DNA of 64,000 bases. It comes from Coraliomargaritaceae bacterium. Its GTDB lineage: Bacteria > Verrucomicrobiota > Verrucomicrobiia > Opitutales > Coraliomargaritaceae. The notes beneath the pieces are model-generated. The model was not told where the DNA came from. It saw nothing but the letters and a program-made list of their open reading frames with translations, and ran no database searches. The DNA lies in assembly GCA_965656495.1 (NCBI GenBank), contig CBFHKU010000004.1:75392-139391 (forward strand), read 5' to 3'. Position numbers and translations under genes: made by a program. The first letter of the stretch is position 1; each line of letters opens with the position of its first letter. This document shows positions 1-64,000 of the stretch, piece after piece.

Positions 1-2
1 AA

Positions 3-149
3 GTTGTGGTCGACATAAAAACAATAAACCAGATAGGCAATAATGAGCGGGCTCAGATGCTAAATTATCTAAAAATCACCGGCCTCAAAGTTGGCCTTAT
101 TTTAAACTTCAAGCACTCAAAACTTGAGTGGGAACGTCTTATCATTTGA
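3..149 (+). CDS. GxxExxY family (PD-(D/E)XK-like) protein, C-terminal part cut by the window edge
   Basis: Frame from base 3 reads VVVDIKTINQIGNNERAQMLNYLKITGLKVGLILNFKHSKLEWERLII*, matching the AQxxNYLKxTGxxxGLLxNF C-terminus of GxxExxY proteins. Confidence 0.8.
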   Translation, partial: VVVDIKTINQIGNNERAQMLNYLKITGLKVGLILNFKHSKLEWERLII

Positions 150-533
150 ACATTCGAGTCTATTCGTGTCCATTCGTGGTTAACTCAATAATCCTTGCCC
201 ATGACCTCCGCTGAGATCCGCCAGTCCTTCCTTGATTCCATTTTCACCAAAAAAATGGGCGCCGCGGTACTCAAAAATCTGTAATCATTTTAACCACGAA
301 TGGACACGAATAATCACGAATTTGAAGGCCCTATTGTACAAGAGGCGTTTTCGAGATGAATTATCTAAAAATCACCGGCCTCAAAGTTGGCCTTATTTTA
401 AACTTCAAGCACCCAAAACTTGAGTGGGAACGTCTTATCATTTGAACATTCGAGTCTATTCGTGTCCATTCGTGGTTAACTCAATAATCCTTGCCCATGA
501 CCTCCGCTGAGATCCGCCAGTCCTTTCTCGATT
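63..533 (+). repeat. ~175-bp direct repeat (63-237 and 359-533) covering the GxxExxY 3' end and first ~12 codons of alaS
   Basis: Near-identical copies offset by 296 bp, seen directly. Confidence 0.95.
290..479 (+). pseudogene. Internally deleted GxxExxY cassette bounded by 23-bp inverted repeats
   Basis: ttaaccacgaatggacacgaata (290-312) is the reverse complement of tattcgtgtccattcgtggttaa (457-479, also 161-183). Inside, an LLYK-like N-terminal remnant joins directly to the NYLKITG C-terminal segment. Confidence 0.65.
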
Positions 534-3232
534 TTTTTGAATCCAAAGCGCACACCTCCGTGCCTTCGGCGTCCCTTATGCCGACTTCCCCGAATCTGCT
601 TTTCACGAACGCGGGGATGAATCAGTTTGTGCCTTTCTTCCTCGGTACCGAGAAGGCACCCTACTCGCCGCCGCGCGCCGCTGATACCCAGAAATGCATT
701 CGCGCGGGCGGTAAACATAACGACCTTGAAGACGTGGGTTATGATACCTACCACCATACCTTCTTCGAAATGCTCGGGAATTGGTCCTTCGGCGATTACT
801 TCAAGGCGGAGGCGATTGAATGGGGTTGGGAATTGTTAACTCAAGTTTGGGGATTTCCACCCGCCCGTCTTTACGCCACGGTTTACGCGCCCGGCGATGG
901 CGATCCCGCCGAGTTCGATCAGGAAGCCTACGACCTTTGGAAGGTCTTGTTTGAGAAAGCAGGGCTCGACCCCGAGGTCCATATCATCAACGGCAACAAA
1001 AAGGACAACTTCTGGATGATGGGTGAAACCGGCCCCTGCGGTCCCTGCTCCGAACTGCATGTTGACCTCACTCCCGAGGGCGACAGCAAGGGCGCCCTTG
1101 TGAACATGGATTCCGACCTCTGTATCGAGATTTGGAACCTCGTCTTCATTCAATTCAACGCGAATGCCGACGGCACCTTCTCCGATCTTCCCGCCAAGCA
1201 TGTCGATACCGGCATGGGCTTTGAACGCGCCTGCTCCATCATCCAAAACACCAAAGGCCTCACCGATTTCTCGCAGAAACCCACCAACTACGCCACCGAT
1301 GTTTTTCAGCCCCTCTTCCGCACCCTCGAATCCCTGAGCGGCAAAACCTATCAGGACATCTACCCCGCCGCCGATACCGAGCCGAGCCAAGCCCTCACCG
1401 AAGCGATCGCCTTCCGAGTGGTCGCCGACCATATCCGCACCCTCGCCTTCTCGATTGCCGACGGCATTCTCCCCGGCAACAACGGCCGCAACTACGTCCT
1501 CCGCCGCATCCTTCGCCGCGCCGTCAAATACGGTCGCAACCTCGGCTTCGACGGTTCCGAACCCTTCCTCCCGAAATTGGTCGATACCCTCGTCGCGGAA
1601 TTCAGCGCGGTCTTCCCGGAAATCAAGACCCGCGCCGCCGCGGTCAAAGAAACCCTCGCCGCCGAAGAAAGCAGCTTCAACAAGACCCTCGATCGCGGCC
1701 TCCAACTCTTTGAAAAGCAATGCCAGGACGGCGCGATCTCCGGCGAAGAAGCCTTCACCCTTTACGATACCTACGGTTTCCCGCTCGACCTCACCGAACT
1801 CCTCGCCCGCGAGCGGGGCCTTGAAGTCGATACCGCCGGTTTTGAAGCCTGCATGGAAACCCAACGCACCCGCGCCCGCGCCGCCCAAAAGAAGACCGTT
1901 GTCAAAGCGATCGAGCTCGAGACCGACGCCCTCACGGAATTCCTCGGCTTCGATCACGACCACTGCGAGGCTCAAATCCTCGAAGTGCACACTCAGGACG
2001 GACAAGCATGGATCATCCCCGACAAAACCGTTCTGTTTACCGAGATGGGCGGACAGGACGGCGACTGCGGCAGCCTCGAGATTGAGGGGGCACACTACCC
2101 GATTAGCGCGACCCAAAAAGCCGGTCACGCCGTGGCGCATATTTTGCAAGGCAAACTCCCCGAAGGAATCGCGGCGGGCGCAAAGGTTAAGCTCCACCTC
2201 GACCGCGACCGCCGGGCGCCCATCGAAGCACACCACACCGCCACCCACCTCTTGCACTGGGCGCTCCATCAGCACGTCTCGCCCGACGCCACCCAGCAGG
2301 GCTCCAGCGTTTCTCCCGAACGCCTGCGCTTCGATTTCAATTCCAAAGCCCTCAATGCGGATCAGCTCGCAGCCCTCGAGACCGCCGTGAACACCTGCAT
2401 CGAAAAAGCAGAAACCGTCTCCTGGAGCGAAGTCCCCCACGCTGAAGTCAAGGATCGCGCCGACGTGATGCAATTCTTTGGCGACAAATACGGCGAGCAG
2501 GTGCGGGTCGTTCAAATCGGCGGCACCGCCCATGCCCTCGACGGTTATTCCATGGAATTATGCGGCGGCACCCACGTGCGCAATACCAGCGAAATCGGCC
2601 CTTTTAAAATAAAATCCGAAGGCGCAATTGCGGCGGGCATCCGTCGCATTGAAGCGCTCTGCGGTAAAGCCGCCGAAGACTACCTCAAGGAACAAGCGGC
2701 GCTGGAAGCAGACGCCAAAGCCCAACAACTTGAAAAAATCGAGCATCTGAACGCCGCGCTAGCGAAGCTCGGCCTCGACCCCCTTAAAATCCCGGCGGAA
2801 GCCAGCCCGGAAGCGCTTAAAGCACTGGCGGTCGAAGCCGACAAAGCGCTCAAGAAGGCACAGGCCTCCGCGGCTGCCGGTCAAGCGAACGCCCTCCTCG
2901 ACGCTGCCCGCACCGGCGATAACGGCGTGAAGGTGCTGGTGGCGGTCGTCGAAGCACCCGACCCCAACGCCCTTAAGACCATGACCAGCCACCTCGCCGG
3001 ACAACTGGGCGAATCCCTCGTGGTGCTCGGAGCGGCCTTCGATGGCAAAGTAAGCCTTTGCGCCCAGGCGAGTCCCGCCGCGATTGCCGCCGGACACGAA
3101 GCCGGCACCATCATTCGCGAGCTCACCGGAAAACTCGGCGGCAAGGGCGGCGGCAAACCGAACTTCGCAATGGGCGGCGCCCCCGACAACCGCGCACTCG
3201 CGGAAGTCCTCGCGGCCTTTGAACCGTCCTAG
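497..3232 (+). CDS. alaS: Alanine--tRNA ligase
   Basis: LLFTNAGMNQF, HHTFFEMLGNWSFGDYFK, HTATHLLH, ELCGGTHV and GGKGGGK motifs; ATG at 497. Confidence 0.99.
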   Translation: MTSAEIRQSFLDFFESKAHTSVPSASLMPTSPNLLFTNAGMNQFVPFFLGTEKAPYSPPRAADTQKCIRAGGKHNDLEDVGYDTYHHTFFEMLGNWSFGDYFKAEAIEWGWELLTQVWGFPPARLYATVYAPGDGDPAEFDQEAYDLWKVLFEKAGLDPEVHIINGNKKDNFWMMGETGPCGPCSELHVDLTPEGDSKGALVNMDSDLCIEIWNLVFIQFNANADGTFSDLPAKHVDTGMGFERACSIIQNTKGLTDFSQKPTNYATDVFQPLFRTLESLSGKTYQDIYPAADTEPSQALTEAIAFRVVADHIRTLAFSIADGILPGNNGRNYVLRRILRRAVKYGRNLGFDGSEPFLPKLVDTLVAEFSAVFPEIKTRAAAVKETLAAEESSFNKTLDRGLQLFEKQCQDGAISGEEAFTLYDTYGFPLDLTELLARERGLEVDTAGFEACMETQRTRARAAQKKTVVKAIELETDALTEFLGFDHDHCEAQILEVHTQDGQAWIIPDKTVLFTEMGGQDGDCGSLEIEGAHYPISATQKAGHAVAHILQGKLPEGIAAGAKVKLHLDRDRRAPIEAHHTATHLLHWALHQHVSPDATQQGSSVSPERLRFDFNSKALNADQLAALETAVNTCIEKAETVSWSEVPHAEVKDRADVMQFFGDKYGEQVRVVQIGGTAHALDGYSMELCGGTHVRNTSEIGPFKIKSEGAIAAGIRRIEALCGKAAEDYLKEQAALEADAKAQQLEKIEHLNAALAKLGLDPLKIPAEASPEALKALAVEADKALKKAQASAAAGQANALLDAARTGDNGVKVLVAVVEAPDPNALKTMTSHLAGQLGESLVVLGAAFDGKVSLCAQASPAAIAAGHEAGTIIRELTGKLGGKGGGKPNFAMGGAPDNRALAEVLAAFEPS

Positions 3233-3702
3233 CGCCCCCGCATATCGCGCTCCGCTTCGCGCATCGCGACCTTGCGTTTGAGGGTCTCGCGCTTGTCGTG
3301 GAGTTTCTTACCGGTACAGAGCGCGATCTCGACCTTGATGAGGCCATGCTTCATAAATACCCGCAGGGGGACAAGGGTTTTGCCGCCCTGTTCAATCGCC
3401 CCGAGGAGTTTATCGATCTCGCGGCGGTGCAGGAGGAGTTTGCGTTTGCGGCGGGGTTCGTGGTTTTGAAGGTTCCCGAATTTGTATTCCCCGATGTGGC
3501 TGTTGTAGAGCCAGACCTGCCCTTTTTCGATTCGGCAAAAGGATTCCCCGATTTGGGCATTGCCCTCACGGATCGCCTTCACCTCCGTGCCGAGCAGGAC
3601 AACCCCCGCCTCAAAGCGATCGCCCACGAAGTAATTGTGCGTGGCTTTGGCGTTGCGGACTTCCCGATAACGGGAATCGCTGGATTTTTTTTTGGCAGAC
3701 AC
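3229..3702 (-). CDS. smpB: SsrA-binding protein
   Basis: NAKATHNY, EAGVVLLGTEVKAIR, RKRKLLLHRREI, GKKLHDKRE. Confidence 0.98.
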   Translation of the reverse strand: MSAKKKSSDSRYREVRNAKATHNYFVGDRFEAGVVLLGTEVKAIREGNAQIGESFCRIEKGQVWLYNSHIGEYKFGNLQNHEPRRKRKLLLHRREIDKLLGAIEQGGKTLVPLRVFMKHGLIKVEIALCTGKKLHDKRETLKRKVAMREAERDMRGR

Positions 3703-3811
3703 GGTGAAAGGAGTTGGGCGAAGCTAAGCAGGACAAACTCAGAATCGCAAGCACGCGCACTGCCGCACTTGAAATGCCCGCCAGTGAAAGGGTCGAGTGA
3801 CCGCCGCGCGG

Positions 3812-4030
3812 CTAAACTGCCGCTTCGTCTTCGGTCTCGTCGAGCTGATAGGTGATCTTGCCCTCGATGATTTCACGCAGGGCCATATCCTCGGCGGACA
3901 GGCGCTCCAATGACTCAATCAGGGGCTTGTAACCGCTTTTAAGCTGTTTGGCGCGGCGTGAAACAACATTGATCAGGATCATAGGATCGGTGATCACCTG
4001 CTGTGCTTGGTGTAGGTAGTCGTCTCTCAA
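3812..4030 (-). CDS. rpoZ: RNA polymerase omega subunit
   Basis: LINVVSRRAKQL...ALREIIEGKI; 72 aa; TTG start. Confidence 0.9.
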   Translation of the reverse strand: MRDDYLHQAQQVITDPMILINVVSRRAKQLKSGYKPLIESLERLSAEDMALREIIEGKITYQLDETEDEAAV

Positions 4031-4178
4031 AGGTATAGTCTCCGCTGTAGGTTGAAATTAAAGAATGTTTGAAAATGAAGCTGTAAACTCGTTTGGCAAT
4101 AACAATTTGTGCACTTAATTAACGGTTGAAGATGAATCCGGCTCGACCCAGAGACCATAAAAAGCACACTTGGAAACC

Positions 4179-5723
4179 ATGAGTGAGGCTCCACTATATA
4201 ATTGGCTCAATGAACGCGCGGCGGGGGTCTTGCTGCACCCGACCTCCCTGCCCTCGCCCACCGGGATTGGTAATTTTGGGCAGAGCGCGTATCAGTTCGT
4301 CGATTTACTTGCGGATAGCGGCTTGAGCATTTGGCAGCTATGCCCGCTTGGGCCGACCGGATATGGCGATTCGCCCTATCAATGTTTTTCGGCCTTTGCG
4401 GGGAATCCCTATTTGATTGATTGCGTCCCATTGCTGGAGGCGGGCTTGGTGCAGTCTGAGGATTTGGAGGGCTTGCGCGGGCTTTCGGCACAACGTTGTG
4501 ACTTTGGCGCGCTCTACGAGCGCTTCTGGCCGGTGCTGGAAACAGCGCATCGCCGTTTCGTGGCGAGTGCGGCGGGCAGCGTTCTGGATTACGGTTCCTT
4601 TGAGGCATTTTGCTCCGATGAGGCTGCCTGGCTTGAAAGCTACAGCGTGTTCATGGGCCTGAAGGCGCATTTCGGGGGCAAGTGCTGGCTCGAGTGGCCG
4701 GAGGAATTTCGCGATGCGAAGCAGAGCGCAAAAGGCACCCTACCCGCCGAAGCCGAAGCCGCGAAGGAACTGCATGCCTTCGCGCAATACCTCTTCAGCG
4801 CCCAGTATAAAAAGTTTCGTTCTTATGCCGCCAAAAAGGGCGTCCGGATCATGGGCGACCTTCCGATCTTCGTGGCGCTCGACAGCGCCGACGTCTGGGC
4901 AAACCGAGCGCTCTTTCAACTCAATAAGGACGGCCATCCCCGCTCGGTGGCAGGGGTACCGCCCGATTATTTCGCAGCGGACGGTCAGCTTTGGGGCAAT
5001 CCGCTCTTCGAATGGTCGGTGCACAAAGCGGAGGGCTTCGCCTGGTGGCTGGAGCGCATCGAAGCAAACCTCGCACTCTACGACTTCCTCCGGATCGATC
5101 ACTTCCGGGGCTTTGAATCCTACTGGGCGGTACCGGGGGATGCGGAAACAGCACGTAAGGGAAACTGGGAGCCCGCCCCCGGCTTGGCACTCTTTCAAGC
5201 AATCGCGAAAGCCTTCCCCGAAGCGCGCATCATCGCAGAAGACTTGGGCGTCATCACGCCCGAGGTCGAGGCCCTGCTGGCGGCGACCGGTCTGCCGGGC
5301 ATGGCAGTGCTGCAATTTGCCTTTGGAGGGGAAGCGGACAATGCCTACCTGCCGCACAACCTCCGCCAGAACACGGTGCTCTATACCGGTACCCACGACA
5401 ACGACACCAGCCTCGGCTGGTATGCGCAGACCGATTCAACAACGCGCGACCACGTGCGGCGTTATTATGGTATTTCCGGTGAAAACATTGGCTGGGATCT
5501 CATTCGCTCGGCACTGCGCTCCAGCGCGAAGCTCGCGATCCTCCCGCTGCAGGACCTCCTCAGTCTTGGCTCTGAGGCGCGTCTCAACACCCCCGGTCAA
5601 GCGCAGGGCAATTGGCAATGGCGGGTGCATCCTGAACAACTCCTGCAATTCCGTAATGAGAGTGGCGCCTACCTCAAGGAACTGAACGCGCTTTACGGGC
5701 GCTTGCCCCCATCAGGCCCATAG
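4179..5723 (+). CDS. malQ: 4-alpha-glucanotransferase (GH77)
   Basis: GVLLHPTSLP, GVPPDYF, GQLWGNP, RIDHFRGF, IIAEDLG, YTGTHDNDT. Confidence 0.98.
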   Translation: MSEAPLYNWLNERAAGVLLHPTSLPSPTGIGNFGQSAYQFVDLLADSGLSIWQLCPLGPTGYGDSPYQCFSAFAGNPYLIDCVPLLEAGLVQSEDLEGLRGLSAQRCDFGALYERFWPVLETAHRRFVASAAGSVLDYGSFEAFCSDEAAWLESYSVFMGLKAHFGGKCWLEWPEEFRDAKQSAKGTLPAEAEAAKELHAFAQYLFSAQYKKFRSYAAKKGVRIMGDLPIFVALDSADVWANRALFQLNKDGHPRSVAGVPPDYFAADGQLWGNPLFEWSVHKAEGFAWWLERIEANLALYDFLRIDHFRGFESYWAVPGDAETARKGNWEPAPGLALFQAIAKAFPEARIIAEDLGVITPEVEALLAATGLPGMAVLQFAFGGEADNAYLPHNLRQNTVLYTGTHDNDTSLGWYAQTDSTTRDHVRRYYGISGENIGWDLIRSALRSSAKLAILPLQDLLSLGSEARLNTPGQAQGNWQWRVHPEQLLQFRNESGAYLKELNALYGRLPPSGP

Positions 5724-6134
5724 GCCGAGGAAAAAGACCCCGGTCCATGCCGCGGTGCGAATCCAATTGGTGAGGACCAGTCGTCGAATCATCGCTGCAT
5801 CAAAACCGGACTTCTGAAGGGCACGGTGCGCCGGCACGGAAAACACTGCGGTGGCGAGCCACGCCAGCGCCACGAGCGCCGCCGCCGTTACGTGGAATAG
5901 GTTCACCTCGAGCCACAACTGCAGCCCGATCAAGAACGGCTGGGTCAGCATCAGCGGCCCCACGATGAAGCCCATGCGGTTCATGTAGGATTCATGCCAT
6001 TGCGGGAAGGCCTCGGGGCGCAGGTGTGCAAAGCCGGGATAAATCGTGAGCTGCACCAACCAGATCAGCACCAGCATGCCCAAATCCACGCAACGCCGGA
6101 TCGCGTCGAGATCATTGAGCCAGTCGATTTCCAT
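5712..6134 (-). CDS. Hypothetical membrane protein
   Basis: 140 aa with several hydrophobic segments; LIWLVQLTIYP and LVLTNWIRT motifs; follows asd. Confidence 0.75.
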   Translation of the reverse strand: MEIDWLNDLDAIRRCVDLGMLVLIWLVQLTIYPGFAHLRPEAFPQWHESYMNRMGFIVGPLMLTQPFLIGLQLWLEVNLFHVTAAALVALAWLATAVFSVPAHRALQKSGFDAAMIRRLVLTNWIRTAAWTGVFFLGLWA

Positions 6135-6138
6135 TGGA

Positions 6139-7155
6139 TTAGTGCTTTACGAGGCCACGGTCGTGCAACAACTCCGCGATTTGAACAGCGTTGAGGGCGG
6201 CGCCCTTCCAGATTTGGTCACCGGTCACCCACAGCGCCAAACCGTTCTCAAAGACGCGGTCCCGCCGGATGCGCCCCACCCCGCAAGGTATCACCTCGGA
6301 ATACTCAAGCGGCATGGGATAACGGCCCTGCTCGGGATCGTCCACCAATTCCGCGCCTTCAAAACCTACAATCGCTTCACGGGCTGCCTCGACCGAAACC
6401 GGGCGCTCGAATTCCGCGCTGATCGAGATGCTGTGTGCCCGGAAGACCGGCACCCGCACGCAGGTACAAGTGACTTCCAAGTCGCCCAAGCCGAGTATCT
6501 TGCGGCCCTCGTTGAGCATTTTCATCTCTTCACGCGTGTAGCCATCTTCCAGAAAAGCATCGACATGCGGAATGAGGTTAAAGGCGATTTGATGGGGATA
6601 GACTTCCTTCTGTAGGGTCTCGCCCTTCGCCCAGGCACGGGTCTGTTGCTCCAGCTCGATGAGCCCGCCCGCCCCGCTACCAGAGACGGCCTGATAGGTG
6701 GACGCAATGAAACGCTTCAGGCCAAAAGCCTGATGTAAGGGATAGAGTCCCATCAAGGCAATCGCAGTGGAGCAATTGGGGTTTGCAATGATGCCCTTGT
6801 GCGCCTCGACCGCCTCGGGATTAATTTCCGGGACGACCAGCGGCACTTCCGGGTCATTGCGAAACGCGGAACTGTTATCGACCACAATGCACCCGCTCGC
6901 GACCGCTGCTTGCGCGAAGGCGTTCGACTGCGAACCGCCCGCGCTGAAAATACAAATATCGAGATCTTTGAAGCTCGCCTCGGTCGCTTCTTCGATGACC
7001 CAGCTGCGGCCCTCGTAACTAATGCTTTTGCCCGCCGAACGGGCGGACGCGAGCAGGCGCAAATCCGACATTGGAAAGTTGCGTTCATGCAACAACCTAA
7101 TGAGTTCTTGACCGACCGCACCGGTCGCTCCGAGGATGCCTATAGAATATGCCAT
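6139..7155 (-). CDS. asd: Aspartate-semialdehyde dehydrogenase
   Basis: GATGAVG, VVDNSSAFR, IIANPNCST, STYQAVSGSG, KGAALNAVQIAE. Confidence 0.98.
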   Translation of the reverse strand: MAYSIGILGATGAVGQELIRLLHERNFPMSDLRLLASARSAGKSISYEGRSWVIEEATEASFKDLDICIFSAGGSQSNAFAQAAVASGCIVVDNSSAFRNDPEVPLVVPEINPEAVEAHKGIIANPNCSTAIALMGLYPLHQAFGLKRFIASTYQAVSGSGAGGLIELEQQTRAWAKGETLQKEVYPHQIAFNLIPHVDAFLEDGYTREEMKMLNEGRKILGLGDLEVTCTCVRVPVFRAHSISISAEFERPVSVEAAREAIVGFEGAELVDDPEQGRYPMPLEYSEVIPCGVGRIRRDRVFENGLALWVTGDQIWKGAALNAVQIAELLHDRGLVKH

Positions 7156-7697
7156 TCGATTTAAATCAGGAGAAAGCTAACCTAGAGCAAAGCTGCACAG
7201 CCTTGTCAATCATACCCACCCCGCGGGTTTTGATTGTCAGCATCGGTCAACAAAAGCTCTATTACCTTTCCGGCGAACAAGAGGCAGCGGTCCTGCCGAT
7301 CTCGACCTCCAAAAACCCGCCGTCCTGCATAGCGGAATCGTATGGCACGCCCCTGGGTCTGCACGCGATTGCGGATCGCATCGGTGAGGGGGAAGCGGAA
7401 GGGACGGTTTTTAAAGGCCGCGTTCCGCAGGGGCATTACCGCGATTTACCCGAAGCGGAGCAGTCCCGAAATCTGATCACCTCCCGCATTCTGCGCCTGC
7501 GGGGTCTGCAAGCGGGAAAAAACTGCGGGCGGGGTTGCGATTCGTATGACCGCTACATCTATATACACGGCACGAATCACGAAGACCGGATCGGTGAACC
7601 CTTCAGCGGGGGTTGCATCGAACTGCGAAACAAGGCTATGATTCAGCTATTCAATGAAGTGGCGACTGGCGACCTCGTATGGATTACCTTAAACTAA
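7149..7697 (+). CDS. L,D-transpeptidase (YkuD family)
   Basis: TPLG and YIYIHGT...SGGCIEL catalytic motif; start uncertain because it overlaps the asd start head-to-head. Confidence 0.85.
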   Translation: MPFDLNQEKANLEQSCTALSIIPTPRVLIVSIGQQKLYYLSGEQEAAVLPISTSKNPPSCIAESYGTPLGLHAIADRIGEGEAEGTVFKGRVPQGHYRDLPEAEQSRNLITSRILRLRGLQAGKNCGRGCDSYDRYIYIHGTNHEDRIGEPFSGGCIELRNKAMIQLFNEVATGDLVWITLN

Positions 7698-7707
7698 AAT
7701 TTTAAAT

Positions 7708-8229
7708 ATGTCCGACGAATCCAATCATCCATCCTGGTTTTGCCTGAAAACCCAAACAAAGCGCGAACACATTGCCGCCGGGATGCTTGCGGGGCAATAT
7801 GAAGTGGAGGTCTTCTGCCCGCGCATCAGTCAGATCAAAAAGACCCGCGCCGGGAAAAAACGGTTCACGGAAGCGCTCTTCCCGAGCTACATCTTCGCCC
7901 GCTTTCATTACGAGACCCAGTTCCGAAAAATCATGCACGCGCAAGGCGTGCTCCAGATTGTCGCGACCGGGGATCGCCGCGTCATTCCCGAGCATATTAT
8001 CGATTCCCTCAAAGCGAGCCTACCGGAGGACGTCATCGAAGCGCCCGACCTGAGCATTGAACCCGGCGCGGAAATCGAAATTCTAACGGGCTCCCTCAAG
8101 GGCTTGAACGGCAAGGTCCTCGCAGCTATGCCCGCAAAAAAACGAGTGGAGGTACTCCTCGATTTTCTGGGCCGCGAGATCACGGTGGCGATTCATCCGG
8201 ACGATGTAATCCTGAAGGAAAAGGATTAG
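7708..8229 (+). CDS. NusG/RfaH-family transcription antitermination paralog
   Basis: NGN domain (WFCLKT, ALFPSYIF) plus KOW (GAEIEILTGSLKGLNG, VLLDFLGR). Confidence 0.9.
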   Translation: MSDESNHPSWFCLKTQTKREHIAAGMLAGQYEVEVFCPRISQIKKTRAGKKRFTEALFPSYIFARFHYETQFRKIMHAQGVLQIVATGDRRVIPEHIIDSLKASLPEDVIEAPDLSIEPGAEIEILTGSLKGLNGKVLAAMPAKKRVEVLLDFLGREITVAIHPDDVILKEKD

Positions 8230-8238
8230 AGCGCTGCC

Positions 8239-9708
8239 CTAGCCTTCGCTTTCAATCAATTTTCGCAGAATTTCGTCGAGGGTGGCGGGATTTGCCTGAC
8301 CCTTGGTTGCTTTCATGACCGGTCCCTTCAAGGCGTTGAGGGCTTTGGCGTTGCCCTCCTTAAACTGCGCCACCGCCTTGGCATTACCCGCGATGGCCTC
8401 GCGGCAGAGCGCTTCGATTTCATCGGAGTTATCGCTTTGTTCCAGACCTTCCTTTTCGACGATTGCGGCGGGCATCTCACCACTGGCATACATCGCCGCA
8501 AAAACCTCCTTACCGATTTGCTTCGTGATCACACCCTCCTCAATGAGTTTCGCCAATTCCGCGATGTGCGCCGGAGTGAGCGGGCAATCCGTGATTGAAA
8601 GGGCACTTTCCCCGTGGGCGGCACTCGCGGAGAGTTCGCGCAGCAAATCGTTGGCGATGTAATTGGCGATCGCTTTGGGGGCGTCGTGAACCGCGAGCGC
8701 TGCCTCGAAGAAGGCAGACAATTCCGGATCCGGACAGAGCACCGAGGTGATCGTAAAGGGCAAACCCAGTGCTTCCTGAAAACGGCGTTGTTTATCGTAG
8801 GGCCGCTCGGGGAGTTCCGCCTCGATTGCTGCAACGCGGGCACGGTCGAGGCGCACCGGCATGAGGTCGGGGTCCGGGAAATAACGGTAGTCGTGCGCTT
8901 CCTCTTTACTGCGAAGCGAGCTGCTGCTGCCTTTTTCGGCATTCCAGCGGCGGGTCTCCTGCGTGATGCTTTCCCCCGCATCGAGCAATTCCGCCTGCCG
9001 CGCGATTTCGTATTCAATCGCGGCCCGCACGTTTGAAATGGAATTGAGATTTTTCATCTCGGTGCGGGTTCCAAGTTGTTCGCTACCGGCGGGCTTGAGG
9101 GAAACATTGGCATCACAGCGCAATTGCCCCTTTTCCATGTCGCAATCCGAGACCCCGGTGTAATGGATCAATTGGATAAGGGCGTTGAGGAAGGCAACCG
9201 CTTCCTCCGAGGAATGGAGGTCGGGTTCGGTCACGATTTCCGCGAGGGGTACCCCGGCGCGATTGAAATCAATGACGGTATCGAAGGCCTCGTGGCTGAG
9301 TTTGCCGGGGTCTTCCTCCAAGTGAATCCGGTTGAGTTTTACGCTGCGGTGTTCGCCCTGCACATTCCGCGAGGGGCCGGGCAACTCGATCTCAACGAGC
9401 CCCCCCAGGCAAAGCGGTTCCTCGTTTTGCGTGAGCTGATAGTTCTTCGGGGAGTCGGGATAAAAGTAATTTTTGCGGTCCCATTTACAGACTTCTGCGA
9501 TTTCACACCCGAGCATGAGGCCCAACTTCGCGCAGGCCTCAATCGCGGCGTGGTTGAGCACCGGCAAGGTTCCCGGCAGACCCAGCACCACTGCGTCGGT
9601 CAGGGTATTGGGTTCCGCGCCGTAGCTATAGGGCGCCGCGGTGAACATCTTCGTGCGCGTTTTGAGCTGCACGTGGATTTCAAGACCGATGACTACGTCG
9701 TATTCCAT
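8239..9708 (-). CDS. gatB: Asp/Glu-tRNA amidotransferase subunit B
   Basis: VIGLEIHVQL, RKNYFYPD, LRCDANVS, DYRYFPDPDL. Confidence 0.99.
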   Translation of the reverse strand: MEYDVVIGLEIHVQLKTRTKMFTAAPYSYGAEPNTLTDAVVLGLPGTLPVLNHAAIEACAKLGLMLGCEIAEVCKWDRKNYFYPDSPKNYQLTQNEEPLCLGGLVEIELPGPSRNVQGEHRSVKLNRIHLEEDPGKLSHEAFDTVIDFNRAGVPLAEIVTEPDLHSSEEAVAFLNALIQLIHYTGVSDCDMEKGQLRCDANVSLKPAGSEQLGTRTEMKNLNSISNVRAAIEYEIARQAELLDAGESITQETRRWNAEKGSSSSLRSKEEAHDYRYFPDPDLMPVRLDRARVAAIEAELPERPYDKQRRFQEALGLPFTITSVLCPDPELSAFFEAALAVHDAPKAIANYIANDLLRELSASAAHGESALSITDCPLTPAHIAELAKLIEEGVITKQIGKEVFAAMYASGEMPAAIVEKEGLEQSDNSDEIEALCREAIAGNAKAVAQFKEGNAKALNALKGPVMKATKGQANPATLDEILRKLIESEG

Positions 9709-9713
9709 GATTC

Positions 9714-11180
9714 CTAAATTGCTGCTACCTGCCGGTGATAATCGTGTGCTTGTTCAAAGGCGTGCGCCACCGCAAAGAGATCCGCCTCGCCAAATGCTTT
9801 TCCGATGACCTGCAACCCAATCGGCAGGCCCGCACTCGTCAGGCCGCTGGGAAGCGACAGCGCCGGCAAGCCCGCAAGATTCACCGCAATGGTGTAGATA
9901 TCACTCAGATACATCGCGAGGGGATCGTCGCTGCGCTCCCCGCGCTTAAAGGCGGGGGTCGGTGAGGTCGGTGAGAGGATTGCGTCCACCTGTTCAAAAG
10001 CGGTTTCAAAATCGCGGCGAATCAAGGTGCGCACTTTTTGCGCGCGCAGGTAATAGGCATCGTAGTAACCCGAACTGAGGACATAGGTTCCGAGAATGAT
10101 GCGGCGCTTGACCTCATCGCCAAAGCCCTCGCCCCGACTCTTCGTGAAAAGACTGAGGGCATCATTTGCCTCCGCGCTGCGGTGACCATAGCGCACCCCG
10201 TCAAAGCGGGCGAGATTCGAGGAAGCCTCCGCCGTTGCGATGATATAATAAACCGGCACGGAGAGGTGGGCATGCGGAAGGGAAATATCCACGATTTCCG
10301 ATCCCTGTTGGCGATACCAATCGATTGCGGCCTCGATATTGGCCTTCACCTCCGGGTCGATCCCCTCCGCAAGAAATTCGCGCGGCACGCCGAGTTTCCA
10401 CGGCCCCTTGCGGGTTTTGAGCTCGGCGCGGAAATCCGGGACTTCCGGCATCGCAATGGAAGTTGAATCAAGGGGATCCTTGCCCAGCATTGCCTGAAAC
10501 AGGATGGCGGCATCCTCCACGGTGCGCGACATCGGCCCCGCCTGATCCAGCGAGGAGGCAAATGCTACCAGCCCGCAACGGGAGACGAGCCCGTAAGTGG
10601 GTTTCATTCCGACGACCCCGCACAGCGCTGCCGGTTGGCGGATCGAGCCCCCGGTGTCGGTGCCGATCGTCGCGATGGCCTCCCCTGCCGCGAGGGCGGC
10701 GGCACTACCTCCGGAAGAACCACCGGGAATGCGTTCGAGATCCCAGGGGTTGGCGGTGGTGGCGTAAGCGGAATTTTCGGTGGAAGAACCCATTGCGAAT
10801 TCGTCCATGTTGAGACGACCCCAGAGCACCGCGCCGGCTGCCTTGAGCTTCGCAATCACGGTCGCATCGTAAGGGGAAACAAAATTATCGAGGATTTTAG
10901 AGGCACAGCGCAGGGGTTGCCCTTCAACCGCGAGAATGTCCTTAATGCCAAGCGGGATGCCGTCCAGCGGACCCAGCGCTTTTCCGGCGGCACGGCGTTC
11001 GTCCGAGGCGCGCGCCTGCGCGAGGGCGTCCTCCGCATCATAATGAATAAAGGCCTGCACTTTGGCTTCGACCGCCTCGGTGCGGGCGATGACCGCTTCG
11101 GTCAGCACGACGGAACTGAGGGAACCCGCCTCCAAGGCAGCGGATAGCTCAGCAATGGTTTGATGGTATAACTCGGGCAT
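9714..11180 (-). CDS. gatA: Asp/Glu-tRNA amidotransferase subunit A
   Basis: NMDEFAMGSSTE, PGGSSGGSAA, GTDTGGSIRQPA; ATG (MPELYH) at 11180. Confidence 0.98.
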   Translation of the reverse strand: MPELYHQTIAELSAALEAGSLSSVVLTEAVIARTEAVEAKVQAFIHYDAEDALAQARASDERRAAGKALGPLDGIPLGIKDILAVEGQPLRCASKILDNFVSPYDATVIAKLKAAGAVLWGRLNMDEFAMGSSTENSAYATTANPWDLERIPGGSSGGSAAALAAGEAIATIGTDTGGSIRQPAALCGVVGMKPTYGLVSRCGLVAFASSLDQAGPMSRTVEDAAILFQAMLGKDPLDSTSIAMPEVPDFRAELKTRKGPWKLGVPREFLAEGIDPEVKANIEAAIDWYRQQGSEIVDISLPHAHLSVPVYYIIATAEASSNLARFDGVRYGHRSAEANDALSLFTKSRGEGFGDEVKRRIILGTYVLSSGYYDAYYLRAQKVRTLIRRDFETAFEQVDAILSPTSPTPAFKRGERSDDPLAMYLSDIYTIAVNLAGLPALSLPSGLTSAGLPIGLQVIGKAFGEADLFAVAHAFEQAHDYHRQVAAI

Positions 11181-11200
11181 CGCAGCTTTTTCCAATGTAG

Positions 11201-11494
11201 TTATTCCACAACCTTTGGCACAACGACCTGCTGGTCGCGCGACTCGGGCGCCATCGCGGTGAGCGTCTCCGGCGCGTAAACCGGCCCGGCGTTGTCGCCT
11301 TCGCGCCAAATATTTTCCACGGGATGCGCATGGGCGGTCGGTTCGACCCCGGACACGTCGACCCCCTTGAGGGCTTCAAAATGTTCAAGGATGGCGTCCA
11401 GTTGCCCGCCCAGTTTTTTCTTTTCGGCATCGTTGAGTTCGATGCGGGCAAGACGGGCGACGTAATCAATATCGAGATGGGCGTGATCGGTCAT
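11201..11494 (-). CDS. gatC: Asp/Glu-tRNA amidotransferase subunit C
   Basis: YVARLARIEL...VVVPKVVE, upstream of gatA; ATG at 11494. Confidence 0.95.
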   Translation of the reverse strand: MTDHAHLDIDYVARLARIELNDAEKKKLGGQLDAILEHFEALKGVDVSGVEPTAHAHPVENIWREGDNAGPVYAPETLTAMAPESRDQQVVVPKVVE

Positions 11495-11507
11495 GAGAAT
11501 TAAAATG

Positions 11508-12740
11508 CTATTCGGAAGGCCCCCAACGCTTGGTAAAGGGATAATAGATAAAGATGGCGCGTCCAATAACCGATTTCTGCGGGACGTAGCCCCAGTAGCG
11601 ACTGTCCGCCGAGTTGGCGGAATTATCGCCCAAGGCCACAAACTCATTTTCGGGCACTTTCATAGTGGCACCCACTCCCAACAGGCCAACATTCTTATAG
11701 CCGACGTATTCACCCTCCTGCGCGGCGTTGCGCTCAAAAGCCGCGACCTCATCGCGGGGCTGTCCGTCCACCAAGAGGGCGTGATCTTTTATCTCCAGAG
11801 TCTCGCCCTCTTTTCCGGCGAGCCGTTTGATGTAATATTTCGGCGTGTAGTCGTTGGTCGCCCTACCCACCGCGTCCAATATTTGATCCGTGCGAAACAC
11901 AAAGGGATCGCCCACTTTCGGTTTGCGGAAATGATACGTAAGGCGGTCCACAAATAGCGCATCTCCCAAACGGATATCAAAGGAGAGAATCGATTCGCCC
12001 GCCTTAATTTGGCGTCCGGTAGCCCAGCGCTCGAGTCGGGGATCGATGCTGGCGATGCGCCGAGGGTTTTCCCCCGCACTTAGGCTATCGATCACCTGAT
12101 CCATCTGAAATTCCGCAGGCACGCGCAAACGATGCGGGGTATCGCCTACAAAAAGTGTGTATTCCTTGAATTGGGCGGGCAAAAGACCGAACCATTTGCG
12201 GCCCTTAACCACTTGATAGAAAGCAATGCTGTCATTGCTTTGCGTGCGGGCCTTTTGGATCGATAGCTCGCCGGAAGCAGTCGCCACCAAATTATGATGG
12301 CGGGCGCCCTGCGTCAGGAAATTGAAAACTTTTTGCGGGGCAGAAGGTGCTTCCCCTGTACTGTAAATTCGCTCTTTCATTCCACTGTAGGTCGGATACA
12401 TGGAATTGGTGGGAATGATGAACGGTTGAAAAAAGAAGGAACGGATCCCGATCACCACAATTGCCGCGACCAGGATGACTTCGATATTGTCACTGAGAAA
12501 GGTCTTCGGGTAAATCTTGCCACCGATTTTCTTCAAATGCGCGTGGAGCGGTTCCATCGCGGCGTGGCAAGCTTCATCCCCCGCGGCTTTATCGGCAAGG
12601 ACCGCCTTCAAATCTTCCATGAGCGCATCCAACCGGGCGAGATCCTCTGAGGAGGTAAGATCGCGCCGGTAATGGTAAATCTTACCTGCAGCGTGCAAGA
12701 GCTCCCGAGCTTGTTTGTGAAGCTTTTTCATATCTTTCAT
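11508..12740 (-). CDS. lepB: Signal peptidase I
   Basis: IPTNSMYPT, YYIKRLAG, LGDNSANSADSRYWG; downstream of lepA; start approximate. Confidence 0.95.
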   Translation of the reverse strand: MKDMKKLHKQARELLHAAGKIYHYRRDLTSSEDLARLDALMEDLKAVLADKAAGDEACHAAMEPLHAHLKKIGGKIYPKTFLSDNIEVILVAAIVVIGIRSFFFQPFIIPTNSMYPTYSGMKERIYSTGEAPSAPQKVFNFLTQGARHHNLVATASGELSIQKARTQSNDSIAFYQVVKGRKWFGLLPAQFKEYTLFVGDTPHRLRVPAEFQMDQVIDSLSAGENPRRIASIDPRLERWATGRQIKAGESILSFDIRLGDALFVDRLTYHFRKPKVGDPFVFRTDQILDAVGRATNDYTPKYYIKRLAGKEGETLEIKDHALLVDGQPRDEVAAFERNAAQEGEYVGYKNVGLLGVGATMKVPENEFVALGDNSANSADSRYWGYVPQKSVIGRAIFIYYPFTKRWGPSE

Positions 12741-12774
12741 TACATCAAGGGTGCAGATGCCGGCTTTGCAAACC

Positions 12775-14583
12775 CTAACCGCCGTCCGAGGTTTTAAGAA
12801 TCTTAATAAAGGCATCCTGCGGAATCGAAACACTGCCGATATTCTTCATCCGTTTCTTACCCTCCTTTTGTTTTTCAAGGAGTTTGCGTTTGCGGGAAAT
12901 ATCGCCGCCATAACACTTTGCGGTCACGTCCTTCCGGTAAGCACTGATGGTTTCACGCGCCACGACCTTGCCCCCAATCGCCGCCTGCACCGCGATCTTA
13001 AACATTTGCCGAGGAAGGATTTCCTTGAGGCGTTTACAAAGAGCACGCCCCCGACCCTCCGCTTTCTCGATGTGCACAATCGAAGAAAACGCGTCGACCT
13101 GTTCCTGATTCACCAAAATGTCCAGACGGCACAGCTTCGCGCGTTCATATCCGTCCATCTCGTAATCCATCGAGCCGTAGCCGTGGGTGATGCTCTTGAG
13201 ACGATCGTTGAAGTCCACGAGGATTTCATTCAGCGGGACACGACACACCAGCATGACGCGGGAATTGTCAATGGTCTCGGTGTGTTCACAGATGCCGCGC
13301 TTTTCGCTCATCAAAGCCAGCACATCGCCAATCGAATCGCTCGGGATGTGGACCGAGGCCTTGATCATGGGTTCTTCAATAAAGTCGATCTCCGCCGGTT
13401 CCGGCAAATGCACGGGATTGTGCACCTCGATCATGGTTCCATCCGTTTGGGTGACATGATACACAACACTGGGATAGGTTGAAATAACATCGAGGTCGTA
13501 TTCCCGCCGGATGCGTTCCTGAATAATCTCCATGTGCAGGAGGCCGAGGAATCCACAGCGGAAGCCAAAACCCAGCGCTACCGAATTTTCCGACTGATAC
13601 ACAAAGGCGGCATCATTCAAGCGCAGCTTACCCATCGAGGCCTTGAGTTTGTTGTAATCATTCGTGTCGATCGGGTAAATTCCACTGAAGACCATCGGGC
13701 TCACCGCCTTGTAACCCGGCAACATCTCCTGCGCGAGGGCGTTGCTGTGGGTGATCGTGTCACCGAGCTTGATTTCCGCCACGTCACGGATGTTCGTAAC
13801 GATATAGCCCACGTCTCCCGCTTGCAGGCTTTCCTGTTTCGTCATTGCCGGTGAAAATTTCCCCACCTCCTTGACCTGCGCCTTTCGGCCATCGCTCATC
13901 GTCACAATCGCATCGCTCGCTTTAACCTGCCCCGAGAAGACCCGCACATAACAAATCACGCCCTTAAAGGCATCATAGACGCAGTCAAAGATGAGCACCC
14001 GCAAACCCTCGACCTCCGCCCAGCGCGGCTTTGGCACCCGCGCCACCGCTGCCGCCATGAGATCCTCGACCCCGAGCCCGGACTTGCCGCTCGTCAGAAT
14101 CGCCTCATCTGCCGGGATCGCCAGCACGTCCTCCAGTTGCGCCTGAATCGCCGGCACATCCGCACTCGGTAAATCCACCTTGTTGATGACCGGAATAATC
14201 TCCAAGCCCTGTTCCAGCGCCAAATGCGCATTGGCCACCGTCTGCGCCTCAATCCCCTGCGCGGCATCAATCAAAAGCATCGCGCCCTCACAGGCCGCCA
14301 AACTGCGCGAGACCTCATACGAGAAATCCACGTGCCCGGGGGTGTCGATCAAGTTGAAAGTATAATCCTGCCCATCCGCAGCCTTGTATACCATCGAAAC
14401 CGGATGGCTCTTAATCGTGATCCCCCGTTCCCGCTCCAAATCCATTGAATCCAGCAACTGGTCCTTCATCTCCCGCAGTTCCACCGTCCGCGTCAATTCC
14501 AGGATGCGGTCCGACAAAGTGGTCTTACCGTGATCCACGTGGGCGATGATGCAAAAATTGCGGGTGTGTTCTAAATCGGGCAT
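12775..14583 (-). CDS. lepA: Elongation factor 4
   Basis: [51 protein letters not shown]. Confidence 0.99.
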   Translation of the reverse strand: MPDLEHTRNFCIIAHVDHGKTTLSDRILELTRTVELREMKDQLLDSMDLERERGITIKSHPVSMVYKAADGQDYTFNLIDTPGHVDFSYEVSRSLAACEGAMLLIDAAQGIEAQTVANAHLALEQGLEIIPVINKVDLPSADVPAIQAQLEDVLAIPADEAILTSGKSGLGVEDLMAAAVARVPKPRWAEVEGLRVLIFDCVYDAFKGVICYVRVFSGQVKASDAIVTMSDGRKAQVKEVGKFSPAMTKQESLQAGDVGYIVTNIRDVAEIKLGDTITHSNALAQEMLPGYKAVSPMVFSGIYPIDTNDYNKLKASMGKLRLNDAAFVYQSENSVALGFGFRCGFLGLLHMEIIQERIRREYDLDVISTYPSVVYHVTQTDGTMIEVHNPVHLPEPAEIDFIEEPMIKASVHIPSDSIGDVLALMSEKRGICEHTETIDNSRVMLVCRVPLNEILVDFNDRLKSITHGYGSMDYEMDGYERAKLCRLDILVNQEQVDAFSSIVHIEKAEGRGRALCKRLKEILPRQMFKIAVQAAIGGKVVARETISAYRKDVTAKCYGGDISRKRKLLEKQKEGKKRMKNIGSVSIPQDAFIKILKTSDGG

Positions 14584-15582
14584 GGCGCAGTCAAACCCTC
14601 TACCTTCGTTCTGGTAGCGGAAAACTCAATCTCTTTGTTCCTCAATATTTCTGGCTTGCTGAAATCGACAAAAAGTAATGCCCTGCAAATAATATGAACA
14701 AAATACATTTTACAGTGTATATTCGTATTTAAGCTATCCTTACACTAACAATTCGCATGATCCGATTCCTACTCTTCCTCAACGCCCTGGTTTTCATTCA
14801 ACTTCAGGCAGACAAAATTACGGAATTTACTTTCGATGGCCATCTCTATCAGGTGTATGACGATTTAGAAAGCTGGAACGACGCTCGAGTCGACGCGGCA
14901 AGCAAAATATATAGCGGAGTATCCGGCTATCTAGCAGAAATCAACAGTGCTGCGGAAAACACTGCAATTTTCAATGCCCTTCAAGCCAACGACAGCAGCT
15001 TTACTCAAACGGCTGGTGACGGCGGTGGCGCGCGCTACGTTTGGATCGGTGCCAACGATAGCCTGAACGAAGGCACCTGGGTCTGGGACAATAGCGGCAC
15101 TAATTTTTGGACCGGAGACGGGCAAACCGGTTCCGCACAGGGTGGTAACTACGAGAACTGGGGCAGCAGGGATAACTGGTATGAGCCCGACGATTATCTA
15201 GGCAATCAGGACGCCGGCGCCATTGCATTGGATGATTGGCCTGTAGGTACAGCCGGAGAATGGAACGATATAGATGGCAATAATACGATGCCCTACATCG
15301 TCGAATTTGACACCGTGCCCGAATACTCCCAGTTGGGTTTGGTACTAGGGCTGGGTAGCCTTGGCACCCTTCTCTTGCGCAGGCACCGCTCCCGCTCCAA
15401 ATCCATCGAATCCAGCAACTAGTCCTGCATCTCCCGCAGTACCACCGTCCGCGTCAATTCCAGGATGCGGTCCGACAAAGTGGTCTTACCGTGATCCACG
15501 TGGGCGATGATGCAAAAATTGCGGGTGTGTTCTAAATCGGGCATGGCGCAGTCAAACCCTCTACCTTCGTTCAGGTAGCGGA
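14425..15582. repeat. 197-bp direct repeat (14425-14621 and 15386-15582) of the lepA 5' end, flanking a lectin gene
   Basis: Copies offset by 961 bp with about 6 mismatches; second copy has an in-frame TAG. Confidence 0.95.
14757..15422 (+). CDS. Secreted C-type lectin domain protein with PEP-CTERM-like sorting signal
   Basis: Signal peptide; SWNDA...YLAEINS..EN, WIGAND..EGTWVW, WND; C-terminal VPE + hydrophobic helix + RRHR. Confidence 0.85.
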
Positions 15583-15686
15583 TAGCTTGAGCCCTGACGC
15601 TGGTAAATCAATCAACGCATCCTGATTCTCCTTTGAATTTGCGCTTTCCATGAATTTTAAAAGGTGTTATTCAATTTTATAAATTA

Positions 15687-16388
15687 ATGAAATTTTTGAC
15701 TTATTTAATAAAGATAAGCCGATGGTTCAGGATCATGGTATTTATCGTCCTCGCGTGGAACATGGGCGTTTCTGAACTGCACGCTCGCGAATGGGTAAAC
15801 CATGAGGGCCAAAAATTAATCGCGGATCTCCTCGAAGTCGTTGATGCCAAAACGATCAAACTTCGCTCTGCAGTAAACGGACGCATCTATAACTATCCCA
15901 TCGAAAAGCTTTGCGCTGATGATCAAAAGTTTGTGCGGGATTACATCCAGGCGAAATCACAAAAAGCGGCTACTTTACTAACTGAGAAATCCGGCCCGAA
16001 ACCAAGCAAGCGCCGAGCGAAATGGACAGAGGATTATAAGGAAGCTCAAAATGAAGCAAAGGAGCACGATCTCCCCATTCTATTACTTTTCACCGGCTCG
16101 GATTGGTGTGGGTATTGTATAAGGCTGGAGGATGCAGTCTTCAGCGAGCGGGACTTCGAGAAATTTGCGGACCAGAATATTGTCTTGATGAAAGCTGATT
16201 TTCCCCGAGCTAAGCAAAAGTCCGCAATCAAAAAACAGAATGCTGAACTCAAAAAAGAATTCAAAGCATCAGGCTATCCCAGCGTTTTCATCCTCAGCCC
16301 TAGAGGAAAAACACTCGGGCGTATTCACGGCTATGGGGGATGGTCGGTAGATGAGTATATCGATAAAATCGAAAAAATTATTCGCTAA
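15687..16388 (+). CDS. Thioredoxin-like protein with N-terminal SHD1-like domain
   Basis: FTGSDWCGYC; REWVNHEG...YPIEKLCADDQKFV resembles SHD1; start uncertain. Confidence 0.85.
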   Translation: MKFLTYLIKISRWFRIMVFIVLAWNMGVSELHAREWVNHEGQKLIADLLEVVDAKTIKLRSAVNGRIYNYPIEKLCADDQKFVRDYIQAKSQKAATLLTEKSGPKPSKRRAKWTEDYKEAQNEAKEHDLPILLLFTGSDWCGYCIRLEDAVFSERDFEKFADQNIVLMKADFPRAKQKSAIKKQNAELKKEFKASGYPSVFILSPRGKTLGRIHGYGGWSVDEYIDKIEKIIR

Positions 16389-16453
16389 ATTAAAAGACGG
16401 CATTTCCGCAAATCTTAACCTTCAATACTTCAGCACCCCATAATCCTCCGCCC

Positions 16454-17194
16454 ATGAAAAACAAACCACTCCGCATCGCCTTTCTTTCGACTTTCATCAG
16501 CCTATTGCCGCTCCAAATAGCCAGTGCTCAAGCTGCCAACGAAACGCCCCACATCGAAGTAAGCGGTCAGGGGCTCATGGAGGCGGAACCGGAACTCCTG
16601 CGCTGGGATATTGAGGTCGAGAACCGGGGCCCCGATATTGCGCAGTTGGCGGAGGTGCACGCCAACGAGGTTGCCCGAATTTTAAAAGCCATTGAAAAAC
16701 TGGGAGTCCCCAAAGACCGCATTCAGACCAGCCGGCCAAAACTAAGCGAGCACTATACCCGCAAGAACAACAGCAACGTAAAGGATGGCTACGAGGCCTC
16801 GACCCGTATCGCCTTTGAACTAACCAACATCAATCAATACGATGCGGTTTGGCGCGACTTGTCCAAATTCGAAAGCCTCCGGATTCGCAATTCCACTTGG
16901 GGTCTCGACCACGAGACCCTCGCACAGATTCAGGCAAAAGCCCGCCTCAAGGCGATCGAGGACGCCCGCCTCAAAGCGATCGAAATGGCGGGAGCCCTTG
17001 GAATGGAAGTCGGATCACCCCTGCGTATCAGCGAAAGCCGCGGAGCCCGCCCCTACCCGATGGCAGATGCCATGGTACTATCAGCAGCCCCGCGCAATGG
17101 CGGCTCGGGCCCTGCTCACGCTGCCGGAATGCTGGCGGTGCGCGCCGAGGTCACGATCGTCTTTGCCATTCACGCGGCAGAGCTTGAGCACTGA
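16454..17194 (+). CDS. SIMPL (DUF541) domain protein
   Basis: Signal peptide; IEVSGQG, AIEDARLKAIEMAGALG...ISE. Confidence 0.85.
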   Translation: MKNKPLRIAFLSTFISLLPLQIASAQAANETPHIEVSGQGLMEAEPELLRWDIEVENRGPDIAQLAEVHANEVARILKAIEKLGVPKDRIQTSRPKLSEHYTRKNNSNVKDGYEASTRIAFELTNINQYDAVWRDLSKFESLRIRNSTWGLDHETLAQIQAKARLKAIEDARLKAIEMAGALGMEVGSPLRISESRGARPYPMADAMVLSAAPRNGGSGPAHAAGMLAVRAEVTIVFAIHAAELEH

Positions 17195-17459
17195 TACCCT
17201 CCCGCTTTTTTCGGGATTTTGCCTTCCCCCGCGTCATTGCGGCAAAGCCACAATGCATTTGCCCGGCCTCCCCTTCCGGTCCCGCCAATGCCCGAACAAT
17301 GAACCGCGCCTGCTCGCATTCCCATTGAACGAGCTTCCCCGCCTTGGGTTTAGCCTGAATATCGGTCCGCTATCTTTTAAAATAACGTGAAAATAATTTA
17401 AAAAATAATAATTTTTCACTTGCTAATTTATTTAGTAGGCCATAAAAGCTAATTTAGCA

Positions 17460-18206
17460 ATGAACGTATATCTAGCTGAGGCAACGGGAACTGCCATTCT
17501 TATTCTACTGGGTAATGGGGTGGTCGCCAATGTGGTGCTCAATCAATCCAAGGGACAAAAGAGCGGATGGATCGTCATAACAGCCGGCTGGGGCATGGCG
17601 GTCGCGCTGGCGGTTTATACCGTGGGTCGAATTTCCGGCGCGCACATTAATCCAGCGGAGACGGTGGCACTCGCTTCAATTGACGCCTTTGAATGGGCCA
17701 AAGTACCGGGTTATATCGCGGCGCAGATGCTCGGAGCTTTTGTTGGCTCGGTGCTGGTCTATCTTGCTTACTTTGCCCACTGGGCGGTTACCGAAGATGA
17801 AAAAAGCAAACTGGCGTGTCATTGCACCGCCCCTGCCATCCGTAAAAACGGCCCCGCTTTTATGACAGAGGTCATTGGGACCGCGATGCTGATTTTCGGT
17901 GTCCTTGCACTCGGGAAGGTCGCCCTTGGCGCGCAAGACGGGCAAGAAGCCTGGACCCTCGCAGTGGGCACCTGGTTTGGCCCCCTCTTGGTGGGCCTCC
18001 TCGTCTTTGCGATTGGTCTCTCCCTCGGCGGTCCCACCGGATATGCCATCAATCCCGCCCGCGACCTCGGCCCCCGCCTCGCGCATTTCCTCCTGCCCAT
18101 TCCCGGAAAAGGCGACTCTGATTGGTCCTATGCCTGGATTCCTGTCGTAGCTCCCCTTCTGGGTGGCATTCTGGGCGCTAACCTATTTATCATACTCCAA
18201 CTTTAA
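17460..18206 (+). CDS. glpF: Glycerol uptake facilitator (MIP)
   Basis: SGAHINPA and GGPTGYAINPARD. Confidence 0.97.
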   Translation: MNVYLAEATGTAILILLGNGVVANVVLNQSKGQKSGWIVITAGWGMAVALAVYTVGRISGAHINPAETVALASIDAFEWAKVPGYIAAQMLGAFVGSVLVYLAYFAHWAVTEDEKSKLACHCTAPAIRKNGPAFMTEVIGTAMLIFGVLALGKVALGAQDGQEAWTLAVGTWFGPLLVGLLVFAIGLSLGGPTGYAINPARDLGPRLAHFLLPIPGKGDSDWSYAWIPVVAPLLGGILGANLFIILQL

Positions 18207-18238
18207 CCCAACCCCCCAGCCCACTTGCAAACTGAAAC

Positions 18239-19747
18239 ATGACTACTGAGCAAAAATATATCCTCGCAATCGATCAGGGTACCACCAGTTCACGCACCAT
18301 TATCTTTAACCATGACGCTGAAATCGTCGCAGTGGCCCAGCAGGAATTTCAACAACTCTACCCAAATCCCGGCTGGGTGGAGCACAACCCGGAGGAAATC
18401 TGGAGCAGCCAAAAAGCCACTATTGAGGAAGCGATGCAAAAAGCGAACCTCGATAAAAGCAGGGTCGCCGCAATTGGCATCACCAACCAACGCGAAACGA
18501 CTGTCATCTGGGATCGCGACACCGGCAAACCGATCCACAACGCTATTGTCTGGCAGGACCGCCGCACCGCCGACTTCTGCAGCCAACTCAAACAAGATCA
18601 GCACGAGGATAGGATCCGCGAAAAAACCGGCCTCTGTCTCGACCCCTATTTTTCCGGCACAAAACTCCGCTGGATTCTTGAAAACGTGGAAGGTGCGCGG
18701 CAACGAGCCAAGGATGGCAAACTTTGTTTTGGCACAATTGATAGCTGGCTCCTCTGGCAACTCACCGATGGCCGGGTTCATGCCACCGACCTCAGCAACG
18801 CCAGCCGAACCCTCCTTTGTAATATCAAAACCGGCGATTGGGATCCGGATTTGCTGCAACTCCTCGATATACCCGAGGCCATTCTGCCTGAAATTCGCTC
18901 CTGCTCAGAAGTCTACGGCTGTGTAGACACGATCCCCGAACTGAGCGGAATTCCGGTTGCCGCGATGGCGGGCGACCAACAAGCCGCTCTCTTCGGGCAG
19001 GCCTGCTTCGAGCCCGGTATGGTTAAAAATACCTACGGTACCGGTTGTTTCATGCTCATGAATACCGGCGAAAAACCCATCCCTTCAGAAAACAATCTCC
19101 TTACTACCGTAGCCTGGCGTATTGGCAACCATACGGAGTACGCCTTAGAGGGATCCATCTTTATTGGTGGCGCGGTGGTGCAATGGCTGCGCGACGAACT
19201 CAAGCTGGTGCAGGATGCCAAAGAACTCAACAAACTCGCCGCCTCGGTCGATGACGCCGGAGGCACTTATATTGTCCCCGCCTTCACCGGACTCGGAGCA
19301 CCGCATTGGGATCCCTACGCCCGAGGCACCATCATCGGCCTGACCCGTGGTACCAACCGTGCCCAGATCTGCCGCGCCGCCCTTGATTCAATCGCCTACC
19401 AAAGCGCGGATCTCATTCAAATAATGGAAAAAGACAGCGGGCTTAAACTGCGTGAACTCCGCGTCGATGGCGGCGCCGCCCGCAGCAACCTCCTCCTGCA
19501 ATTCCAAGCGGACCTCCTACAGACCCCGGTCATTCGTCCCCAATGTATCGAGACTACCGCCCTCGGAGCTGCCTACCTCGCCGGTCTTGCAGTCGACTTT
19601 TGGAATGACCGCCAAAGTATCACCCAAAACTGGACCTCTGACCTAAGCTTCAAGCCCATGCGCTCAACCCAACAAATGTCAGGGTGGCACGCAGGCTGGA
19701 AGAAGGCCGTCAATCGGTCCCTCCACTGGGCTAAACCGGATGAATAA
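18239..19747 (+). CDS. glpK: Glycerol kinase
   Basis: [42 protein letters not shown]. Confidence 0.99.
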
Positions 19748-19802
19748 TCCAGCACCATAACCACGCGGGCCACCCCAATGCCCGCCAAACCAAGAGAGCT
19801 CC

Positions 19803-21044
19803 ATGAAAATCAACTATCATTTTATATGGACCCTTATCCTGACACCACTATCTGCTCTCTTGTTTGCCAACGATTACACCGAGACTCTTCTCGGCGATTT
19901 CAACGGTACACGCACCTCCCTCGCTGACAGCGGCTTAGAAATTAAAGCCAAACATATTCTTGATGTATATGATGATATCAGCGGGGCGCCCAAAACCGGG
20001 GCCTCGTATTTCGGTCGCCTACAGGTCGATGCCAGCCTTGATCTCGACAAATACTTCGGATTCTCCGGAGCCACCCTCGCAATTGGGGGCATCCATCAAT
20101 ATGGGCACCATTTTTACAACCGGCGCACCTTTGATGTCTTGACGAATCCGAGCACCATCGAGAGCCGGCAATTCACACGCTTAACGAACCTCAGCCTTAA
20201 TCAAGAATTAATGGATGGGATGCTTTCCTATAAGATCGGTAAAATTGACGGGGTGGCAGAATTTGGCCTGCAGGAATACAGCACGGTGTTCATGAATTTG
20301 GAGTTGGACTACGTGTCACGCATCATTCTACAGCCACCAACTGGAACCAATCTCCCCTTTCATCCCGGAGAAAAATGGGGTGCTGTAGTTGAATACCGAA
20401 CCGGTATTGATCCGAACAACACCAGCTATCTGAAAATCGGCCTCTTTGATACCAACAACTACAATGTCTATGAAGATGATTCCAACGGTCTAAACTTCGA
20501 CTATAGCGGCCCCTTGGCCTATGCACTTGAAATGGGGATTCGGCAACCCGGCCCTGCCACCAGTTACGTCAAGATCGGAGCCCATTTCAACGAAGGCAGT
20601 TTTCCTGATTTATCCTCGGTTAATACAAGCACCCGAGTAAACAATAACTATCTCGTTTATATCGGCGCGGGCAAAACCATTGCACAATTTGGTACAAATC
20701 CAGCGCGCCACCTGAATGGATCGGTCATGTGGAGCTACGCACCCGCAAACCGCAACCTTTATCACCAACAGCTCACCGCACTCCTCCGCGCGGTCGGCCC
20801 TTTTGAAAACCGCCCACTAGACGAGCTCGGCTTTGGTGCAGTGGTAAGCTTCCTCAGTGATCATTATGCGAGACGAAACCAACTTAGGATGAACGAGGAA
20901 TATATTCTCGAACTCTCCTATAAAACAAAGCTGACACCCTACTTCACAATTCAACCGGGGCTTCAAGCCATTCATCACCCCAAAGGCGACAAGAACCGTG
21001 ATACCATTTACCTCGCCACCTTACGCACCGTAATTACATTTTAA
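19803..21044 (+). CDS. OprB-like carbohydrate-selective porin
   Basis: Signal peptide, LLGDFNGTRTSLADSG N-terminus, ELSYK...IQPGLQ..HP, terminal Phe. Confidence 0.8.
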   Translation: MKINYHFIWTLILTPLSALLFANDYTETLLGDFNGTRTSLADSGLEIKAKHILDVYDDISGAPKTGASYFGRLQVDASLDLDKYFGFSGATLAIGGIHQYGHHFYNRRTFDVLTNPSTIESRQFTRLTNLSLNQELMDGMLSYKIGKIDGVAEFGLQEYSTVFMNLELDYVSRIILQPPTGTNLPFHPGEKWGAVVEYRTGIDPNNTSYLKIGLFDTNNYNVYEDDSNGLNFDYSGPLAYALEMGIRQPGPATSYVKIGAHFNEGSFPDLSSVNTSTRVNNNYLVYIGAGKTIAQFGTNPARHLNGSVMWSYAPANRNLYHQQLTALLRAVGPFENRPLDELGFGAVVSFLSDHYARRNQLRMNEEYILELSYKTKLTPYFTIQPGLQAIHHPKGDKNRDTIYLATLRTVITF

Positions 21045-21074
21045 TTTTAACCATCAAAATAAAAGTAGAATAAA

Positions 21075-22658
21075 ATAAAACGCTCCCATCAAATCGACCG
21101 AGCCCAATCTGCAAAAACTCCTTTTGATATTGCGGTAATCGGCGGCGGTGCATCCGGACTAGGTGCAGCACTTGACGCAGCTGCCCGCGGCCACCGGGTT
21201 GCGCTCTTCGAGCAAGCTGATTTTGCAAAGGGCACCTCCAGCCGTTCCACCAAACTGGTTCATGGAGGCGTGCGTTACCTGCAACAGGGAAATGTCTCGC
21301 TGGTTCTGGAAGCACTGCGCGAGCGCGGGCGCCTCGCTGCAAATGCCCCCCATCTGGTTCACCCACAGTCCTTTGTTATTCCAAATTACGCTTGGTGGGA
21401 AGGCCCCTTCTATGGCATTGGTATGAAAGTCTATGATCGACTCGCCGGCAAACTCGGCCTTGCGCCCTCACGGCACCTTAATATCGATGAAACCCTCGAG
21501 GCGATCCCGACGATCGAACAGGCCAAACTCCTCGGCGGAGTTATTTATCAGGATGGGCAGTTCGACGACGCACGCCTTGCCATCAACCTCGCCCAAACCG
21601 CCGAATCCCTCGGCGCAGTAGTCCTAAACTATACCCGCTGTGTTGGCCTCGTCAAAGAACACGGCCTCCTTTGCGGAGTCGAAATCGAGGATCTGGAATC
21701 CGGCCAAACCTTCACCGTTCGCGCGAAATCAGTCATTAATGCAACCGGTGTTTTCGCAGACTCACTCCGCCAAATAGACGAACCCAAAGCAGGCTCCATT
21801 ATCGCGGTGAGCCAAGGAATCCATATTGTCCTCCCCAGGCATTTCCTTCCGGGAGAAGCAGCCATCATGGTTCCCAAGACCGAAGATGGGCGCGTCCTTT
21901 TCGCAGTACCATGGCATGACCATGTCGTCGTCGGCACCACCGATACGCCCATTGCGACGGCAAAACTGGAACCGCGCGCGCTCAGCGAGGAACGTGAGTT
22001 TGTAATGACTCATGCCTGCAAATACTTAAACCATAATCCCCAACCCGAAGATGTTTGCAGTATCTTTGCGGGGCTCAGGCCGCTCGTGCGCTCCGATGAT
22101 TCAAACGGAAACACCGCAGCCCTTTCACGGGATCACAGTATTATTATCAGCCAAAGCGGTCTCATCACTCTAACCGGCGGAAAGTGGACGACCTATCGAA
22201 AAATGGCTGAAGACGTCATCGATCACGCCGAAACCCTTGCAGGACTGGAACATCAACCCTGCCCCACCGTTAATTTGCAAATCCACGGTTGGACCCATGA
22301 GCCCATCAAAGCAAAAAACCTCCAAGTCTATGGATCGGATGCACGTGAAATAGAAAACCTCATAGAGAGCACACCTGCGCTCGCGGAAAAGATACACCCT
22401 GATCTACCATACCAAAAAGCCGAAATCTTTTGGCACGCTCAGGAAGAAATGGCGCGCACCGTGGAAGATGTACTGGCACGACGGACGCGGGCCCTCCTGC
22501 TGAATGCACGCGCATCCATGGAGGCGGCGCCCATAGTGGCGAGCATGCTTGCAAAGGTTTTTAACCATGGCAGCGATTGGCAGAAAAAACAGATAGAAGC
22601 TTACTTAGACTTAGCCAGAGGTTATGATTTCCTGTCCTCCGAAAGTGTTGGCAACTGA
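21075..22658 (+). CDS. glpD: FAD-dependent glycerol-3-phosphate dehydrogenase; only an ATA at the expected start
   Basis: Frame extends upstream of the track ORF: IKRSHQ...FDIAVIGGGASGLG...GTSSRSTKLVHGGVRYL; also GGKWTTYRKMAE. Confidence 0.92.
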   Translation: MKRSHQIDRAQSAKTPFDIAVIGGGASGLGAALDAAARGHRVALFEQADFAKGTSSRSTKLVHGGVRYLQQGNVSLVLEALRERGRLAANAPHLVHPQSFVIPNYAWWEGPFYGIGMKVYDRLAGKLGLAPSRHLNIDETLEAIPTIEQAKLLGGVIYQDGQFDDARLAINLAQTAESLGAVVLNYTRCVGLVKEHGLLCGVEIEDLESGQTFTVRAKSVINATGVFADSLRQIDEPKAGSIIAVSQGIHIVLPRHFLPGEAAIMVPKTEDGRVLFAVPWHDHVVVGTTDTPIATAKLEPRALSEEREFVMTHACKYLNHNPQPEDVCSIFAGLRPLVRSDDSNGNTAALSRDHSIIISQSGLITLTGGKWTTYRKMAEDVIDHAETLAGLEHQPCPTVNLQIHGWTHEPIKAKNLQVYGSDAREIENLIESTPALAEKIHPDLPYQKAEIFWHAQEEMARTVEDVLARRTRALLLNARASMEAAPIVASMLAKVFNHGSDWQKKQIEAYLDLARGYDFLSSESVGN

Positions 22659-22814
22659 AAACGGCCCCACAATTAGAACCTACTTGTTCAATTTTATACC
22701 CTTTTAATACCAAATTTAAAATTATTTTATATTGATTCTAAATGTTTAATTTGTACATTTATAAACCATTGCTAAAAAGCATTAACCCTAAATATTAACT
22801 CAAAATAAAAAGTA

Positions 22815-23612
22815 ATGGAAGATTGGAATTACAAAGACATAGAAGTGTGCTGCAACGAGTGTGGTAAGATCGCAACCTTGCATCCGGATCAAAACCTTAT
22901 CAAAGGCAAAGATATAAAATGGCCGCCGCCGGAGCTGACCCGTAAAATTTCTCAAAAGTCAATGGATTCATGCCACTCCGGCAATGTACATCTCCTAAAT
23001 GACAACTGGAAACTAGGCTATTTTTGTGAACTTCAGGCCATCAACAATGTATCAGCACTAGTGTGGTCTGCCTTCGGAACAGTAATGAAAACCAAGAAGG
23101 AAATCCTTGAAAGCTGGACTTCCGAATTATTCAAGCAACTGAAGATTGATGATGCTAGCGCTGAAGACACACAGATGTTCCTCTGGCGAAAGCTACCACC
23201 TTGCAAAAATCTAACCGTGCCAAATTCCGAGTTGGATGTCATCCTCTCGACTCGTAATTGCATCTTGTTTTTCATCGCTTCATGGAGCGAAAAACAGGGC
23301 AGTGCTTTAAGAGAGGAAATCCGCCAAAAGCTTACCGCCTTGAGCGAATTCCTAAAATCCGATTCGCCCTTCAATCTTTTAAGAAATAAGATCTACGGCA
23401 TCGTCGGTGTAAGTTATAATGACGACATCTGGGATGGAATCGATTTACCAGCAGAGTGTCGCACTTTTGGCCTCACTTGGCATCAATTATGTGCCCTCAA
23501 AAATCATCCCTACGCCCTCGAGTTACAGCATTATTATAAGTGGAAGGAAAAATACTCCTACATCACTGATGGCAATGAGGCTCATGTTGCCCAAACCAAG
23601 CTCATCGCTTGA
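22815..23612 (+). CDS. Hypothetical protein, possibly a degenerate PD-(D/E)XK fold
   Basis: 265-aa ORF after an AT-rich spacer; N-terminal CxxC; SELDVIL...FFIASW. Confidence 0.65.
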   Translation: MEDWNYKDIEVCCNECGKIATLHPDQNLIKGKDIKWPPPELTRKISQKSMDSCHSGNVHLLNDNWKLGYFCELQAINNVSALVWSAFGTVMKTKKEILESWTSELFKQLKIDDASAEDTQMFLWRKLPPCKNLTVPNSELDVILSTRNCILFFIASWSEKQGSALREEIRQKLTALSEFLKSDSPFNLLRNKIYGIVGVSYNDDIWDGIDLPAECRTFGLTWHQLCALKNHPYALELQHYYKWKEKYSYITDGNEAHVAQTKLIA

Positions 23613-23624
23613 ACTGAGGAAATT

Positions 23625-24533
23625 TTAGACCGGCAGGTCTTCATACCCGAAAACCGGGATCACGTCGATCGACTTGTCGGTTCGCCGGGCAAGCCCGGAG
23701 AGCACCTTGCCCGGCCCGCACTCATAAAATTGCTCTACCGCGTTTTCAGCAGCGGCGTTACGCAGGCAATCTTCAAACTTCACCGATGAGACCACCTGCT
23801 GCACGAGACATTCCTTTATTTGCGCCGGCTCACTTACCTTTTGCCCGGTTACGTTGGTGTAAACGGCAAGACTAGGTGCCTTAAACTCAAAATCCTCAAT
23901 ATAACCAGCAAAAGCATCGCGGGCGGAGACCATCAAACGACTGTGATAGGCACCGGCTACATTGAGCGGTTTCACCAGCTTAAAGCCACGACCCGAGGAA
24001 TTCGCGACCGCATCCAGAACTTTCTCATTTTCTCCGGAAATCACAATCTGGCCCGGGCAATTCAAATTCGCGATTTCAATATCAAATTCTTCACAGAGTT
24101 GCTGCACTGCCTCCGGTTCTCCCCCGATCACACTCGCCATACCACCTTTCGTTGTATCACAAGCCAATTGCATCAAACGACCCCGTTCCGCCACCAGACG
24201 CAAACCGGTTTCAAAGTCAAACACCCCTGCGCAGGCTAGAGCGGTCAATTCTCCCAAACTCAAGCCGCAGGCCGTTACCAAATTATCGAGCAATCCCCGC
24301 TCCTTGAGCAACGCATAGACCACATAACCATGCACATAAAGCGCTGGCTGACAAACCTTCGTGCTGCGCAACGCCTCCTCCGGCCCCTCAAAGCTGATGC
24401 CCTTCAAGTCCCATCCCAAGACCTCATTCGCGGTATCATAGAGGGTGCGCGCGGTCTCGGAAGATTCATAAAGGGAGCGTCCCATCCCAATTTGCTGCGC
24501 GCCCTGTCCTGAAAAAAGTAAGCCTGTAACCAT
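23625..24533 (-). CDS. fabD: Malonyl-CoA:ACP transacylase
   Basis: FSGQGAQ, GLSLGE, ANLNCPGQIVISG, LNVAGAYHS. Confidence 0.98.
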   Translation of the reverse strand: MVTGLLFSGQGAQQIGMGRSLYESSETARTLYDTANEVLGWDLKGISFEGPEEALRSTKVCQPALYVHGYVVYALLKERGLLDNLVTACGLSLGELTALACAGVFDFETGLRLVAERGRLMQLACDTTKGGMASVIGGEPEAVQQLCEEFDIEIANLNCPGQIVISGENEKVLDAVANSSGRGFKLVKPLNVAGAYHSRLMVSARDAFAGYIEDFEFKAPSLAVYTNVTGQKVSEPAQIKECLVQQVVSSVKFEDCLRNAAAENAVEQFYECGPGKVLSGLARRTDKSIDVIPVFGYEDLPV

Positions 24534-24663
24534 AATTGAAAGATTTTAAAATTTAGAATAGGAAGTAAAATAAAGAGTGCAGGTGCGTAGCGTGGCAACC
24601 CGAAAGAAGACATGTGCAAAAACAACAACTGGACCACTGGGATAAAAGTCATAGCTGGCATCC

Positions 24664-24827
24664 CTTCATTTGGCTGGGTTTGGATTTTCAACGGGGTTGG
24701 CTACCAGCTTTGCCGCATGGAAAATAAAATACGGCGTTATGAATACCCGTGCGCCTTGTCCTTTTGGAAATCCCTGCATGGGACCGGTGTTAGCGTCCGC
24801 CGAAAATCCAAACCCAGCCAAATGAAG
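24664..24827. repeat. 164-bp element with perfect 26-bp terminal inverted repeats (MITE-like or long-hairpin ncRNA)
   Basis: cttcatttggctgggtttggattttc (24664-24689) is the reverse complement of gaaaatccaaacccagccaaatgaag (24802-24827). Confidence 0.85.
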
Positions 24828-24992
24828 CGCTTTTTTCGGGATTATGAGGCTAAATTTTCCGGAAAGGGAGGAGGAATCTACGCAAGCTGGAACTTCTGCC
24901 GGGTACAATTACAAGCTCCGCAATAAAAAACGCTGTAATTGTTTTTGATTTGAGAGGTTGCCAGTCGCCAGAACTCGACCACAGTCAATACA

Positions 24993-25802
24993 GTGAACGA
25001 TACAAATAAAACGATGGATTGCCCTGATATCGACCGCTTCTGGGATGCATTGCGCCATTTGGCGGCAGCGATGCTGGAGCGTGAACCCGCCCTGAAGACT
25101 CTCCTGCATGAGACCGTTATCGACCGGTCTAGCTTTGCGGAAAGCCTCACCCACCGCCTCACCCGCAAGCTCGCCAACCACGCTGCTTCAATCGAGGTGC
25201 TCCACCAGACCTTTCTCCAGGCATTCAACGAAGATCCCCAAATACTTGAACAGATCGCGATGGATATGCGGGCCGTTTGCGATCGCGACCCGGCCTGCCC
25301 GGATGCCTTGACCCCACTCCTGTTTTTCAAGGGTTTTCAATCCCTTGTTTGCTACCGCGTCGCACATTTTCTTTGGAACCAGGACCGCCGCGAATTCGCG
25401 CTTTACCTGCAAAGTCTTATCTCCGAGACCTTCAGCGTGGATATCCATCCAGCGGCAAAACTCGCCGGCGGCATTCTCCTTGACCACGCGACCGGTTTTG
25501 TCGCGGGCGAAACCGCCGTCATCGAACAGGATGTTTCGATCCTCCACGAAGTCACCCTCGGTGGAACCGGGAAAGACCGTGGCGACCGGCATCCCAAAGT
25601 GCGCTCCGGAGTTTTGCTCGGAGCCGGAGCAAAGATCCTCGGCAATGTTGAAATTGGCGCGGGCGCGAAAGTCGGGGCCGGCAGCGTGGTCCTGAATGAC
25701 GTGCCACCCCATACCAGCGTGGCGGGAGTACCTGCCAAAGTGATTGGCAAGACCAGCGAAGTCTCACCTGCGCTGGGTATGTGCCATGAATTGGACCGCT
25801 AG
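24993..25802 (+). CDS. cysE: Serine O-acetyltransferase
   Basis: RDPAC, FFKGF, VDIHPAA, LDHATG, VTLGGTGKDRGDRHPK. Confidence 0.98.
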   Translation: MNDTNKTMDCPDIDRFWDALRHLAAAMLEREPALKTLLHETVIDRSSFAESLTHRLTRKLANHAASIEVLHQTFLQAFNEDPQILEQIAMDMRAVCDRDPACPDALTPLLFFKGFQSLVCYRVAHFLWNQDRREFALYLQSLISETFSVDIHPAAKLAGGILLDHATGFVAGETAVIEQDVSILHEVTLGGTGKDRGDRHPKVRSGVLLGAGAKILGNVEIGAGAKVGAGSVVLNDVPPHTSVAGVPAKVIGKTSEVSPALGMCHELDR

Positions 25803-25822
25803 CTGATAAACCCGGCGCTGAT

Positions 25823-28063
25823 ATGGACGCTTCCCATCTAGCCAACGCAGATCCGCATAGTGCCCTGTGGGCCCTCTGCCTCGCCGTGGGCGCTGGCTGT
25901 TTATTGACGGTCCTCTCCCGCCGACTCCACTTGCCCACCATCGTACTGCTTCTCGGTGGCGGCTTTGTCTTGGGGCCCGAAGGTCTCAACCTCCTGCGCC
26001 CCGATGCGCTCGGTCATTTTCTGCCGGTGCTCGTCTCTCTTGCGGTGGCACTCATCCTTTACGAAGGGGGACTCACTCTCGACCTCAAGGAATTTACCCA
26101 AACCTCCACTGTAATTCAACGCCTGCTTAGCGCAGGTGTGCTCATTACCTGGTTTGGTACTGCCCTGAGCGTCTATATTTTCTTTGATACCACCCCCTCC
26201 TACGCTCTTTTAATGGGGAGTTTGGTGATCGTGACTGGCCCCACCGTGATCGTACCCCTCTTACGCCGTATTCGTCTTAGCAAACGAGTTGCGAGTATTT
26301 TGCATTGGGAGGCTGTACTCATCGACTCAATCGGTGTCTTTGTCGCCATCCTTTGTTATGAATGGGTTGCGGAGGGCGGTGGCGCGGTGGCACTCCCGAA
26401 TTTCATCGTGCGCATCCTAAGCGGCGCGACTTTGGGAGTTGTCGGCGGTTATTTGATTTATTTCACGATGCGGCGGGGTTGGGTTCCCGACAATATCGTG
26501 AACGCCTTCTCGCTGGCCAGCGCGATGCTGCTTTTTGGGCTGACCGAATTAATCCGCCCCGAGGCGGGCCTCCTGAGCGTCACGGTCGCCGGACTCATCG
26601 TGGGGCTCAACAAGCCGCGCCAACTGCGGGAGGTGAAGGCTTTTAAAGCAGAGATTGTTGACCTTTTGATCGGTCTGCTCTTCCTCCTGCTGGTCGCCCG
26701 CCTTGAATGGGCACAGTTTGTCAGTTTTTATTCCAATGGCGGTGGCTGGGTCTTGCTCTCCGTCATCTTTTTGGTGCGTCCTTTGAGCGTTATCACCTCT
26801 TCCTGGGGAACCGCTTTGAACAAGCGCGAAAAAGCATTGCTCAGTTGGGTTGCCCCCCGGGGCGTGGTTGCCGCCTCCATGGCTTCCCTTTTTGCTTTGT
26901 CGCTTTCACAGGCAGACAACCCCCAGGGCGACCCCAAGCTCCTTGAATCCTTTGTCTATTCAGTCATCTGCGCCACTGTCATACTTCAAGGTCTCTCCGC
27001 TGGAATTTTCGCGCGTATGCTTGGACTACAGCGACCCGCCCCAAATGACTGGGTCATTATCGGTGCACATTATTTTGGACGCCAATTGGCGCGCCTTATC
27101 AACGATGTCGACAAGCAACAGGATGTCATCCTGCTCGACAGCAACGCCCGCAACGCTGCCCTCGCACGCCGCGAAGGCTACGTTGCCCTCCACCGGGACG
27201 GCATGGCAGCCGAGGAACTCTACGAGGAGGAACAGGCCCTCTTCGGCACCGGTTACGTCCTCGCATTGACCGACAATATTGAACTCAACAACATCCTCAT
27301 GCAGCGCTGGGCCGAAAAACTCGGTTCAGAAAAGGTATTTGGTTGGATTCCTGAAACCAGCTCGCATGACATCAACCGTATAACCGGTCAGTCCGTCTTT
27401 GGCGATTTGGCGCGTCCATCCCTCATCAGCAATGAACTGATGCAAAACGAAAGCAACTTCGAGACGATTGTATGGACCGAGGGCACAGTCCTGCCAACAA
27501 ACGACTGGCACCCCCTCTTTATTCGCCGGGGTCGGAGCCTGCGCACCCTCACCAACGATGCCGCCTTAAAAGAAAGGGTGCGTCAAGGCGATGAGGTCAT
27601 ATGCCTGAAGCGATCCAAAGGTTTCCTGGTCAGAGCCCTGCAGGAAGGTTCGTTTCACGGACTCCAAAGCACAAGCCTTGGAGCACTTTATACCGAGATT
27701 GCTCAAATTGCTGACGCCAACCTCACCGGTGTTCAAAGCAAAGTGGTCATGGAGCACCTCGAAGCACAAAATACCCGCTACCCCGCTTGTCTTGGACATG
27801 GTATTGCAATCCCACATGTTCACTGCGAGGGGCTCGATAAACGCGCTTGCTTTGTGATTCACCTCTCAAGCGGATTGCCCGTCCCGAATCAAACGGAGCC
27901 CCTTCAGCTCATTTTCTTCCTCCTCAGCCCGACTGATGATACTGAAGGTCACCTGGCTACTTTAAATGATATCGCAAAAAACTGCCGCTCCTCAAAAACG
28001 AGAGCAAAACTGCTCGCAGCAAAGTCTCAAAGTCAGGTTATCGATGCGATCCTGAGCCGCTAA
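25823..28063 (+). CDS. CPA1/NhaP cation:proton antiporter with TrkA-N-like and PTS EIIA-like C-terminal domains
   Basis: ILYEGGLTL, VTGPTVI, APRGVVAAS; IIGAHYFG; C-terminal LGHGIAIPH and HLATL. Confidence 0.88.
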   Translation: MDASHLANADPHSALWALCLAVGAGCLLTVLSRRLHLPTIVLLLGGGFVLGPEGLNLLRPDALGHFLPVLVSLAVALILYEGGLTLDLKEFTQTSTVIQRLLSAGVLITWFGTALSVYIFFDTTPSYALLMGSLVIVTGPTVIVPLLRRIRLSKRVASILHWEAVLIDSIGVFVAILCYEWVAEGGGAVALPNFIVRILSGATLGVVGGYLIYFTMRRGWVPDNIVNAFSLASAMLLFGLTELIRPEAGLLSVTVAGLIVGLNKPRQLREVKAFKAEIVDLLIGLLFLLLVARLEWAQFVSFYSNGGGWVLLSVIFLVRPLSVITSSWGTALNKREKALLSWVAPRGVVAASMASLFALSLSQADNPQGDPKLLESFVYSVICATVILQGLSAGIFARMLGLQRPAPNDWVIIGAHYFGRQLARLINDVDKQQDVILLDSNARNAALARREGYVALHRDGMAAEELYEEEQALFGTGYVLALTDNIELNNILMQRWAEKLGSEKVFGWIPETSSHDINRITGQSVFGDLARPSLISNELMQNESNFETIVWTEGTVLPTNDWHPLFIRRGRSLRTLTNDAALKERVRQGDEVICLKRSKGFLVRALQEGSFHGLQSTSLGALYTEIAQIADANLTGVQSKVVMEHLEAQNTRYPACLGHGIAIPHVHCEGLDKRACFVIHLSSGLPVPNQTEPLQLIFFLLSPTDDTEGHLATLNDIAKNCRSSKTRAKLLAAKSQSQVIDAILSR

Positions 28064-28298
28064 GCACCAAAAATACGGTAATTTTAACCGAAAATACGTG
28101 TTTTTTACATTAGATGCATTTTATTTATAAATATGTATAATTTTATTTTTTAGTTGTTGACATTATTTTTAATTGGTTTTTCTATACTATTTAAATTCAG
28201 CCCGCGTTCTTTTTCAAACCAGTCAACTTTTTCAGCTTTTGCGTCTACGGCGCAAGTTAGTAGTAAGTAAGAGTAGATAGTATAGGGTAATATAGGGT

Positions 28299-28338
28299 AA
28301 GCGGGCAGTGCCGCAAGGCGCTGTCCGCTTTTACTTTT
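28299..28338 (+). terminator. Rho-independent terminator-like hairpin
   Basis: aagcgggcagtgcc-GCAA-ggcgctgtccgctt followed by a T-rich tract. Confidence 0.75.
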
Positions 28339-28362
28339 TAGATTTATTTTTATATTAAAGAG

Positions 28363-28974
28363 ATGTATCCGACAAAAGAGATAGGTAATAAAAGGCAATC
28401 AATTAACCATTGGAAGCAGCCCAGTGTAAGTCTATTATTTAGATACTGCTTCATAAACCTTTTAGCGCTGGCCTGTTTTCCCCTCTTCGCCCAAGCCAAT
28501 ATTTCCAGCAAATTATTGGAAGTAAAGGAAGCGCGAGAAACAGCCAAAGTTTCGGGTCTCAAGAATACTACGCCCACAAATGCAAAGATTAATATTGGGA
28601 GCGGTTTTGAACAAAGTGCCTCGTCTTCAAGCTTATTCAAGAGCGCAAATAAAAGTTATGTTGAAAACAATACGATACGCGGCCTTTTAATCAACGACCT
28701 TGCTAATAATAATCTACTTGAAAATATCACCGAAGCTCAGACTGCTACTTCATCAGAAAATAACGCCTCCGTTAGCAAAACTTCCGGAAATAATCCGACT
28801 AATATAACAGCCCAAGGAAGCATCACTGAAAAGGTTCGTAGCTTGGCAATCATGTTGTCAGTTGTTGCCATACCGCCCGCTCTGGTTGTTGGTCTTCTAT
28901 TTTACAAAGTTTACCGCCGCAATAAAAGGTACGCGCATCGTCACGTAAACCACGAGCACAGCTGGCAAAGCTAA
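28363..28974 (+). CDS. Hypothetical Ser/Asn-rich membrane-anchored protein
   Basis: Signal-like segment, low-complexity middle, C-terminal TM helix plus basic tail; start uncertain. Confidence 0.6.
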   Translation: MYPTKEIGNKRQSINHWKQPSVSLLFRYCFINLLALACFPLFAQANISSKLLEVKEARETAKVSGLKNTTPTNAKINIGSGFEQSASSSSLFKSANKSYVENNTIRGLLINDLANNNLLENITEAQTATSSENNASVSKTSGNNPTNITAQGSITEKVRSLAIMLSVVAIPPALVVGLLFYKVYRRNKRYAHRHVNHEHSWQS

Positions 28975-29025
28975 GCTGTCTTTTTTAACAAGCGTAGCCG
29001 AACGGACCTTGTGCCCCCGTTCTTA

Positions 29026-31485
29026 TTATTTGCGAATCTGATAACTCGTTTCAGCTTCAATTTGATCCTGAATCGATTGAAAGGCTGAATTGACCTCCTT
29101 GTCATTCAAGGTGCGGTCTGCCGCACGGAAACTAAAACTCAGAGCCAAGCTTTTCATTCCTTCCGACAAGCCCTCGCCTTCGTAGGCGTCAAAGCAAGTG
29201 ACCGACTCGCAAGTGAAACCCACCGCTGCTTTGTTCGCAAACTTTGCTAAATCGGATTGCACCCGGCCCGCCAAAACCGATTGCTCCACCAACAAGGCGA
29301 TGTCACGAACCGAGGCTGGTTGATTGCTGAGGGAAGCATGACGCGCACGTTTAACACTGCGTTGAAAACATTCCGGATTGATTTCCACCATTCCCGCAAA
29401 AACCGGATATTCAAGGCTCCAGCGCTCACGGAGTGTCGCCGCATTCAACATCCCTGCGGTGCAGCTAAAACCCTGCCGCAGCAGGTCACCCGCCTGTGCG
29501 CTTTGGCCGCCCTGCCACAACGGGGAAGTCTCCTGTGGTTCAAAATTCAACTTTGCCCGAGGAAAACCTGCAAGTGATGCGATATTCTCACACAAGGTCC
29601 TCGCGGTATAAAAATCCCCCAAATTTGAAGCCTTCCAGGCGCGTTCCTGTGATTCACCCACCAGCACAAAAGCAAAAGCAGCCAACTCCATTACCCCGGA
29701 CTCCATTGCCCTGAAAATGCGACCACGCTCAAAAAAGCGCATCGCTCCGGTTCCTCTCGCGCTGTTCAATTGCAACACATCCAATAAGCCCGGAAGTAAA
29801 CTTGCGCGCAAATGACTCTGGTCTGTCTGTAGAGGGTTTGCCAAATTCAAACGACCATGCGCCGCCTCACCAAATAGCACTTCGGTCTCCCCCGGATCAC
29901 GGAGCGAGTAAAGCAAGGCCTCGTTGAAATTTTGCCCGGTCAAATAGGCCGCTACATTAGCGCTGACCGTGTAAGCCCGATTGTCCGCTACATCAATCCC
30001 GCGAGCGATCACGGCAGTTTCCGGAATTCGATCCGTCCCGTAAAGACGCACAAATTCCTCAATCAAATCGACGTCGCGTTCCAAATCGCCGCGATAAGAG
30101 GGAATCCGAACCTCCCAACGAACCACGCCGTCTGCTTCCGTGTGCTCGGCTACCTGCAAATCAAGCGCGGTTAATGTTTCGCAAATTGCTTCATTCGACA
30201 CTTCAAAGCCAACGAAACGGCGCACTTGATCGGGAAACAAATCAATTGCCTTCAAGGTTGCCGGTTCCGAACCTGCCTCAATGCGATCACCCTCGACGCT
30301 ACCGCCCGCCACTTCGAGGATCAAATCCACTGCCCGCAAAGACGCATAGAGCAAACCCTTGGGATCAATGCCACGCTCAAAACGATAGGAACTGTCACTA
30401 CTCAAACCAATCCCCCGTGCAGTAGCACGGATTGAAGCAGGGTTAAAATAAGCGGTTTCCAAAACCACATCGACCGTCGTCGCGTCCACTTCCGCATCGA
30501 CTCCGCCCATCACTCCGGCCACCGCCAACGGGCGCTTTGCGTCGGCAATGACCGCATCCGATGCTTTGAGCTTGCGCGCTTCGCCATCGAGCGTGGTGAT
30601 CCCCTCCCCGTCTTTCGCGTAACGAACCACCAGTTTCTTTCCTTCAATCTTCGCAGCATCAAAGGCGTGCATCGGTTGTCCCGTCTCATGCAAAACATAA
30701 TTCGTGACATCCACCACATTGTTCACGGATCGAAGCCCAATCGATTCAAGCGCCTTGACCAACCACTCGGGACTTGCGCCCACCTTAACGCCCCGGATGC
30801 AAAACGCGGTGTAGTGCGGGCATACCTCCTCCGCCAGCAATTCAACCGCATCCAAAAGCGATTCCCCCGCAGATGGATTTTGGGTGCTTGCCTTGACCTC
30901 GGGATATTTAAGCTCGAGGCCAAAACGCGCCGCTACTTCCCGCGCCAGACCGATGTGGCTGAGCACATCCACACGGTTGGGTGTGATTTCCAAATCCAGA
31001 ATGGTATCCACTTCGTCGTAAATTTCATTGAGCGGAGTCCCAAGAGCCTGCCCTTTCTCAAGAATAAGAATTCCGTCATGATCCTGCCCGAGATTCAGTT
31101 CCTTCGCCGAACAAAGCATCCCTTCTGAAGGCTCACCCCGTAACTTGGATTTTTTGATTTTAAAATCACCGGGCAAAACCGCCCCCGGCAGCGCAACCAT
31201 TACACGATCGCCCGCCTCGAAATTCTTTGCACCACATACGATCCGATGGGGCTCTCCCTCCTGGCCGGTACTGACCCGACAACAACGCAGGCGGTCGGCG
31301 TTTGGGTGTTGTTCGTATTCCAGCACTTCGCCCACCACCACGTTCTTCAGTGACGGCGGCCCAAGATGCTCGAGGGTCTCAATGTCAAAACCCAGCAGGG
31401 GCAAGACCTCCGCGAGCACCTCCGTAGCGTGTTCAACGGAATCCAGGTCCAGGTACTTTTTCAGCCAGTTGTAGGAAATTTTCAT
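29026..31485 (-). CDS. pheT: Phenylalanine--tRNA ligase beta subunit
   Basis: MKISYNWL, IVCGAKN, EITPNRVD, SSYRFERGID. Confidence 0.99.
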   Translation of the reverse strand: MKISYNWLKKYLDLDSVEHATEVLAEVLPLLGFDIETLEHLGPPSLKNVVVGEVLEYEQHPNADRLRCCRVSTGQEGEPHRIVCGAKNFEAGDRVMVALPGAVLPGDFKIKKSKLRGEPSEGMLCSAKELNLGQDHDGILILEKGQALGTPLNEIYDEVDTILDLEITPNRVDVLSHIGLAREVAARFGLELKYPEVKASTQNPSAGESLLDAVELLAEEVCPHYTAFCIRGVKVGASPEWLVKALESIGLRSVNNVVDVTNYVLHETGQPMHAFDAAKIEGKKLVVRYAKDGEGITTLDGEARKLKASDAVIADAKRPLAVAGVMGGVDAEVDATTVDVVLETAYFNPASIRATARGIGLSSDSSYRFERGIDPKGLLYASLRAVDLILEVAGGSVEGDRIEAGSEPATLKAIDLFPDQVRRFVGFEVSNEAICETLTALDLQVAEHTEADGVVRWEVRIPSYRGDLERDVDLIEEFVRLYGTDRIPETAVIARGIDVADNRAYTVSANVAAYLTGQNFNEALLYSLRDPGETEVLFGEAAHGRLNLANPLQTDQSHLRASLLPGLLDVLQLNSARGTGAMRFFERGRIFRAMESGVMELAAFAFVLVGESQERAWKASNLGDFYTARTLCENIASLAGFPRAKLNFEPQETSPLWQGGQSAQAGDLLRQGFSCTAGMLNAATLRERWSLEYPVFAGMVEINPECFQRSVKRARHASLSNQPASVRDIALLVEQSVLAGRVQSDLAKFANKAAVGFTCESVTCFDAYEGEGLSEGMKSLALSFSFRAADRTLNDKEVNSAFQSIQDQIEAETSYQIRK

Positions 31486-31502
31486 CGGTGCTTCAGTTCA
31501 GT

Positions 31503-32543
31503 CTAGGCAAATTGTTTCAGGAAACGCAGGTCGTTCTGATAGTAATAGCGAATATCGTCCACGCCCTGCAGAATCATCGCAATGCGCTCAATCCCCATTC
31601 CGAAGGCAAAGCCTGTGTAAACCTTCGGGTCGATTCCCACCGCCTTGAAAACTTCCGGGTCCACCATGCCGCAACCCATAATCTCAAGCCATTTGTTGCT
31701 CAATTTACCTAAGTCCGGAGAATAAAAATCCATTTCAAAGCTCGGCTCCGTGAACGGGAAAAAACTGGGACGTAAACGGGTGCGCGCCTTTGCCCCAAAA
31801 ATTGTTTTCACGAAATGATCCAGTGTGGCCTTCAAGTCGATCAAAGTCACATCGCGATCGACGTAGAGCCCTTCAATTTGATGGAAATTCGCGCTGTGCG
31901 TCGCGTCGGGCGTGTCCCGCCGGAAACAGCGCCCCGGTGCGATAATCCGAATCGGTGGCTTGCGTTCCAGCATCGTACGAATCTGCACCGTCGAGGTGTG
32001 CGTGCGCAGCAGGTATTGTTCATCCGCATGCTTGCTCACGTTCTGCATCTCCAAATCCTTGGGCAGGTAATAGGAATCCTGCATGTCCCTCGCGGGGTGA
32101 TCCTTCGGAATGTTGAGTGCATCAAAACAAAAATGCTCGGTTTCTACCTCCGTCGCTTCCGCCACCGAGAACCCAATGCGTTGAAAGAGTGCGACCATTT
32201 CTTCCCGCACCTGCGCGATCGGATGCAGCACCCCCCGGTCCAGTTCGGGTGACGGCAAAGTTGGATCGATCGCCGGGCCAATTTTTGACGCCAGCTCGGC
32301 AGCTTCGATCTTAGCCAAGGCCGCCGATAAAGCCTCCGTCACTGCTGACTTCGCTTCGTTTATCAACTTACCCATCGCAGGCTTTTCTTCCTTGGGAACC
32401 TTGCCCATCGACTTCATGACGGCAGTCAGCGAACCGTTAGGCCCCTGAATAGTAGCCTTAAAAGCCTCAAATTCGGCACGATTTTCGATTCGGGGAGCAC
32501 CCTCCTGAACCTCCGCAATGATTGTTTCCAACGCCTCTTTCAT
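31503..32543 (-). CDS. pheS: Phenylalanine--tRNA ligase alpha subunit
   Basis: HPARDMQDS, LRTHTS, FPFTEPS, GFAFGMGIER. Confidence 0.99.
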   Translation of the reverse strand: MKEALETIIAEVQEGAPRIENRAEFEAFKATIQGPNGSLTAVMKSMGKVPKEEKPAMGKLINEAKSAVTEALSAALAKIEAAELASKIGPAIDPTLPSPELDRGVLHPIAQVREEMVALFQRIGFSVAEATEVETEHFCFDALNIPKDHPARDMQDSYYLPKDLEMQNVSKHADEQYLLRTHTSTVQIRTMLERKPPIRIIAPGRCFRRDTPDATHSANFHQIEGLYVDRDVTLIDLKATLDHFVKTIFGAKARTRLRPSFFPFTEPSFEMDFYSPDLGKLSNKWLEIMGCGMVDPEVFKAVGIDPKVYTGFAFGMGIERIAMILQGVDDIRYYYQNDLRFLKQFA

Positions 32544-32627
32544 TTTATAAATTTAAATTACGCACTTGAAAATCCACAGCCTCGAAATTTTGTCGAGACG
32601 GATTTAGCGCCCTCATTCCTGCATCCC

Positions 32628-32993
32628 TCATAGTTCAACCTCGCGGGCATCTTTCCACAATTGATCCAGCCGGTAAAATTCACGCATTACCTCCGTCTGC
32701 AGATGCACCATAAAATCAAACGCATCCACCACCAACCAACCGCTGCCCAATTCCCGGTCCTGACCCACCAATTCAACCCCACTCTCCTTAAGTGTGGCAT
32801 CTAGAGCGGACTTGAGCGCCTTCACATGCGGCTCGGAAGTACCCGTCGCCAACACAAGGAAATCCGTGATGGATGATTGCGAACTTACATCCAGCACGCG
32901 GATTTTCTCCGCTTTTTTATCCTCGAGGGCTGTGACCACCGACTGAATATCCTTCAAAGCGGGGTGATTGTTTTGCATGGCTTGGGTCGACAT
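32628..32993 (-). CDS. rsfS: Ribosome silencing factor
   Basis: DKKAEKI, WLVVD, REFYRLDQLW; next to nadD. Confidence 0.95.
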   Translation of the reverse strand: MSTQAMQNNHPALKDIQSVVTALEDKKAEKIRVLDVSSQSSITDFLVLATGTSEPHVKALKSALDATLKESGVELVGQDRELGSGWLVVDAFDFMVHLQTEVMREFYRLDQLWKDAREVEL

Positions 32994-33007
32994 TGTATTA
33001 TTCAAAG

Positions 33008-33622
33008 CTATGGCTTATAAAGACCTTCACGCAAAATGAAAGCATCAAGTCCACGCGGCAGGTACCCTTCGGGGATTTCACCCTTCGCAAACGCATCACG
33101 TATTGCACTCGAGCTGATATCCATCAGCGGTGCATCGACCTCGATATATTTCAAACCGGCTACCTCGGGTGCGACCACCGAGGCCTCCGCCCGTCTGAAA
33201 ACGGCAAAGGTCAGCAGCGATGCCAGGCGTTCAATCTCGCGCCAACGCCCCAACTGTTCAAATTGATCGGCCCCCAAAATCCAGAAAAGCTCCGCACCCG
33301 GAAAACGTTCGCCGAAATGCAAGGCGGTCTCGACGGAATAACTGACCCCACCTCGCTCAAGCTCATAGGGATCAATGAAAAAACCCGCTTCACCCTCAAT
33401 TGCCTGAGCCAGCATCGCCCGGCGCTGGGAACCGCTTGCCCCTGGCGCGGATTCCTTGATCGGTGACTGTGCGTTGGGAATGAAAATGACCTGGTCCAAA
33501 CTCAGCGCTTCACGGACGCGCCGTGCGATTTCCAAATGCGCACAATGAACCGGGTCAAAGGTTCCCCCAAAGAGACCCACCCGAAGTGCCTTGCCTGCAT
33601 CGCCTTCAAATTGGGAATCCAT
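33008..33622 (-). CDS. nadD: Nicotinate-nucleotide adenylyltransferase
   Basis: FGGTFDPVHCAH, ILGADQ, ISSSAIR. Confidence 0.97.
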   Translation of the reverse strand: MDSQFEGDAGKALRVGLFGGTFDPVHCAHLEIARRVREALSLDQVIFIPNAQSPIKESAPGASGSQRRAMLAQAIEGEAGFFIDPYELERGGVSYSVETALHFGERFPGAELFWILGADQFEQLGRWREIERLASLLTFAVFRRAEASVVAPEVAGLKYIEVDAPLMDISSSAIRDAFAKGEIPEGYLPRGLDAFILREGLYKP

Positions 33623-33685
33623 CACTTTGTTTTGACCTCATTCACTTTGATCGCCATGTCAGAATCTTTCCTCCTCATTAAAAAC

Positions 33686-34342
33686 ATGCAAACCGAATCC
33701 AAAGATGGACAAGCAAGCCTTGCCGAGGTCCTGCGCTCCGCCCTCCAACTGCCGGAAGGCGCAAACCAGAACATCGGCACTTTATCCCGCGAAGTGGGTG
33801 AAAAAGGATTTGGTCTGCTGCTCATGATTTTATCCCTGCCCAGCGCCCTCCCCGTTCCGGCACCGGGCTACAGCACGCCATTCGGGGTCGCAATTCTCCT
33901 CATCGCACTCCAAATGCTAAGCGGACGCCGCGATCTTTGGCTCCCACAGCGAATCCAAGGGGTGCAAATCCCATCGGGTCTGGCCAAGCGCATGGCTGCT
34001 GCTGCCGACAAATTTCTGCGCGCAACCGAACGTTGGATCAAGCCGCGCCATAAGTGGATTGCCTCGCCCGCCGGTCACGCCGGTCTTGCGATCGTGGTTG
34101 CCGTGATGGCGGCACTGATGATGCTCCCCATCCCCCTGACCAATACCTTTCCGGCGATGGTCATCTTTTTAATCGGCATCGGCCTCGCCGAAGAAGACGG
34201 CTTGCTCGCCATAGTGGCATTCGCCATCGGCCTGATTGCGATCCTGCTCTACGCCTATATCATTTATCTACTGGTTACCCAGGGACCGGAGGCCATTGAT
34301 CAGCTCAAGCACTGGATCAAAGGCCTGTTGAACCTCAGCTGA
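33686..34342 (+). CDS. ExoD family membrane protein
   Basis: GFGLLLMILSLPSALPVP, LPIPLTNTFPA, EEDG. Confidence 0.88.
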   Translation: MQTESKDGQASLAEVLRSALQLPEGANQNIGTLSREVGEKGFGLLLMILSLPSALPVPAPGYSTPFGVAILLIALQMLSGRRDLWLPQRIQGVQIPSGLAKRMAAAADKFLRATERWIKPRHKWIASPAGHAGLAIVVAVMAALMMLPIPLTNTFPAMVIFLIGIGLAEEDGLLAIVAFAIGLIAILLYAYIIYLLVTQGPEAIDQLKHWIKGLLNLS

Positions 34343-34352
34343 GTCCAAGCGC

Positions 34353-36110
34353 TTATACGGGGGTCTTCAAGTCACCCGTGTCTGCATGGAAAGGACTCTC
34401 TGCGGTGGTTGCGGCCACATAGCCCTTCCGCACCGTAAAGTCACCAAAGCGCTCGCCATCCTCGCGTTCCTTCGCGTAGGCCAACAGAATCGGCTCCAGC
34501 GTCTCAAGGATTTCCTCGTGCGTGATCGAAGTGCGATACAGTTTGTTGAGTCGCGCACCGTCAAACCCGGCACCCAGATAAAGATTATACTTGCCGGGCA
34601 CCTTGCCCACCAAGCCGATTTCTCCCAAATATGGACGACCGCATCCATTCGGGCAACCGGTCGAGCGAATAATGATCTCATCTTCCCGTAAACCCGCTTT
34701 CTCCAAAATCAACTCCAGATCCGTCACCAGATTGGGCAAGTAACGCTCCGATTCCGCCAGCGCCAAGCCGCAGGTCGGCAAGGCCACACAGGCAATTTGA
34801 CTGCGCCGCATTCCGGATGCCGTCCGGTAGCCGTCCAGTTTGTATTCCGCCACGAGGCGATCGATGTCCTCGCGGTCCGCGGCCTCAATATTTGCCAAAA
34901 TTAAATTCTGATTCGGGGTCAGGCGGAATTCACATTTTCCGGTTTCGGCAATAGCACGCAGCCCACTCTTCAACGGCAGCCCTTCAAGGTCAACAATCCG
35001 ACCGCCCTCAATAAAGAGCCCCAAGTTCCATTTACCATTGCTTCCCTCAGACCAACCGTAGCTGTCTCCATTGCTTTCAAATTTAAAGGCGTGGGCATCC
35101 TCCAGGGCATAGCCCAAGCGCTTTTCTAATTCGCTTCGGATAAAGGCAACGCCCCGATCCTCCACCGTGTATTTGAAGCGGGCATGTGCGCGCTCCACCC
35201 GATCGCCGTAGTCCCGTTGAATCGCCACAATCTTCTCTGAAACCTCCACGACCTGTTCCGGTTTACAGAATGCGAGCACGTCCGCCAATCGGGGATAAGT
35301 CTTCTCGTTGCCGTGCGTCATTCCCATGCCCCCGCCAACCGTGATGTTAAACCCGACCAACTTACCCGCCTCAACGACCGCGATGAAGCCGAGGCAGTGC
35401 GCAAAAACATCGACATCATTCTGCGGCGGAATCGCCACTGCGATTTTGAATTTGCGCGGCAAATACGTTTTTCCGTAAAGCGGTTCGATTTCGTCCCCGC
35501 CCATGTCCAGCGAACGCGGTTCCTGCGAGGCGATCTTTTTACCGTCGAGCCAAATCTCCGAGTAGGCCTTGGTCTGCGGTTTCAAATAGGCATCGATCGC
35601 ATCTACAATTTCCTGAACTTCCTCGTGCACCTGAGACGCCTGTGGGTTGGGTGAACACATGGTATTGCGGTTCACATCGCCGCATGCTGCCAAGGTTGAC
35701 ATCATCGCCTCGTTCACCGACGAAATCGTCCACTTCAAATTACCCTTAAGAATGCCGTGCAATTGAAAGGCCTGCCGAGTGGTCAACTTAAGGGTGTCAA
35801 AGTCGCAGTATTGAGCCAGTTTGTCGACCACCAGCCATTGCTCTGCCGTCGCCACCCCGCCGGGCAAACCGATGCGTGCCAAAAAGGAGTATGCCTTGTC
35901 GAGCTTGTGCTTCCGGCGATCGTTGCGAACATCCCGGTTGTCCTGCTGGTAAATACCGTGGAATTTCGTCAACTGTTGATCGTCCGCATCGATCGAACCC
36001 TGCGAAGCGTCCGCCAAACCTTCCAGAATGGTTCCGCGCAGGTAGTTGCTGCCGGTTTTAATACCCTCATTTTTATGAAGTTTTGCTGCGCCTTGGCTGT
36101 CAGAAATCAT
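34353..36110 (-). CDS. cysI: Sulfite reductase (NADPH) hemoprotein
   Basis: KFHGIYQQD, YLPRKFK, CVALPTCGLA, TGCPNGCGRP. Confidence 0.98.
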   Translation of the reverse strand: MISDSQGAAKLHKNEGIKTGSNYLRGTILEGLADASQGSIDADDQQLTKFHGIYQQDNRDVRNDRRKHKLDKAYSFLARIGLPGGVATAEQWLVVDKLAQYCDFDTLKLTTRQAFQLHGILKGNLKWTISSVNEAMMSTLAACGDVNRNTMCSPNPQASQVHEEVQEIVDAIDAYLKPQTKAYSEIWLDGKKIASQEPRSLDMGGDEIEPLYGKTYLPRKFKIAVAIPPQNDVDVFAHCLGFIAVVEAGKLVGFNITVGGGMGMTHGNEKTYPRLADVLAFCKPEQVVEVSEKIVAIQRDYGDRVERAHARFKYTVEDRGVAFIRSELEKRLGYALEDAHAFKFESNGDSYGWSEGSNGKWNLGLFIEGGRIVDLEGLPLKSGLRAIAETGKCEFRLTPNQNLILANIEAADREDIDRLVAEYKLDGYRTASGMRRSQIACVALPTCGLALAESERYLPNLVTDLELILEKAGLREDEIIIRSTGCPNGCGRPYLGEIGLVGKVPGKYNLYLGAGFDGARLNKLYRTSITHEEILETLEPILLAYAKEREDGERFGDFTVRKGYVAATTAESPFHADTGDLKTPV

Positions 36111-36282
36111 GATTGTTTGCTTTGAATGATATTTTCAATATGAGTTTAAGCTCTGTCCTTGCAAATAAACGTGGCATTAATTTGACTCTTTTCTTTAGTT
36201 TGTCACTTAAAAACCTAAGATAACAATTTTAATGCGCTTCGCTTGCGCCCTGCGCCTACAAGTGCCATAACTTTTAGCATCC

Positions 36283-38052
36283 ATGAACGCTTCCAATAAC
36301 ATTCCGGAAAACGCCCCATTCTCGCCTGAGCAGGCGCGAAACCTTGAGGCGGCATTTAAAGATCTAAAGCCCGAGCAGATCCAGTGGCTTGCCAATTTCT
36401 TTGGCGGACAAAGCGGCGGAGCCGGCAATGCCAAAAAACCAAAACTCACCGTGCTCTACGGCTCAGAGTCGGGCAATTCCGAAAACCTCGCCAGCCAAAC
36501 CGCCAAGCAAGCGAAGCAATTGGGCTTCAAGGCCGACCTCGTCAATATGGCGGATACCACCCCCGAAAAAGTTGCCAACGCCGAAAATTTGCTCGTCCTG
36601 GTAAGCACCTGGGGCGAGGGCGACCCCCCCGAAACTGCCACCGATTTCCACGCCGCCTTCATGGCTGACAATGCCCCCAATATGAACGGTATTCGTTACT
36701 CAGTCCTCGGTCTGGGCGATACCAGCTATGAGCACTTCTGTAAAATGGGTAAGGATTTTGACAGCCAGCTCGAAAAACTGGGAGGCGAGCGCATCTTTGC
36801 GCGTGTGGACTGCGATGTCGATTTTGATGACAGTTACGCCGCTTGGCTGGACGGATCCCTCGGTGCGCTGGTTAAAGCAGCAGCTCCGGCAGCCGGAGCA
36901 CTCGAAGCCACCGCGCCAGTCGAGGCCGAGCCGACGCAATATTCACGCAAGAACCCCTTTCCCGCCGAACTCAAGGAACGGATCCTTTTGAACGGTCAAG
37001 GCTCTGCCAAGGAAACCATCCACCTTGAATTCAACCTCGAGGGTTCCGGCCTTCAATACAACGTAGGCGATTCACTCGCTGTCATTCCCCACAATGCCAC
37101 CGATGTGGTCGAAGCCGTCCTGGAAGCCTCCAAGCTCGACCCCGCCGAAAGCATCACCCTCAAGGATGAAAACTTCACCCTCCAAGAGGCCCTGACTTCG
37201 CAACTGGATCTGACCGCCCTCTCCAAGCCGGTGCTCAACCGCTACAACGAGATCGCGCAAAGCAAGGACCTCGATGCCATCATCAACGACAAAGAGGCGC
37301 TGCTGAAATTCATTGAGGGGCGCGACCTTGCGGATCTCCTCAACACTTATCCCGCCTCGGAACTCAAAGCGCAGACCCTCGTTGAATGCCTGCGCAAGCT
37401 TCCGCCAAGACTTTACTCGATTGCCTCCAGTCTCAAAGCACACGAAGAAGAAGTGCATTTGACGGTTGGGGTCGTGCGTTACGACAGTCATGGGCGCGCG
37501 CGCAAAGGCGTCTGCTCCACCTATCTCGCCGACCGTATTCAAACCGGTGAAACCGCCAGCGTCTTCGTAACAGCCAACAAAAACTTCAAGCTACCGGAAA
37601 ACCCGGAGACCCCCATCATCATGGTCGGCCCCGGCACCGGCATCGCTCCCTTCCGCGCATTCATCGAGGAACGTGCCGCGACCGGCGCAACCGGCGAGAA
37701 CTGGCTATTTTTTGGTGACCAGCATTACCAAACCGATTTCCTCTACCAACTCGAATGGCAAGACTACCTGAAGGACGGCCTCCTCACCAAACTCGATGTG
37801 GCCTTTTCACGCGACCAACCCCACAAGGTGTATGTTCAGGACCGCATGCGTGAAAACAGCAAAGCACTATTCGAATGGTTGCAAAAAGGCGCGGTATTTT
37901 ACGTCTGCGGCGATGCCTCGCGCATGGCGCATGATGTCGATCAGGCGCTCCATGAAATTGTGGCACAGGAAGGTGAACTCAGCGAGGAAGCCGCCGCCGA
38001 ATACGTCAAGGCATTGAAAAGCGAGAAACGCTACCTGCGCGACGTTTACTAG
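36283..38052 (+). CDS. cysJ: Sulfite reductase (NADPH) flavoprotein
   Basis: YGSESGN flavodoxin, PRLYSIASS, MVGPGTGIAPF, RYLRDVY. Confidence 0.97.
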   Translation: MNASNNIPENAPFSPEQARNLEAAFKDLKPEQIQWLANFFGGQSGGAGNAKKPKLTVLYGSESGNSENLASQTAKQAKQLGFKADLVNMADTTPEKVANAENLLVLVSTWGEGDPPETATDFHAAFMADNAPNMNGIRYSVLGLGDTSYEHFCKMGKDFDSQLEKLGGERIFARVDCDVDFDDSYAAWLDGSLGALVKAAAPAAGALEATAPVEAEPTQYSRKNPFPAELKERILLNGQGSAKETIHLEFNLEGSGLQYNVGDSLAVIPHNATDVVEAVLEASKLDPAESITLKDENFTLQEALTSQLDLTALSKPVLNRYNEIAQSKDLDAIINDKEALLKFIEGRDLADLLNTYPASELKAQTLVECLRKLPPRLYSIASSLKAHEEEVHLTVGVVRYDSHGRARKGVCSTYLADRIQTGETASVFVTANKNFKLPENPETPIIMVGPGTGIAPFRAFIEERAATGATGENWLFFGDQHYQTDFLYQLEWQDYLKDGLLTKLDVAFSRDQPHKVYVQDRMRENSKALFEWLQKGAVFYVCGDASRMAHDVDQALHEIVAQEGELSEEAAAEYVKALKSEKRYLRDVY

Positions 38053-39428
38053 ATCTCCAGCGCACGACAAAGAAGACCGTGCAATTGATAGTTCTCAATG
38101 TAGGCGGGAACCCCATTCGCTCCCGGCCCAATCGCTGCCAATTCCACATGTTCGGCGGTGTGATTGTGAGAGGTCCAGCCCACTGCAGTCGCCGCCTCTA
38201 GTTCAGCCTGAAAGCTATCCGCTAAGACCCCCGCCAGATAATCCATCGGCTCCGCTAATTGCGCATTAAAAGCTGCAACTTTTGCTTCGGGCAAATCAAT
38301 CCCTGTAACCGATTTAAAGTAGGCGGAATCCAGACTGCCGACCCGCTCAACCTCGCGGGCAATGGCTTCAAGGCTCGCCGTTACCGAGTTTAGCTTATCG
38401 AGCGCCGCCCCGCTTCCATTATAGCTCTTACCCGTACCATTGAGCTGGCAGCCCCCGGTTCCGTGATCCGTGGTAACGACCAAAAGCGTGTCGGGGTGCC
38501 CTTTGCAAAATTCAAGGGCTGTCTCGATACAGCGGTCAAACTCCAGTTGCTCGTGCAGGATTGCCGCCCCATCGTTGACATGTCCGGCATGATCGATCCT
38601 TCCCGCCTCCACCTGCAAAACAAAGCCCGCTTTGTTGCCGGACAAGCGTTTCAGCGCCGCCTCAAACATGACCTCCAGACCCGGAATGTCCGCCAAGGCT
38701 GCATCATTTGAACGATCCAGCGCATAAGGCAGGTGATCCTCATAATATAAACCCAGAAGAGGCCCACTTTGCCCGGACAGTTTCTGCAAGTCCCCGACGG
38801 TCTCACTGATGGCATAACCTTTACTCGCAAACGCAGGCAGCAAATCACGCGTCTCGGATTTAAAATGGCGACGGCCTCCGCCCAACAGGACATCGACCCC
38901 CCGCTCGAGATATTGCAGCGCAATGTCATCCTCCAAATCCCGGTGTGCGACATTTGCCACAAATGCTGCCGGGGTGGCATGTGTGATGCGGCAGGTGCTC
39001 ACACACCCCGTCACTTTTCCGGCTTTTTTAGCCCGCACAAATATCGGCTCCAGTGATTCACCCTTGGGATTAACATTGATCGCGCCGTTGTTGATGCGCT
39101 GGCCGCAACCCCAGGCGCTACCCGCCGCCGCCGAATCCGTAACGGGCGAACTCGCGGAGGCTGTGCCCTGTAAAGCGCGCCGCACCCCGGGCCGTTCAAG
39201 CAGTTGCACCCAATTGAGCGCCGATCCGGCATTTTTCAAACGCCAGTAGTGCGCCAGAGAAAGCGTCCCGGTCCCCATCCCGTCCGCAACCAGAAAAATC
39301 ATATTCTTCGCGGATTGCCCCGCAGGGGGCGTTGCTGCCGTAGCGGAATGGCCAAGCATCCCGGCAAAACCCGCCAAACCGGCACCCTTGATGAAATTGC
39401 GGCGACTGTTTTCGGATCCTTGATTCAT
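38049..39428 (-). CDS. Tat-exported alkaline phosphatase
   Basis: SRRNFIK Tat motif; IFLVADGMG, VTDSAAAGSA, THATPA, GRIDHAGH, TDHGTGG. Confidence 0.93.
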   Translation of the reverse strand: MNQGSENSRRNFIKGAGLAGFAGMLGHSATAATPPAGQSAKNMIFLVADGMGTGTLSLAHYWRLKNAGSALNWVQLLERPGVRRALQGTASASSPVTDSAAAGSAWGCGQRINNGAINVNPKGESLEPIFVRAKKAGKVTGCVSTCRITHATPAAFVANVAHRDLEDDIALQYLERGVDVLLGGGRRHFKSETRDLLPAFASKGYAISETVGDLQKLSGQSGPLLGLYYEDHLPYALDRSNDAALADIPGLEVMFEAALKRLSGNKAGFVLQVEAGRIDHAGHVNDGAAILHEQLEFDRCIETALEFCKGHPDTLLVVTTDHGTGGCQLNGTGKSYNGSGAALDKLNSVTASLEAIAREVERVGSLDSAYFKSVTGIDLPEAKVAAFNAQLAEPMDYLAGVLADSFQAELEAATAVGWTSHNHTAEHVELAAIGPGANGVPAYIENYQLHGLLCRALEI

Positions 39429-39463
39429 AGTTTTAAGCGGTTAAGAGAATCGCGAGACGGGTA

Positions 39464-40144
39464 TCACCTATCTTTCTCAGCCGACGCGGTATACCATTCC
39501 TGCACCAACTCCATGATAGCTTCAACTGAATCCGCCTGCTCAAACTCAAGTGATGCTGAGTTGATGCAATACCGCAAACCACCCGGCCCGGGGCCATCCG
39601 GGAAAACATGCCCTTGATGCGAACCACAGACCGCGCAATGCACCTCGGTGCGAATCATGCCATAGCTTACATCCCGATGTTCCCCCAAAGTACGCGCGTC
39701 AATGGGCTTGGAAAAGCTCGGCCAACCCGTCCCGGAATCAAATTTATCGGTGCTGCTGAATAACGGTGTGGCGCAGCCGATACAGCGATACAAGCCGATG
39801 GCTTTGTTATCGTGGTAGGGGTTTTGGAAAGGACGCTCGGTGCCCTGCTCACGCGCCACTTTATATTGTAATTCGGTAAGGCGGGCACGCCACTCCGCTT
39901 CGCTGCGTTGCACCGGGAAGTCGCCGCTTGAAAGATCGACATGCGAAGGCATTGCACAGGCACTCGCGCAGGCCGATACATCCGCCTGCAAGCCTTCGCC
40001 TTTTTTTTCTGGACTGGAATCATTTTCAACCACCGCATTCAAAATATATATAAATGCGCTGAAGCCAAGTACCGGTAGGAGAAATTTCCACGATACCCCA
40101 ATACTCCCTATAAAGGACTGAAGGCGCTTTTTATGTGTACTCAT
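39464..40144 (-). CDS. msrB: Peptide-methionine (R)-S-oxide reductase with N-terminal TM anchor
   Basis: [34 protein letters not shown]. Confidence 0.95.
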
Positions 40145-40175
40145 GCTGCTTATACTTCTGTTAAACTTCCTATAT

Positions 40176-40521
40176 TTAAGACTGTTTTTCGTTCTCAAAG
40201 ATCCGATCTTTTGCATCGACATGACGCATTTCAGTCGGTTTCCCGTTAAATCGTTTTTTAAAGTCTGTGAGCACCGCCTCACCAACCCGCTCCAGCGCGG
40301 CCTCCACTGACATCAAAGGCGCTTGGTTTTCGACCGGTGCCATAGCCCCCGATCCTCGTTTTGGCGCATCTGACACCGCAACTTCCGCCGCCTCTGCGTA
40401 ATCGACCGGTTCCTCCGCAATCGCAATGGTCGCTTCCTTAAACTCTTTTTCTTCAGCAGGTTCTACCCCTGGTACCACCAGCGCGGGCAAATTTAACTCA
40501 CGTAGATTCAGTTTTTTTTTT
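40176..40521 (-). CDS. Probable C-terminal extension of DnaX in the -1 frame
   Basis: Track ORF 40176-40490 stays open upstream through the A10 run (40512-40521) at the dnaX 3' end. Confidence 0.6.
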
Positions 40522-41650
40522 GGTCGCTTCCGCCTTCAGATGCCGTGGCATTTCCCGCGAGCTGTTTCAAGACCGTATCAATCGCACGGGAGCGTGATTC
40601 CTCCGCAGCTTTCAGTAAAACCACCTCAAAGTTCACTTTTTCCGATAAACCGCGTTGCACACTGGCACCCCCCTCATGCAGGGCATCCAGCATCCGCATC
40701 AAGGATTCCGTCGTCAAAGCTGTGCCCAGTTGTTCCGTGCTTCCATTGTTGTGAATCGCATCCAACAAGGCACGGCGCACCTCCGCCTCCAAATCGATCA
40801 AAATGCGATACAAGTCCCGACCCTCGCCTACAAAGCTATCGACCGCCGCGATAATCGCCGCAAAATCCAAGGTTCCCAATGCCCCCGCAAGTTGCGTGAT
40901 CCGCTCCGCAGAAACCAATCCATACACGTCCAAAACATCCTGCTCCGCGATTTCCTTGCCGCAGAAGGATATCATTTGATCCAAAATGGACTGCGAGTCA
41001 CGCATTCCCCCGTTGGCGAGCCGGGCGACCGCCGCCAAAGCCTCCGGCGCTACTTTAATACCCTCCGCATTTGCAATGGTGGCAAGCTTCTCCACCATCA
41101 CCTCGTCCGGGATGGGCCGGAATTCAAACCGTTGGCAACGGGAAACAATGGTGGGCAGCACTTTGTGTGATTCCGTCGTTGCAAAAATAAAGATCACATG
41201 CGGCGGCGGTTCCTCAAGGGTCTTAAGGAGCGCGTTGAAAGCCGCAGTCGAGAGCATGTGTACTTCATCGATAATGTAGATCTTGTAACTACATTGAGTC
41301 GGCGCGTATTGGCAGTCCTCCCGCAATTCCCGAACCTGATCGACGCTGTTATTGGAAGCACCATCGATCTCAATGACATCCATGCAGGACCCATTCATGA
41401 TGGCCTGGCTGATCTCTGAGTCATTGTCGGGGGCAACACTCGGTCCGCCCTCGGCATTGAGCGATTTCGCAAAGAGTCGCGCCGAACTCGTCTTTCCGGT
41501 GCCACGTGGTCCAACAAAGAGATAGGCATGGGCAATGCGTTTGCTCTCAATCGCATTGCGCAGGGTTTGAACGATGTGATCCTGACCCACCAGTTCATCG
41601 AACTGTTTCGGACGCCAGCGGCGGGCGATGACTTGATAAGCTTGCTCCAT
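40508..41650 (-). CDS. dnaX: DNA polymerase III gamma/tau subunit
   Basis: [43 protein letters not shown]. Confidence 0.98.
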
Positions 41651-41734
41651 GCAATTAATAAAAAAGCCGACATCCTGAGCCGCTGGCAAGTGGTTTCATA
41701 AAAAAAGCCCTTGCGCTGCCTAAAAGGCAAAAAA

Positions 41735-41835
41735 AGTGGCCAGGCACCCTACGGCACATGTGGATCAAACTACCGCTGCTCCCTTCCGGGCCTGACGGGG
41801 TTTATTTGTCCGGCATTGCATAGGACCCGGCCACT
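41735..41835 (-). ncRNA. ffs: Signal recognition particle (4.5S) RNA
   Basis: Minus strand carries the TCAGGCCCGGAAGGGAGCAGC helix-8 motif in a ~100-nt hairpin followed by a U run; directly upstream of dnaX. Confidence 0.95.
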
Positions 41836-41916
41836 GAACAGCCAACTACAGGCGGACCCTAAGCTCAACCCTAAAATAGGATTTGCCCCCAACGCCTCCT
41901 CTGCTTGTCTTTTCCT

Positions 41917-42951
41917 ATGTCCTTTGAAGCGATGCAGCAGAGAAAGCTTTTCTTTCCAATCAACGATCAATTTCGCGAATACCTGAGCAGTTTCAGGCGG
42001 GCCCGCGAGCTGCCCGTGATCTATGAGGATATGCTGCAATACGAGGAAACCTTTCCCCTCATCGACAAAGACGGGAATGATACCTTGTGGCTCACCCTTA
42101 AATATGAACAGCAATTGGGCCAGGAACTCTACGAGGGCCTGAAGCGCATTTATGTAATGCTGCGCTCGGATGGAGACGAACGCGTGCTGGGCAACCTCTA
42201 CATCGACCGGGTCGATTACTGCACCTTTGGAAACACCAAACCCATGCGGGTCCGCGTCGTGAATCAACACAACGACAACCATGATTACTTCTACGTGAAA
42301 AAAGCCGACGCCTCGCGGGTGTATGGTCTGGAACTAGAGGAACTGCTCTCCCCCAATGATATCAACTTCATGGTCTGCGGTGACACCCTTATCGAGGAGC
42401 ACATCATTGGTGTCCCGGGTGATGATTTTATTCGCGATTACCTCCCACGCCATGACCTGCACTCGGTACGCCTCGCCAAAGAATTCATTAAATTTAATGA
42501 ACGTTGCTTCGTGCGCCTCTTGGGCGACATGCGTGCCTATAATTACGTCGTGGAAGTGACCCCCGATTTTGAGCAAAATCAATATCGCGTCAGAGCAATC
42601 GACTTTGACCAACAATGCTATGAAGGTCGGCGTTCCCTCTATCTACCGCAATTTTTCAAAAACAACTTACCGGTAGTGGAACTGTGCTCCGAGTTGATTA
42701 ACTACCAAACCAGCCTGCAATACCAATACGAGGAGCGCTCCCTCATCAAACGACGCGTCAATTTTGTGATGGACCGCATCGACGCCCTTCGAACCTGCAT
42801 GTGCGCCGATCAAATATCCAGTCAGGAAAAAGTGGTTCAACTTGCTGCGGAATTAGCGGACATGCATGACGTCAGCGCATTCAACGAGTGTACCTCAATG
42901 GGCGAAATCACTTTTATGAATATTGGTGTTACCCTTGAACTTGACTTCTAA
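41917..42951 (+). CDS. Conserved-looking hypothetical protein, possible kinase-like fold
   Basis: YVKK, LLGDMRAYNY and AIDFD recall PI3K/HipA-like catalytic elements (inference). Confidence 0.75.
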   Translation: MSFEAMQQRKLFFPINDQFREYLSSFRRARELPVIYEDMLQYEETFPLIDKDGNDTLWLTLKYEQQLGQELYEGLKRIYVMLRSDGDERVLGNLYIDRVDYCTFGNTKPMRVRVVNQHNDNHDYFYVKKADASRVYGLELEELLSPNDINFMVCGDTLIEEHIIGVPGDDFIRDYLPRHDLHSVRLAKEFIKFNERCFVRLLGDMRAYNYVVEVTPDFEQNQYRVRAIDFDQQCYEGRRSLYLPQFFKNNLPVVELCSELINYQTSLQYQYEERSLIKRRVNFVMDRIDALRTCMCADQISSQEKVVQLAAELADMHDVSAFNECTSMGEITFMNIGVTLELDF

Positions 42952-43547
42952 GAGCGCGTTTGCGCGCTTTCAACGGCAACATTAACGGGAATTGCATTTG
43001 AATGTGGCTGGCAATGGTAAATGAGATCATCGTAAATAGACTCAATATCAAAAGGAGCCTTACCGGGTTTTACTTCATAACGCTGCTGTATATAACGCTC
43101 ACCCAGCGTTGACAACTGCCAGCCACGACCCACGTGCTCATACAGTGAGTGCCCCTTGCATTTGGCTTGCCGCATTGTATTGTCCGGGCGGTTTGGAATC
43201 ATCAAACCCACCTGAAGCGCAGTTTCACGTACCAGTCTTGTTTCAATCGGGAAAAGTCCATAAATTGAATAAAGCCATGCTACAATAAGATGCACATTAT
43301 CCTTTAATCGGTCATGCTCATGACCCGAGAAAAACTCCGGACGCACAAGAGGTACCTTATGGCTAAATGCATTGATCTTTTTTAAATTCCTCGAATGTAG
43401 CTTCACGTTATCACGGCTGTTCGGTGTGGTGAGGACATTACCAAAGGCCATTCTCAGGAGAACCTCGGAGGCACGCTCTTGCAAAGCTGGATCCAGCGAT
43501 TTGATGATACCGTTTATTTCTAAAATTTTGTTTACAGCATTTTTCAT
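42948..43547 (-). CDS. Hypothetical protein, possible winged helix
   Basis: 199-aa AT-richer ORF; GRGWQLSTLGERYI. Confidence 0.65.
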   Translation of the reverse strand: MKNAVNKILEINGIIKSLDPALQERASEVLLRMAFGNVLTTPNSRDNVKLHSRNLKKINAFSHKVPLVRPEFFSGHEHDRLKDNVHLIVAWLYSIYGLFPIETRLVRETALQVGLMIPNRPDNTMRQAKCKGHSLYEHVGRGWQLSTLGERYIQQRYEVKPGKAPFDIESIYDDLIYHCQPHSNAIPVNVAVESAQTRS

Positions 43548-43678
43548 GAATATACGCGTAGCGAGTATCTGGATGATAATATTTTACTAACACAAAATTA
43601 TACTTATATTTTATACTGTCAATAACTAGTAATAAAAATAATTCATGCCATCGAGTTGCCCACCCGTCTTCTTATGGC

Positions 43679-44104
43679 CTATTGAGGCTTTAATGTATCC
43701 CAGGGAAGCCGGGCACAGTTCAGGCGGGAGGGAAAGGCCCGGATTGCCCCCAAGGCCGCAAATGCATCGATGGGGTGGTCGGCTTGCCCCGAATCACCTT
43801 CCAAATGCGCCAAACCCTTGGCGTGCAGCACTTCAAAATTGCGGAACTCGTCCTGCATCGCTTTTTCAAGGAGGATGGAGGCACTTGCTTTACAAATGGC
43901 GCAGGCCGCACATTCAAAGCTCGCAGCTTCTATTTTTCCCTCTGAACGCTTGAGATAAAAGGTTATTTTATCACCACAGAGCGGGTTATAACCTTCTTTG
44001 ACCTCGGTATAATCCGGCAAAATGCCGTAATGACGGGGCGTTTTATTGTGTTCAAGGATGGTGGCCTGATACAACTCGTGTAAAACTGCGTGTTCGTCAT
44101 TCAT
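43679..44104 (-). CDS. sufU: SUF Fe-S scaffold/sulfur acceptor
   Basis: LYQATILEH, NPLCGD, CAICKASAS, RLNCARLPW. Confidence 0.93.
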   Translation of the reverse strand: MNDEHAVLHELYQATILEHNKTPRHYGILPDYTEVKEGYNPLCGDKITFYLKRSEGKIEAASFECAACAICKASASILLEKAMQDEFRNFEVLHAKGLAHLEGDSGQADHPIDAFAALGAIRAFPSRLNCARLPWDTLKPQ

Positions 44105-44139
44105 ACTCCTTGGCAGGGCATTGGATCCGCCGGTGACTC

Positions 44140-45369
44140 TCAATCAAAAAATCGACGGAGCTTGTGTAGCGCCGCACTCAATCGCTCGACTTCTTCCAGA
44201 GTATTGTAAAAAGCAAATGAGGCGCGGGCGGTCGCGGCATGGCCAAAATACTTGAGCAGGGGCTGGGTGCAGTGGTGTCCAGCCCGTATTGCGATCCCGT
44301 CCGCATTGAGAAAAGTTCCGATATCATGCGGATGCACGCCCTCAACCAAGAAGGAAAGCACCGAGGCTTTTTGAGGCGCGGAACCAAAAATCTGAAGGCC
44401 GGGAACCTCCGCCAACGCAGCGGTCGCAGCCTCCAGTAAGCTTTGTTCGTGCGCAAGCGCGGCAGCGCGATCCAACCCGTTCAGGTAATCGATCGCCGCA
44501 CCCAAGCCAATCACGCCTGCGATATGCGGCGTGCCCGCCTCAAATTTTCCGGGCAGACCCTTGTAAGTGGTCCCCTCAAAATCGACCACCTCGATCATGT
44601 CACCCCCACCCTGATACGGCGGCAGGCGTTCCAGCCATTCCCGCTTGCCCCACAAGACCCCAATCCCGGTCGGGCCAAAGAGCTTATGCCCGGAAAAGAC
44701 GAAAAAATCACAACCCAAGTCCGCCACATCCGCCGCTGCATGTGGTACGAGTTGAGCCCCGTCCAACAAAACCGGGATCCCTTTGGCATGCGCCATCGCG
44801 ATCATTTCCTTTGCGGGATTTATGGTGCCCAGAGTATTGGAGGTATGCACAAAGGCAAAGATGCGGGTGCGCTCATTTAAAAGCGTGGGCAGGGCCTCCA
44901 TATCGAGCGAACCATCCGGCAAAACCGGAACCACCTTGAGTTCCGCGCCAGTGCGCTCGGCTGCCATTTGCCAAGGTACGATGTTGGCATGGTGCTCCAT
45001 GTGGGTGATCAGAATTTCGTCTCCCGGCCCAAGGCAGGTTTTAGTGAATCCCTCCGCAATGAGATTGATGCTTTCGGTCGCTCCCCTGGTAAAAATAACC
45101 TCTGCCGCATCCTTCGCTCCCAGATGATCCGCTACTTTTTGCCGTACCCCTTCGTAGGCATCCGTCAAATGCTCGCTCAAATAATGAACCCCTCGGTGAA
45201 TGTTGGCGTTTTCGAATGCATAGTAGCGTTCCAGTGCTTCGATCACGGCTTTGGGCTTTTGCGCAGTCGCGGCATTATCCAAATAGGTAAGCGGGCGCCC
45301 GCCGACCTCCCGATGTAAAATCGGAAAATCCGCACGTATATTTTCAGTATCAAAACGAGTATCAAGCAT
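44140..45369 (-). CDS. sufS: Cysteine desulfurase
   Basis: [34 protein letters not shown]. Confidence 0.98.
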
Positions 45370-45438
45370 ACCTATTCAAATGTATAAAACGTAAAATATG
45401 CGGCGATGCTTCCCTTTGGCAAACGAAGAGCGCAATTC

Positions 45439-46275
45439 CTACTGGACGCTCTCTTTGGAGTTCTGCTCCGTCTGGGACTTCAGGATCATAAGTTTTTCCA
45501 TATCCATCCCCGGACGAAAATCCAGCAAGGCGTCGAATTCCAGGGGTAAGGGTGAACCCACTTCCACTTTCCTATTTGTACCATTAAAATGATAACTAAG
45601 CATGATTTCGCTGGAGTGGAGCATCAGGCGCTTGATTTGAGTCTCACTTTTAATATCGCGGTTAAAACTAAAACTCCCATAGGTCTGGTCGCCCACAATC
45701 GGAATTTTGTGCTTGCTGCATTGAATGCGCAGTTGGTGCGTCCGCCCCGTCACCGGAAACAATTTTATGAGGCTAAGCGGAAATCCCGCTGGCGCCTTAC
45801 GAATGAGCTGATAGCGCGACTTTGCCCGCACTGAAAGCGCATTACGTATGACGCGGTTCCCGTTCTTTCGATCCTTCATAAAACGATCCTCCCAGACACC
45901 TGCCACACCTTTGGGCGAACCCTTCACCAGCGCGTAATAAATCTTTGTCACTTTTCGCAAAGCAAAGGCTTCCTTAATCACCGGCGTGAGCTCGCGATTC
46001 AAGGAAAGCAGGATCACTCCAGAGGTCGCCGAGTCCAAGCGGTGAATCAAATCCGCCTCTCGCTCCTGACCCTCCGCGTCCACCCACCGGTAACATTCCA
46101 TCTTCAAGTCATAGTATGCATTCAGCAAGGATCGCTTCTCGTCCCGCTTGCAATTAGGGTGCGACATCATGCCTGCCGGTTTTTCAAGCGCCAGCAAACC
46201 ATCCTTGTTGTAATCCAAAATCCGCACCCCTCTCCCAAATGGTAAATGCGACGGCTCTAATGTCTCAATTTTCAC
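45439..46275 (-). CDS. RluA-family pseudouridine synthase
   Basis: KPAG, HRLDSATSG, TGRTHQLR, LMLHS. Confidence 0.93.
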   Translation of the reverse strand: MKIETLEPSHLPFGRGVRILDYNKDGLLALEKPAGMMSHPNCKRDEKRSLLNAYYDLKMECYRWVDAEGQEREADLIHRLDSATSGVILLSLNRELTPVIKEAFALRKVTKIYYALVKGSPKGVAGVWEDRFMKDRKNGNRVIRNALSVRAKSRYQLIRKAPAGFPLSLIKLFPVTGRTHQLRIQCSKHKIPIVGDQTYGSFSFNRDIKSETQIKRLMLHSSEIMLSYHFNGTNRKVEVGSPLPLEFDALLDFRPGMDMEKLMILKSQTEQNSKESVQ

Positions 46276-47345
46276 TGATAGATAAATACCACGGTTAGCT
46301 CGTGCGAGTCACCATAAACTTCAATCATTTCTTTTGTCCACGGTCGAAATTGTTTTGGTTTCGAAATCGCATTCTCACAGATGATGGTCGCAATTTCAGA
46401 CGCAGTCGAATACACCGCCTTCACATCGGTCACGGTGCCGTCAGCCCGCATCGTAAAACGCACCTGTACCCGCGTCTTTAGATCAATCGGCTGATAATAC
46501 TCAATGTCCTGATACCATCCCGTTACGACCGCCGCGAAAAATTGCTGCTGATACTCCCCGAATTCACTGAAGCTCGCATTGATTGATAGTTTCCCGCGAT
46601 GCGAGGCAGCCCCCGCACTTTGCATCAGCGGCCCCATGATCAATTTCGGATCCAGACGCGGACGCGGTTTCGCCTGGGTGGGATCCCCGCTCGGCACCAT
46701 TGCCTCCGTCGCTTTCACCTCGGTCGGTTGATACAGCCGCACCCTTCCATCCGGTTCCCCGCTTGCCTGCGCCGCGACTTCCTTCTGTGGCGTGCTTCCC
46801 ACTTCACCCATATCTGCAAGCGCGGCCTCCTTTAAAAATTCCGGTCGTTCGATTCCCTTCGGTGGCAAGGCTACGGGCGTCGCCACCTGTGCCGGGTTTT
46901 GATTCGCCGCGCCGGGAGCCGGTTGCGGCGTTACGGCAGCACTCGCAAGCTGCCCTTCCAGAATTTTCTGGGATTGCTCCACCCCATCCACCCGGGGCTG
47001 GTTCTCGGCGCTCATCGGTACCGGATCCGCCTCCGCCGCCTGCTGATTCCGGAAGGAGTATTGCTTCGTAGTATCGGGCGTATTCTCCGGCGCATCGGGA
47101 TTTGCCTCCACAAAACGCAGCTCCTCCGGTTTTATTATCTCAAGCTCCAGCTCGAGTGCTTCAGGTTCCGCTGGCAAGGCGGCCTGCGGCAACATCCGCT
47201 CGGGGAGCAAATAAAGCAAAATCAGGTGCAAGAGAATCGACAGCACAAACGCCAAACGCGTATTTCCACGATTCAACGACTCAGTAGGCAAATACCCCTT
47301 TGGGGCATCCGATACCTTCGCACAGTTGGTCGCATTCAAAGTCAT
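46272..47345 (-). CDS. TonB/TolA-like protein
   Basis: N-terminal TM with SILLH, Pro/Ala-rich linker, C-terminal VQVRFTMRADGTV. Confidence 0.7.
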   Translation of the reverse strand: MTLNATNCAKVSDAPKGYLPTESLNRGNTRLAFVLSILLHLILLYLLPERMLPQAALPAEPEALELELEIIKPEELRFVEANPDAPENTPDTTKQYSFRNQQAAEADPVPMSAENQPRVDGVEQSQKILEGQLASAAVTPQPAPGAANQNPAQVATPVALPPKGIERPEFLKEAALADMGEVGSTPQKEVAAQASGEPDGRVRLYQPTEVKATEAMVPSGDPTQAKPRPRLDPKLIMGPLMQSAGAASHRGKLSINASFSEFGEYQQQFFAAVVTGWYQDIEYYQPIDLKTRVQVRFTMRADGTVTDVKAVYSTASEIATIICENAISKPKQFRPWTKEMIEVYGDSHELTVVFIYQ

Positions 47346-47953
47346 TCAATACTTGAGAGCCGCAAATTATAACCCAGTTCCCTTAAAATCTCAGCCAAAC
47401 GCTGAATCGGCAAGCCCATTACATTTTCCACGGAACCCGTCACCGAATCGATTATCATTTCGCGACCCTCCTGTATTCCGTAAGCCCCCGCCTTGTCGAG
47501 GGGATTGACCCGCGCGTGATAGGCTTGGATCGTCGCGGCATCCAGCACATGGAAACGCACCTTGCTCGCCTCCACAAAATCATAGGCGTAAGCACGCTCG
47601 CGGCAGCGCAACGCCACTGCCGTGTGAACGGTGTGTTCCCTTCCCGACAGTAATTCCAGCATCGCCTGCGCCGCCCCCAAATCCCGTGGTTTGCCGAGCA
47701 CCCGATCCTCCACCGCCACCGTGGTATCAGAACCCAGCACCAAGGCCGCTTCATTTTTTAATGCCACCGCATCCGCCTTTAACGCGGCATTGTGCGCGAC
47801 CATCCACTCCGGGCCCTGCGCAGTGCACTCCGATTCCTCCACCGGAGCGGCCTCCACCTCGAAGTCCAGCCCCAAACGCGCGAGCAGTTCATGGCGACGC
47901 GGCGACGCCGAGGCCAATATAAAGGGTGCAGGATCTAGTTGTTTTGATGCCAT
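47342..47953 (-). CDS. maf: Maf family nucleotide pyrophosphatase
   Basis: ILASASPRR, GSDTTV, LGKP, DKAGAYGIQ, NVMGLP. Confidence 0.96.
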   Translation of the reverse strand: MASKQLDPAPFILASASPRRHELLARLGLDFEVEAAPVEESECTAQGPEWMVAHNAALKADAVALKNEAALVLGSDTTVAVEDRVLGKPRDLGAAQAMLELLSGREHTVHTAVALRCRERAYAYDFVEASKVRFHVLDAATIQAYHARVNPLDKAGAYGIQEGREMIIDSVTGSVENVMGLPIQRLAEILRELGYNLRLSSIE

Positions 47954-48044
47954 CAACCCGCATCTTTCATTTGCAATCGTTCACAAACAAACAAATTCTT
48001 AACTTTCACAGTTAATAACTGTTATTAACTGTTTGTAGCACCGC

Positions 48045-49676
48045 ATGAAAATAGGAATCGCACAAATCAATCCCACCGTCGGAGACCTCACCGGCAATTG
48101 CGCCCGTTTGCTTGAGGCGTACACCGAATTGGTCGATGCGGGCGCCGACCTGATCCTCGCTCCGGAATTGGCGACCTGTGGCTACCCGCCCCGCGACCTC
48201 CTCTTTAAATCCAGATTCGTCCGCGATACCGAAGACGCCCTCCTTGCCCTCACCGCCAAAATCGGCACCGTCCCCCTCGTCACCGGTACCGTCATCAACG
48301 AGGACGGCGCCTGCTACAACGCCGCCGCGTGGTGCGAAAACGGCGTCATCCAAACCATCGGACGCAAATGCCTCCTGCCCACCTACGACGTCTTTGACGA
48401 AACCCGCTACTTCAAACCCGCCGCCGCTCCCACCATCCACTCATGGAACGGACTCAAGATCGGACTCACCATTTGCGAGGATATCTGGGCTCAATCCGAC
48501 CAACCCGCTAAAGCGCACTACCCCGCCGATCCCCTCAAAGCCCTCGCCGGCGCAGATCTGGATTACCTCCTCAATCTTTCCGCGAGCCCCTGGCAATCGG
48601 GCAAGGCAGGGCAACGCGAGGCCCTCGTCCGCGCTGCCGCGGAGCGCTGCAACTGCCCCGTCATTTATTGCAACGCGGTCGGCGGAAACGACGAACTCAT
48701 CTTTGACGGTGGCAGCATCGTCCATCATCCCCAACGCGGCATCCTCGCGGGACTCGCCTCCTTCCAAACCGAAAACGCCGTCATCGATCTTTCCCTGACC
48801 GAAGCTGCGCCCATCTCTCCTTGCTACAACCCCGTCGGGATGGCGGCCATTCATCAGGCGCTCGTACTCGGCCTCCGCGATTACGCCCGCAAGTGCGGAT
48901 TCCAACGGGTCCTCCTCGGCCTCAGCGGCGGAATCGACTCTGCGGTGGTCTGCGCCCTCGCCGCCGAGGCGATGGGCCCGGAAAACGTCATCGGTATCGC
49001 CCTGCCCTCCGCCATTTCCAGCGAACACAGCCGCAGCGACGCCGCCGACCTCGCCCAACGCCTCGGCATCCAATTCCACGAAATCCCCATCAGCGAAACC
49101 GTCGCCGCCGCCGAAGAAGCGCTCCAGCCGCTCTTCAAGGATTTACCCGCCGATGTCACCGAGGAAAACCTGCAGGCCCGCGCCCGGGGTCTCCTGCTCA
49201 TGGCGCTCTCCAATAAATACGGCGCCCTCCTGCTCACCACCGGCAACAAGAGCGAAATCGCGGTGGGTTACTGCACCCTCTACGGCGATATGTGCGGCGG
49301 ACTCGCCGTGATCTCCGACCTCCCGAAAATGAAAGTGTACGCCCTCGCCCGCCACCTCAATTCCGAGCGGGAACTCATCCCCCTCAATACCATCGAGAAG
49401 CCCCCCTCCGCCGAACTCCGCCCCGACCAGGCCGACTCCGATTCCCTCCCGCCCTACCCCGTCCTCGACGGAATCCTTCAACTCTACGTCGAAGAAGGCC
49501 GTTCCCGCGCCGAAATCACCGCAGCGGGTTACGAATCTGAGACCGTCGACGCCATCGTCCGACTCGTTGACCTCAACGAATACAAACGCAAACAAGCCGC
49601 CCCCGGACTCAAAACAACCCCCCTCGCCTTCGGGGTCGGACGACGCATCCCCATCGTTCAAAAATACGTCAATTAA
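48045..49676 (+). CDS. nadE: Glutamine-dependent NAD+ synthetase
   Basis: [49 protein letters not shown]. Confidence 0.98.
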
Positions 49677-49705
49677 ACGACATCCCCGATTCAACCTCAC
49701 ATTTC

Positions 49706-50998
49706 ATGGATAACGATACCAGTTCAACCGCACTCTTTAAACAAGCGCAGGCCCTCATTCCCGGCGGCGTCAACTCCCCCGTACGCGCCTTCCGTTCCGT
49801 CGGCGGCAGCCCCTTCTTCACCGCTCGCGCCGAGGGCGCCCAACTCCACACCAGCGACGGCCGCGCCCTCATCGACTACGTCTGCACCTGGGGCCCCGCC
49901 ATCCACGGTCACAACGACCCCGAGATCCGCGCCGCCCTTGCCGCCGCCCTCGACCGGGGCACCAGCTTTGGCACCCCCAACCCCGACGAGGTCAAAATGG
50001 CAGAACGCCTCGTCGCGATGGTCCCCTCCCTTGAAAAAGTCCGTATGTGCAACAGCGGAACCGAAGCCACCCTTTCCGCAGTCCGCCTCGCCCGGGGATT
50101 CACGGGGCGCGATAAAATCATCAAATTCGCGGGCTGTTACCACGGTCACGTGGATTCCCTCCTCGTCAAAGCGGGTTCCGGAGCCCTCACCCTCGGCAAC
50201 CCCGACAGCGCCGGCATCCCCGCCAGTTTTGCCGCCGAGACCATCGTGCTCGAATACAACGACCTCGAAGCCCTCGAAGCCTGCTTCACCGAACAGGGCG
50301 ACCAGATCGCCGGACTCATCCTCGAACCCTACCCCGCCAACTGCGGCCTCATCCTCCCCGAACCGGGCTTCCTCGAAGGAGTCCGCAAACGCTGTACCCA
50401 ACACTCCACCGTCCTGATCTTTGACGAAGTCATGACCGGATTCCGACTCGCCCCGGGCGGCGTGCAGGAACGCATCGGGATCACCCCCGACCTCACCGCC
50501 CTCGGTAAAATCATCGGCGGCGGCCTCCCGGTCGGCGCCCTCGGCGGCAAAGCCGAAATCATGGATCACCTCGCCCCCCTCGGTCCGGTTTACCAAGCCG
50601 GAACCCTCAGCGGCAACCCCCTCGCGATGGCCGCCGGAATCGCCTCCCTCGACAAACTCCTCCAAACACAACCCTACCCCGCCCTCGATGCAATGGGCGC
50701 CCAAATCGCCAACGCCCTACAGGATGCCGCCCACCAAAAAGGCATCCCCCTCCAAGTACCCCAAGTCGGCTCCATGTTCGCCTGCTTCTTCGCCGAACAA
50801 CCCGTCCGCAACTACAACCAAGCCACCGCCAGCAACACCAGCGCCTTCAAACAACTCTTCAACCACGCCCTCGCCCACGGCATCTACCTCCCCCCCTCCC
50901 CCTACGAAACCTGCTTCATCAGCAGCGCCCACCAAAACCAGCACATCGAAAAAACCATCGAAGTCCTCGTTCAAGGCATCCACGCCCTCGAAATATAA
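49706..50998 (+). CDS. hemL: Glutamate-1-semialdehyde 2,1-aminomutase
   Basis: [46 protein letters not shown]. Confidence 0.99.
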
Positions 50999-50999
50999 G

Positions 51000-51260
51000 A
51001 AGCTTGAGAACCTTGAGGGAGTTGGAAGTTTTTAGTTGAACCTTGGAAATCCAAATTCACCACAGAGCAACAGAGTACACAAAGGGTTTCATTAAAGCTT
51101 CAGTGTCCAGGCAACGCTCCGTGCTCTTCCTGCCTTCGTAGTGAGCGTTCTCTGATTAAGATTAGGAGTAAGACCTAGACTAATCCCAACGAACAACTAG
51201 CAACGTTCAACACCTTCCCTTCAACGTTCAATGTTCGACGTTCAACGTTCATAACCCTTC
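51000..51260. repeat. Cluster of short repeats (aacgttc heptamers, caacgaacaact, caccacagag..cagag)
   Basis: Same motifs recur at 61270-61430 and 63320-64000. Confidence 0.7.
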
Positions 51261-51376
51261 CCCCAGCATTCAGAAACTAATGGCACGCATTAATTTTACT
51301 TTTTATTTAATATACTCATTGATTTTAGGCTTAATGCGGTTTTTAATAATACCCTGTTTTTCATCTACACGCGACC

Positions 51377-54034
51377 ATGCCCCTCAGCGAAGCCAAAGCA
51401 CATCAAATTTCTTCAAGCCCCATTAAACTTGAGGATTGCTGGGCCAAGACTGATACAGAAACGGGAGAAATAAATTTAACCGTACTCGACCACAGTCTAA
51501 CAGTTGGGGTCGTTGCGGGTGCGCTCTATTGTGCCTCCTTGAATCAAGTTTGCCGACGACTGCCACTTGGTTTCCAGACCTTAATCGCTTCCCACGATAT
51601 TGGTAAACTCACCCCTGGCTTTCAACTCAAGGCCACGAAGTGGATTCACCATGAAAGTTTGTTGAATTTAGTATGTAACAGAAACCTATGTACTAAGCAT
51701 GCAATCATCAGCCAATGGCATCTTTCGCAAAATCCTAGTTTCAATACTAGCACCAAAGGATGGCTCCTTTCGACAGGCGGACACCATGGCAGTTATATAA
51801 GTTCAATCATCCCTCAGATGGCAAGATATGAAGGCGGTGATACAATCTTTAACGGTTTACGTGATCAACTGCTTGAAATCTTGATTGAGACCTTCGGGCC
51901 CTTACCTCACGAATCCGCCGAAGAACAACAGGCAAGAATTCACCTTTTAACAGGCCTCACAATCTTTGCAGATTGGATTGGCTCAAACACAAACTGGTTT
52001 CCACCAAACAAAAGACATAACCTCGAAACGCTCCGCAATACTGCCGAAGATTGCCTTGAGAAGCTCTTTTGGGAAGTTGAGCCTCAAAAGGACTTGAGTT
52101 TCGGGGCGCAGTTCAATCCCGCTAAGCCCAAAGCCTTCCAGCCGCGCAGCATTCAATCCGCACTGCTTGAAGCGGCACAACATCCCGGTCTTTATATCGT
52201 AGAAGCACCGATGGGCATGGGAAAAACGGAAGCAGCCCTCTCTGCAGCCTATCAACTATGGAATAAAAAAGCTGCTCGGGGTTTATACTTTGCCCTTCCC
52301 ACTCAACTGACCTCAGAAAAAATCAACGAGCGCATCTTCAAGTTCCTTGAGAACACCTTTGAATCAACCACCATCCAAACCCTAATCCATGGGAACGCTT
52401 GGCTGAATGAGGAGCAAAGCCGTCGTTTGGTTCACCCTAACACAAAAGAAGATGCTGAGGAAAAGAGCGATACGGATGAAGCGCTTCGTTGGTATAGTAC
52501 AACACGAAAACAACTGCTCGCTCCTTTTGGAGCTGGCACGATTGATCAAGCTCTACTCGCGATTCTCCCGGCTAAATTCGCCGCCCTCCGGTGCTTCGCC
52601 CTGGCGGGTAAAGTCGTGGTCATTGATGAAGTACATTCCTTTGACCCTTATATGTCTGCTTTGATTGATCGACTGGTGCACTACCTCATCGAAACCGGCA
52701 GCACCGTCATCGTTCTCTCCGCAACCCTCACGACACAAAGACGTCGCGAATTGGTTGAGGCCGCAGGTACCAATGAATCGAGTCCGCCCGTAGCATATCC
52801 ACTTATCACTAAAGTTGCCACTGGTGAAACGGGGGCGCAACACTTTGAAATTGCGCATGAATTGCCCGAAAAAACGGTGCACATCAAAAAGCATCGCCTT
52901 CCTGAGAATAACGATCGCTATTGGCAAGAAATCGCCAGCAAGGTCGAGGCCGGAGCCAATGTGGTCGTTATCCGTAACACCGTTGCCCTTGCACAGGAAA
53001 CCTATTGCAAAATCAAAAGCTACCTCCGCGACAGAATTCCATCTGAAAATATCGGTTTGATCCATTCCCGTTTCCCGCATTTGCGACGGCTGGAGAACGA
53101 AAAAAAGTGGACGGAACGATTGGGCAAAGACACCGCCGAGCGTCCTCAAGGATCGCTCCTTGTCTCAACCCAAATCCTTGAACAATCCGTTGATATCGAC
53201 GCCGACCTGCTCGTCACAGATCTCGCCCCCCTCGACCTTATCCTACAACGCATTGGTCGCCTGCATCGACATGAGATAAGCGATCGCCCGAAAGGATTTC
53301 GACAAGCTACCTGCGAAATTCTAATGCCCAACACGAATTGGAAAGGTTCTGCGAAGGAAACTAAAGCTGCCCTATTACCGCACGCTTTTGTTTATCGTGA
53401 AATAACCCTTTGGCGTGCAGCACAATTGCTACACGACATTGATTCAATTAAATTGCCTGGCGAAATTCGCCCCCTGCTTGAAAAGAATAGCGCCTTATTA
53501 CCCGATCCAGAGAAAGAACCGGGCATCTACGCTTTATGGGAAGCATTCAAGGATGAAGTAATCAAGAAAATCGATACCGTGAAGAATCGCGATGTTTTCA
53601 ACGCATTGGCGAATGACGATAAAGAAGGTATTGAGACACGCGACGGCATACAACCCACCGCCCAACTTATTCTCCTGAGAGAATTTCCAAAAGAAAATAA
53701 CAGCAGCAGCGAGTTGGATTTACTCGATGGCGAGTCCGTCCGCATAGATCATAACAATTTCTCATTTGAAGTAGCCAAGACGCTCCAGCAGCACGCCATC
53801 CGTATACCGCGCTACCTCGTCATAGAGCAACTGATCGAGAGTCCCCCTTGGTTAGTCCGATATTGCGGCGATGCAGTTTTGGCCCTCTACCAACCGGATG
53901 TTCCAACCCTGCAATTCCAAAGTGAGACAAGCTCCGGTTACCAACTCAATTTCCGCGAGGATCTCGGGCTGAGCTATCGAAAGGAAGAGATTTCTGCCGA
54001 ATTTATTTCACAAGAAGATGATTACTGGAATTGA
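51377..54034 (+). CDS. cas3: Cas3 HD nuclease-helicase
   Basis: WAKT, DHS, SHDIGK, GHHG, FADWIGS, APMGMGKTEAA, DEVH, LSATL, QRIGRLHRH. Confidence 0.98.
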   Translation: MPLSEAKAHQISSSPIKLEDCWAKTDTETGEINLTVLDHSLTVGVVAGALYCASLNQVCRRLPLGFQTLIASHDIGKLTPGFQLKATKWIHHESLLNLVCNRNLCTKHAIISQWHLSQNPSFNTSTKGWLLSTGGHHGSYISSIIPQMARYEGGDTIFNGLRDQLLEILIETFGPLPHESAEEQQARIHLLTGLTIFADWIGSNTNWFPPNKRHNLETLRNTAEDCLEKLFWEVEPQKDLSFGAQFNPAKPKAFQPRSIQSALLEAAQHPGLYIVEAPMGMGKTEAALSAAYQLWNKKAARGLYFALPTQLTSEKINERIFKFLENTFESTTIQTLIHGNAWLNEEQSRRLVHPNTKEDAEEKSDTDEALRWYSTTRKQLLAPFGAGTIDQALLAILPAKFAALRCFALAGKVVVIDEVHSFDPYMSALIDRLVHYLIETGSTVIVLSATLTTQRRRELVEAAGTNESSPPVAYPLITKVATGETGAQHFEIAHELPEKTVHIKKHRLPENNDRYWQEIASKVEAGANVVVIRNTVALAQETYCKIKSYLRDRIPSENIGLIHSRFPHLRRLENEKKWTERLGKDTAERPQGSLLVSTQILEQSVDIDADLLVTDLAPLDLILQRIGRLHRHEISDRPKGFRQATCEILMPNTNWKGSAKETKAALLPHAFVYREITLWRAAQLLHDIDSIKLPGEIRPLLEKNSALLPDPEKEPGIYALWEAFKDEVIKKIDTVKNRDVFNALANDDKEGIETRDGIQPTAQLILLREFPKENNSSSELDLLDGESVRIDHNNFSFEVAKTLQQHAIRIPRYLVIEQLIESPPWLVRYCGDAVLALYQPDVPTLQFQSETSSGYQLNFREDLGLSYRKEEISAEFISQEDDYWN

Positions 54035-54105
54035 TCCCCACGTATGTGGGGAAACCAAAAATTTTTCTACGAAAAACGGTTCATCCCAATATTGTATCGG
54101 GCGCT
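54028..54105 (-). CRISPR. Mini-CRISPR (pseudo-repeat, 20-nt spacer, pseudo-repeat), CreA/CreR-like
   Basis: Minus strand: agcg-cccgata-caa-tattggg-ATGAACCG | tttttcgtagaaaaattttt | ggtttccccacatacgtggggatcaattc (20/29 identical to the array repeat). Confidence 0.85.
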
Positions 54106-54142
54106 ACTTATCATTTCTATTTAATCTATCATTTCAATGCCT

Positions 54143-54162
54143 AATTTTTCTACAAAAGACTT
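54143..54162 (-). promoter_or_regulatory. Predicted Cascade target of the mini-CRISPR spacer, with AAG PAM
   Basis: Minus strand AAG-tcttttgtagaaaaatt matches spacer positions 1-17 at 15/17; mismatches at 2 (U:G) and 6. Confidence 0.8.
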
Positions 54163-54233
54163 AACTTTTTAGCTTTACAAACCCAATATATTAATTTTAA
54201 AAAATGCCATCAAACATTACATTTGATAGCATT

Positions 54234-54305
54234 GGACTCAGTGATGCTTGGGCATCTCTTGAAACTGTCTATTTTAAGGTTGAGGTTCGACTCCTCCTGA
54301 GTCCA
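54234..54305 (+). ncRNA. Non-canonical tRNA-like cloverleaf RNA (8/4 fold)
   Basis: Acceptor ggactcag/ctgagtcc; D arm gatgc-ttgg-gcatc; cttgaaa-ctGTCta-ttttaag; T arm gagg-TTCGACT-cctc. Confidence 0.75.
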
Positions 54306-54321
54306 ACAAATTTTTAGCCAA

Positions 54322-55794
54322 ATGAATAATTTTAACATTTTAGAATATAAATTCATCCCAGTCCGTTATATTAAACATAGCGGGAATAAGAATCCATTTT
54401 TAGTCTCGCTGACGGATGCATTTATTCGATGCGAAGAAATCGCGGATCTAGACTGCGCCCCACATGAACGTATCGCCCTGCTACGTTTATTGATCTGTAT
54501 CGCACATGCCGCCCTAGGAGCGCCCAAATCACCCGATCACTGGGACGACTTTGGCGAAGATCTGGAGGAAAAAATCACCGCCTATTTGAAGCGACCTGAG
54601 ATAAGCCAGCATTTTAATCTACTTGGTGACGGCGCACGCTTCCTGCAGGAAGATGTCCCCTCTAATGGAGAGGTAACACCGCTTTCAAAACTAACCCCAT
54701 ATCTCGCCACCGGTAATAATCCAACATCCAGCGATCACTTTGGGATAAGCCCCCATCGGAAATTTACGCCGGCTCAGGCAATCCTTGCTCTCTTAGCCTT
54801 CCAAAACTTTTACCCTCTTTATGGAGCGGGCTACAAAGGGCGCGGTCCATGCGCTGACGGCAATGCGATTCACACCTTTCTTCATGGCAAAAACCTTAAA
54901 GCAATTCTCCTCCTTAATTTATTGGACCATCAGACGATTCAGGAATTCGCCCCGAATGGCATCGGTAAACCCATCTGGGAGTGCAAGTCAGATGAAGAAT
55001 TGGAAGCATCGACACGCACCTACCTTGGTCGACTGGTTCCAAGGCACCGCTCGCTCAAACTCACCGACAATCTTTCGGGCTTCTATCACCGCAAGAAAAG
55101 CCTCCTTTATTCCTCATGGGAGCCTTACCGCGAACCCACCTCAACTGGCATTCTAAATCATAAAAAAGAACGACGGTTGCTTTCCGCACGCTTGGATCGG
55201 GGCATCTGGCGCGACCTGCACTGCATCATTGCTCTCAAAAAAAATATCCAAACTGAAGGCGTGGAAGTTGCACCTATCCTTCGCAGTCACATGCTAGCCT
55301 TTGATGCCGGCGAGTGTAAGCTTTGGACCGGTGCGCTGATTACCGATTTCAAAGCAAAAATTCTCGATACGGTCGAATCTACTTTCACGATCAACCATCA
55401 AATGTTCAGCGTACATGGTTATATGACCTACCTGAGCGGTCTGGATCTTGCCGAAATAATTTCCACCAAACTCTATGGAGCTATAAGGGTATATTGGTCT
55501 GCCCTTAAACATGAAACCCCACCAACAAAAGAAGGACAGAAGCATTACTGGAACTGCCTCGATCAAGACCATCGCATTCTGATTCAACTCGCGGGCAATC
55601 CCGAATCGCCTCCGGGAAAAGCTGATTTTGGTCAAGCTAGTGCGGAAGATGAATGGACTAAACTTGTTCGCGGTGCCGCAAAGAGGGCCTACGAGTCCGT
55701 CTGTCCCCGCACCACACCGCGTCAGTTAAAGGCTTATGCTGCGGGACTTAGCACACTCAATCGCGCTCTCTTTCAAAAAAAGGAAGCGAAATAA
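54322..55794 (+). CDS. cas8e: Type I-E Cascade large subunit Cas8e (Cse1/CasA)
   Basis: FNIL..KFIPV, ALLRLLICI, FNLLGDGARFLQ, IWRDL; first gene of the Cascade operon. Confidence 0.9.
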   Translation: MNNFNILEYKFIPVRYIKHSGNKNPFLVSLTDAFIRCEEIADLDCAPHERIALLRLLICIAHAALGAPKSPDHWDDFGEDLEEKITAYLKRPEISQHFNLLGDGARFLQEDVPSNGEVTPLSKLTPYLATGNNPTSSDHFGISPHRKFTPAQAILALLAFQNFYPLYGAGYKGRGPCADGNAIHTFLHGKNLKAILLLNLLDHQTIQEFAPNGIGKPIWECKSDEELEASTRTYLGRLVPRHRSLKLTDNLSGFYHRKKSLLYSSWEPYREPTSTGILNHKKERRLLSARLDRGIWRDLHCIIALKKNIQTEGVEVAPILRSHMLAFDAGECKLWTGALITDFKAKILDTVESTFTINHQMFSVHGYMTYLSGLDLAEIISTKLYGAIRVYWSALKHETPPTKEGQKHYWNCLDQDHRILIQLAGNPESPPGKADFGQASAEDEWTKLVRGAAKRAYESVCPRTTPRQLKAYAAGLSTLNRALFQKKEAK

Positions 55795-55812
55795 AAATTA
55801 AATCCAAAAACC

Positions 55813-56331
55813 ATGACCTCTGATAAAAAATATAAGGATTCTTTCGTAAAGCAGCTCCTGCCCTATGCGAGTGATCATAAACGTGGAGAACGCGCGGCGC
55901 TACGCCGTTATTGGAGTGAAGCCTCCCGAGCCCATGCCTTCCCGATTCTAGGGAATTTGGGCGCATTGGGCGATGAGCGAAAAACTATTCTCGCGGCGCT
56001 CTTTGCGATCCATCCACTTCATAAGAAAAGCAAAATGGGTTCCATTGGCCGCGCCGCCAATCAGCTGGGCAAAACCAAAGAGGGCGACCATCCCTATGAG
56101 CGTCATTTTAAACGCCTCCTCGCCTGCGAAACTTTGAGTGACTTGGCTCCCAATCTTTATCGCCTATGCAAGCGATTGGACCGCGATAAAATCCCGCTCG
56201 ATTACGAATTATTGCACAAAGATCTAAACTTTTGGGCAAATGATAGCGAGCGTGTTAAAACCGACTGGGCAAAAGATTTCTGGCAACCCTACCTGATTGA
56301 AGAAACCCAGAAACAGGAGGAATCAGCATGA
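55813..56331 (+). CDS. cas11: Type I-E small subunit Cas11 (Cse2/CasB)
   Basis: GERAALRR, ERHFKRLL, LDYELLHKDLNFW, WAKDFW. Confidence 0.9.
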   Translation: MTSDKKYKDSFVKQLLPYASDHKRGERAALRRYWSEASRAHAFPILGNLGALGDERKTILAALFAIHPLHKKSKMGSIGRAANQLGKTKEGDHPYERHFKRLLACETLSDLAPNLYRLCKRLDRDKIPLDYELLHKDLNFWANDSERVKTDWAKDFWQPYLIEETQKQEESA

Positions 56332-56969
56332 TTTTGACCCGCGCAGAAATCCCTTACGACATTGTGGCTCGGAAGTGGAAGAAAAATGGATTCCGCGACA
56401 GCTACGCATGGCACAAAAGAATCTGGGAAGCTTTTCCGGGGAAACCCGATGCAAAACGTGATTTCCTCAGCCGACTTGATGATACCGGCGAGTGTTATCG
56501 CCTCCTCATTCTTTCCCCCGAACCTCCTACCCGCCCCGATTGGTGCCCCAGCCCAAACTGGGAATCTAAAACAATAAGTGAGGACTTCCTGGGGCATACC
56601 CATTATCGGTTCTCACTACTCGCCAACCCAACACGCAAACTTATGGTGACGAACGACGACGGAATCAGAAAGAAAAACGGCCGCCGTGAACCCTTACGGA
56701 AGCGGGAAGATTTAATTGAATGGCTTAAAAAGAAAAGTGTTCAACACGGCTTCAAGGTCGATCTGCCAACCCTCAAAACGCTTCCACGACCGCGACAAAA
56801 TTTCTCTGTCATAAAAAAGAAAATTACCGGCACACACTCCGCCGTCGAATACAGCGGCACTCTCGCCGTAACCGATCCCGTATCTTTCAAAGAAGCAGTC
56901 GCCAAAGGCATTGGGCCCGCCAAAGCCTTTGGCTTTGGAATGCTCTGCCTTCATCCAATCACAGAATAA
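56328..56969 (+). CDS. cas6e: Cas6e (Cse3/CasE)
   Basis: YAWHKRIWEAF, YRFSLLANPT, GIGPAKAFGFGML. Confidence 0.96.
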   Translation: MILTRAEIPYDIVARKWKKNGFRDSYAWHKRIWEAFPGKPDAKRDFLSRLDDTGECYRLLILSPEPPTRPDWCPSPNWESKTISEDFLGHTHYRFSLLANPTRKLMVTNDDGIRKKNGRREPLRKREDLIEWLKKKSVQHGFKVDLPTLKTLPRPRQNFSVIKKKITGTHSAVEYSGTLAVTDPVSFKEAVAKGIGPAKAFGFGMLCLHPITE

Positions 56970-56995
56970 ATCCGTAAAACTAAATAGATATAAAC

Positions 56996-58075
56996 ATGAA
57001 ACTCATCGAACTCCATATCCTCCAGTCCTTCCCGGTCTCCTGTCTCAATCGTGACGACATCGGATCCCCCAAGTCCGCTCTCTTCGGCGGCGTCAAACGA
57101 GCCCGTATCTCAAGCCAGTGCCTTAAACGTGCCAGCCGCCTTAGCGCCCATGAAAACCATCCCTCTTTTGAAGGCATCCGCTCCCGTCATCTGCTTTTGC
57201 CTTTTAAAGAGGCACTCACAAAAGCCGGCCAGGATGAAGCATCTGCAAATAAAAACGCAGAACTATTGTGTGCATTATTCAGCAAAAAGGACACCAAGCA
57301 CCCAGAGCAAGTGACGACTGCAGTCTACCTTTCCCCGCAAGAAATTGAGCAAATTGCACAGACAATTTTTAATGAAACAAATACCGAAGAATATCAAAAT
57401 TTAGAGGACGAAAAGGAGGCCAAAAAACTGGCTTCAATCATGAAGTCTGCCATCAAAAACGCGACTCGTTGCGATGCTGCTGACATTGCCCTTTTCGGTC
57501 GGATGATCGCCAATGACCCAAGACTGAACATAGAAGGTGCAGGCATGTTTTCACATGCACTTTCCACTCATAAAGCAGATATTGAAGTTGATTTCTTCTC
57601 CGCAGTGGACGACCGCAAAGCCGACGCCGACGATGCCGGTGCGGGCATGATAGGAACGCTCGAATACAACTCTGCAACCTATTACCGCTACATCGCGGTG
57701 AATCTTGATTTATTGGCAAGTGAAAGTCATCTTGGTGGACTCAGTGAAGCAGAGCGCAAAGACATCTTGGCAGCCTTTATTCGTGCGGCCCTTACCGCAG
57801 TGCCTTCTGCCCGCAAAAACTCTATGAATGCAAGCACGCTCCCGCATGAAGTACTGGGCATTCGAAAATCCGAAGGACAACCGCTCCAACTCGTGAACGC
57901 CTTTGAAGCGCCTGTTTGTGCTACCGGCAAAGGTCTTACTCAAGCTTCGCTTGAAGCAATGAACACCCATTTGGAAAAGATTGAAGGCATTTGGGGCGAG
58001 CAGGGTCATAAGTACTTTTTGACGGAGACCGAAGGCGGCCTTGAAGGCTTCATTGAAAAACTTCTGGAGGACTAA
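56996..58075 (+). CDS. cas7: Cas7 (Cse4/CasC)
   Basis: CLNRDDIGSPK, RARISSQCLKR, DIALFGRM, DFFSAVDD, YYRY. Confidence 0.97.
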   Translation: MKLIELHILQSFPVSCLNRDDIGSPKSALFGGVKRARISSQCLKRASRLSAHENHPSFEGIRSRHLLLPFKEALTKAGQDEASANKNAELLCALFSKKDTKHPEQVTTAVYLSPQEIEQIAQTIFNETNTEEYQNLEDEKEAKKLASIMKSAIKNATRCDAADIALFGRMIANDPRLNIEGAGMFSHALSTHKADIEVDFFSAVDDRKADADDAGAGMIGTLEYNSATYYRYIAVNLDLLASESHLGGLSEAERKDILAAFIRAALTAVPSARKNSMNASTLPHEVLGIRKSEGQPLQLVNAFEAPVCATGKGLTQASLEAMNTHLEKIEGIWGEQGHKYFLTETEGGLEGFIEKLLED

Positions 58076-58079
58076 ACTT

Positions 58080-58784
58080 ATGCCTGCCCTCACTTTCTAT
58101 ATCGACGCGCCCCTTCAGTCATGGGGCGCGTCCTCCAAGTTCCAAAACCGGGAAACCAATAGTTTCCCTACAAAAAGTGCCTTAATTGGAATCCTCGCCG
58201 CAGCACTCGGAATTGATAAATGGGATTCAGATGAGGCAGAAAAACTGCAAGTGCTTACCGCGCTTAAACTGACTGTAGTAAAGCTGTTTAAAGAGAAAGC
58301 CCCTATTACCCGTCTTTCTGATTTTCACACCATTGGTGGCGGTTACGATAAAGTGCTGCAAAAAATGCATATCTCAAGCAAGGCTTCAGGTGGTTCATTT
58401 GGAACTGTTATTACCCGTCGTTCTTACCTCAATGACGCTCGCTTTATTGCACTTTTTGAAGGCGAGCAGTCCCTTCTGGAAAAAATTCAAATCGCCCTAC
58501 TCAACCCAACTTGGGGTCTCTGGTTTGGTCGAAAGCATTGCCTTCCTGCAAGCCCCCTGAGCCCAACTCTCGCCGACGATCCTCAAACGGCATTGGATGC
58601 CTTGCTTGACCTTTTGCCGGATTATTTGCCCGCACCGCTTCAATCTTTGGAATACCAGAGGGAAAGTGACGAGGGTGTCTTTTTTCAAAGCGACCAGCCC
58701 GTTGCTTTTGGGCAACACCACGGCGCGGTTCCTCAACCCTACACCGCCCGCGGAATAGTTCATCACCGTCCCGATGCCTCATAA
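58080..58784 (+). CDS. cas5: Cas5e (CasD)
   Basis: APLQSWG, PTKSALIGILAAALG, DFHT, YLNDARF, FGRKHCLP. Confidence 0.96.
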   Translation: MPALTFYIDAPLQSWGASSKFQNRETNSFPTKSALIGILAAALGIDKWDSDEAEKLQVLTALKLTVVKLFKEKAPITRLSDFHTIGGGYDKVLQKMHISSKASGGSFGTVITRRSYLNDARFIALFEGEQSLLEKIQIALLNPTWGLWFGRKHCLPASPLSPTLADDPQTALDALLDLLPDYLPAPLQSLEYQRESDEGVFFQSDQPVAFGQHHGAVPQPYTARGIVHHRPDAS

Positions 58785-59674
58785 TGCCACTTTTTCAACG
58801 GCCTCCCCTCGATGCGCTCACCCCTGCTAAAGATCGCTGGACACCTATATATCTGGAACATGGACGCGTTGAAGTCGATGATGCCGCCATTAAATGGGTC
58901 GGCAGCGACGGCTCCGTATGCCCAATCCCAATTGCCACCGTCTCAGCCCTCATTCTCGGTCCGGGCACAACCGTCACACACGCTGCAATAAAAGCAGCGG
59001 CACAATGCAATTGCCCCTTATTTTGGCTCGGTGAAGACGGTCTTCGTTTCTACGCCTTCGGCATAACTCCCAACCATGATAATTCCATGGCTCGCATTCA
59101 TGCCCAGGCATGGGCTGCTCCACGCAAGAAAAATGAGATTGCCCGACGAATGTTCCGCTACCGTTTCCCGGACACACCTACCAGCGGAATCTCCATAGAA
59201 CAATTACGTGGCATGGAAGGTAAACGCGTGAAACGCATTTATGAGGAATTAGGCAAACAATACGGTGTCACTTGGAAAGGACGTAATTACTCACCTTCAA
59301 ACTGGAATTTTGCCGACAATATCAACCGCGCACTCTCCGCCGCCACCGCCTCACACTACGCCCTTGTCGCCGCAATTTGTTGTTCCATGGGCTTTATCCC
59401 ACAACTGGGTTTTATACACAAAGCCGGTACCCTGCCTTTCATTTACGATGTCGCTGATCTTTATAAACATGAGACTTCATGGCCCGCCGCCTTTGAAGCG
59501 ATCTCAATCGATCCAAAGGATGACGGCACCCTCGTCAGAAAAATCCTCAAGCGCAATGTCGAGCAATCCAGAATGCTCCTGAAGGCTCCAAAGGAATTAA
59601 AAGCACTATTTGAAAACCTGAAAACCCTTCAGGAACCCACACCACATCCACTTCAACCTAAAGCCCCTATTTAA
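58784..59674 (+). CDS. cas1: Type I-E Cas1
   Basis: LGPGTTVTHAA, LRGMEGKRVK, LGFIH, FIYDVADLYK. Confidence 0.98.
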   Translation: MPLFQRPPLDALTPAKDRWTPIYLEHGRVEVDDAAIKWVGSDGSVCPIPIATVSALILGPGTTVTHAAIKAAAQCNCPLFWLGEDGLRFYAFGITPNHDNSMARIHAQAWAAPRKKNEIARRMFRYRFPDTPTSGISIEQLRGMEGKRVKRIYEELGKQYGVTWKGRNYSPSNWNFADNINRALSAATASHYALVAAICCSMGFIPQLGFIHKAGTLPFIYDVADLYKHETSWPAAFEAISIDPKDDGTLVRKILKRNVEQSRMLLKAPKELKALFENLKTLQEPTPHPLQPKAPI

Positions 59675-59675
59675 G

Positions 59676-59960
59676 TTGACCATAATCGTTGCCAATGATG
59701 TGCCTCCTGCAATACGAGGTCATTTAAAACGCTGGTTCATTGAGCCCAGAGCTAACATCTTTGTGGGCACACTCAATATACGCACACATAAAAAAGTCAT
59801 ACAATTTATCACTCGAAACGCTCCACCTGACTTTGGGTTTCTCAGCATCTCCTCATACCCGAACTGTCAGGGTTATAAAATTGAACGCTTTGGTCCACAG
59901 GGCGTATCCGGACGAAAAGAATCCGTGCTATCTGGAATCTTTCTAGTTGAAGATAACTAA
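59676..59960 (+). CDS. cas2: Type I-E Cas2
   Basis: PPAIRGHLKRWFIEPRANIFVG, QGY; TTG start. Confidence 0.93.
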   Translation: MTIIVANDVPPAIRGHLKRWFIEPRANIFVGTLNIRTHKKVIQFITRNAPPDFGFLSISSYPNCQGYKIERFGPQGVSGRKESVLSGIFLVEDN

Positions 59961-60062
59961 TCGCTTAATCAGTAATAGGTCGTGTTCAACTTGCTTTTTG
60001 CAACCCCTGCATACCTGGCTTTTAAATAGGCTCAAGTTCCATAAGTTGTTGCTATTACGAGA
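59961..60062 (+). promoter_or_regulatory. CRISPR leader
   Basis: AT-richer non-coding 102 bp between cas2 and the first repeat. Confidence 0.75.
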
Positions 60063-61067
60063 GACTTCCCCACGCGCGTGGGGATGAACCGTTGTTTACG
60101 TGGGTTACTCCGGCAGTCAGCTTGACTTCCCCACGCGCGTGGGGATGAACCGACATCCGTCCCTTGACCGATAACGTCTCGGTTGACTTCCCCACGCGCG
60201 TGGGGATGAACCGAACAAAAACGCCTCGCGATCGCAAATTCCGCCGACTTCCCCACGCGCGTGGGGATGAACCGTGTAGGCACCCTGAATGTATTCGCGC
60301 ACTTCGGACTTCCCCACGCGCGTGGGGATGAACCGATGCCCTCCATTGTGAGTTGCCGGGGATCCGTGACTTCCCCACGCGCGTGGGGATGAACCGCCGT
60401 CGTTGACGGAGAACTTGGCGCGGAAGTCGACTTCCCCACGCGCGTGGGGATGAACCGCCCGCGATTATCGTCTGCACGGCAAATGCCTGGACTTCCCCAC
60501 GCGCGTGGGGATGAACCGCCGTGATCTACACCTTCAAAGGCCCGGACCCGGACTTCCCCACGCGCGTGGGGATGAACCGACATCGCACGCATCTTCGGAG
60601 TCCCCGGCCACGACTTCCCCACGCGCGTGGGGATGAACCGGTGGTTTTTAGTTTTTGGGCGTGTGGGTTTTGGACTTCCCCACGCGCGTGGGGATGAACC
60701 GGCCAGCCAAAGAATTAACGAGAGGAGATCGAGGACTTCCCCACGCGCGTGGGGATGAACCGAGTAGCTAGCTCGCCCAACCAACGATCGCTGAGACTTC
60801 CCCACGCGCGTGGGGATGAACCGTCCGGTTCCACTCGGCGAGGATTTTACGGGCCGACTTCCCCACGCGCGTGGGGATGAACCGGCATCCGTCGAGTATA
60901 TCACGGACCACGGCACGACTTCCCCACGCGCGTGGGGATGAACCGACGAATAACCCGCCGCTTGACACCTCCCCCCTGACTTCCCCACGCGCGTGGGGAT
61001 GAACCGGCTTGTGGAGTCGCCCAGTTTTTCTTTACCTGGACTTCCCCACGCGCGTGGGGATGAACCG
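60063..61067 (+). CRISPR. Type I-E array: 17 repeats (GACTTCCCCACGCGCGTGGGGATGAACCG) and 16 spacers of 32 nt
   Basis: Exact 61-bp period from 60063 to 61039. Confidence 0.99.
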
Positions 61068-61857
61068 ACCGGAAGCATTATTATTTGCACGAGCTGTTTG
61101 TCAGGGAGACTCAGGTCGGCGAGACAGGACCAGAACCAGAATTTCCAAGTAAGGGAAGTCCTGCCAAGCCAACCCGAGTCATATATAATGTGCCAAAAGA
61201 GTTTGAGGCGGTCAAACTTAAGAAGCCTTCACAAGACTTCCCCTCACGCGTGAGGATCTTGTTCGTTCCAGGCAGCTTACAACGTTCAACGAACAACTGC
61301 TAACCCCTCCCCATTCATGCCCATTCGTGTCCATTCGTGGTTCCAATCAACAACGTTCAACGAACAACCCCTTTAGTGCCTTCGTTCGAGGTACCCTCCG
61401 TGTCCTTCGTTTCTCCGTGGTAAATCCCCTTTCCGAATCGCGTCTTTCGTGGGTTCGCGGCGTAGAATTCCCTCGCTCGCCGATAGCCTGCCTTCACTTT
61501 TTTAAGGAGGGTATCGTAATCGTAAACCTCCGGGACCGGCTTAGCTGGCGAGGCCTTGCTTTCGGGTTTGTTAGCTTGTGTGGGTTTGTCTGTCATGAAT
61601 CTTGCAGTATTCTGTCTTACTAATGCCAGTTCCACTTCCCCACCCGCGTGGGGATGAACCGGCCGGAAGCATTTTTATTTGCACGAGCTGTTTGCCAGGG
61701 AGACTCAGGTCGGCGAGACAGGACCAGAACCAGAATATCCAAGTAAGGGAAGTCCTGCCAAGCCAACCCGAGTCATGTATAATGTGTCAAAAGAGTTTGA
61801 GGCGGTCAAACTTAAGAAGCCTCCACAAGACTTCCCCACCTGCGTGGGGATTAACCG
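61039..61857 (+). CRISPR. Trailer with two repeat/167-bp/repeat units (repeats at 61039, 61235, 61633, 61829)
   Basis: 61068-61234 and 61662-61828 differ at about 7 positions; each is bounded by intact or degenerate repeats. Confidence 0.9.
61357..61596 (-). CDS. Small hypothetical protein between the duplicated CRISPR units
   Basis: MTDKP...YDYDTLLKKVKAGYRRAREFY; 3' part runs through short repeats. Confidence 0.35.
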   Translation of the reverse strand: MTDKPTQANKPESKASPAKPVPEVYDYDTLLKKVKAGYRRAREFYAANPRKTRFGKGIYHGETKDTEGTSNEGTKGVVR

Positions 61858-61996
61858 GGCCGACCCAAGCCAAGACCAGCGCCTGGTACGGAATTCCGCT
61901 GCCCTGTTGCCTGTTGCCTGCTTCTGGGCGAACCTGCGTCTTAATGATTTATTTGTAGGTCTTTGTGGGTTTTACGTTAAAATCCATTGATAACCC

Positions 61997-62587
61997 TCAG
62001 TACAGAATATCCGGACCGTTAGGATAAATATCAAAATATTCAATTGCTTCCTCACGTGTAGTTAAATCAGAGCAGTCGCGCTGTAATATTGAGAGCCGGC
62101 CTTCATAACCAAGAAGACGCGCGGTGGTTTTAAGGTTTTTCCAAAGGGCCAAATGATGAATCGCAAAACTGTCGCGGAGGGCGTTGACTGGCACGGTTCG
62201 TTCCATTTGTTCCTCAATAAAATGATCTAATTCTCGTAGTGAGCGTGGAAAAATCGGCCCTTGCTCTTTGCGTTCCCACTCGAGCCATCGCCAGAGATTT
62301 TTTGGGGCGCAGTCGATAAGAAACGCGGGGTTTCCATGGTTCAGTGCTTTCGAGATGAAAATAGTACGTGCGGAAAAATCGATATTCTCCCACGACAAGG
62401 GAGTACAATGTTCGCAAACCAATGCCTCTTTTTTAACTCCTCCAAAAAGCATAAGCGCGAGCGCTGCTCCGTAGTCGGTTGAACGCGCTGCTTCCATAAT
62501 GTAATACGCTTCTAACGGGGTAAAAAAAGGAACTTTCAGATTACGGAATGTATGAGCGCCGCTGTCTTTAGGTGGTATTCGTGCCAT
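61997..62587 (-). CDS. Tyrosine recombinase catalytic-domain homolog with substituted active-site residues
   Basis: LMLFGGVKKEAL, LSWENIDF, NALRDSFAIHHL, TARLLGY. Confidence 0.75.
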   Translation of the reverse strand: MARIPPKDSGAHTFRNLKVPFFTPLEAYYIMEAARSTDYGAALALMLFGGVKKEALVCEHCTPLSWENIDFSARTIFISKALNHGNPAFLIDCAPKNLWRWLEWERKEQGPIFPRSLRELDHFIEEQMERTVPVNALRDSFAIHHLALWKNLKTTARLLGYEGRLSILQRDCSDLTTREEAIEYFDIYPNGPDILY

Positions 62588-62652
62588 TGCTACAAGTGTT
62601 GATTTTTATATTACGCCGCCCTTACTGCGTTTCCATTGGGAATTGGATAATT

Positions 62653-62850
62653 TTATTCTTCTAGAGACGCGTGTCGGGCTTTTTTGCGTCGATAACGTGA
62701 GCGGCGGTGAGCCCATCTTTTGCGATCTTCCTCCATTTCATACTTAATTTTTTTCGCGGAATAGAAAAAGTAGTAAATCAGCGGACTCATAAACAGCAGC
62801 AGGAGGAATAGGAATGCATAAGCCAGCATGAGAAAAAAGAAGGCTGTCAT
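62653..62850 (-). CDS. Small membrane protein
   Basis: Hydrophobic N-terminus and basic tail; 4-bp overlap with the upstream ORF. Confidence 0.55.
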   Translation of the reverse strand: MTAFFFLMLAYAFLFLLLLFMSPLIYYFFYSAKKIKYEMEEDRKRWAHRRSRYRRKKARHASLEE

Positions 62851-63137
62851 TGAACGCCCTTTCCTGCGGGTTCCAGCTGATTCGTGCTTTCAGCAATTGA
62901 TTCTCTTTTAATCTCTTCTGAAACATAATGATACATGAAAAACACTGCGACGATTGTGAAAGAAACAATCATTATAATGGTCTTGATCTTCTCGTCCTTT
63001 TCAAAAGATTCCGACATCTCTTGCTCGTAGATGCTTTGGCCCTCTTCAAAGCCATGTAACTCGATATAGTGTTCCAGCAAGGGATCCATTTCCTCAACCG
63101 ACACAATGACCTTATAAGTATCTTTCTTGTCTTTCAT
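62847..63137 (-). CDS. Small membrane protein
   Basis: Acidic N-terminus and one TM helix; ATG at 63137. Confidence 0.55.
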   Translation of the reverse strand: MKDKKDTYKVIVSVEEMDPLLEHYIELHGFEEGQSIYEQEMSESFEKDEKIKTIIMIVSFTIVAVFFMYHYVSEEIKRESIAESTNQLEPAGKGVQ

Positions 63138-63485
63138 TCCTGTCCATTCGTGGTACAGCAAGGGCGTCTAGCAGGGGGGTAAAAGGAGGCGACCCCTAAA
63201 GGAAGGCTGAACAAACACCTGAATCAAGATAGGGGTCGGACCAACCAAAAGGGGTCAATCCCCAGCGTGTAAAAACAAAAACCGATGTCAACTCCGGTAT
63301 TTCGCTTCCGACATCGTACACCGAACGTTCAACATCGAACTCACCACCGAGGCTGTTCTGAGCATCGAACATCCAACATTGAACATCGAACGCTGAACTT
63401 CAACTTTCATACATTCCAACTTTCCCACCTTCCCACCATTAAATCCCACCTTCGATGTTGGAAGTTCGATGTTCGGCGTTCCTCC

Positions 63486-64000
63486 ACCTTCCCACTTTCC
63501 CACCTTCATACTTTCCCACCTCACCTCCTCACCTCCCCATTCGTGGTTCCTGCAACTGATTCACCGCCGAGGCACCGAGTACGCGGAGTGGTTATGGGGT
63601 TGGAAGCTGTTAGTTGAACGTTGGAAGCGTAGAAGCGACACTCTTGTCGCTTTCCTAGCACAAGCCGTACAAGCAAAGCGGCAGGATTGCCGCTTCCACG
63701 TGATAGCGCGCCTTCGTGGTGAACAACTTCCCTGATGAAGATTAAGACTTAGGGTAATCCCAACCTTCCCACTTTCCCACCTTCATACTTTCCCACCTCA
63801 CCTCCTCACCTCCCCATTCGTGGTTCCAAACAATTGATTCACCGCCGAGGCACCGAGTACGCGGAGTGGTTATGGGGTTGGAAGTTGTTAGTTGAACGTT
63901 CGAAGCGTAGAAGCGACACTCCTGTCGCTTTCCTAGCACAAGCCGTACAAGCAAAGCGGCAGGATTGCCGCTTCCACGTGATAGCGCGCCTTCGTGGTGA
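63486..64000. repeat. ~237-bp direct repeat (63486-63722 and 63763-64000) with REP-like hairpins
   Basis: Near-identical copies holding agcgaca-ctc[tc]-tgtcgct and aagcggca-ggat-tgccgctt; preceded by aacatcg heptamers (63320-63480). Confidence 0.92.

Follow-up and report, generated by a model that had tools for sequence, protein, structure and literature searches.

CreTA modules (type VIII toxin-antitoxin) are known from haloarchaeal I-B systems and from the I-F systems of Acinetobacter and Pseudomonas (PMC8501985, PMC10097628, 10.64898/2026.06.02.729485; statements on these refer to the available parts of the reports). For type I-E, the available parts of two further reports describe a CreR guide at casA of Salmonella (10.1101/2023.03.10.532045) and mini-arrays between cas3 and cas8 (10.1101/2023.03.03.530964), which agree with the locus described here in position, in an AAG PAM and in a target about 140-160 nt before cas8e; there as here, relatives include loci with a cargo, loci with a guide only and empty loci. 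According to the accessible sections of PMC5389517, allo-tRNAs with an 8/4 branch, some of them carrying G3·U70, cause mistranslation or death in E. coli and are located close to toxin-antitoxin genes.

Here, the cas3-cas8e gap of a type I-E locus from Verrucomicrobiota was analysed within a 64,000-nucleotide stretch of DNA (the window). Overall, we lean slightly towards the reading that the gap holds a CreTA-type module whose Cascade-repressed cargo would be a translation-poisoning tRNA mimic. A fuller version, on which we are evenly divided, is that I-E Cascade would silence a free tRNA mimic recruited up to three times (as an 8/4 allo-like RNA, a tRNA-Ala with a bulged anticodon arm and a mini tmRNA end), each time as an AlaRS substrate, with a start-site-sensing hairpin blocking maturation from read-through RNA; inhibition of Cascade would then set free a tRNA, mischarged or unable to decode, that brings translation to a halt.

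Guide, target and cas gene context

The initial annotation had described a minus-strand repeat-spacer-repeat unit, an AAG-flanked target about 70 bp away, a 12-bp inverted repeat and a 72-nt cloverleaf shortly before the cas8e ATG, and all four elements were recovered (Table 1). As in CreTA modules, a degenerate two-repeat mini-array lies between the genes of a type I cas locus, its spacer finds a partial match, flanked by a PAM, at an adjacent predicted promoter, and a small RNA is the candidate cargo downstream. The PAM of the target lies 72 nt from the guide handle and 162 nt before cas8e, i.e. beside the predicted promoter of the cascade operon, as for CreR, and the target adjoins the -35 box of this promoter on its upstream side. 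The spacer-target match, which includes a predicted rU:dG wobble at seed position 2, was equalled by none of 500 shuffles, and no other PAM-flanked site of the 2.06-Mb assembly reaches 13/15 matches. A search for the handle plus spacer of the window found no phage copy. The guide half of the module is already known as CreA/CreR, and because the cascade genes are probably transcribed from the predicted promoter as well (a terminator scan of the window found none in between), autorepression alone would explain the guide.

Table 1 Positions of the cas genes and of the predicted elements in the cas3-cas8e gap of the window.
Feature	Position	Strand	Remarks
cas3 (type I-E)	51377..54034	+	last codons overlap PsiR2
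PsiR2, second mini-array repeat	54028..54056	-	20/29 identity to CRISPR array repeat
Spacer of crRNA-like guide (CreA/CreR type)	54057..54076	-	20 nt
PsiR1, diverged first repeat	about 54077..54105	-	7-bp hairpin (54085-54101) and 8-nt 5' handle (54077-54084) retained
Candidate mini-array promoter	54110..54137	-	consensus match 9/12; alone not above chance
Guide target: AAG PAM (54162-54160) and protospacer	54140..54162	-	14/15 counted positions paired
Predicted promoter	54174..54202	+	-35-like hexamer 54174-54179 (5/6), A-rich -10 region
12-bp inverted repeat abutting cloverleaf	54203..54233	.	arms 54203-54214 and 54222-54233; predicted read-through safety catch and/or minus-strand terminator
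72-nt tRNA-like RNA	54234..54305	+	ends 16 nt before cas8e ATG
cas8e-cas11-cas6e-cas7-cas5-cas1-cas2	54322..59960	+	probably co-transcribed from predicted promoter
Main CRISPR array	60063..61067	+	17 repeats, 61-nt spacing

The G+C content of the cas genes (0.48-0.49) is lower than that of the flanking genes (0.58), and a 37-codon frame starts at 54204, which would fit a cloverleaf left over from a mobile-element integration site or serving as leader of a classic CreT-type small ORF toxin. We consider both highly improbable, as the two halves of the cloverleaf covary among related loci and the gap sequence has no second copy in the genome, for which reason an integration-site remnant was rejected. 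The frame is not conserved among the seven further loci checked, lacks a Shine-Dalgarno sequence and begins before the predicted transcription start, so that a conserved small ORF was rejected as well; across the eight loci, neither a conserved ORF nor a Shine-Dalgarno sequence was found that would correspond to the mini-ORF and translation-start signal of the known CreT classes.

The tRNA-like RNA in the window and in related loci

The window cloverleaf has an 8/4 acceptor/T branch, a 5-bp D stem with a tetraloop, an 8-bp anticodon-like arm with GUC at 54267-54269, A3-U70 and A73. CCA, which is encoded in 33 of the 35 host tRNAs, is absent. The cloverleaf is the minimum-energy fold (z -3.6), and all 12 pairs of the branch form as 8/4, with at least 11 pairs reached in 0/1000 dinucleotide shuffles. 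Its Rfam tRNA score of 24.3 bits falls under the 29-bit cut-off, the sole such case among 36 tRNA matches in the genome; ARAGORN misses it by default and calls Asp(GUC) at the 95% threshold (at 70%, the output is noise, with 295 calls in the window). A true tRNA-Asp(GUC) was rejected based on A73 instead of G73, an 8/4 instead of a 7/5 branch, the lack of a canonical D arm and the Rfam score below cut-off; a normal tRNA-Asp is present in the host.

Alignment-based scans provided a survey set of 117 distinct related I-E loci, essentially all from Verrucomicrobiota, while a single-protein locus scan of genome contigs returned no relatives. Fifteen loci carry a mini-array, as selected by a motif filter with one missed locus (L136) added by eye; L202 passed the filter and was dropped for its 30-nt gap. 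An intact tRNA-like RNA was found in the cas3-cas8e gap of 7/117 loci, in all seven together with a mini-array, and in 0/102 loci without one, counts that are not independent since the loci are related. Six of the 15 mini-array loci have no cloverleaf, L018 has a decayed one (5/12 pairs) and L017 a doubtful one. The cloverleaf depends one-way on the mini-array. The initial annotation had proposed looking for co-occurrence and covariation, both of which were observed, and had considered that homologous loci keeping the mini-array and never the cloverleaf would indicate plain cas autorepression. Six mini-array loci do lack the cloverleaf; in the seven loci that carry both, a mini-array with a spacer and a target particular to that locus always precedes the cloverleaf, which argues against autorepression alone.

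Each locus has a different spacer matching its own site. Scripted matching in six loci gave 14, 14, 14, 13, 13 and 11 of 15 positions, with 0, 0, 0, 0, 1 and 21 of 500 shuffles doing as well; the PAM was AAG in five of them and AAA in L044. For L199, the top match of the script was a non-PAM site and an AAG site (10/15) was found by eye, and for L037 and L058 no guide target was found. On a quick Cas8e tree, the three builds of the cloverleaf (see below) correspond to three separately supported clades, and the cloverleaf label is not significantly clustered (as low in 97/500 shuffles). No Cas8e relative was confirmed in viral contigs, and plasmids yielded distant Thermus matches only. The 3'-end pattern shared by the family occurs in 19 viral loci; most of these are ordinary phage tRNAs, and a convincing mini-array was seen in none of them.

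The intact members comprise an 8/4 build with 12/12 pairs (window, L002/L013 and L044; 3/7 members), a 7/5 tRNA-Ala-like build and a tmRNA-end-like build. All are 69-75 nt long, have no long variable arm and end within about 12-50 nt of the cas8e start. Because the 5' half came out of register in MAFFT alignments, pair counts were made from coordinates, without a covariance model: acceptor pairs 1 to 7 are intact in 49/49 cells and four T-stem pairs in 27/28, and the helices covary, with substitutions in both partners at acceptor pairs 4-7. The anticodon arms are varied, bulged or poorly paired, with loop triplets GUC, CCU, UGC and UAG.

Processing enzymes read the acceptor/T branch and the elbow, which are the conserved parts of the family, the anticodon arm being variable. 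A rival explanation would be plain CreR autorepression with a cis processing tag, the cloverleaf acting as a harmless RNase P / RNase Z signal that trims the cascade mRNA or sets its stability. Its closeness to cas8e in 7/7 loci and the lack of a terminator found in the window fit this, and autorepression by an I-E CreR has been shown experimentally (available part of 10.1101/2023.03.10.532045). We nevertheless judge a processing tag unlikely, because it leaves unexplained why G3·U70 and A73 recur across three different builds, why a hairpin blocks acceptor-stem folding and why the cloverleaf is absent from 102/102 guide-less loci, and because these genes are also expressed in close relatives whose gap measures 10-30 nt.

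G1-C72, G2-C71, U70 and A73 are present in 7/7 members and the alanine mark G3·U70/A73 in 6/7, the exception being the window copy. All these positions, including G3·U70, are listed as bacterial Ala determinants in the available part of PMC9976931, and A3-U70 has been reported, in the excerpt available, to remove alanylation by insect and human AlaRS. The window copy may be disarmed. It is conceivable, though less likely than not, and compatible with the preferred CreTA-type reading, that the toxin family is real and the window copy a relic in which the position-3 change keeps the fold and removes alanine identity. The wobble in the seed of its guide would agree with this, as would the decayed L018 and doubtful L017 copies, which suggest that such RNAs do get inactivated. 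However, the copy has kept 12/12 branch pairs, an intact D stem and an intact 8-bp arm although its sequence has diverged strongly from L002 and L044, and some irregular non-suppressing allo-tRNAs still caused cell death (available sections of PMC5389517).

Conserved G3·U70 may also partly be inheritance from tRNA-Ala ancestors, and phage tRNA-Ala genes have the same acceptor ends as the family. Together with the UGC-containing loops of L038, L178 and L044, which would be cognate for alanine, and the Rfam score of L038 (42 bits, above cut-off), these ends could point to a helpful cargo, i.e. a spare tRNA-Ala or an anticodon-nuclease decoy made when Cascade is inhibited in the course of a phage attack. 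We regard this as quite improbable, given the bulged or poorly paired anticodon arms with differing triplets, the tmRNA-end-like L024 without a D stem (its tmRNA score is nonspecific, as an ordinary tRNA-Ala also reaches ~40 bits on that model) and a read-through block that a helpful RNA would not need.

Promoter, hairpin and proposed mechanism

Transcription from the predicted promoter would start near 54209, going by its spacing. In the window, L002, L044, L038, L199 and the decayed L018, nucleotide 1 of the cloverleaf is preceded at a distance of 59-64 nt by a -35-like hexamer. The -10 region is an atypical A-run, which counts against the promoter prediction; a -10 ending in T at 17-nt spacing was seen only in L044 among six loci, compared to 12/19 host tRNA promoters.

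The hairpin between promoter and cloverleaf forms 11/12 pairs on the plus strand, and its one mismatched position can pair as U·G on the minus strand. The predicted start site falls inside the hairpin, so that masking of the tRNA 5' end is predicted for read-through RNA. In computed folds of L038, L178 and L199, the read-through hairpin abolished pair 1:72 (probability 0.00), which was restored in the predicted promoter transcript (0.99-1.00 at +35); for the window, L002 and L044, the read-through hairpin paired the leader, which was freed at +35. L024 is at odds with this geometry.

Alternatively, and compatible with the preferred reading, the hairpin may be a minus-strand intrinsic terminator, a tentative idea under which an antisense transcript of the cloverleaf (as a second antitoxin, type I-like) would stop there, or the target and guide promoter would be shielded from antisense traffic. 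The A-run just before the hairpin in most loci would give a U-rich tail on the minus strand, and the minus strand folds clearly more strongly than the plus strand in the window (-14.1 vs -8.4), L024 (-29.0 vs -23.1) and L178 (-29.3 vs -24.9). In contrast, it is the plus strand that folds more strongly in L199, L044 and L002, the U-run beside the stem is absent in L178, the terminator scan of the window found none, and no shared minus-strand promoter was seen in six loci inspected by eye.

For the CreTA-type reading, we propose that the mini-array RNA is cut into a short guide by Cas6e, as the kept hairpin and handle suggest, and that Cascade bound at the AAG site that closely precedes the -35 box would repress the promoter of both the tRNA-like RNA and the cascade genes, a mechanism known for CreR/CreA and consistent with the computed target match. 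In cas3 read-through RNA, the full hairpin is computed to pair the leader or invade the acceptor stem, so that no mature mimic would be made, while RNA from the repressed promoter, presumably lacking the first 5-7 hairpin bases, would fold and be processed. Once Cascade is lost or inhibited, tRNA-processing enzymes would cut out the mimic and CCA would be added. Most members would be charged with alanine via G3·U70 and could poison translation by misdecoding or stalling through the irregular anticodon arm, or by keeping AlaRS, EF-Tu or SmpB occupied. The window copy may act uncharged or be weakened; the absence of G73 argues against charging with Asp.

Neither the alanine identity in 6/7 members (the window copy being without G3·U70) nor the placement of the hairpin as a read-through safety catch was part of the initial annotation. 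Its interpretation of the gap as holding a guide-repressed tRNA mimic, putatively a toxin or decoy, is partly supported.

Comparison with known systems

If the preferred reading is true, a tRNA-shaped RNA would join the short list of CRISPR-repressed toxins, and type I-E would gain a candidate CreT. Irregular 8/4 and alanine-marked tRNA-like RNAs would obtain a testable job, their toxin-antitoxin link having previously been only suspected, and a hairpin that separates read-through from promoter RNA would let an operon accommodate a toxin gene in little space. Default tRNA and gene callers miss such RNAs, so that more may be hidden in cas operons.

A tRNA-shaped cargo of a CRISPR guide was not found described in the literature searched. 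In the available parts of the I-E reports, no cargo is described for CreR, and the I-E mini-arrays have protein cargo only and no tRNA-like RNA; the present locus also differs from a stand-alone CreR by its conserved tRNA-like cargo. The 8/4 allo-tRNAs (Mukai et al., PMC5389517, available sections, in which no CRISPR link was found) share the 12-bp 8/4 branch and the long D stem with tetraloop of the window copy, have diverse anticodons with GUC among the commonest, and include some with G3·U70. They differ by their long variable arm and by position 73, which is mostly G or U, whereas the family described here has no long arm and A73; their branch is 8/4 or 9/3, whereas only 3/7 intact members here are 8/4. 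L024 resembles the tRNA-like domain of tmRNA in its 5' and 3' ends, G3·U70 and lack of a D stem, but has no mRNA-like domain; the window RNA is of another build, and the host has a full tmRNA. Finally, according to the available parts of the CreTA reports, the known CreT RNAs (rare-codon, proline-codon or Acinetobacter type) combine a mini-ORF and translation-start signals with a hairpin, and CreP is a protein, whereas the module proposed here belongs to type I-E and has as its candidate toxin a tRNA cloverleaf without a conserved ORF.

Guide, target and tRNA-like RNA in the cas3-cas8e gap

The window contains a complete type I-E locus whose closest named Cas8e homologs come from Verrucomicrobiota, with a G+C content of 0.48-0.49 in the cas genes, 0.58 in the upstream genes and 0.34 in the cas3-cas8e gap. 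The initial annotation had described a minus-strand mini-array in this gap, with an AAG-flanked target about 70 bp away, a 12-bp inverted repeat and a 72-nt cloverleaf, and we confirmed each of these elements. The mini-array has two repeats: PsiR1 retains both the hairpin and the 8-nt handle, and PsiR2 is identical to the array repeat at 20/29 positions. The AAG-flanked site lies 72 nt away, and the 20-nt spacer agrees with it at 14 of the 15 positions counted (0/500 shuffles); no other site in the assembly with an AAG flank reached at least 13 matches. The PAM lies 11 nt from a downstream -35-like hexamer. The inverted repeat, 3' of the target, directly adjoins the cloverleaf (fold z -3.6), which has an 8-bp acceptor and a 4-bp T stem (12/12 paired), a 5-bp D stem with a tetraloop, an 8-bp arm with GUC in its loop, and A73, CCA not being encoded. 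Among the 36 Rfam tRNA matches in the genome it alone scored below the 29-bit cut-off (24.3 bits).

Past the array, a unit of repeat, 167-nt segment and degenerate repeat occurs in two copies (94% identity, 594 nt apart), and comparison of the segment with the array leader gave no clear match. The cas locus lies between low-complexity intergenic repeats, some of them present as long inverted copies, and similar tracts precede the tmRNA gene. In the whole assembly less 8000 bases, ARAGORN called 35 tRNAs, including Leu(AAG) and neither tRNA-Ala nor Ile(GAU), which may be an assembly gap.

Features of the window and of related I-E loci
Feature	Sequence	Position	Strand
cas3	window	51377-54034	
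Inverted repeat (hairpin)	window	54203-54233	
Cloverleaf	window	54234-54305	plus
cas8e to cas2	window	54322-59960	
CRISPR array, 17 repeats	window		plus
Repeat, 167-nt segment, degenerate repeat	window	61039-61263; 61633-61857	
Low-complexity repeats	window	51018-51272; 61275-61368; 63312-64000	
Multi-spacer array filling the gap (652 nt)	L037	2849-3500	minus
Mini-array, hairpin, degenerate tRNA-like stretch	L017	3300-3494	
Frame switch at cas3 3' end	L018	3000-3215	

Occurrence and conservation among related loci

Cas8e relatives were gathered by scanning genomes and metagenomes and by searching genomes, giving a Cas8e match in 162 loci, the gene start with more than 300 nt upstream in 146, and 117 distinct loci; these are kin, and the counts below describe a pattern, not a statistical test. 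An intact cloverleaf (T-loop, at least 11/12 branch pairs, at most 200 nt from cas8e) was found in 7/117, namely the window, L002 (the same as L013), L044, L038, L178, L199 and L024. Shuffled sequences did as well in 0/1000 cases for six of these and 1/1000 for L178. A scan of both strands of the remaining 116 loci (598 kb) returned nine matches: the six known intact copies, two genes for ordinary tRNAs and a single match due to chance. The initial annotation had also proposed checking whether the cloverleaf co-occurs and covaries with the mini-array. Hand curation (one filter match removed, one locus added) left fifteen loci with a mini-array, and the RNA is intact in seven of them, decayed in one (L018, 5/12 pairs), doubtful in one (L017) and absent from six. 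None of the 102 loci lacking a mini-array has an intact copy, a pattern of one-way dependence of the RNA on the guide. Close relatives often lack the whole cassette, lost or never had, and keep a gap of 10-30 nt. Spacers vary from locus to locus and match sites within their own locus, more weakly in L024 (21/500 shuffles) and, for a target set by eye, at 10/15 positions in L199.

Other arrangements were also seen. No target was found for the last spacers of the L037 array. In L136 (minus strand) a mini-array with an AAG target lies about 790 nt before cas8e, and the roughly 600 nt after it contain small ORFs (at most 64 aa), possibly a protein cargo in the cloverleaf's slot, and no tRNA-like RNA. 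L017 has a 15/15 target, a hairpin with a repeat-like half and a tRNA-like stretch lacking a standard T-loop, and the cas3 frame switch of L018 may reflect either decay or a fault in the assembly.

The stems covary: across the seven intact loci, acceptor pairs 1-7 are kept in 49/49 cells, with both sides altered between loci at pairs 4-7, and the four T-stem pairs in 27/28. The anticodon arm is variable (loop triplets GUC, CCU, UGC in three loci, UAG), and several anticodon stems are bulged or badly paired. All seven have G1-C72, G2-C71, U70 and A73, and six have G3·U70, the window having A3-U70; bacterial alanine determinants include A73, G2-C71 and G3·U70 according to the accessible text of PMC9976931. 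Because both alanine and aspartate identity are absent, the window's copy may be disarmed, a question separate from the main readings and a rather doubtful suggestion.

In a quick Cas8e tree (71/117 rows), three builds of the RNA fall in separate clades: 8/4 (window, L002, L044, decayed L018; 11 rows, SH-aLRT 100), 7/5 tRNA-Ala-like (L038, L178, L199; 25 rows, SH-aLRT 98) and tmRNA-end-like (L024; 6 rows, SH-aLRT 99). The distribution is compatible with alanine acceptors having been recruited repeatedly, without proving that the builds arose separately. The acceptor and T-arm sequence is common to phage tRNA-Ala genes, a plausible source of the cargo. By eye, viral contigs carry phage RNAs with alanine-type ends that ARAGORN missed or barely called: an apparent 8/4 RNA with G3·U70 in L160 and, in L159, L166 and L167, short RNAs whose ends resemble those of tmRNA.

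Predicted promoter, hairpin and possible function

The -35-like hexamer lies 59-64 nt 5' of nucleotide 1 in the window, L002, L044, L038, L199 and L018, and by eye at 58 nt in L178, where the script picked another at 55. Among 28 host tRNA genes with such a hexamer, the distance from it to the mature end is 38-46 nt in 19. The distances are consistent with ordinary spacing, so transcription should start within the left arm of the hairpin. RNase P requires an open leader. In computed folds of read-through RNA, the last five leader bases are all paired in the window and in L002, as are four of the five in L044; when the RNA begins at +35, three to five of them become free. The hairpin of read-through RNA intrudes into the acceptor stem in L038, L178 and L199, where pair 1:72 falls to a probability of 0.00; RNA beginning at +35 regains this pair (0.99-1.00) with its leader still largely paired. 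L024 does not fit the hairpin pattern. That the hairpin is instead a minus-strand terminator has real support, as an A-run precedes it and the minus fold is stronger than the plus in the window, L024 and L178; however, it is weaker in L199, L044 and L002.

We lean slightly towards a CreTA-type reading, in which Cas6e would process the guide, the guide would repress the promoter, and the released tRNA-like RNA would mature, be charged and poison translation; a gene of the CCA/poly(A) polymerase family is present in the host genome. An unlikely alternative is that the guide serves autorepression and the cloverleaf is a harmless tag for processing; that the RNA is helpful, as a tRNA or a decoy, is less probable still.

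Comparison with known systems

The module is real and conserved, and its guide half is already known. In the accessible parts of the sources cited here, two-repeat creA genes are described (PMC8501985), a I-E CreR uses an AAG site roughly 140 bp upstream to repress casA (10.1101/2023.03.10.532045), and mini-arrays are common in the I-E cas3-cas8 interval, with cargo-bearing, guide-only and empty loci all described for I-D (10.1101/2023.03.03.530964). Known cargos there comprise rare-codon RNAs, an Acinetobacter RNA, the protein CreP and proline-codon RNAs (PMC10097628, 10.1101/2024.01.05.574328, 10.64898/2026.06.02.729485, 10.1101/2024.10.29.618823, PMC8730458), none of them tRNA-shaped. The module would work like CreTA but is a putative member, because repression and toxicity are predicted and the cargo has no conserved mini-ORF, a feature of known CreT RNAs. 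The cargo resembles allo-tRNAs, which can cause mistranslation or be lethal to E. coli and are located close to toxin-antitoxin genes (PMC5389517), but lacks their long variable arm; the accessible text of another allo-tRNA paper (PMC7609411) does not mention CRISPR. No published account of the pairing was found in a search that left most subscription journals and supplements, which could list such loci, outside its reach. Within that scope, what appears new is the tRNA-shaped cargo; the guide is of a known type.

Follow-up and report, generated by a model that had tools for sequence, protein, structure and literature searches.

The closest described relatives of the locus analysed here are the CreTA addiction modules and the CreR autorepression circuits of CRISPR loci. 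The CreTA variants comprise the RNA CreT of Haloarcula and Halobacterium, a proline-codon RNA CreT of Pseudomonas (10.64898/2026.06.02.729485), a short-peptide CreT of the I-E system of Citrobacter (PMC12055562), and CrePA, the protein toxins CreP being among the known CRISPR-regulated cargo. The CreT RNAs that carry a mini-ORF sequester rare tRNAs (PMC8501985). Published accounts describe the CreA/CreR architecture of I-E systems (10.1101/2023.03.03.530964, 10.1101/2023.03.10.532045, PMC8501985), report that CreA represses both creT and cas (10.1101/2023.03.10.532045), and indicate that mini-arrays aimed at the cas8 promoter are common in I-E loci and often toxin-less (10.1101/2023.03.03.530964, 10.1101/2023.03.10.532045). 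Among RNAs, tRNAs of the 8/4 type can accept an amino acid and be carried by EF-Tu; the genes of some are neighbours of toxin-antitoxin genes, two variants proved lethal to E. coli, and the main text of that report never uses the word CRISPR (PMC5389517). A full-text literature search, with most subscription journals outside its reach, returned no tRNA-like RNA under Cascade repression. Here, a conserved tRNA-like RNA appears to be wired into a CreA/CreR circuit, and a tRNA-mimic toxin is the most likely role of this cargo. The mini-array half of the arrangement is known already, while the tRNA-shaped cargo seems to be new.

The window, i.e. the whole stretch of 64,000 nucleotides that was analysed, carries a complete type I-E locus according to Pfam: cas3, a 287-bp gap, the genes cas8e, cas11, cas6e, cas7, cas5, cas1 and cas2, and the array (Table 1). 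On the minus strand of the gap, two degenerate repeats enclose one 20-nt spacer. This mini-CRISPR runs opposite to the main array, and its pseudo-repeat 2 overlaps the final codons of cas3. On the plus strand, an A tract and a 12-bp inverted repeat separate the predicted -35 box from the cloverleaf, and 16 nt separate the discriminator from the start codon of cas8e. The original prediction had correctly set the cloverleaf directly before cas8e; it had overlooked the mini-CRISPR aimed at the promoter and the alanine set present in homologues.

Table 1. Features of the type I-E locus and of its cas3-cas8e gap (positions in the window)
Feature	Position	Strand	Remarks
cas3, type I-E HD nuclease/helicase	51377..54034	+	Pfam Cas3_HD, Cas3-like_C_2; ORF
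Pseudo-repeat 2	54028..54056	-	20/29 identical to array repeat; 7-bp Cas6e hairpin (3' handle) kept
Spacer (guide), 20 nt	54057..54076	-	14/15 non-6n positions among 1-18 match target
Pseudo-repeat 1	54077..54107	-	8-nt 5' handle same as that of array repeat; hairpin sequence-diverged
Candidate sigma-70 promoter of mini-array	54110..54137	-	Consensus match only
Guide target	54143..54162	-	Protospacer 54159-54143, AAG PAM 54162-54160
Predicted -35 box, promoter of tRNA-like RNA and cas8e operon	54174..54179	+	Sequence
A tract and 12-bp inverted repeat directly 5' of cloverleaf	54199..54233	.	Structure conserved, sequence not
8/4 tRNA-like RNA	54234..54305	+	G1-C, G2-C, A3-U, C4-G, discriminator A, CCA not encoded
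Anticodon-like loop	54265..54272	+	7 nt (54265-54271) in best fold of window; 8 nt (CU-GUCU-AU) in shared register
cas8e (cse1)	54322..55794	+	Pfam; leads cas8e-cas11-cas6e-cas7-cas5-cas1-cas2
Main CRISPR array	60063..61068	+	17 exact copies of 29-nt repeat in window

Several other elements surround the locus. Intergenic repeats, made of short alternating units and a duplicated 190-bp block, flank it at 51000-51270, 61280-61420 and 63285-64000, and a unit of about 200 bp is duplicated after the main array (61068-61250 and 61640-61860), each copy being bounded by degenerate CRISPR repeats. A 196-aa ORF (61997-62587, minus strand) has no Pfam match; its sequence looks by eye like a tyrosine recombinase's catalytic end. 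It may lie at the border of an island that carries the cas locus; no Cas8e match was obtained in 6 other genomes of the host genus. A bacterial small SRP RNA lies further away at 41735-41832 on the minus strand (69.5 bits).

The cloverleaf of the window is real and conserved. An acceptor stem of 8 bp (54234-54241/54297-54304) is followed by a 1-nt linker and a 5-bp D stem with a 4-nt loop, then by the anticodon-like arm (54258-54278), a 3-nt connector, and a T arm composed of a 4-bp stem and a canonical T loop; the discriminator is the A at 54305. Folded alone, the segment 54234-54308 adopts the cloverleaf as its minimum-free-energy structure (-26.4 kcal/mol, z -3.24) with an additional U.G pair closing the anticodon arm at its base, and only one of 200 shuffled versions was equally stable. 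Position and arms had been proposed from the letters alone, and both are borne out by the sequence and by this fold. The RNA also gave no confident hit to a known family, a hit that would have refuted the original prediction: ARAGORN called no tRNA anywhere in the 64-kb window, and Rfam gave no match at the gathering score at the cloverleaf, the sole sub-threshold hit being RF00005 with 24.3 bits against a cut-off of 29. ARAGORN called none of the four 8/4 members described below, and at a relaxed threshold its output across the host genome was noise. The RNA is single-copy in the 2.06-Mb host genome.

The same layout was found at other loci. Cas8e matches were obtained in 6 of 100 relatives, and only L002, from a genome (G015) of the same family as the window host and of a different genus, repeats the layout; L022 is the same locus. 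A metagenome scan, whose query consisted only of the cas3 end and pseudo-repeat 2 and was blind to the cloverleaf, yielded four loci: L025, L027 and L028 have hairpin and tRNA-like RNA before cas8e, and L026, with a gap identical to that of L009, has guide and target only. The layout is present in five loci in total, with four 8/4 RNAs (window, L002, L025 and L027) and one 7/5 RNA (L028), so the family evidence amounts to five members, two of them nearly identical. In all five the 3' end of the RNA lies 12-18 nt before the cas8e start, and every one has a guide-target pair (5/5). Five of the six two-repeat mini-array loci carry a tRNA-like RNA in this slot, the sixth being L009/L026, an autorepression layout devoid of the cloverleaf within the same clade.

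Searches for further members were carried out at several scales. A covariance model was built from three members. L027, which had been held out, reached 57.8 bits with it, L028 reached 30, and no ordinary tRNA exceeded 33; the model gave no strong match beyond these loci in overlapping samples of the family (100), order (150) and class (150), where the best candidates per genome were scored. A match of 31.5 bits in G002 proved to be an ordinary tRNA-Arg-type gene. In the phylum sample, 42 genomes have Cse1 loci, and the RNA precedes cas8e in two (G000, the window host, and G015); most of the 42 have no cas3-cas8e gap and one (L043) was without upstream DNA, as were L006, L012 and L014 from other searches. 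A metagenome scan with Cas8e gave 77 candidates, none of which was confirmed, and BLAST of the gap against plasmids gave no match. Cloverleaf patterns matched viral contigs in two scans (2 + 2 matches, all ordinary tRNAs; none in later scans) and genome contigs four times, namely L022, which is real, two tRNA-Leu and one chance match. Because exact patterns of this kind have low recall, the family may be larger.

In a tree of Cas3 and Cas8e comprising 18 of 21 loci (L013, L015 and L031 were left out owing to short matches), the four 8/4 loci share a clade of eight (100/98) with four loci that have no gap, among which they are interspersed; L028 belongs to a separate Cas clade. This interspersion indicates that the cassette was repeatedly gained or lost. 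That it is readily lost or gained is also seen from close relatives (L004, L005, L016 and L029), in which the entire gap is missing. L009 and L010 have near-identical Cas proteins (branch lengths about 0.02), the former with and the latter without the mini-array. L010 and L016 retain just the first bases of pseudo-repeat 2 past the cas3 stop, which suggests deletion of the cassette. In another genome (G491, locus L044), the cas3-cas8e gap of 654 bp (about 850-1500 in cas orientation) holds a complete CRISPR array in inverted orientation, with about eight repeats that degenerate toward cas8e, and no tRNA-like RNA; a terminal spacer partially matches an AAG-flanked site beside the cas8e promoter. 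This locus looks like an intermediate in the birth of a creR from a full array.

Judged by its sequence, the gap has the CreA/CreR architecture described for I-E systems. Between cas genes lies the two-repeat mini-array, in which the 8-nt 5' handle and 3' hairpin are preserved, and the guide has a seed-side, PAM-flanked partial match at a promoter of its own locus. The guide and target of the window are mismatched at position 2 (an rU:dG wobble) and at position 6, which is unpaired in Cascade; across the whole genome, the runner-up AAG- or ATG-flanked site for this spacer scores 12. Six mini-arrays carry six unrelated spacers, each of which fits the promoter site of its own locus at 13-14 of 15 non-6n positions. 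Spacer and target change together across the six loci; position 6 is mismatched in all six pairs, and the PAM is AAG in five and AAA in one. The gap of L028 has a tandem duplication of target and -35 box, giving two AAG-flanked targets (14/15 and 13/15) for one guide. Every homologous locus has a TTGACA-like box at a distance of 5 or 11 bp to the PAM, the predicted -35 box of the window being 11 bp beyond it, and host promoters have a strong -35 and a weak -10. The transcription start for the tRNA-like RNA and cas8e is a predicted site. The promoter of the mini-array comes from a sigma-70 consensus scan of the region that found 4 sites versus 4.8 expected by chance.

The hairpin upstream of the cloverleaf is present in all five loci, always preceded by the A tract, and only 11-22 of 32 bases are identical. 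In the window it is more stable on the minus strand (-13.6 kcal/mol versus -7.6 on the plus strand); over the five loci, the minus strand is favoured in three, the plus strand in one, and the two are about equal in one. The hairpin may be an intrinsic terminator of the minus strand, or a leader hairpin or cap at the 5' end of the plus-strand RNA. In the former case it may end antisense transcription, possibly of an antisense RNA spanning the cloverleaf. No conserved mini-ORF was found: ATG-started frames vary in position, length and content over the five loci, L025 has none before cas8e, and a 37-codon frame spanning hairpin and cloverleaf in the window is not conserved. A classical RNA CreT (start codon, rare-codon mini-ORF and stem-loop) was rejected since the frames differ among the five loci. 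The look of the host tmRNA had suggested an origin from a truncated tmRNA; this was also rejected, given the covariation of the D stem as a paired helix and the absence of tmRNA hits in Rfam.

The fold was then compared among the four 8/4 members. In the acceptor, D and T stems every cell is paired in all four sequences, and two-sided changes affect 3 of 8 acceptor pairs, 3 of 5 D pairs and 2 of 4 T pairs (8/17 in total). None of 500 shuffles reached the observed paired fraction or covariation score, and slid controls gave about 50%. With only four rows, of which two are 96% identical, and an alignment fitted to the structure, the evidence is strong but small; the more distant members are 54-72% identical. 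The compensatory changes that the original prediction looked for in homologs therefore exist in all three stems, and the 8/4 division itself, an 8-bp acceptor with a 4-bp T stem, stands. Pair 8 is G-C in all four, with no covariation of its own, and position 48 is U; together these rule out a 7/5 fold for the 8/4 members. L002 and L025 agree at 69 of the 72 RNA bases, those of the loop among them; identity is lower in the hairpin (22/32), over the remainder of the gap (101/168) and in cas8e (205/300). When folded without constraints, neither of these two RNAs has a cloverleaf as its best structure. The RNA of L028 has a different scaffold, with a 7/5 fold, a normal D arm, an encoded CCA, an irregular loop and G3.U70; ARAGORN calls it tRNA-Stop(TTA) and Rfam scores it as tRNA with 58 bits.

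The anticodon arm is the least regular part of the RNA. The 7-bp stem and 7-nt loop assigned to it earlier agree with the best fold of the window, whose ensemble favours the 7-nt loop (closing-pair probability 0.77), but this register is not the conserved one: over the four 8/4 members its closing pair is standard in one and 5 of 15 distal cells are paired. With an 8-nt loop, a register picked after inspection of the alignment, the closing pair is standard in four of four, with one two-sided change from A-U to C-G, and 8 of 11 distal cells are paired. The loops then read CU-GUCU-AU (window), UU-CCUA-AA (twice) and UU-UGCA-AC, each with U33 and A37, and the odd U37 of the window disappears. The anticodon loops thus seem to fit 8 nt better than 7 nt, although the distal stem is marginal in L002, L025 and L027 and the loops vary among members. 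The four-base readings would be UAGG (L002 and L025), UGCA (L027) and AGAC (window), and the loop of L028 gives UUA or UUAG; AGA is the rarest sense codon of the host (2.2 per 1000). A working tRNA-Asp, which had been doubted from the outset, was rejected. The discriminator of tRNA-Asp is G73, here it is A73; GUC occurs in the window and in no homologue, and the host has an ordinary tRNA-Asp(GUC) with CCA. In one report, the growth of E. coli was halted by an expressed tRNA-Ala with a four-base anticodon, AlaRS ignoring the loop (PMC9094753).

The acceptor stem of most members suggests alanine. G1-C, G2-C, C4-G and A73 are invariant across the five RNAs, and pair 3 is G3.U70 in four and A3-U70 in the window, so that four members have the set G3.U70, G2-C71 and A73. 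G3.U70 is the major alanine determinant and bacterial alanine identity is listed with G4-C69 (PMC9976931), unlike the C4-G69 found in all five RNAs; an archaeal AlaRS binds an A3-U70 tRNA, the end of which folds into a non-reactive route (PMC11392972, citing Naganuma 2014). The window copy lacks G3.U70 and keeps all base pairs, which indicates selection there on shape and not on alanylation. None of the 33 CCA-ending tRNA genes of the host has G3.U70, its tRNA-Ala being missing from the assembly. The 35 ARAGORN calls of the host contain neither tRNA-Ala nor tRNA-Ile(GAU), and both probably sit in an unassembled rRNA operon. CCA is not encoded in four of the five RNAs, although 33 of the 35 host tRNA genes encode it; a single gene for a CCA/poly(A) nucleotidyltransferase is present in the host. 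BLAST of L002 against phages gave one match, a tRNA-Ala that resembles L002 and L025 in acceptor and T arm (27/29 bases, E 4e-3). It was also the best of 37 tRNAs in global alignments for L002, L025 and L027, a ranking biased by its having been chosen by BLAST with L002. A U.C mismatch at the base of its T stem suggests a route from a 7/5 to an 8/4 fold.

Anatomy, guide-target covariation, fold conservation and co-occurrence are direct observations in these loci. The explanation that we favour, and to which we give about an even chance, is an addiction module of the CreTA type in which a tRNA mimic serves as the toxin, corrupting or blocking translation. By analogy with known systems, Cas6e would cut the transcript of the minus-strand mini-array into a short guide; guide-loaded Cascade would bind the AAG-flanked site upstream of the -35 box, where a partial duplex of 17 nt would block RNA polymerase without licensing Cas3. 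One transcript, consisting of the tRNA-like RNA and then cas8e-cas5, would be repressed, and since it includes the cas genes, Cascade would limit its own synthesis. For the following steps, from release and processing to AlaRS engagement and any toxicity, we infer a course as follows. Loss or titration of Cascade, or its inhibition by an anti-CRISPR, would allow the RNA to be made, cut out by tRNA-processing nucleases and given its CCA, and the freed RNA would engage AlaRS via its acceptor. Members with G3.U70 would be alanylated and would bring alanine to the ribosome with a wrong, enlarged anticodon loop, the outcome being mis-decoding, stop read-through, frameshift or stalling. The window copy with A3-U70 would more likely be an uncharged decoy of AlaRS or of the ribosome, or an attenuated allele. 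A more specific version, in which the RNAs are code-breaking tRNAs of alanine identity with 8-nt loops, silenced as toxins by Cascade in I-E loci of Verrucomicrobiota and causing +1 frameshifts or stop read-through upon release, is speculative and rather unlikely.

Several observations argue for a toxin. The slot appears identical to that of the I-E CreT of Citrobacter, the RNA never occurs without its guide-target pair, and the L009/L026 layout suggests that Cascade autorepression works without the RNA. Two scaffolds seem to converge on alanine identity, and the L002/L025 RNAs hold their sequence next to flanks that are 60-69% identical. On the opposite side, A3-U70 in the window would abolish or divert charging, and C4-G69 in all members and the CCA missing from four of five count against a toxin; the variable loops, the distal stems predicted to be barely stable and the best folds of L002 and L025 also tell against it. 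The co-occurrence of RNA and guide may reflect deletion as one block.

The strongest rival, possible yet clearly more tentative, is that the guide only tunes Cascade by CreR autorepression and that the RNA acts in cis: a captured tRNA fold would be cut by RNase P and a 3' nuclease, and the cuts would set where the cas8e mRNA starts, or make its 5' end more or less stable, which was the second idea of the original prediction. The fixed distance to cas8e would suit such a role, as would the lack of CCA. RNase P and other processing enzymes read the acceptor and T arm, here the best conserved parts, the anticodon arm being the worst; RNase P RNA is present in the host. The fold is kept in the window copy, which lacks G3.U70, and I-E mini-arrays at the cas8 promoter are often toxin-less in the accounts mentioned at the start. 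However, a processing signal needs no aminoacylation determinant, so that G3.U70 in four of five members, an independent scaffold included, speaks for a toxin; the identity of L002 and L025 at unpaired positions likewise exceeds the needs of processing, and loci with CreR only would express cas8e without any cloverleaf.

A less probable rival, which we regard as doubtful, is a non-toxic RNA acting in trans, co-induced with Cascade during infection; it could, for instance, be a spare tRNA or a decoy, interfering with phage translation or soaking up a protein that targets tRNAs. The de-repression logic shared with the cas operon and the likeness of the L002/L025 acceptor and T arm to the phage tRNA-Ala agree with it, but no partner protein or phage link was found, the scans of viral contigs giving ordinary tRNAs or nothing. 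That the RNA is a decaying relic, a tRNA-Ala gene landed in the gap or the remnant of an integration site, is very improbable: missing CCA, irregular anticodon arm, sub-threshold Rfam score and the loss of G3.U70 in the window would fit, but the covariation (fully paired acceptor, D and T stems despite the divergence of distant members) appears largely to refute decay, and the RNA sits inside an operon and not at an island edge, with two different scaffolds filling the same slot.

If the addiction reading is true, it inverts the known chemistry, since the RNA CreTs described so far deprive the cell of a tRNA, and here a rogue tRNA would be released. It would add a new class of RNA toxin to CRISPR addiction and to anti-anti-CRISPR defence, a poison for cells that lose, or are robbed of, their CRISPR defence, and many 'toxin-less' CreR loci may then hide structured RNA cargo missed by tRNA finders. 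Under the code-breaking version, if correct, quadruplet or suppressor tRNAs would have been selected in nature to serve as a toxin. If instead the RNA acts in cis, it would be the first Cascade mRNA, within the literature searched, to have its 5' end set by tRNA punctuation. The RNA architecture is useful for asking what EF-Tu, AlaRS and the ribosome accept.

The locus shares with CreTA two degenerate repeats and a short spacer between cas genes, a PAM-flanked partial target at a promoter, and a small gene behind this promoter. The nearest counterpart is the I-E CreT of Citrobacter rodentium, which occupies the same cas3/casA slot with creA on the opposite strand and a target at the UP element (PMC12055562). 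The described toxins are tRNA-sequestering mini-ORF mRNAs, peptides or proteins, whereas here we propose that a tRNA-shaped RNA with no conserved ORF is toxic. CreR autorepression in Salmonella and E. coli I-E systems has in common with the window the mini-array in the cas3-cas8e gap, the AAG PAM, the mismatch at position 6 and the target beside the cas8e promoter; unlike in the window, nothing lies between promoter and cas8e in CreR loci, L009/L026 being such a locus in this clade.

Among tRNAs, a kinship with described 8/4 species, evoked by the original prediction, finds no support. The 12-bp branch split 8/4 and diverse anticodons are shared by the present RNAs with the allo-tRNAs, 8/4 tRNA-Ser and tRNA-His of Mukai et al. 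(PMC5389517); allo-tRNAs, however, have a long variable arm and G73 or U73 (serine identity), in contrast to the 3-nt connector, A73 and mostly G3.U70 found here. Allo-tRNA and tRNA-Ser were rejected on these grounds, and 8/4 tRNA-His (GUG anticodon, A73, no G-1) was rejected as GUG occurs in no member's loop. tRNA-Sec is excluded by the lack of UCA and of a long arm, L002 scoring 30.2 against 47 bits with RF01852; a SelA over the cut-off is present in G015 and absent from G000. tRNA-Pyl and mammalian mitochondrial tRNA-Ser(UCN) share the 1-nt linker, small D loop, 3-nt variable arm and long anticodon stem, the last being broken by bulges in some tRNA-Pyl (PMC7609411). Both have a 7/5 fold, and tRNA-Pyl has G73 and needs PylRS; with A73, an 8/4 fold and a PylS match over the cut-off in neither of two genomes (G000, G015), this identity was rejected as well. 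The tRNA-Ala(UGC) of a Pantoea phage (MK770119.1) shares G1-C, G2-C, G3.U, C4-G, A73 and a near-identical T arm with L002 and L025, and differs from the 8/4 RNAs by a standard 7/5 fold, a normal D arm, a 7-nt loop and an encoded CCA. The RNA represents a previously unlisted tRNA architecture, an 8/4 fold combining junctions like those of tRNA-Pyl with, in most members, a putative alanine identity.
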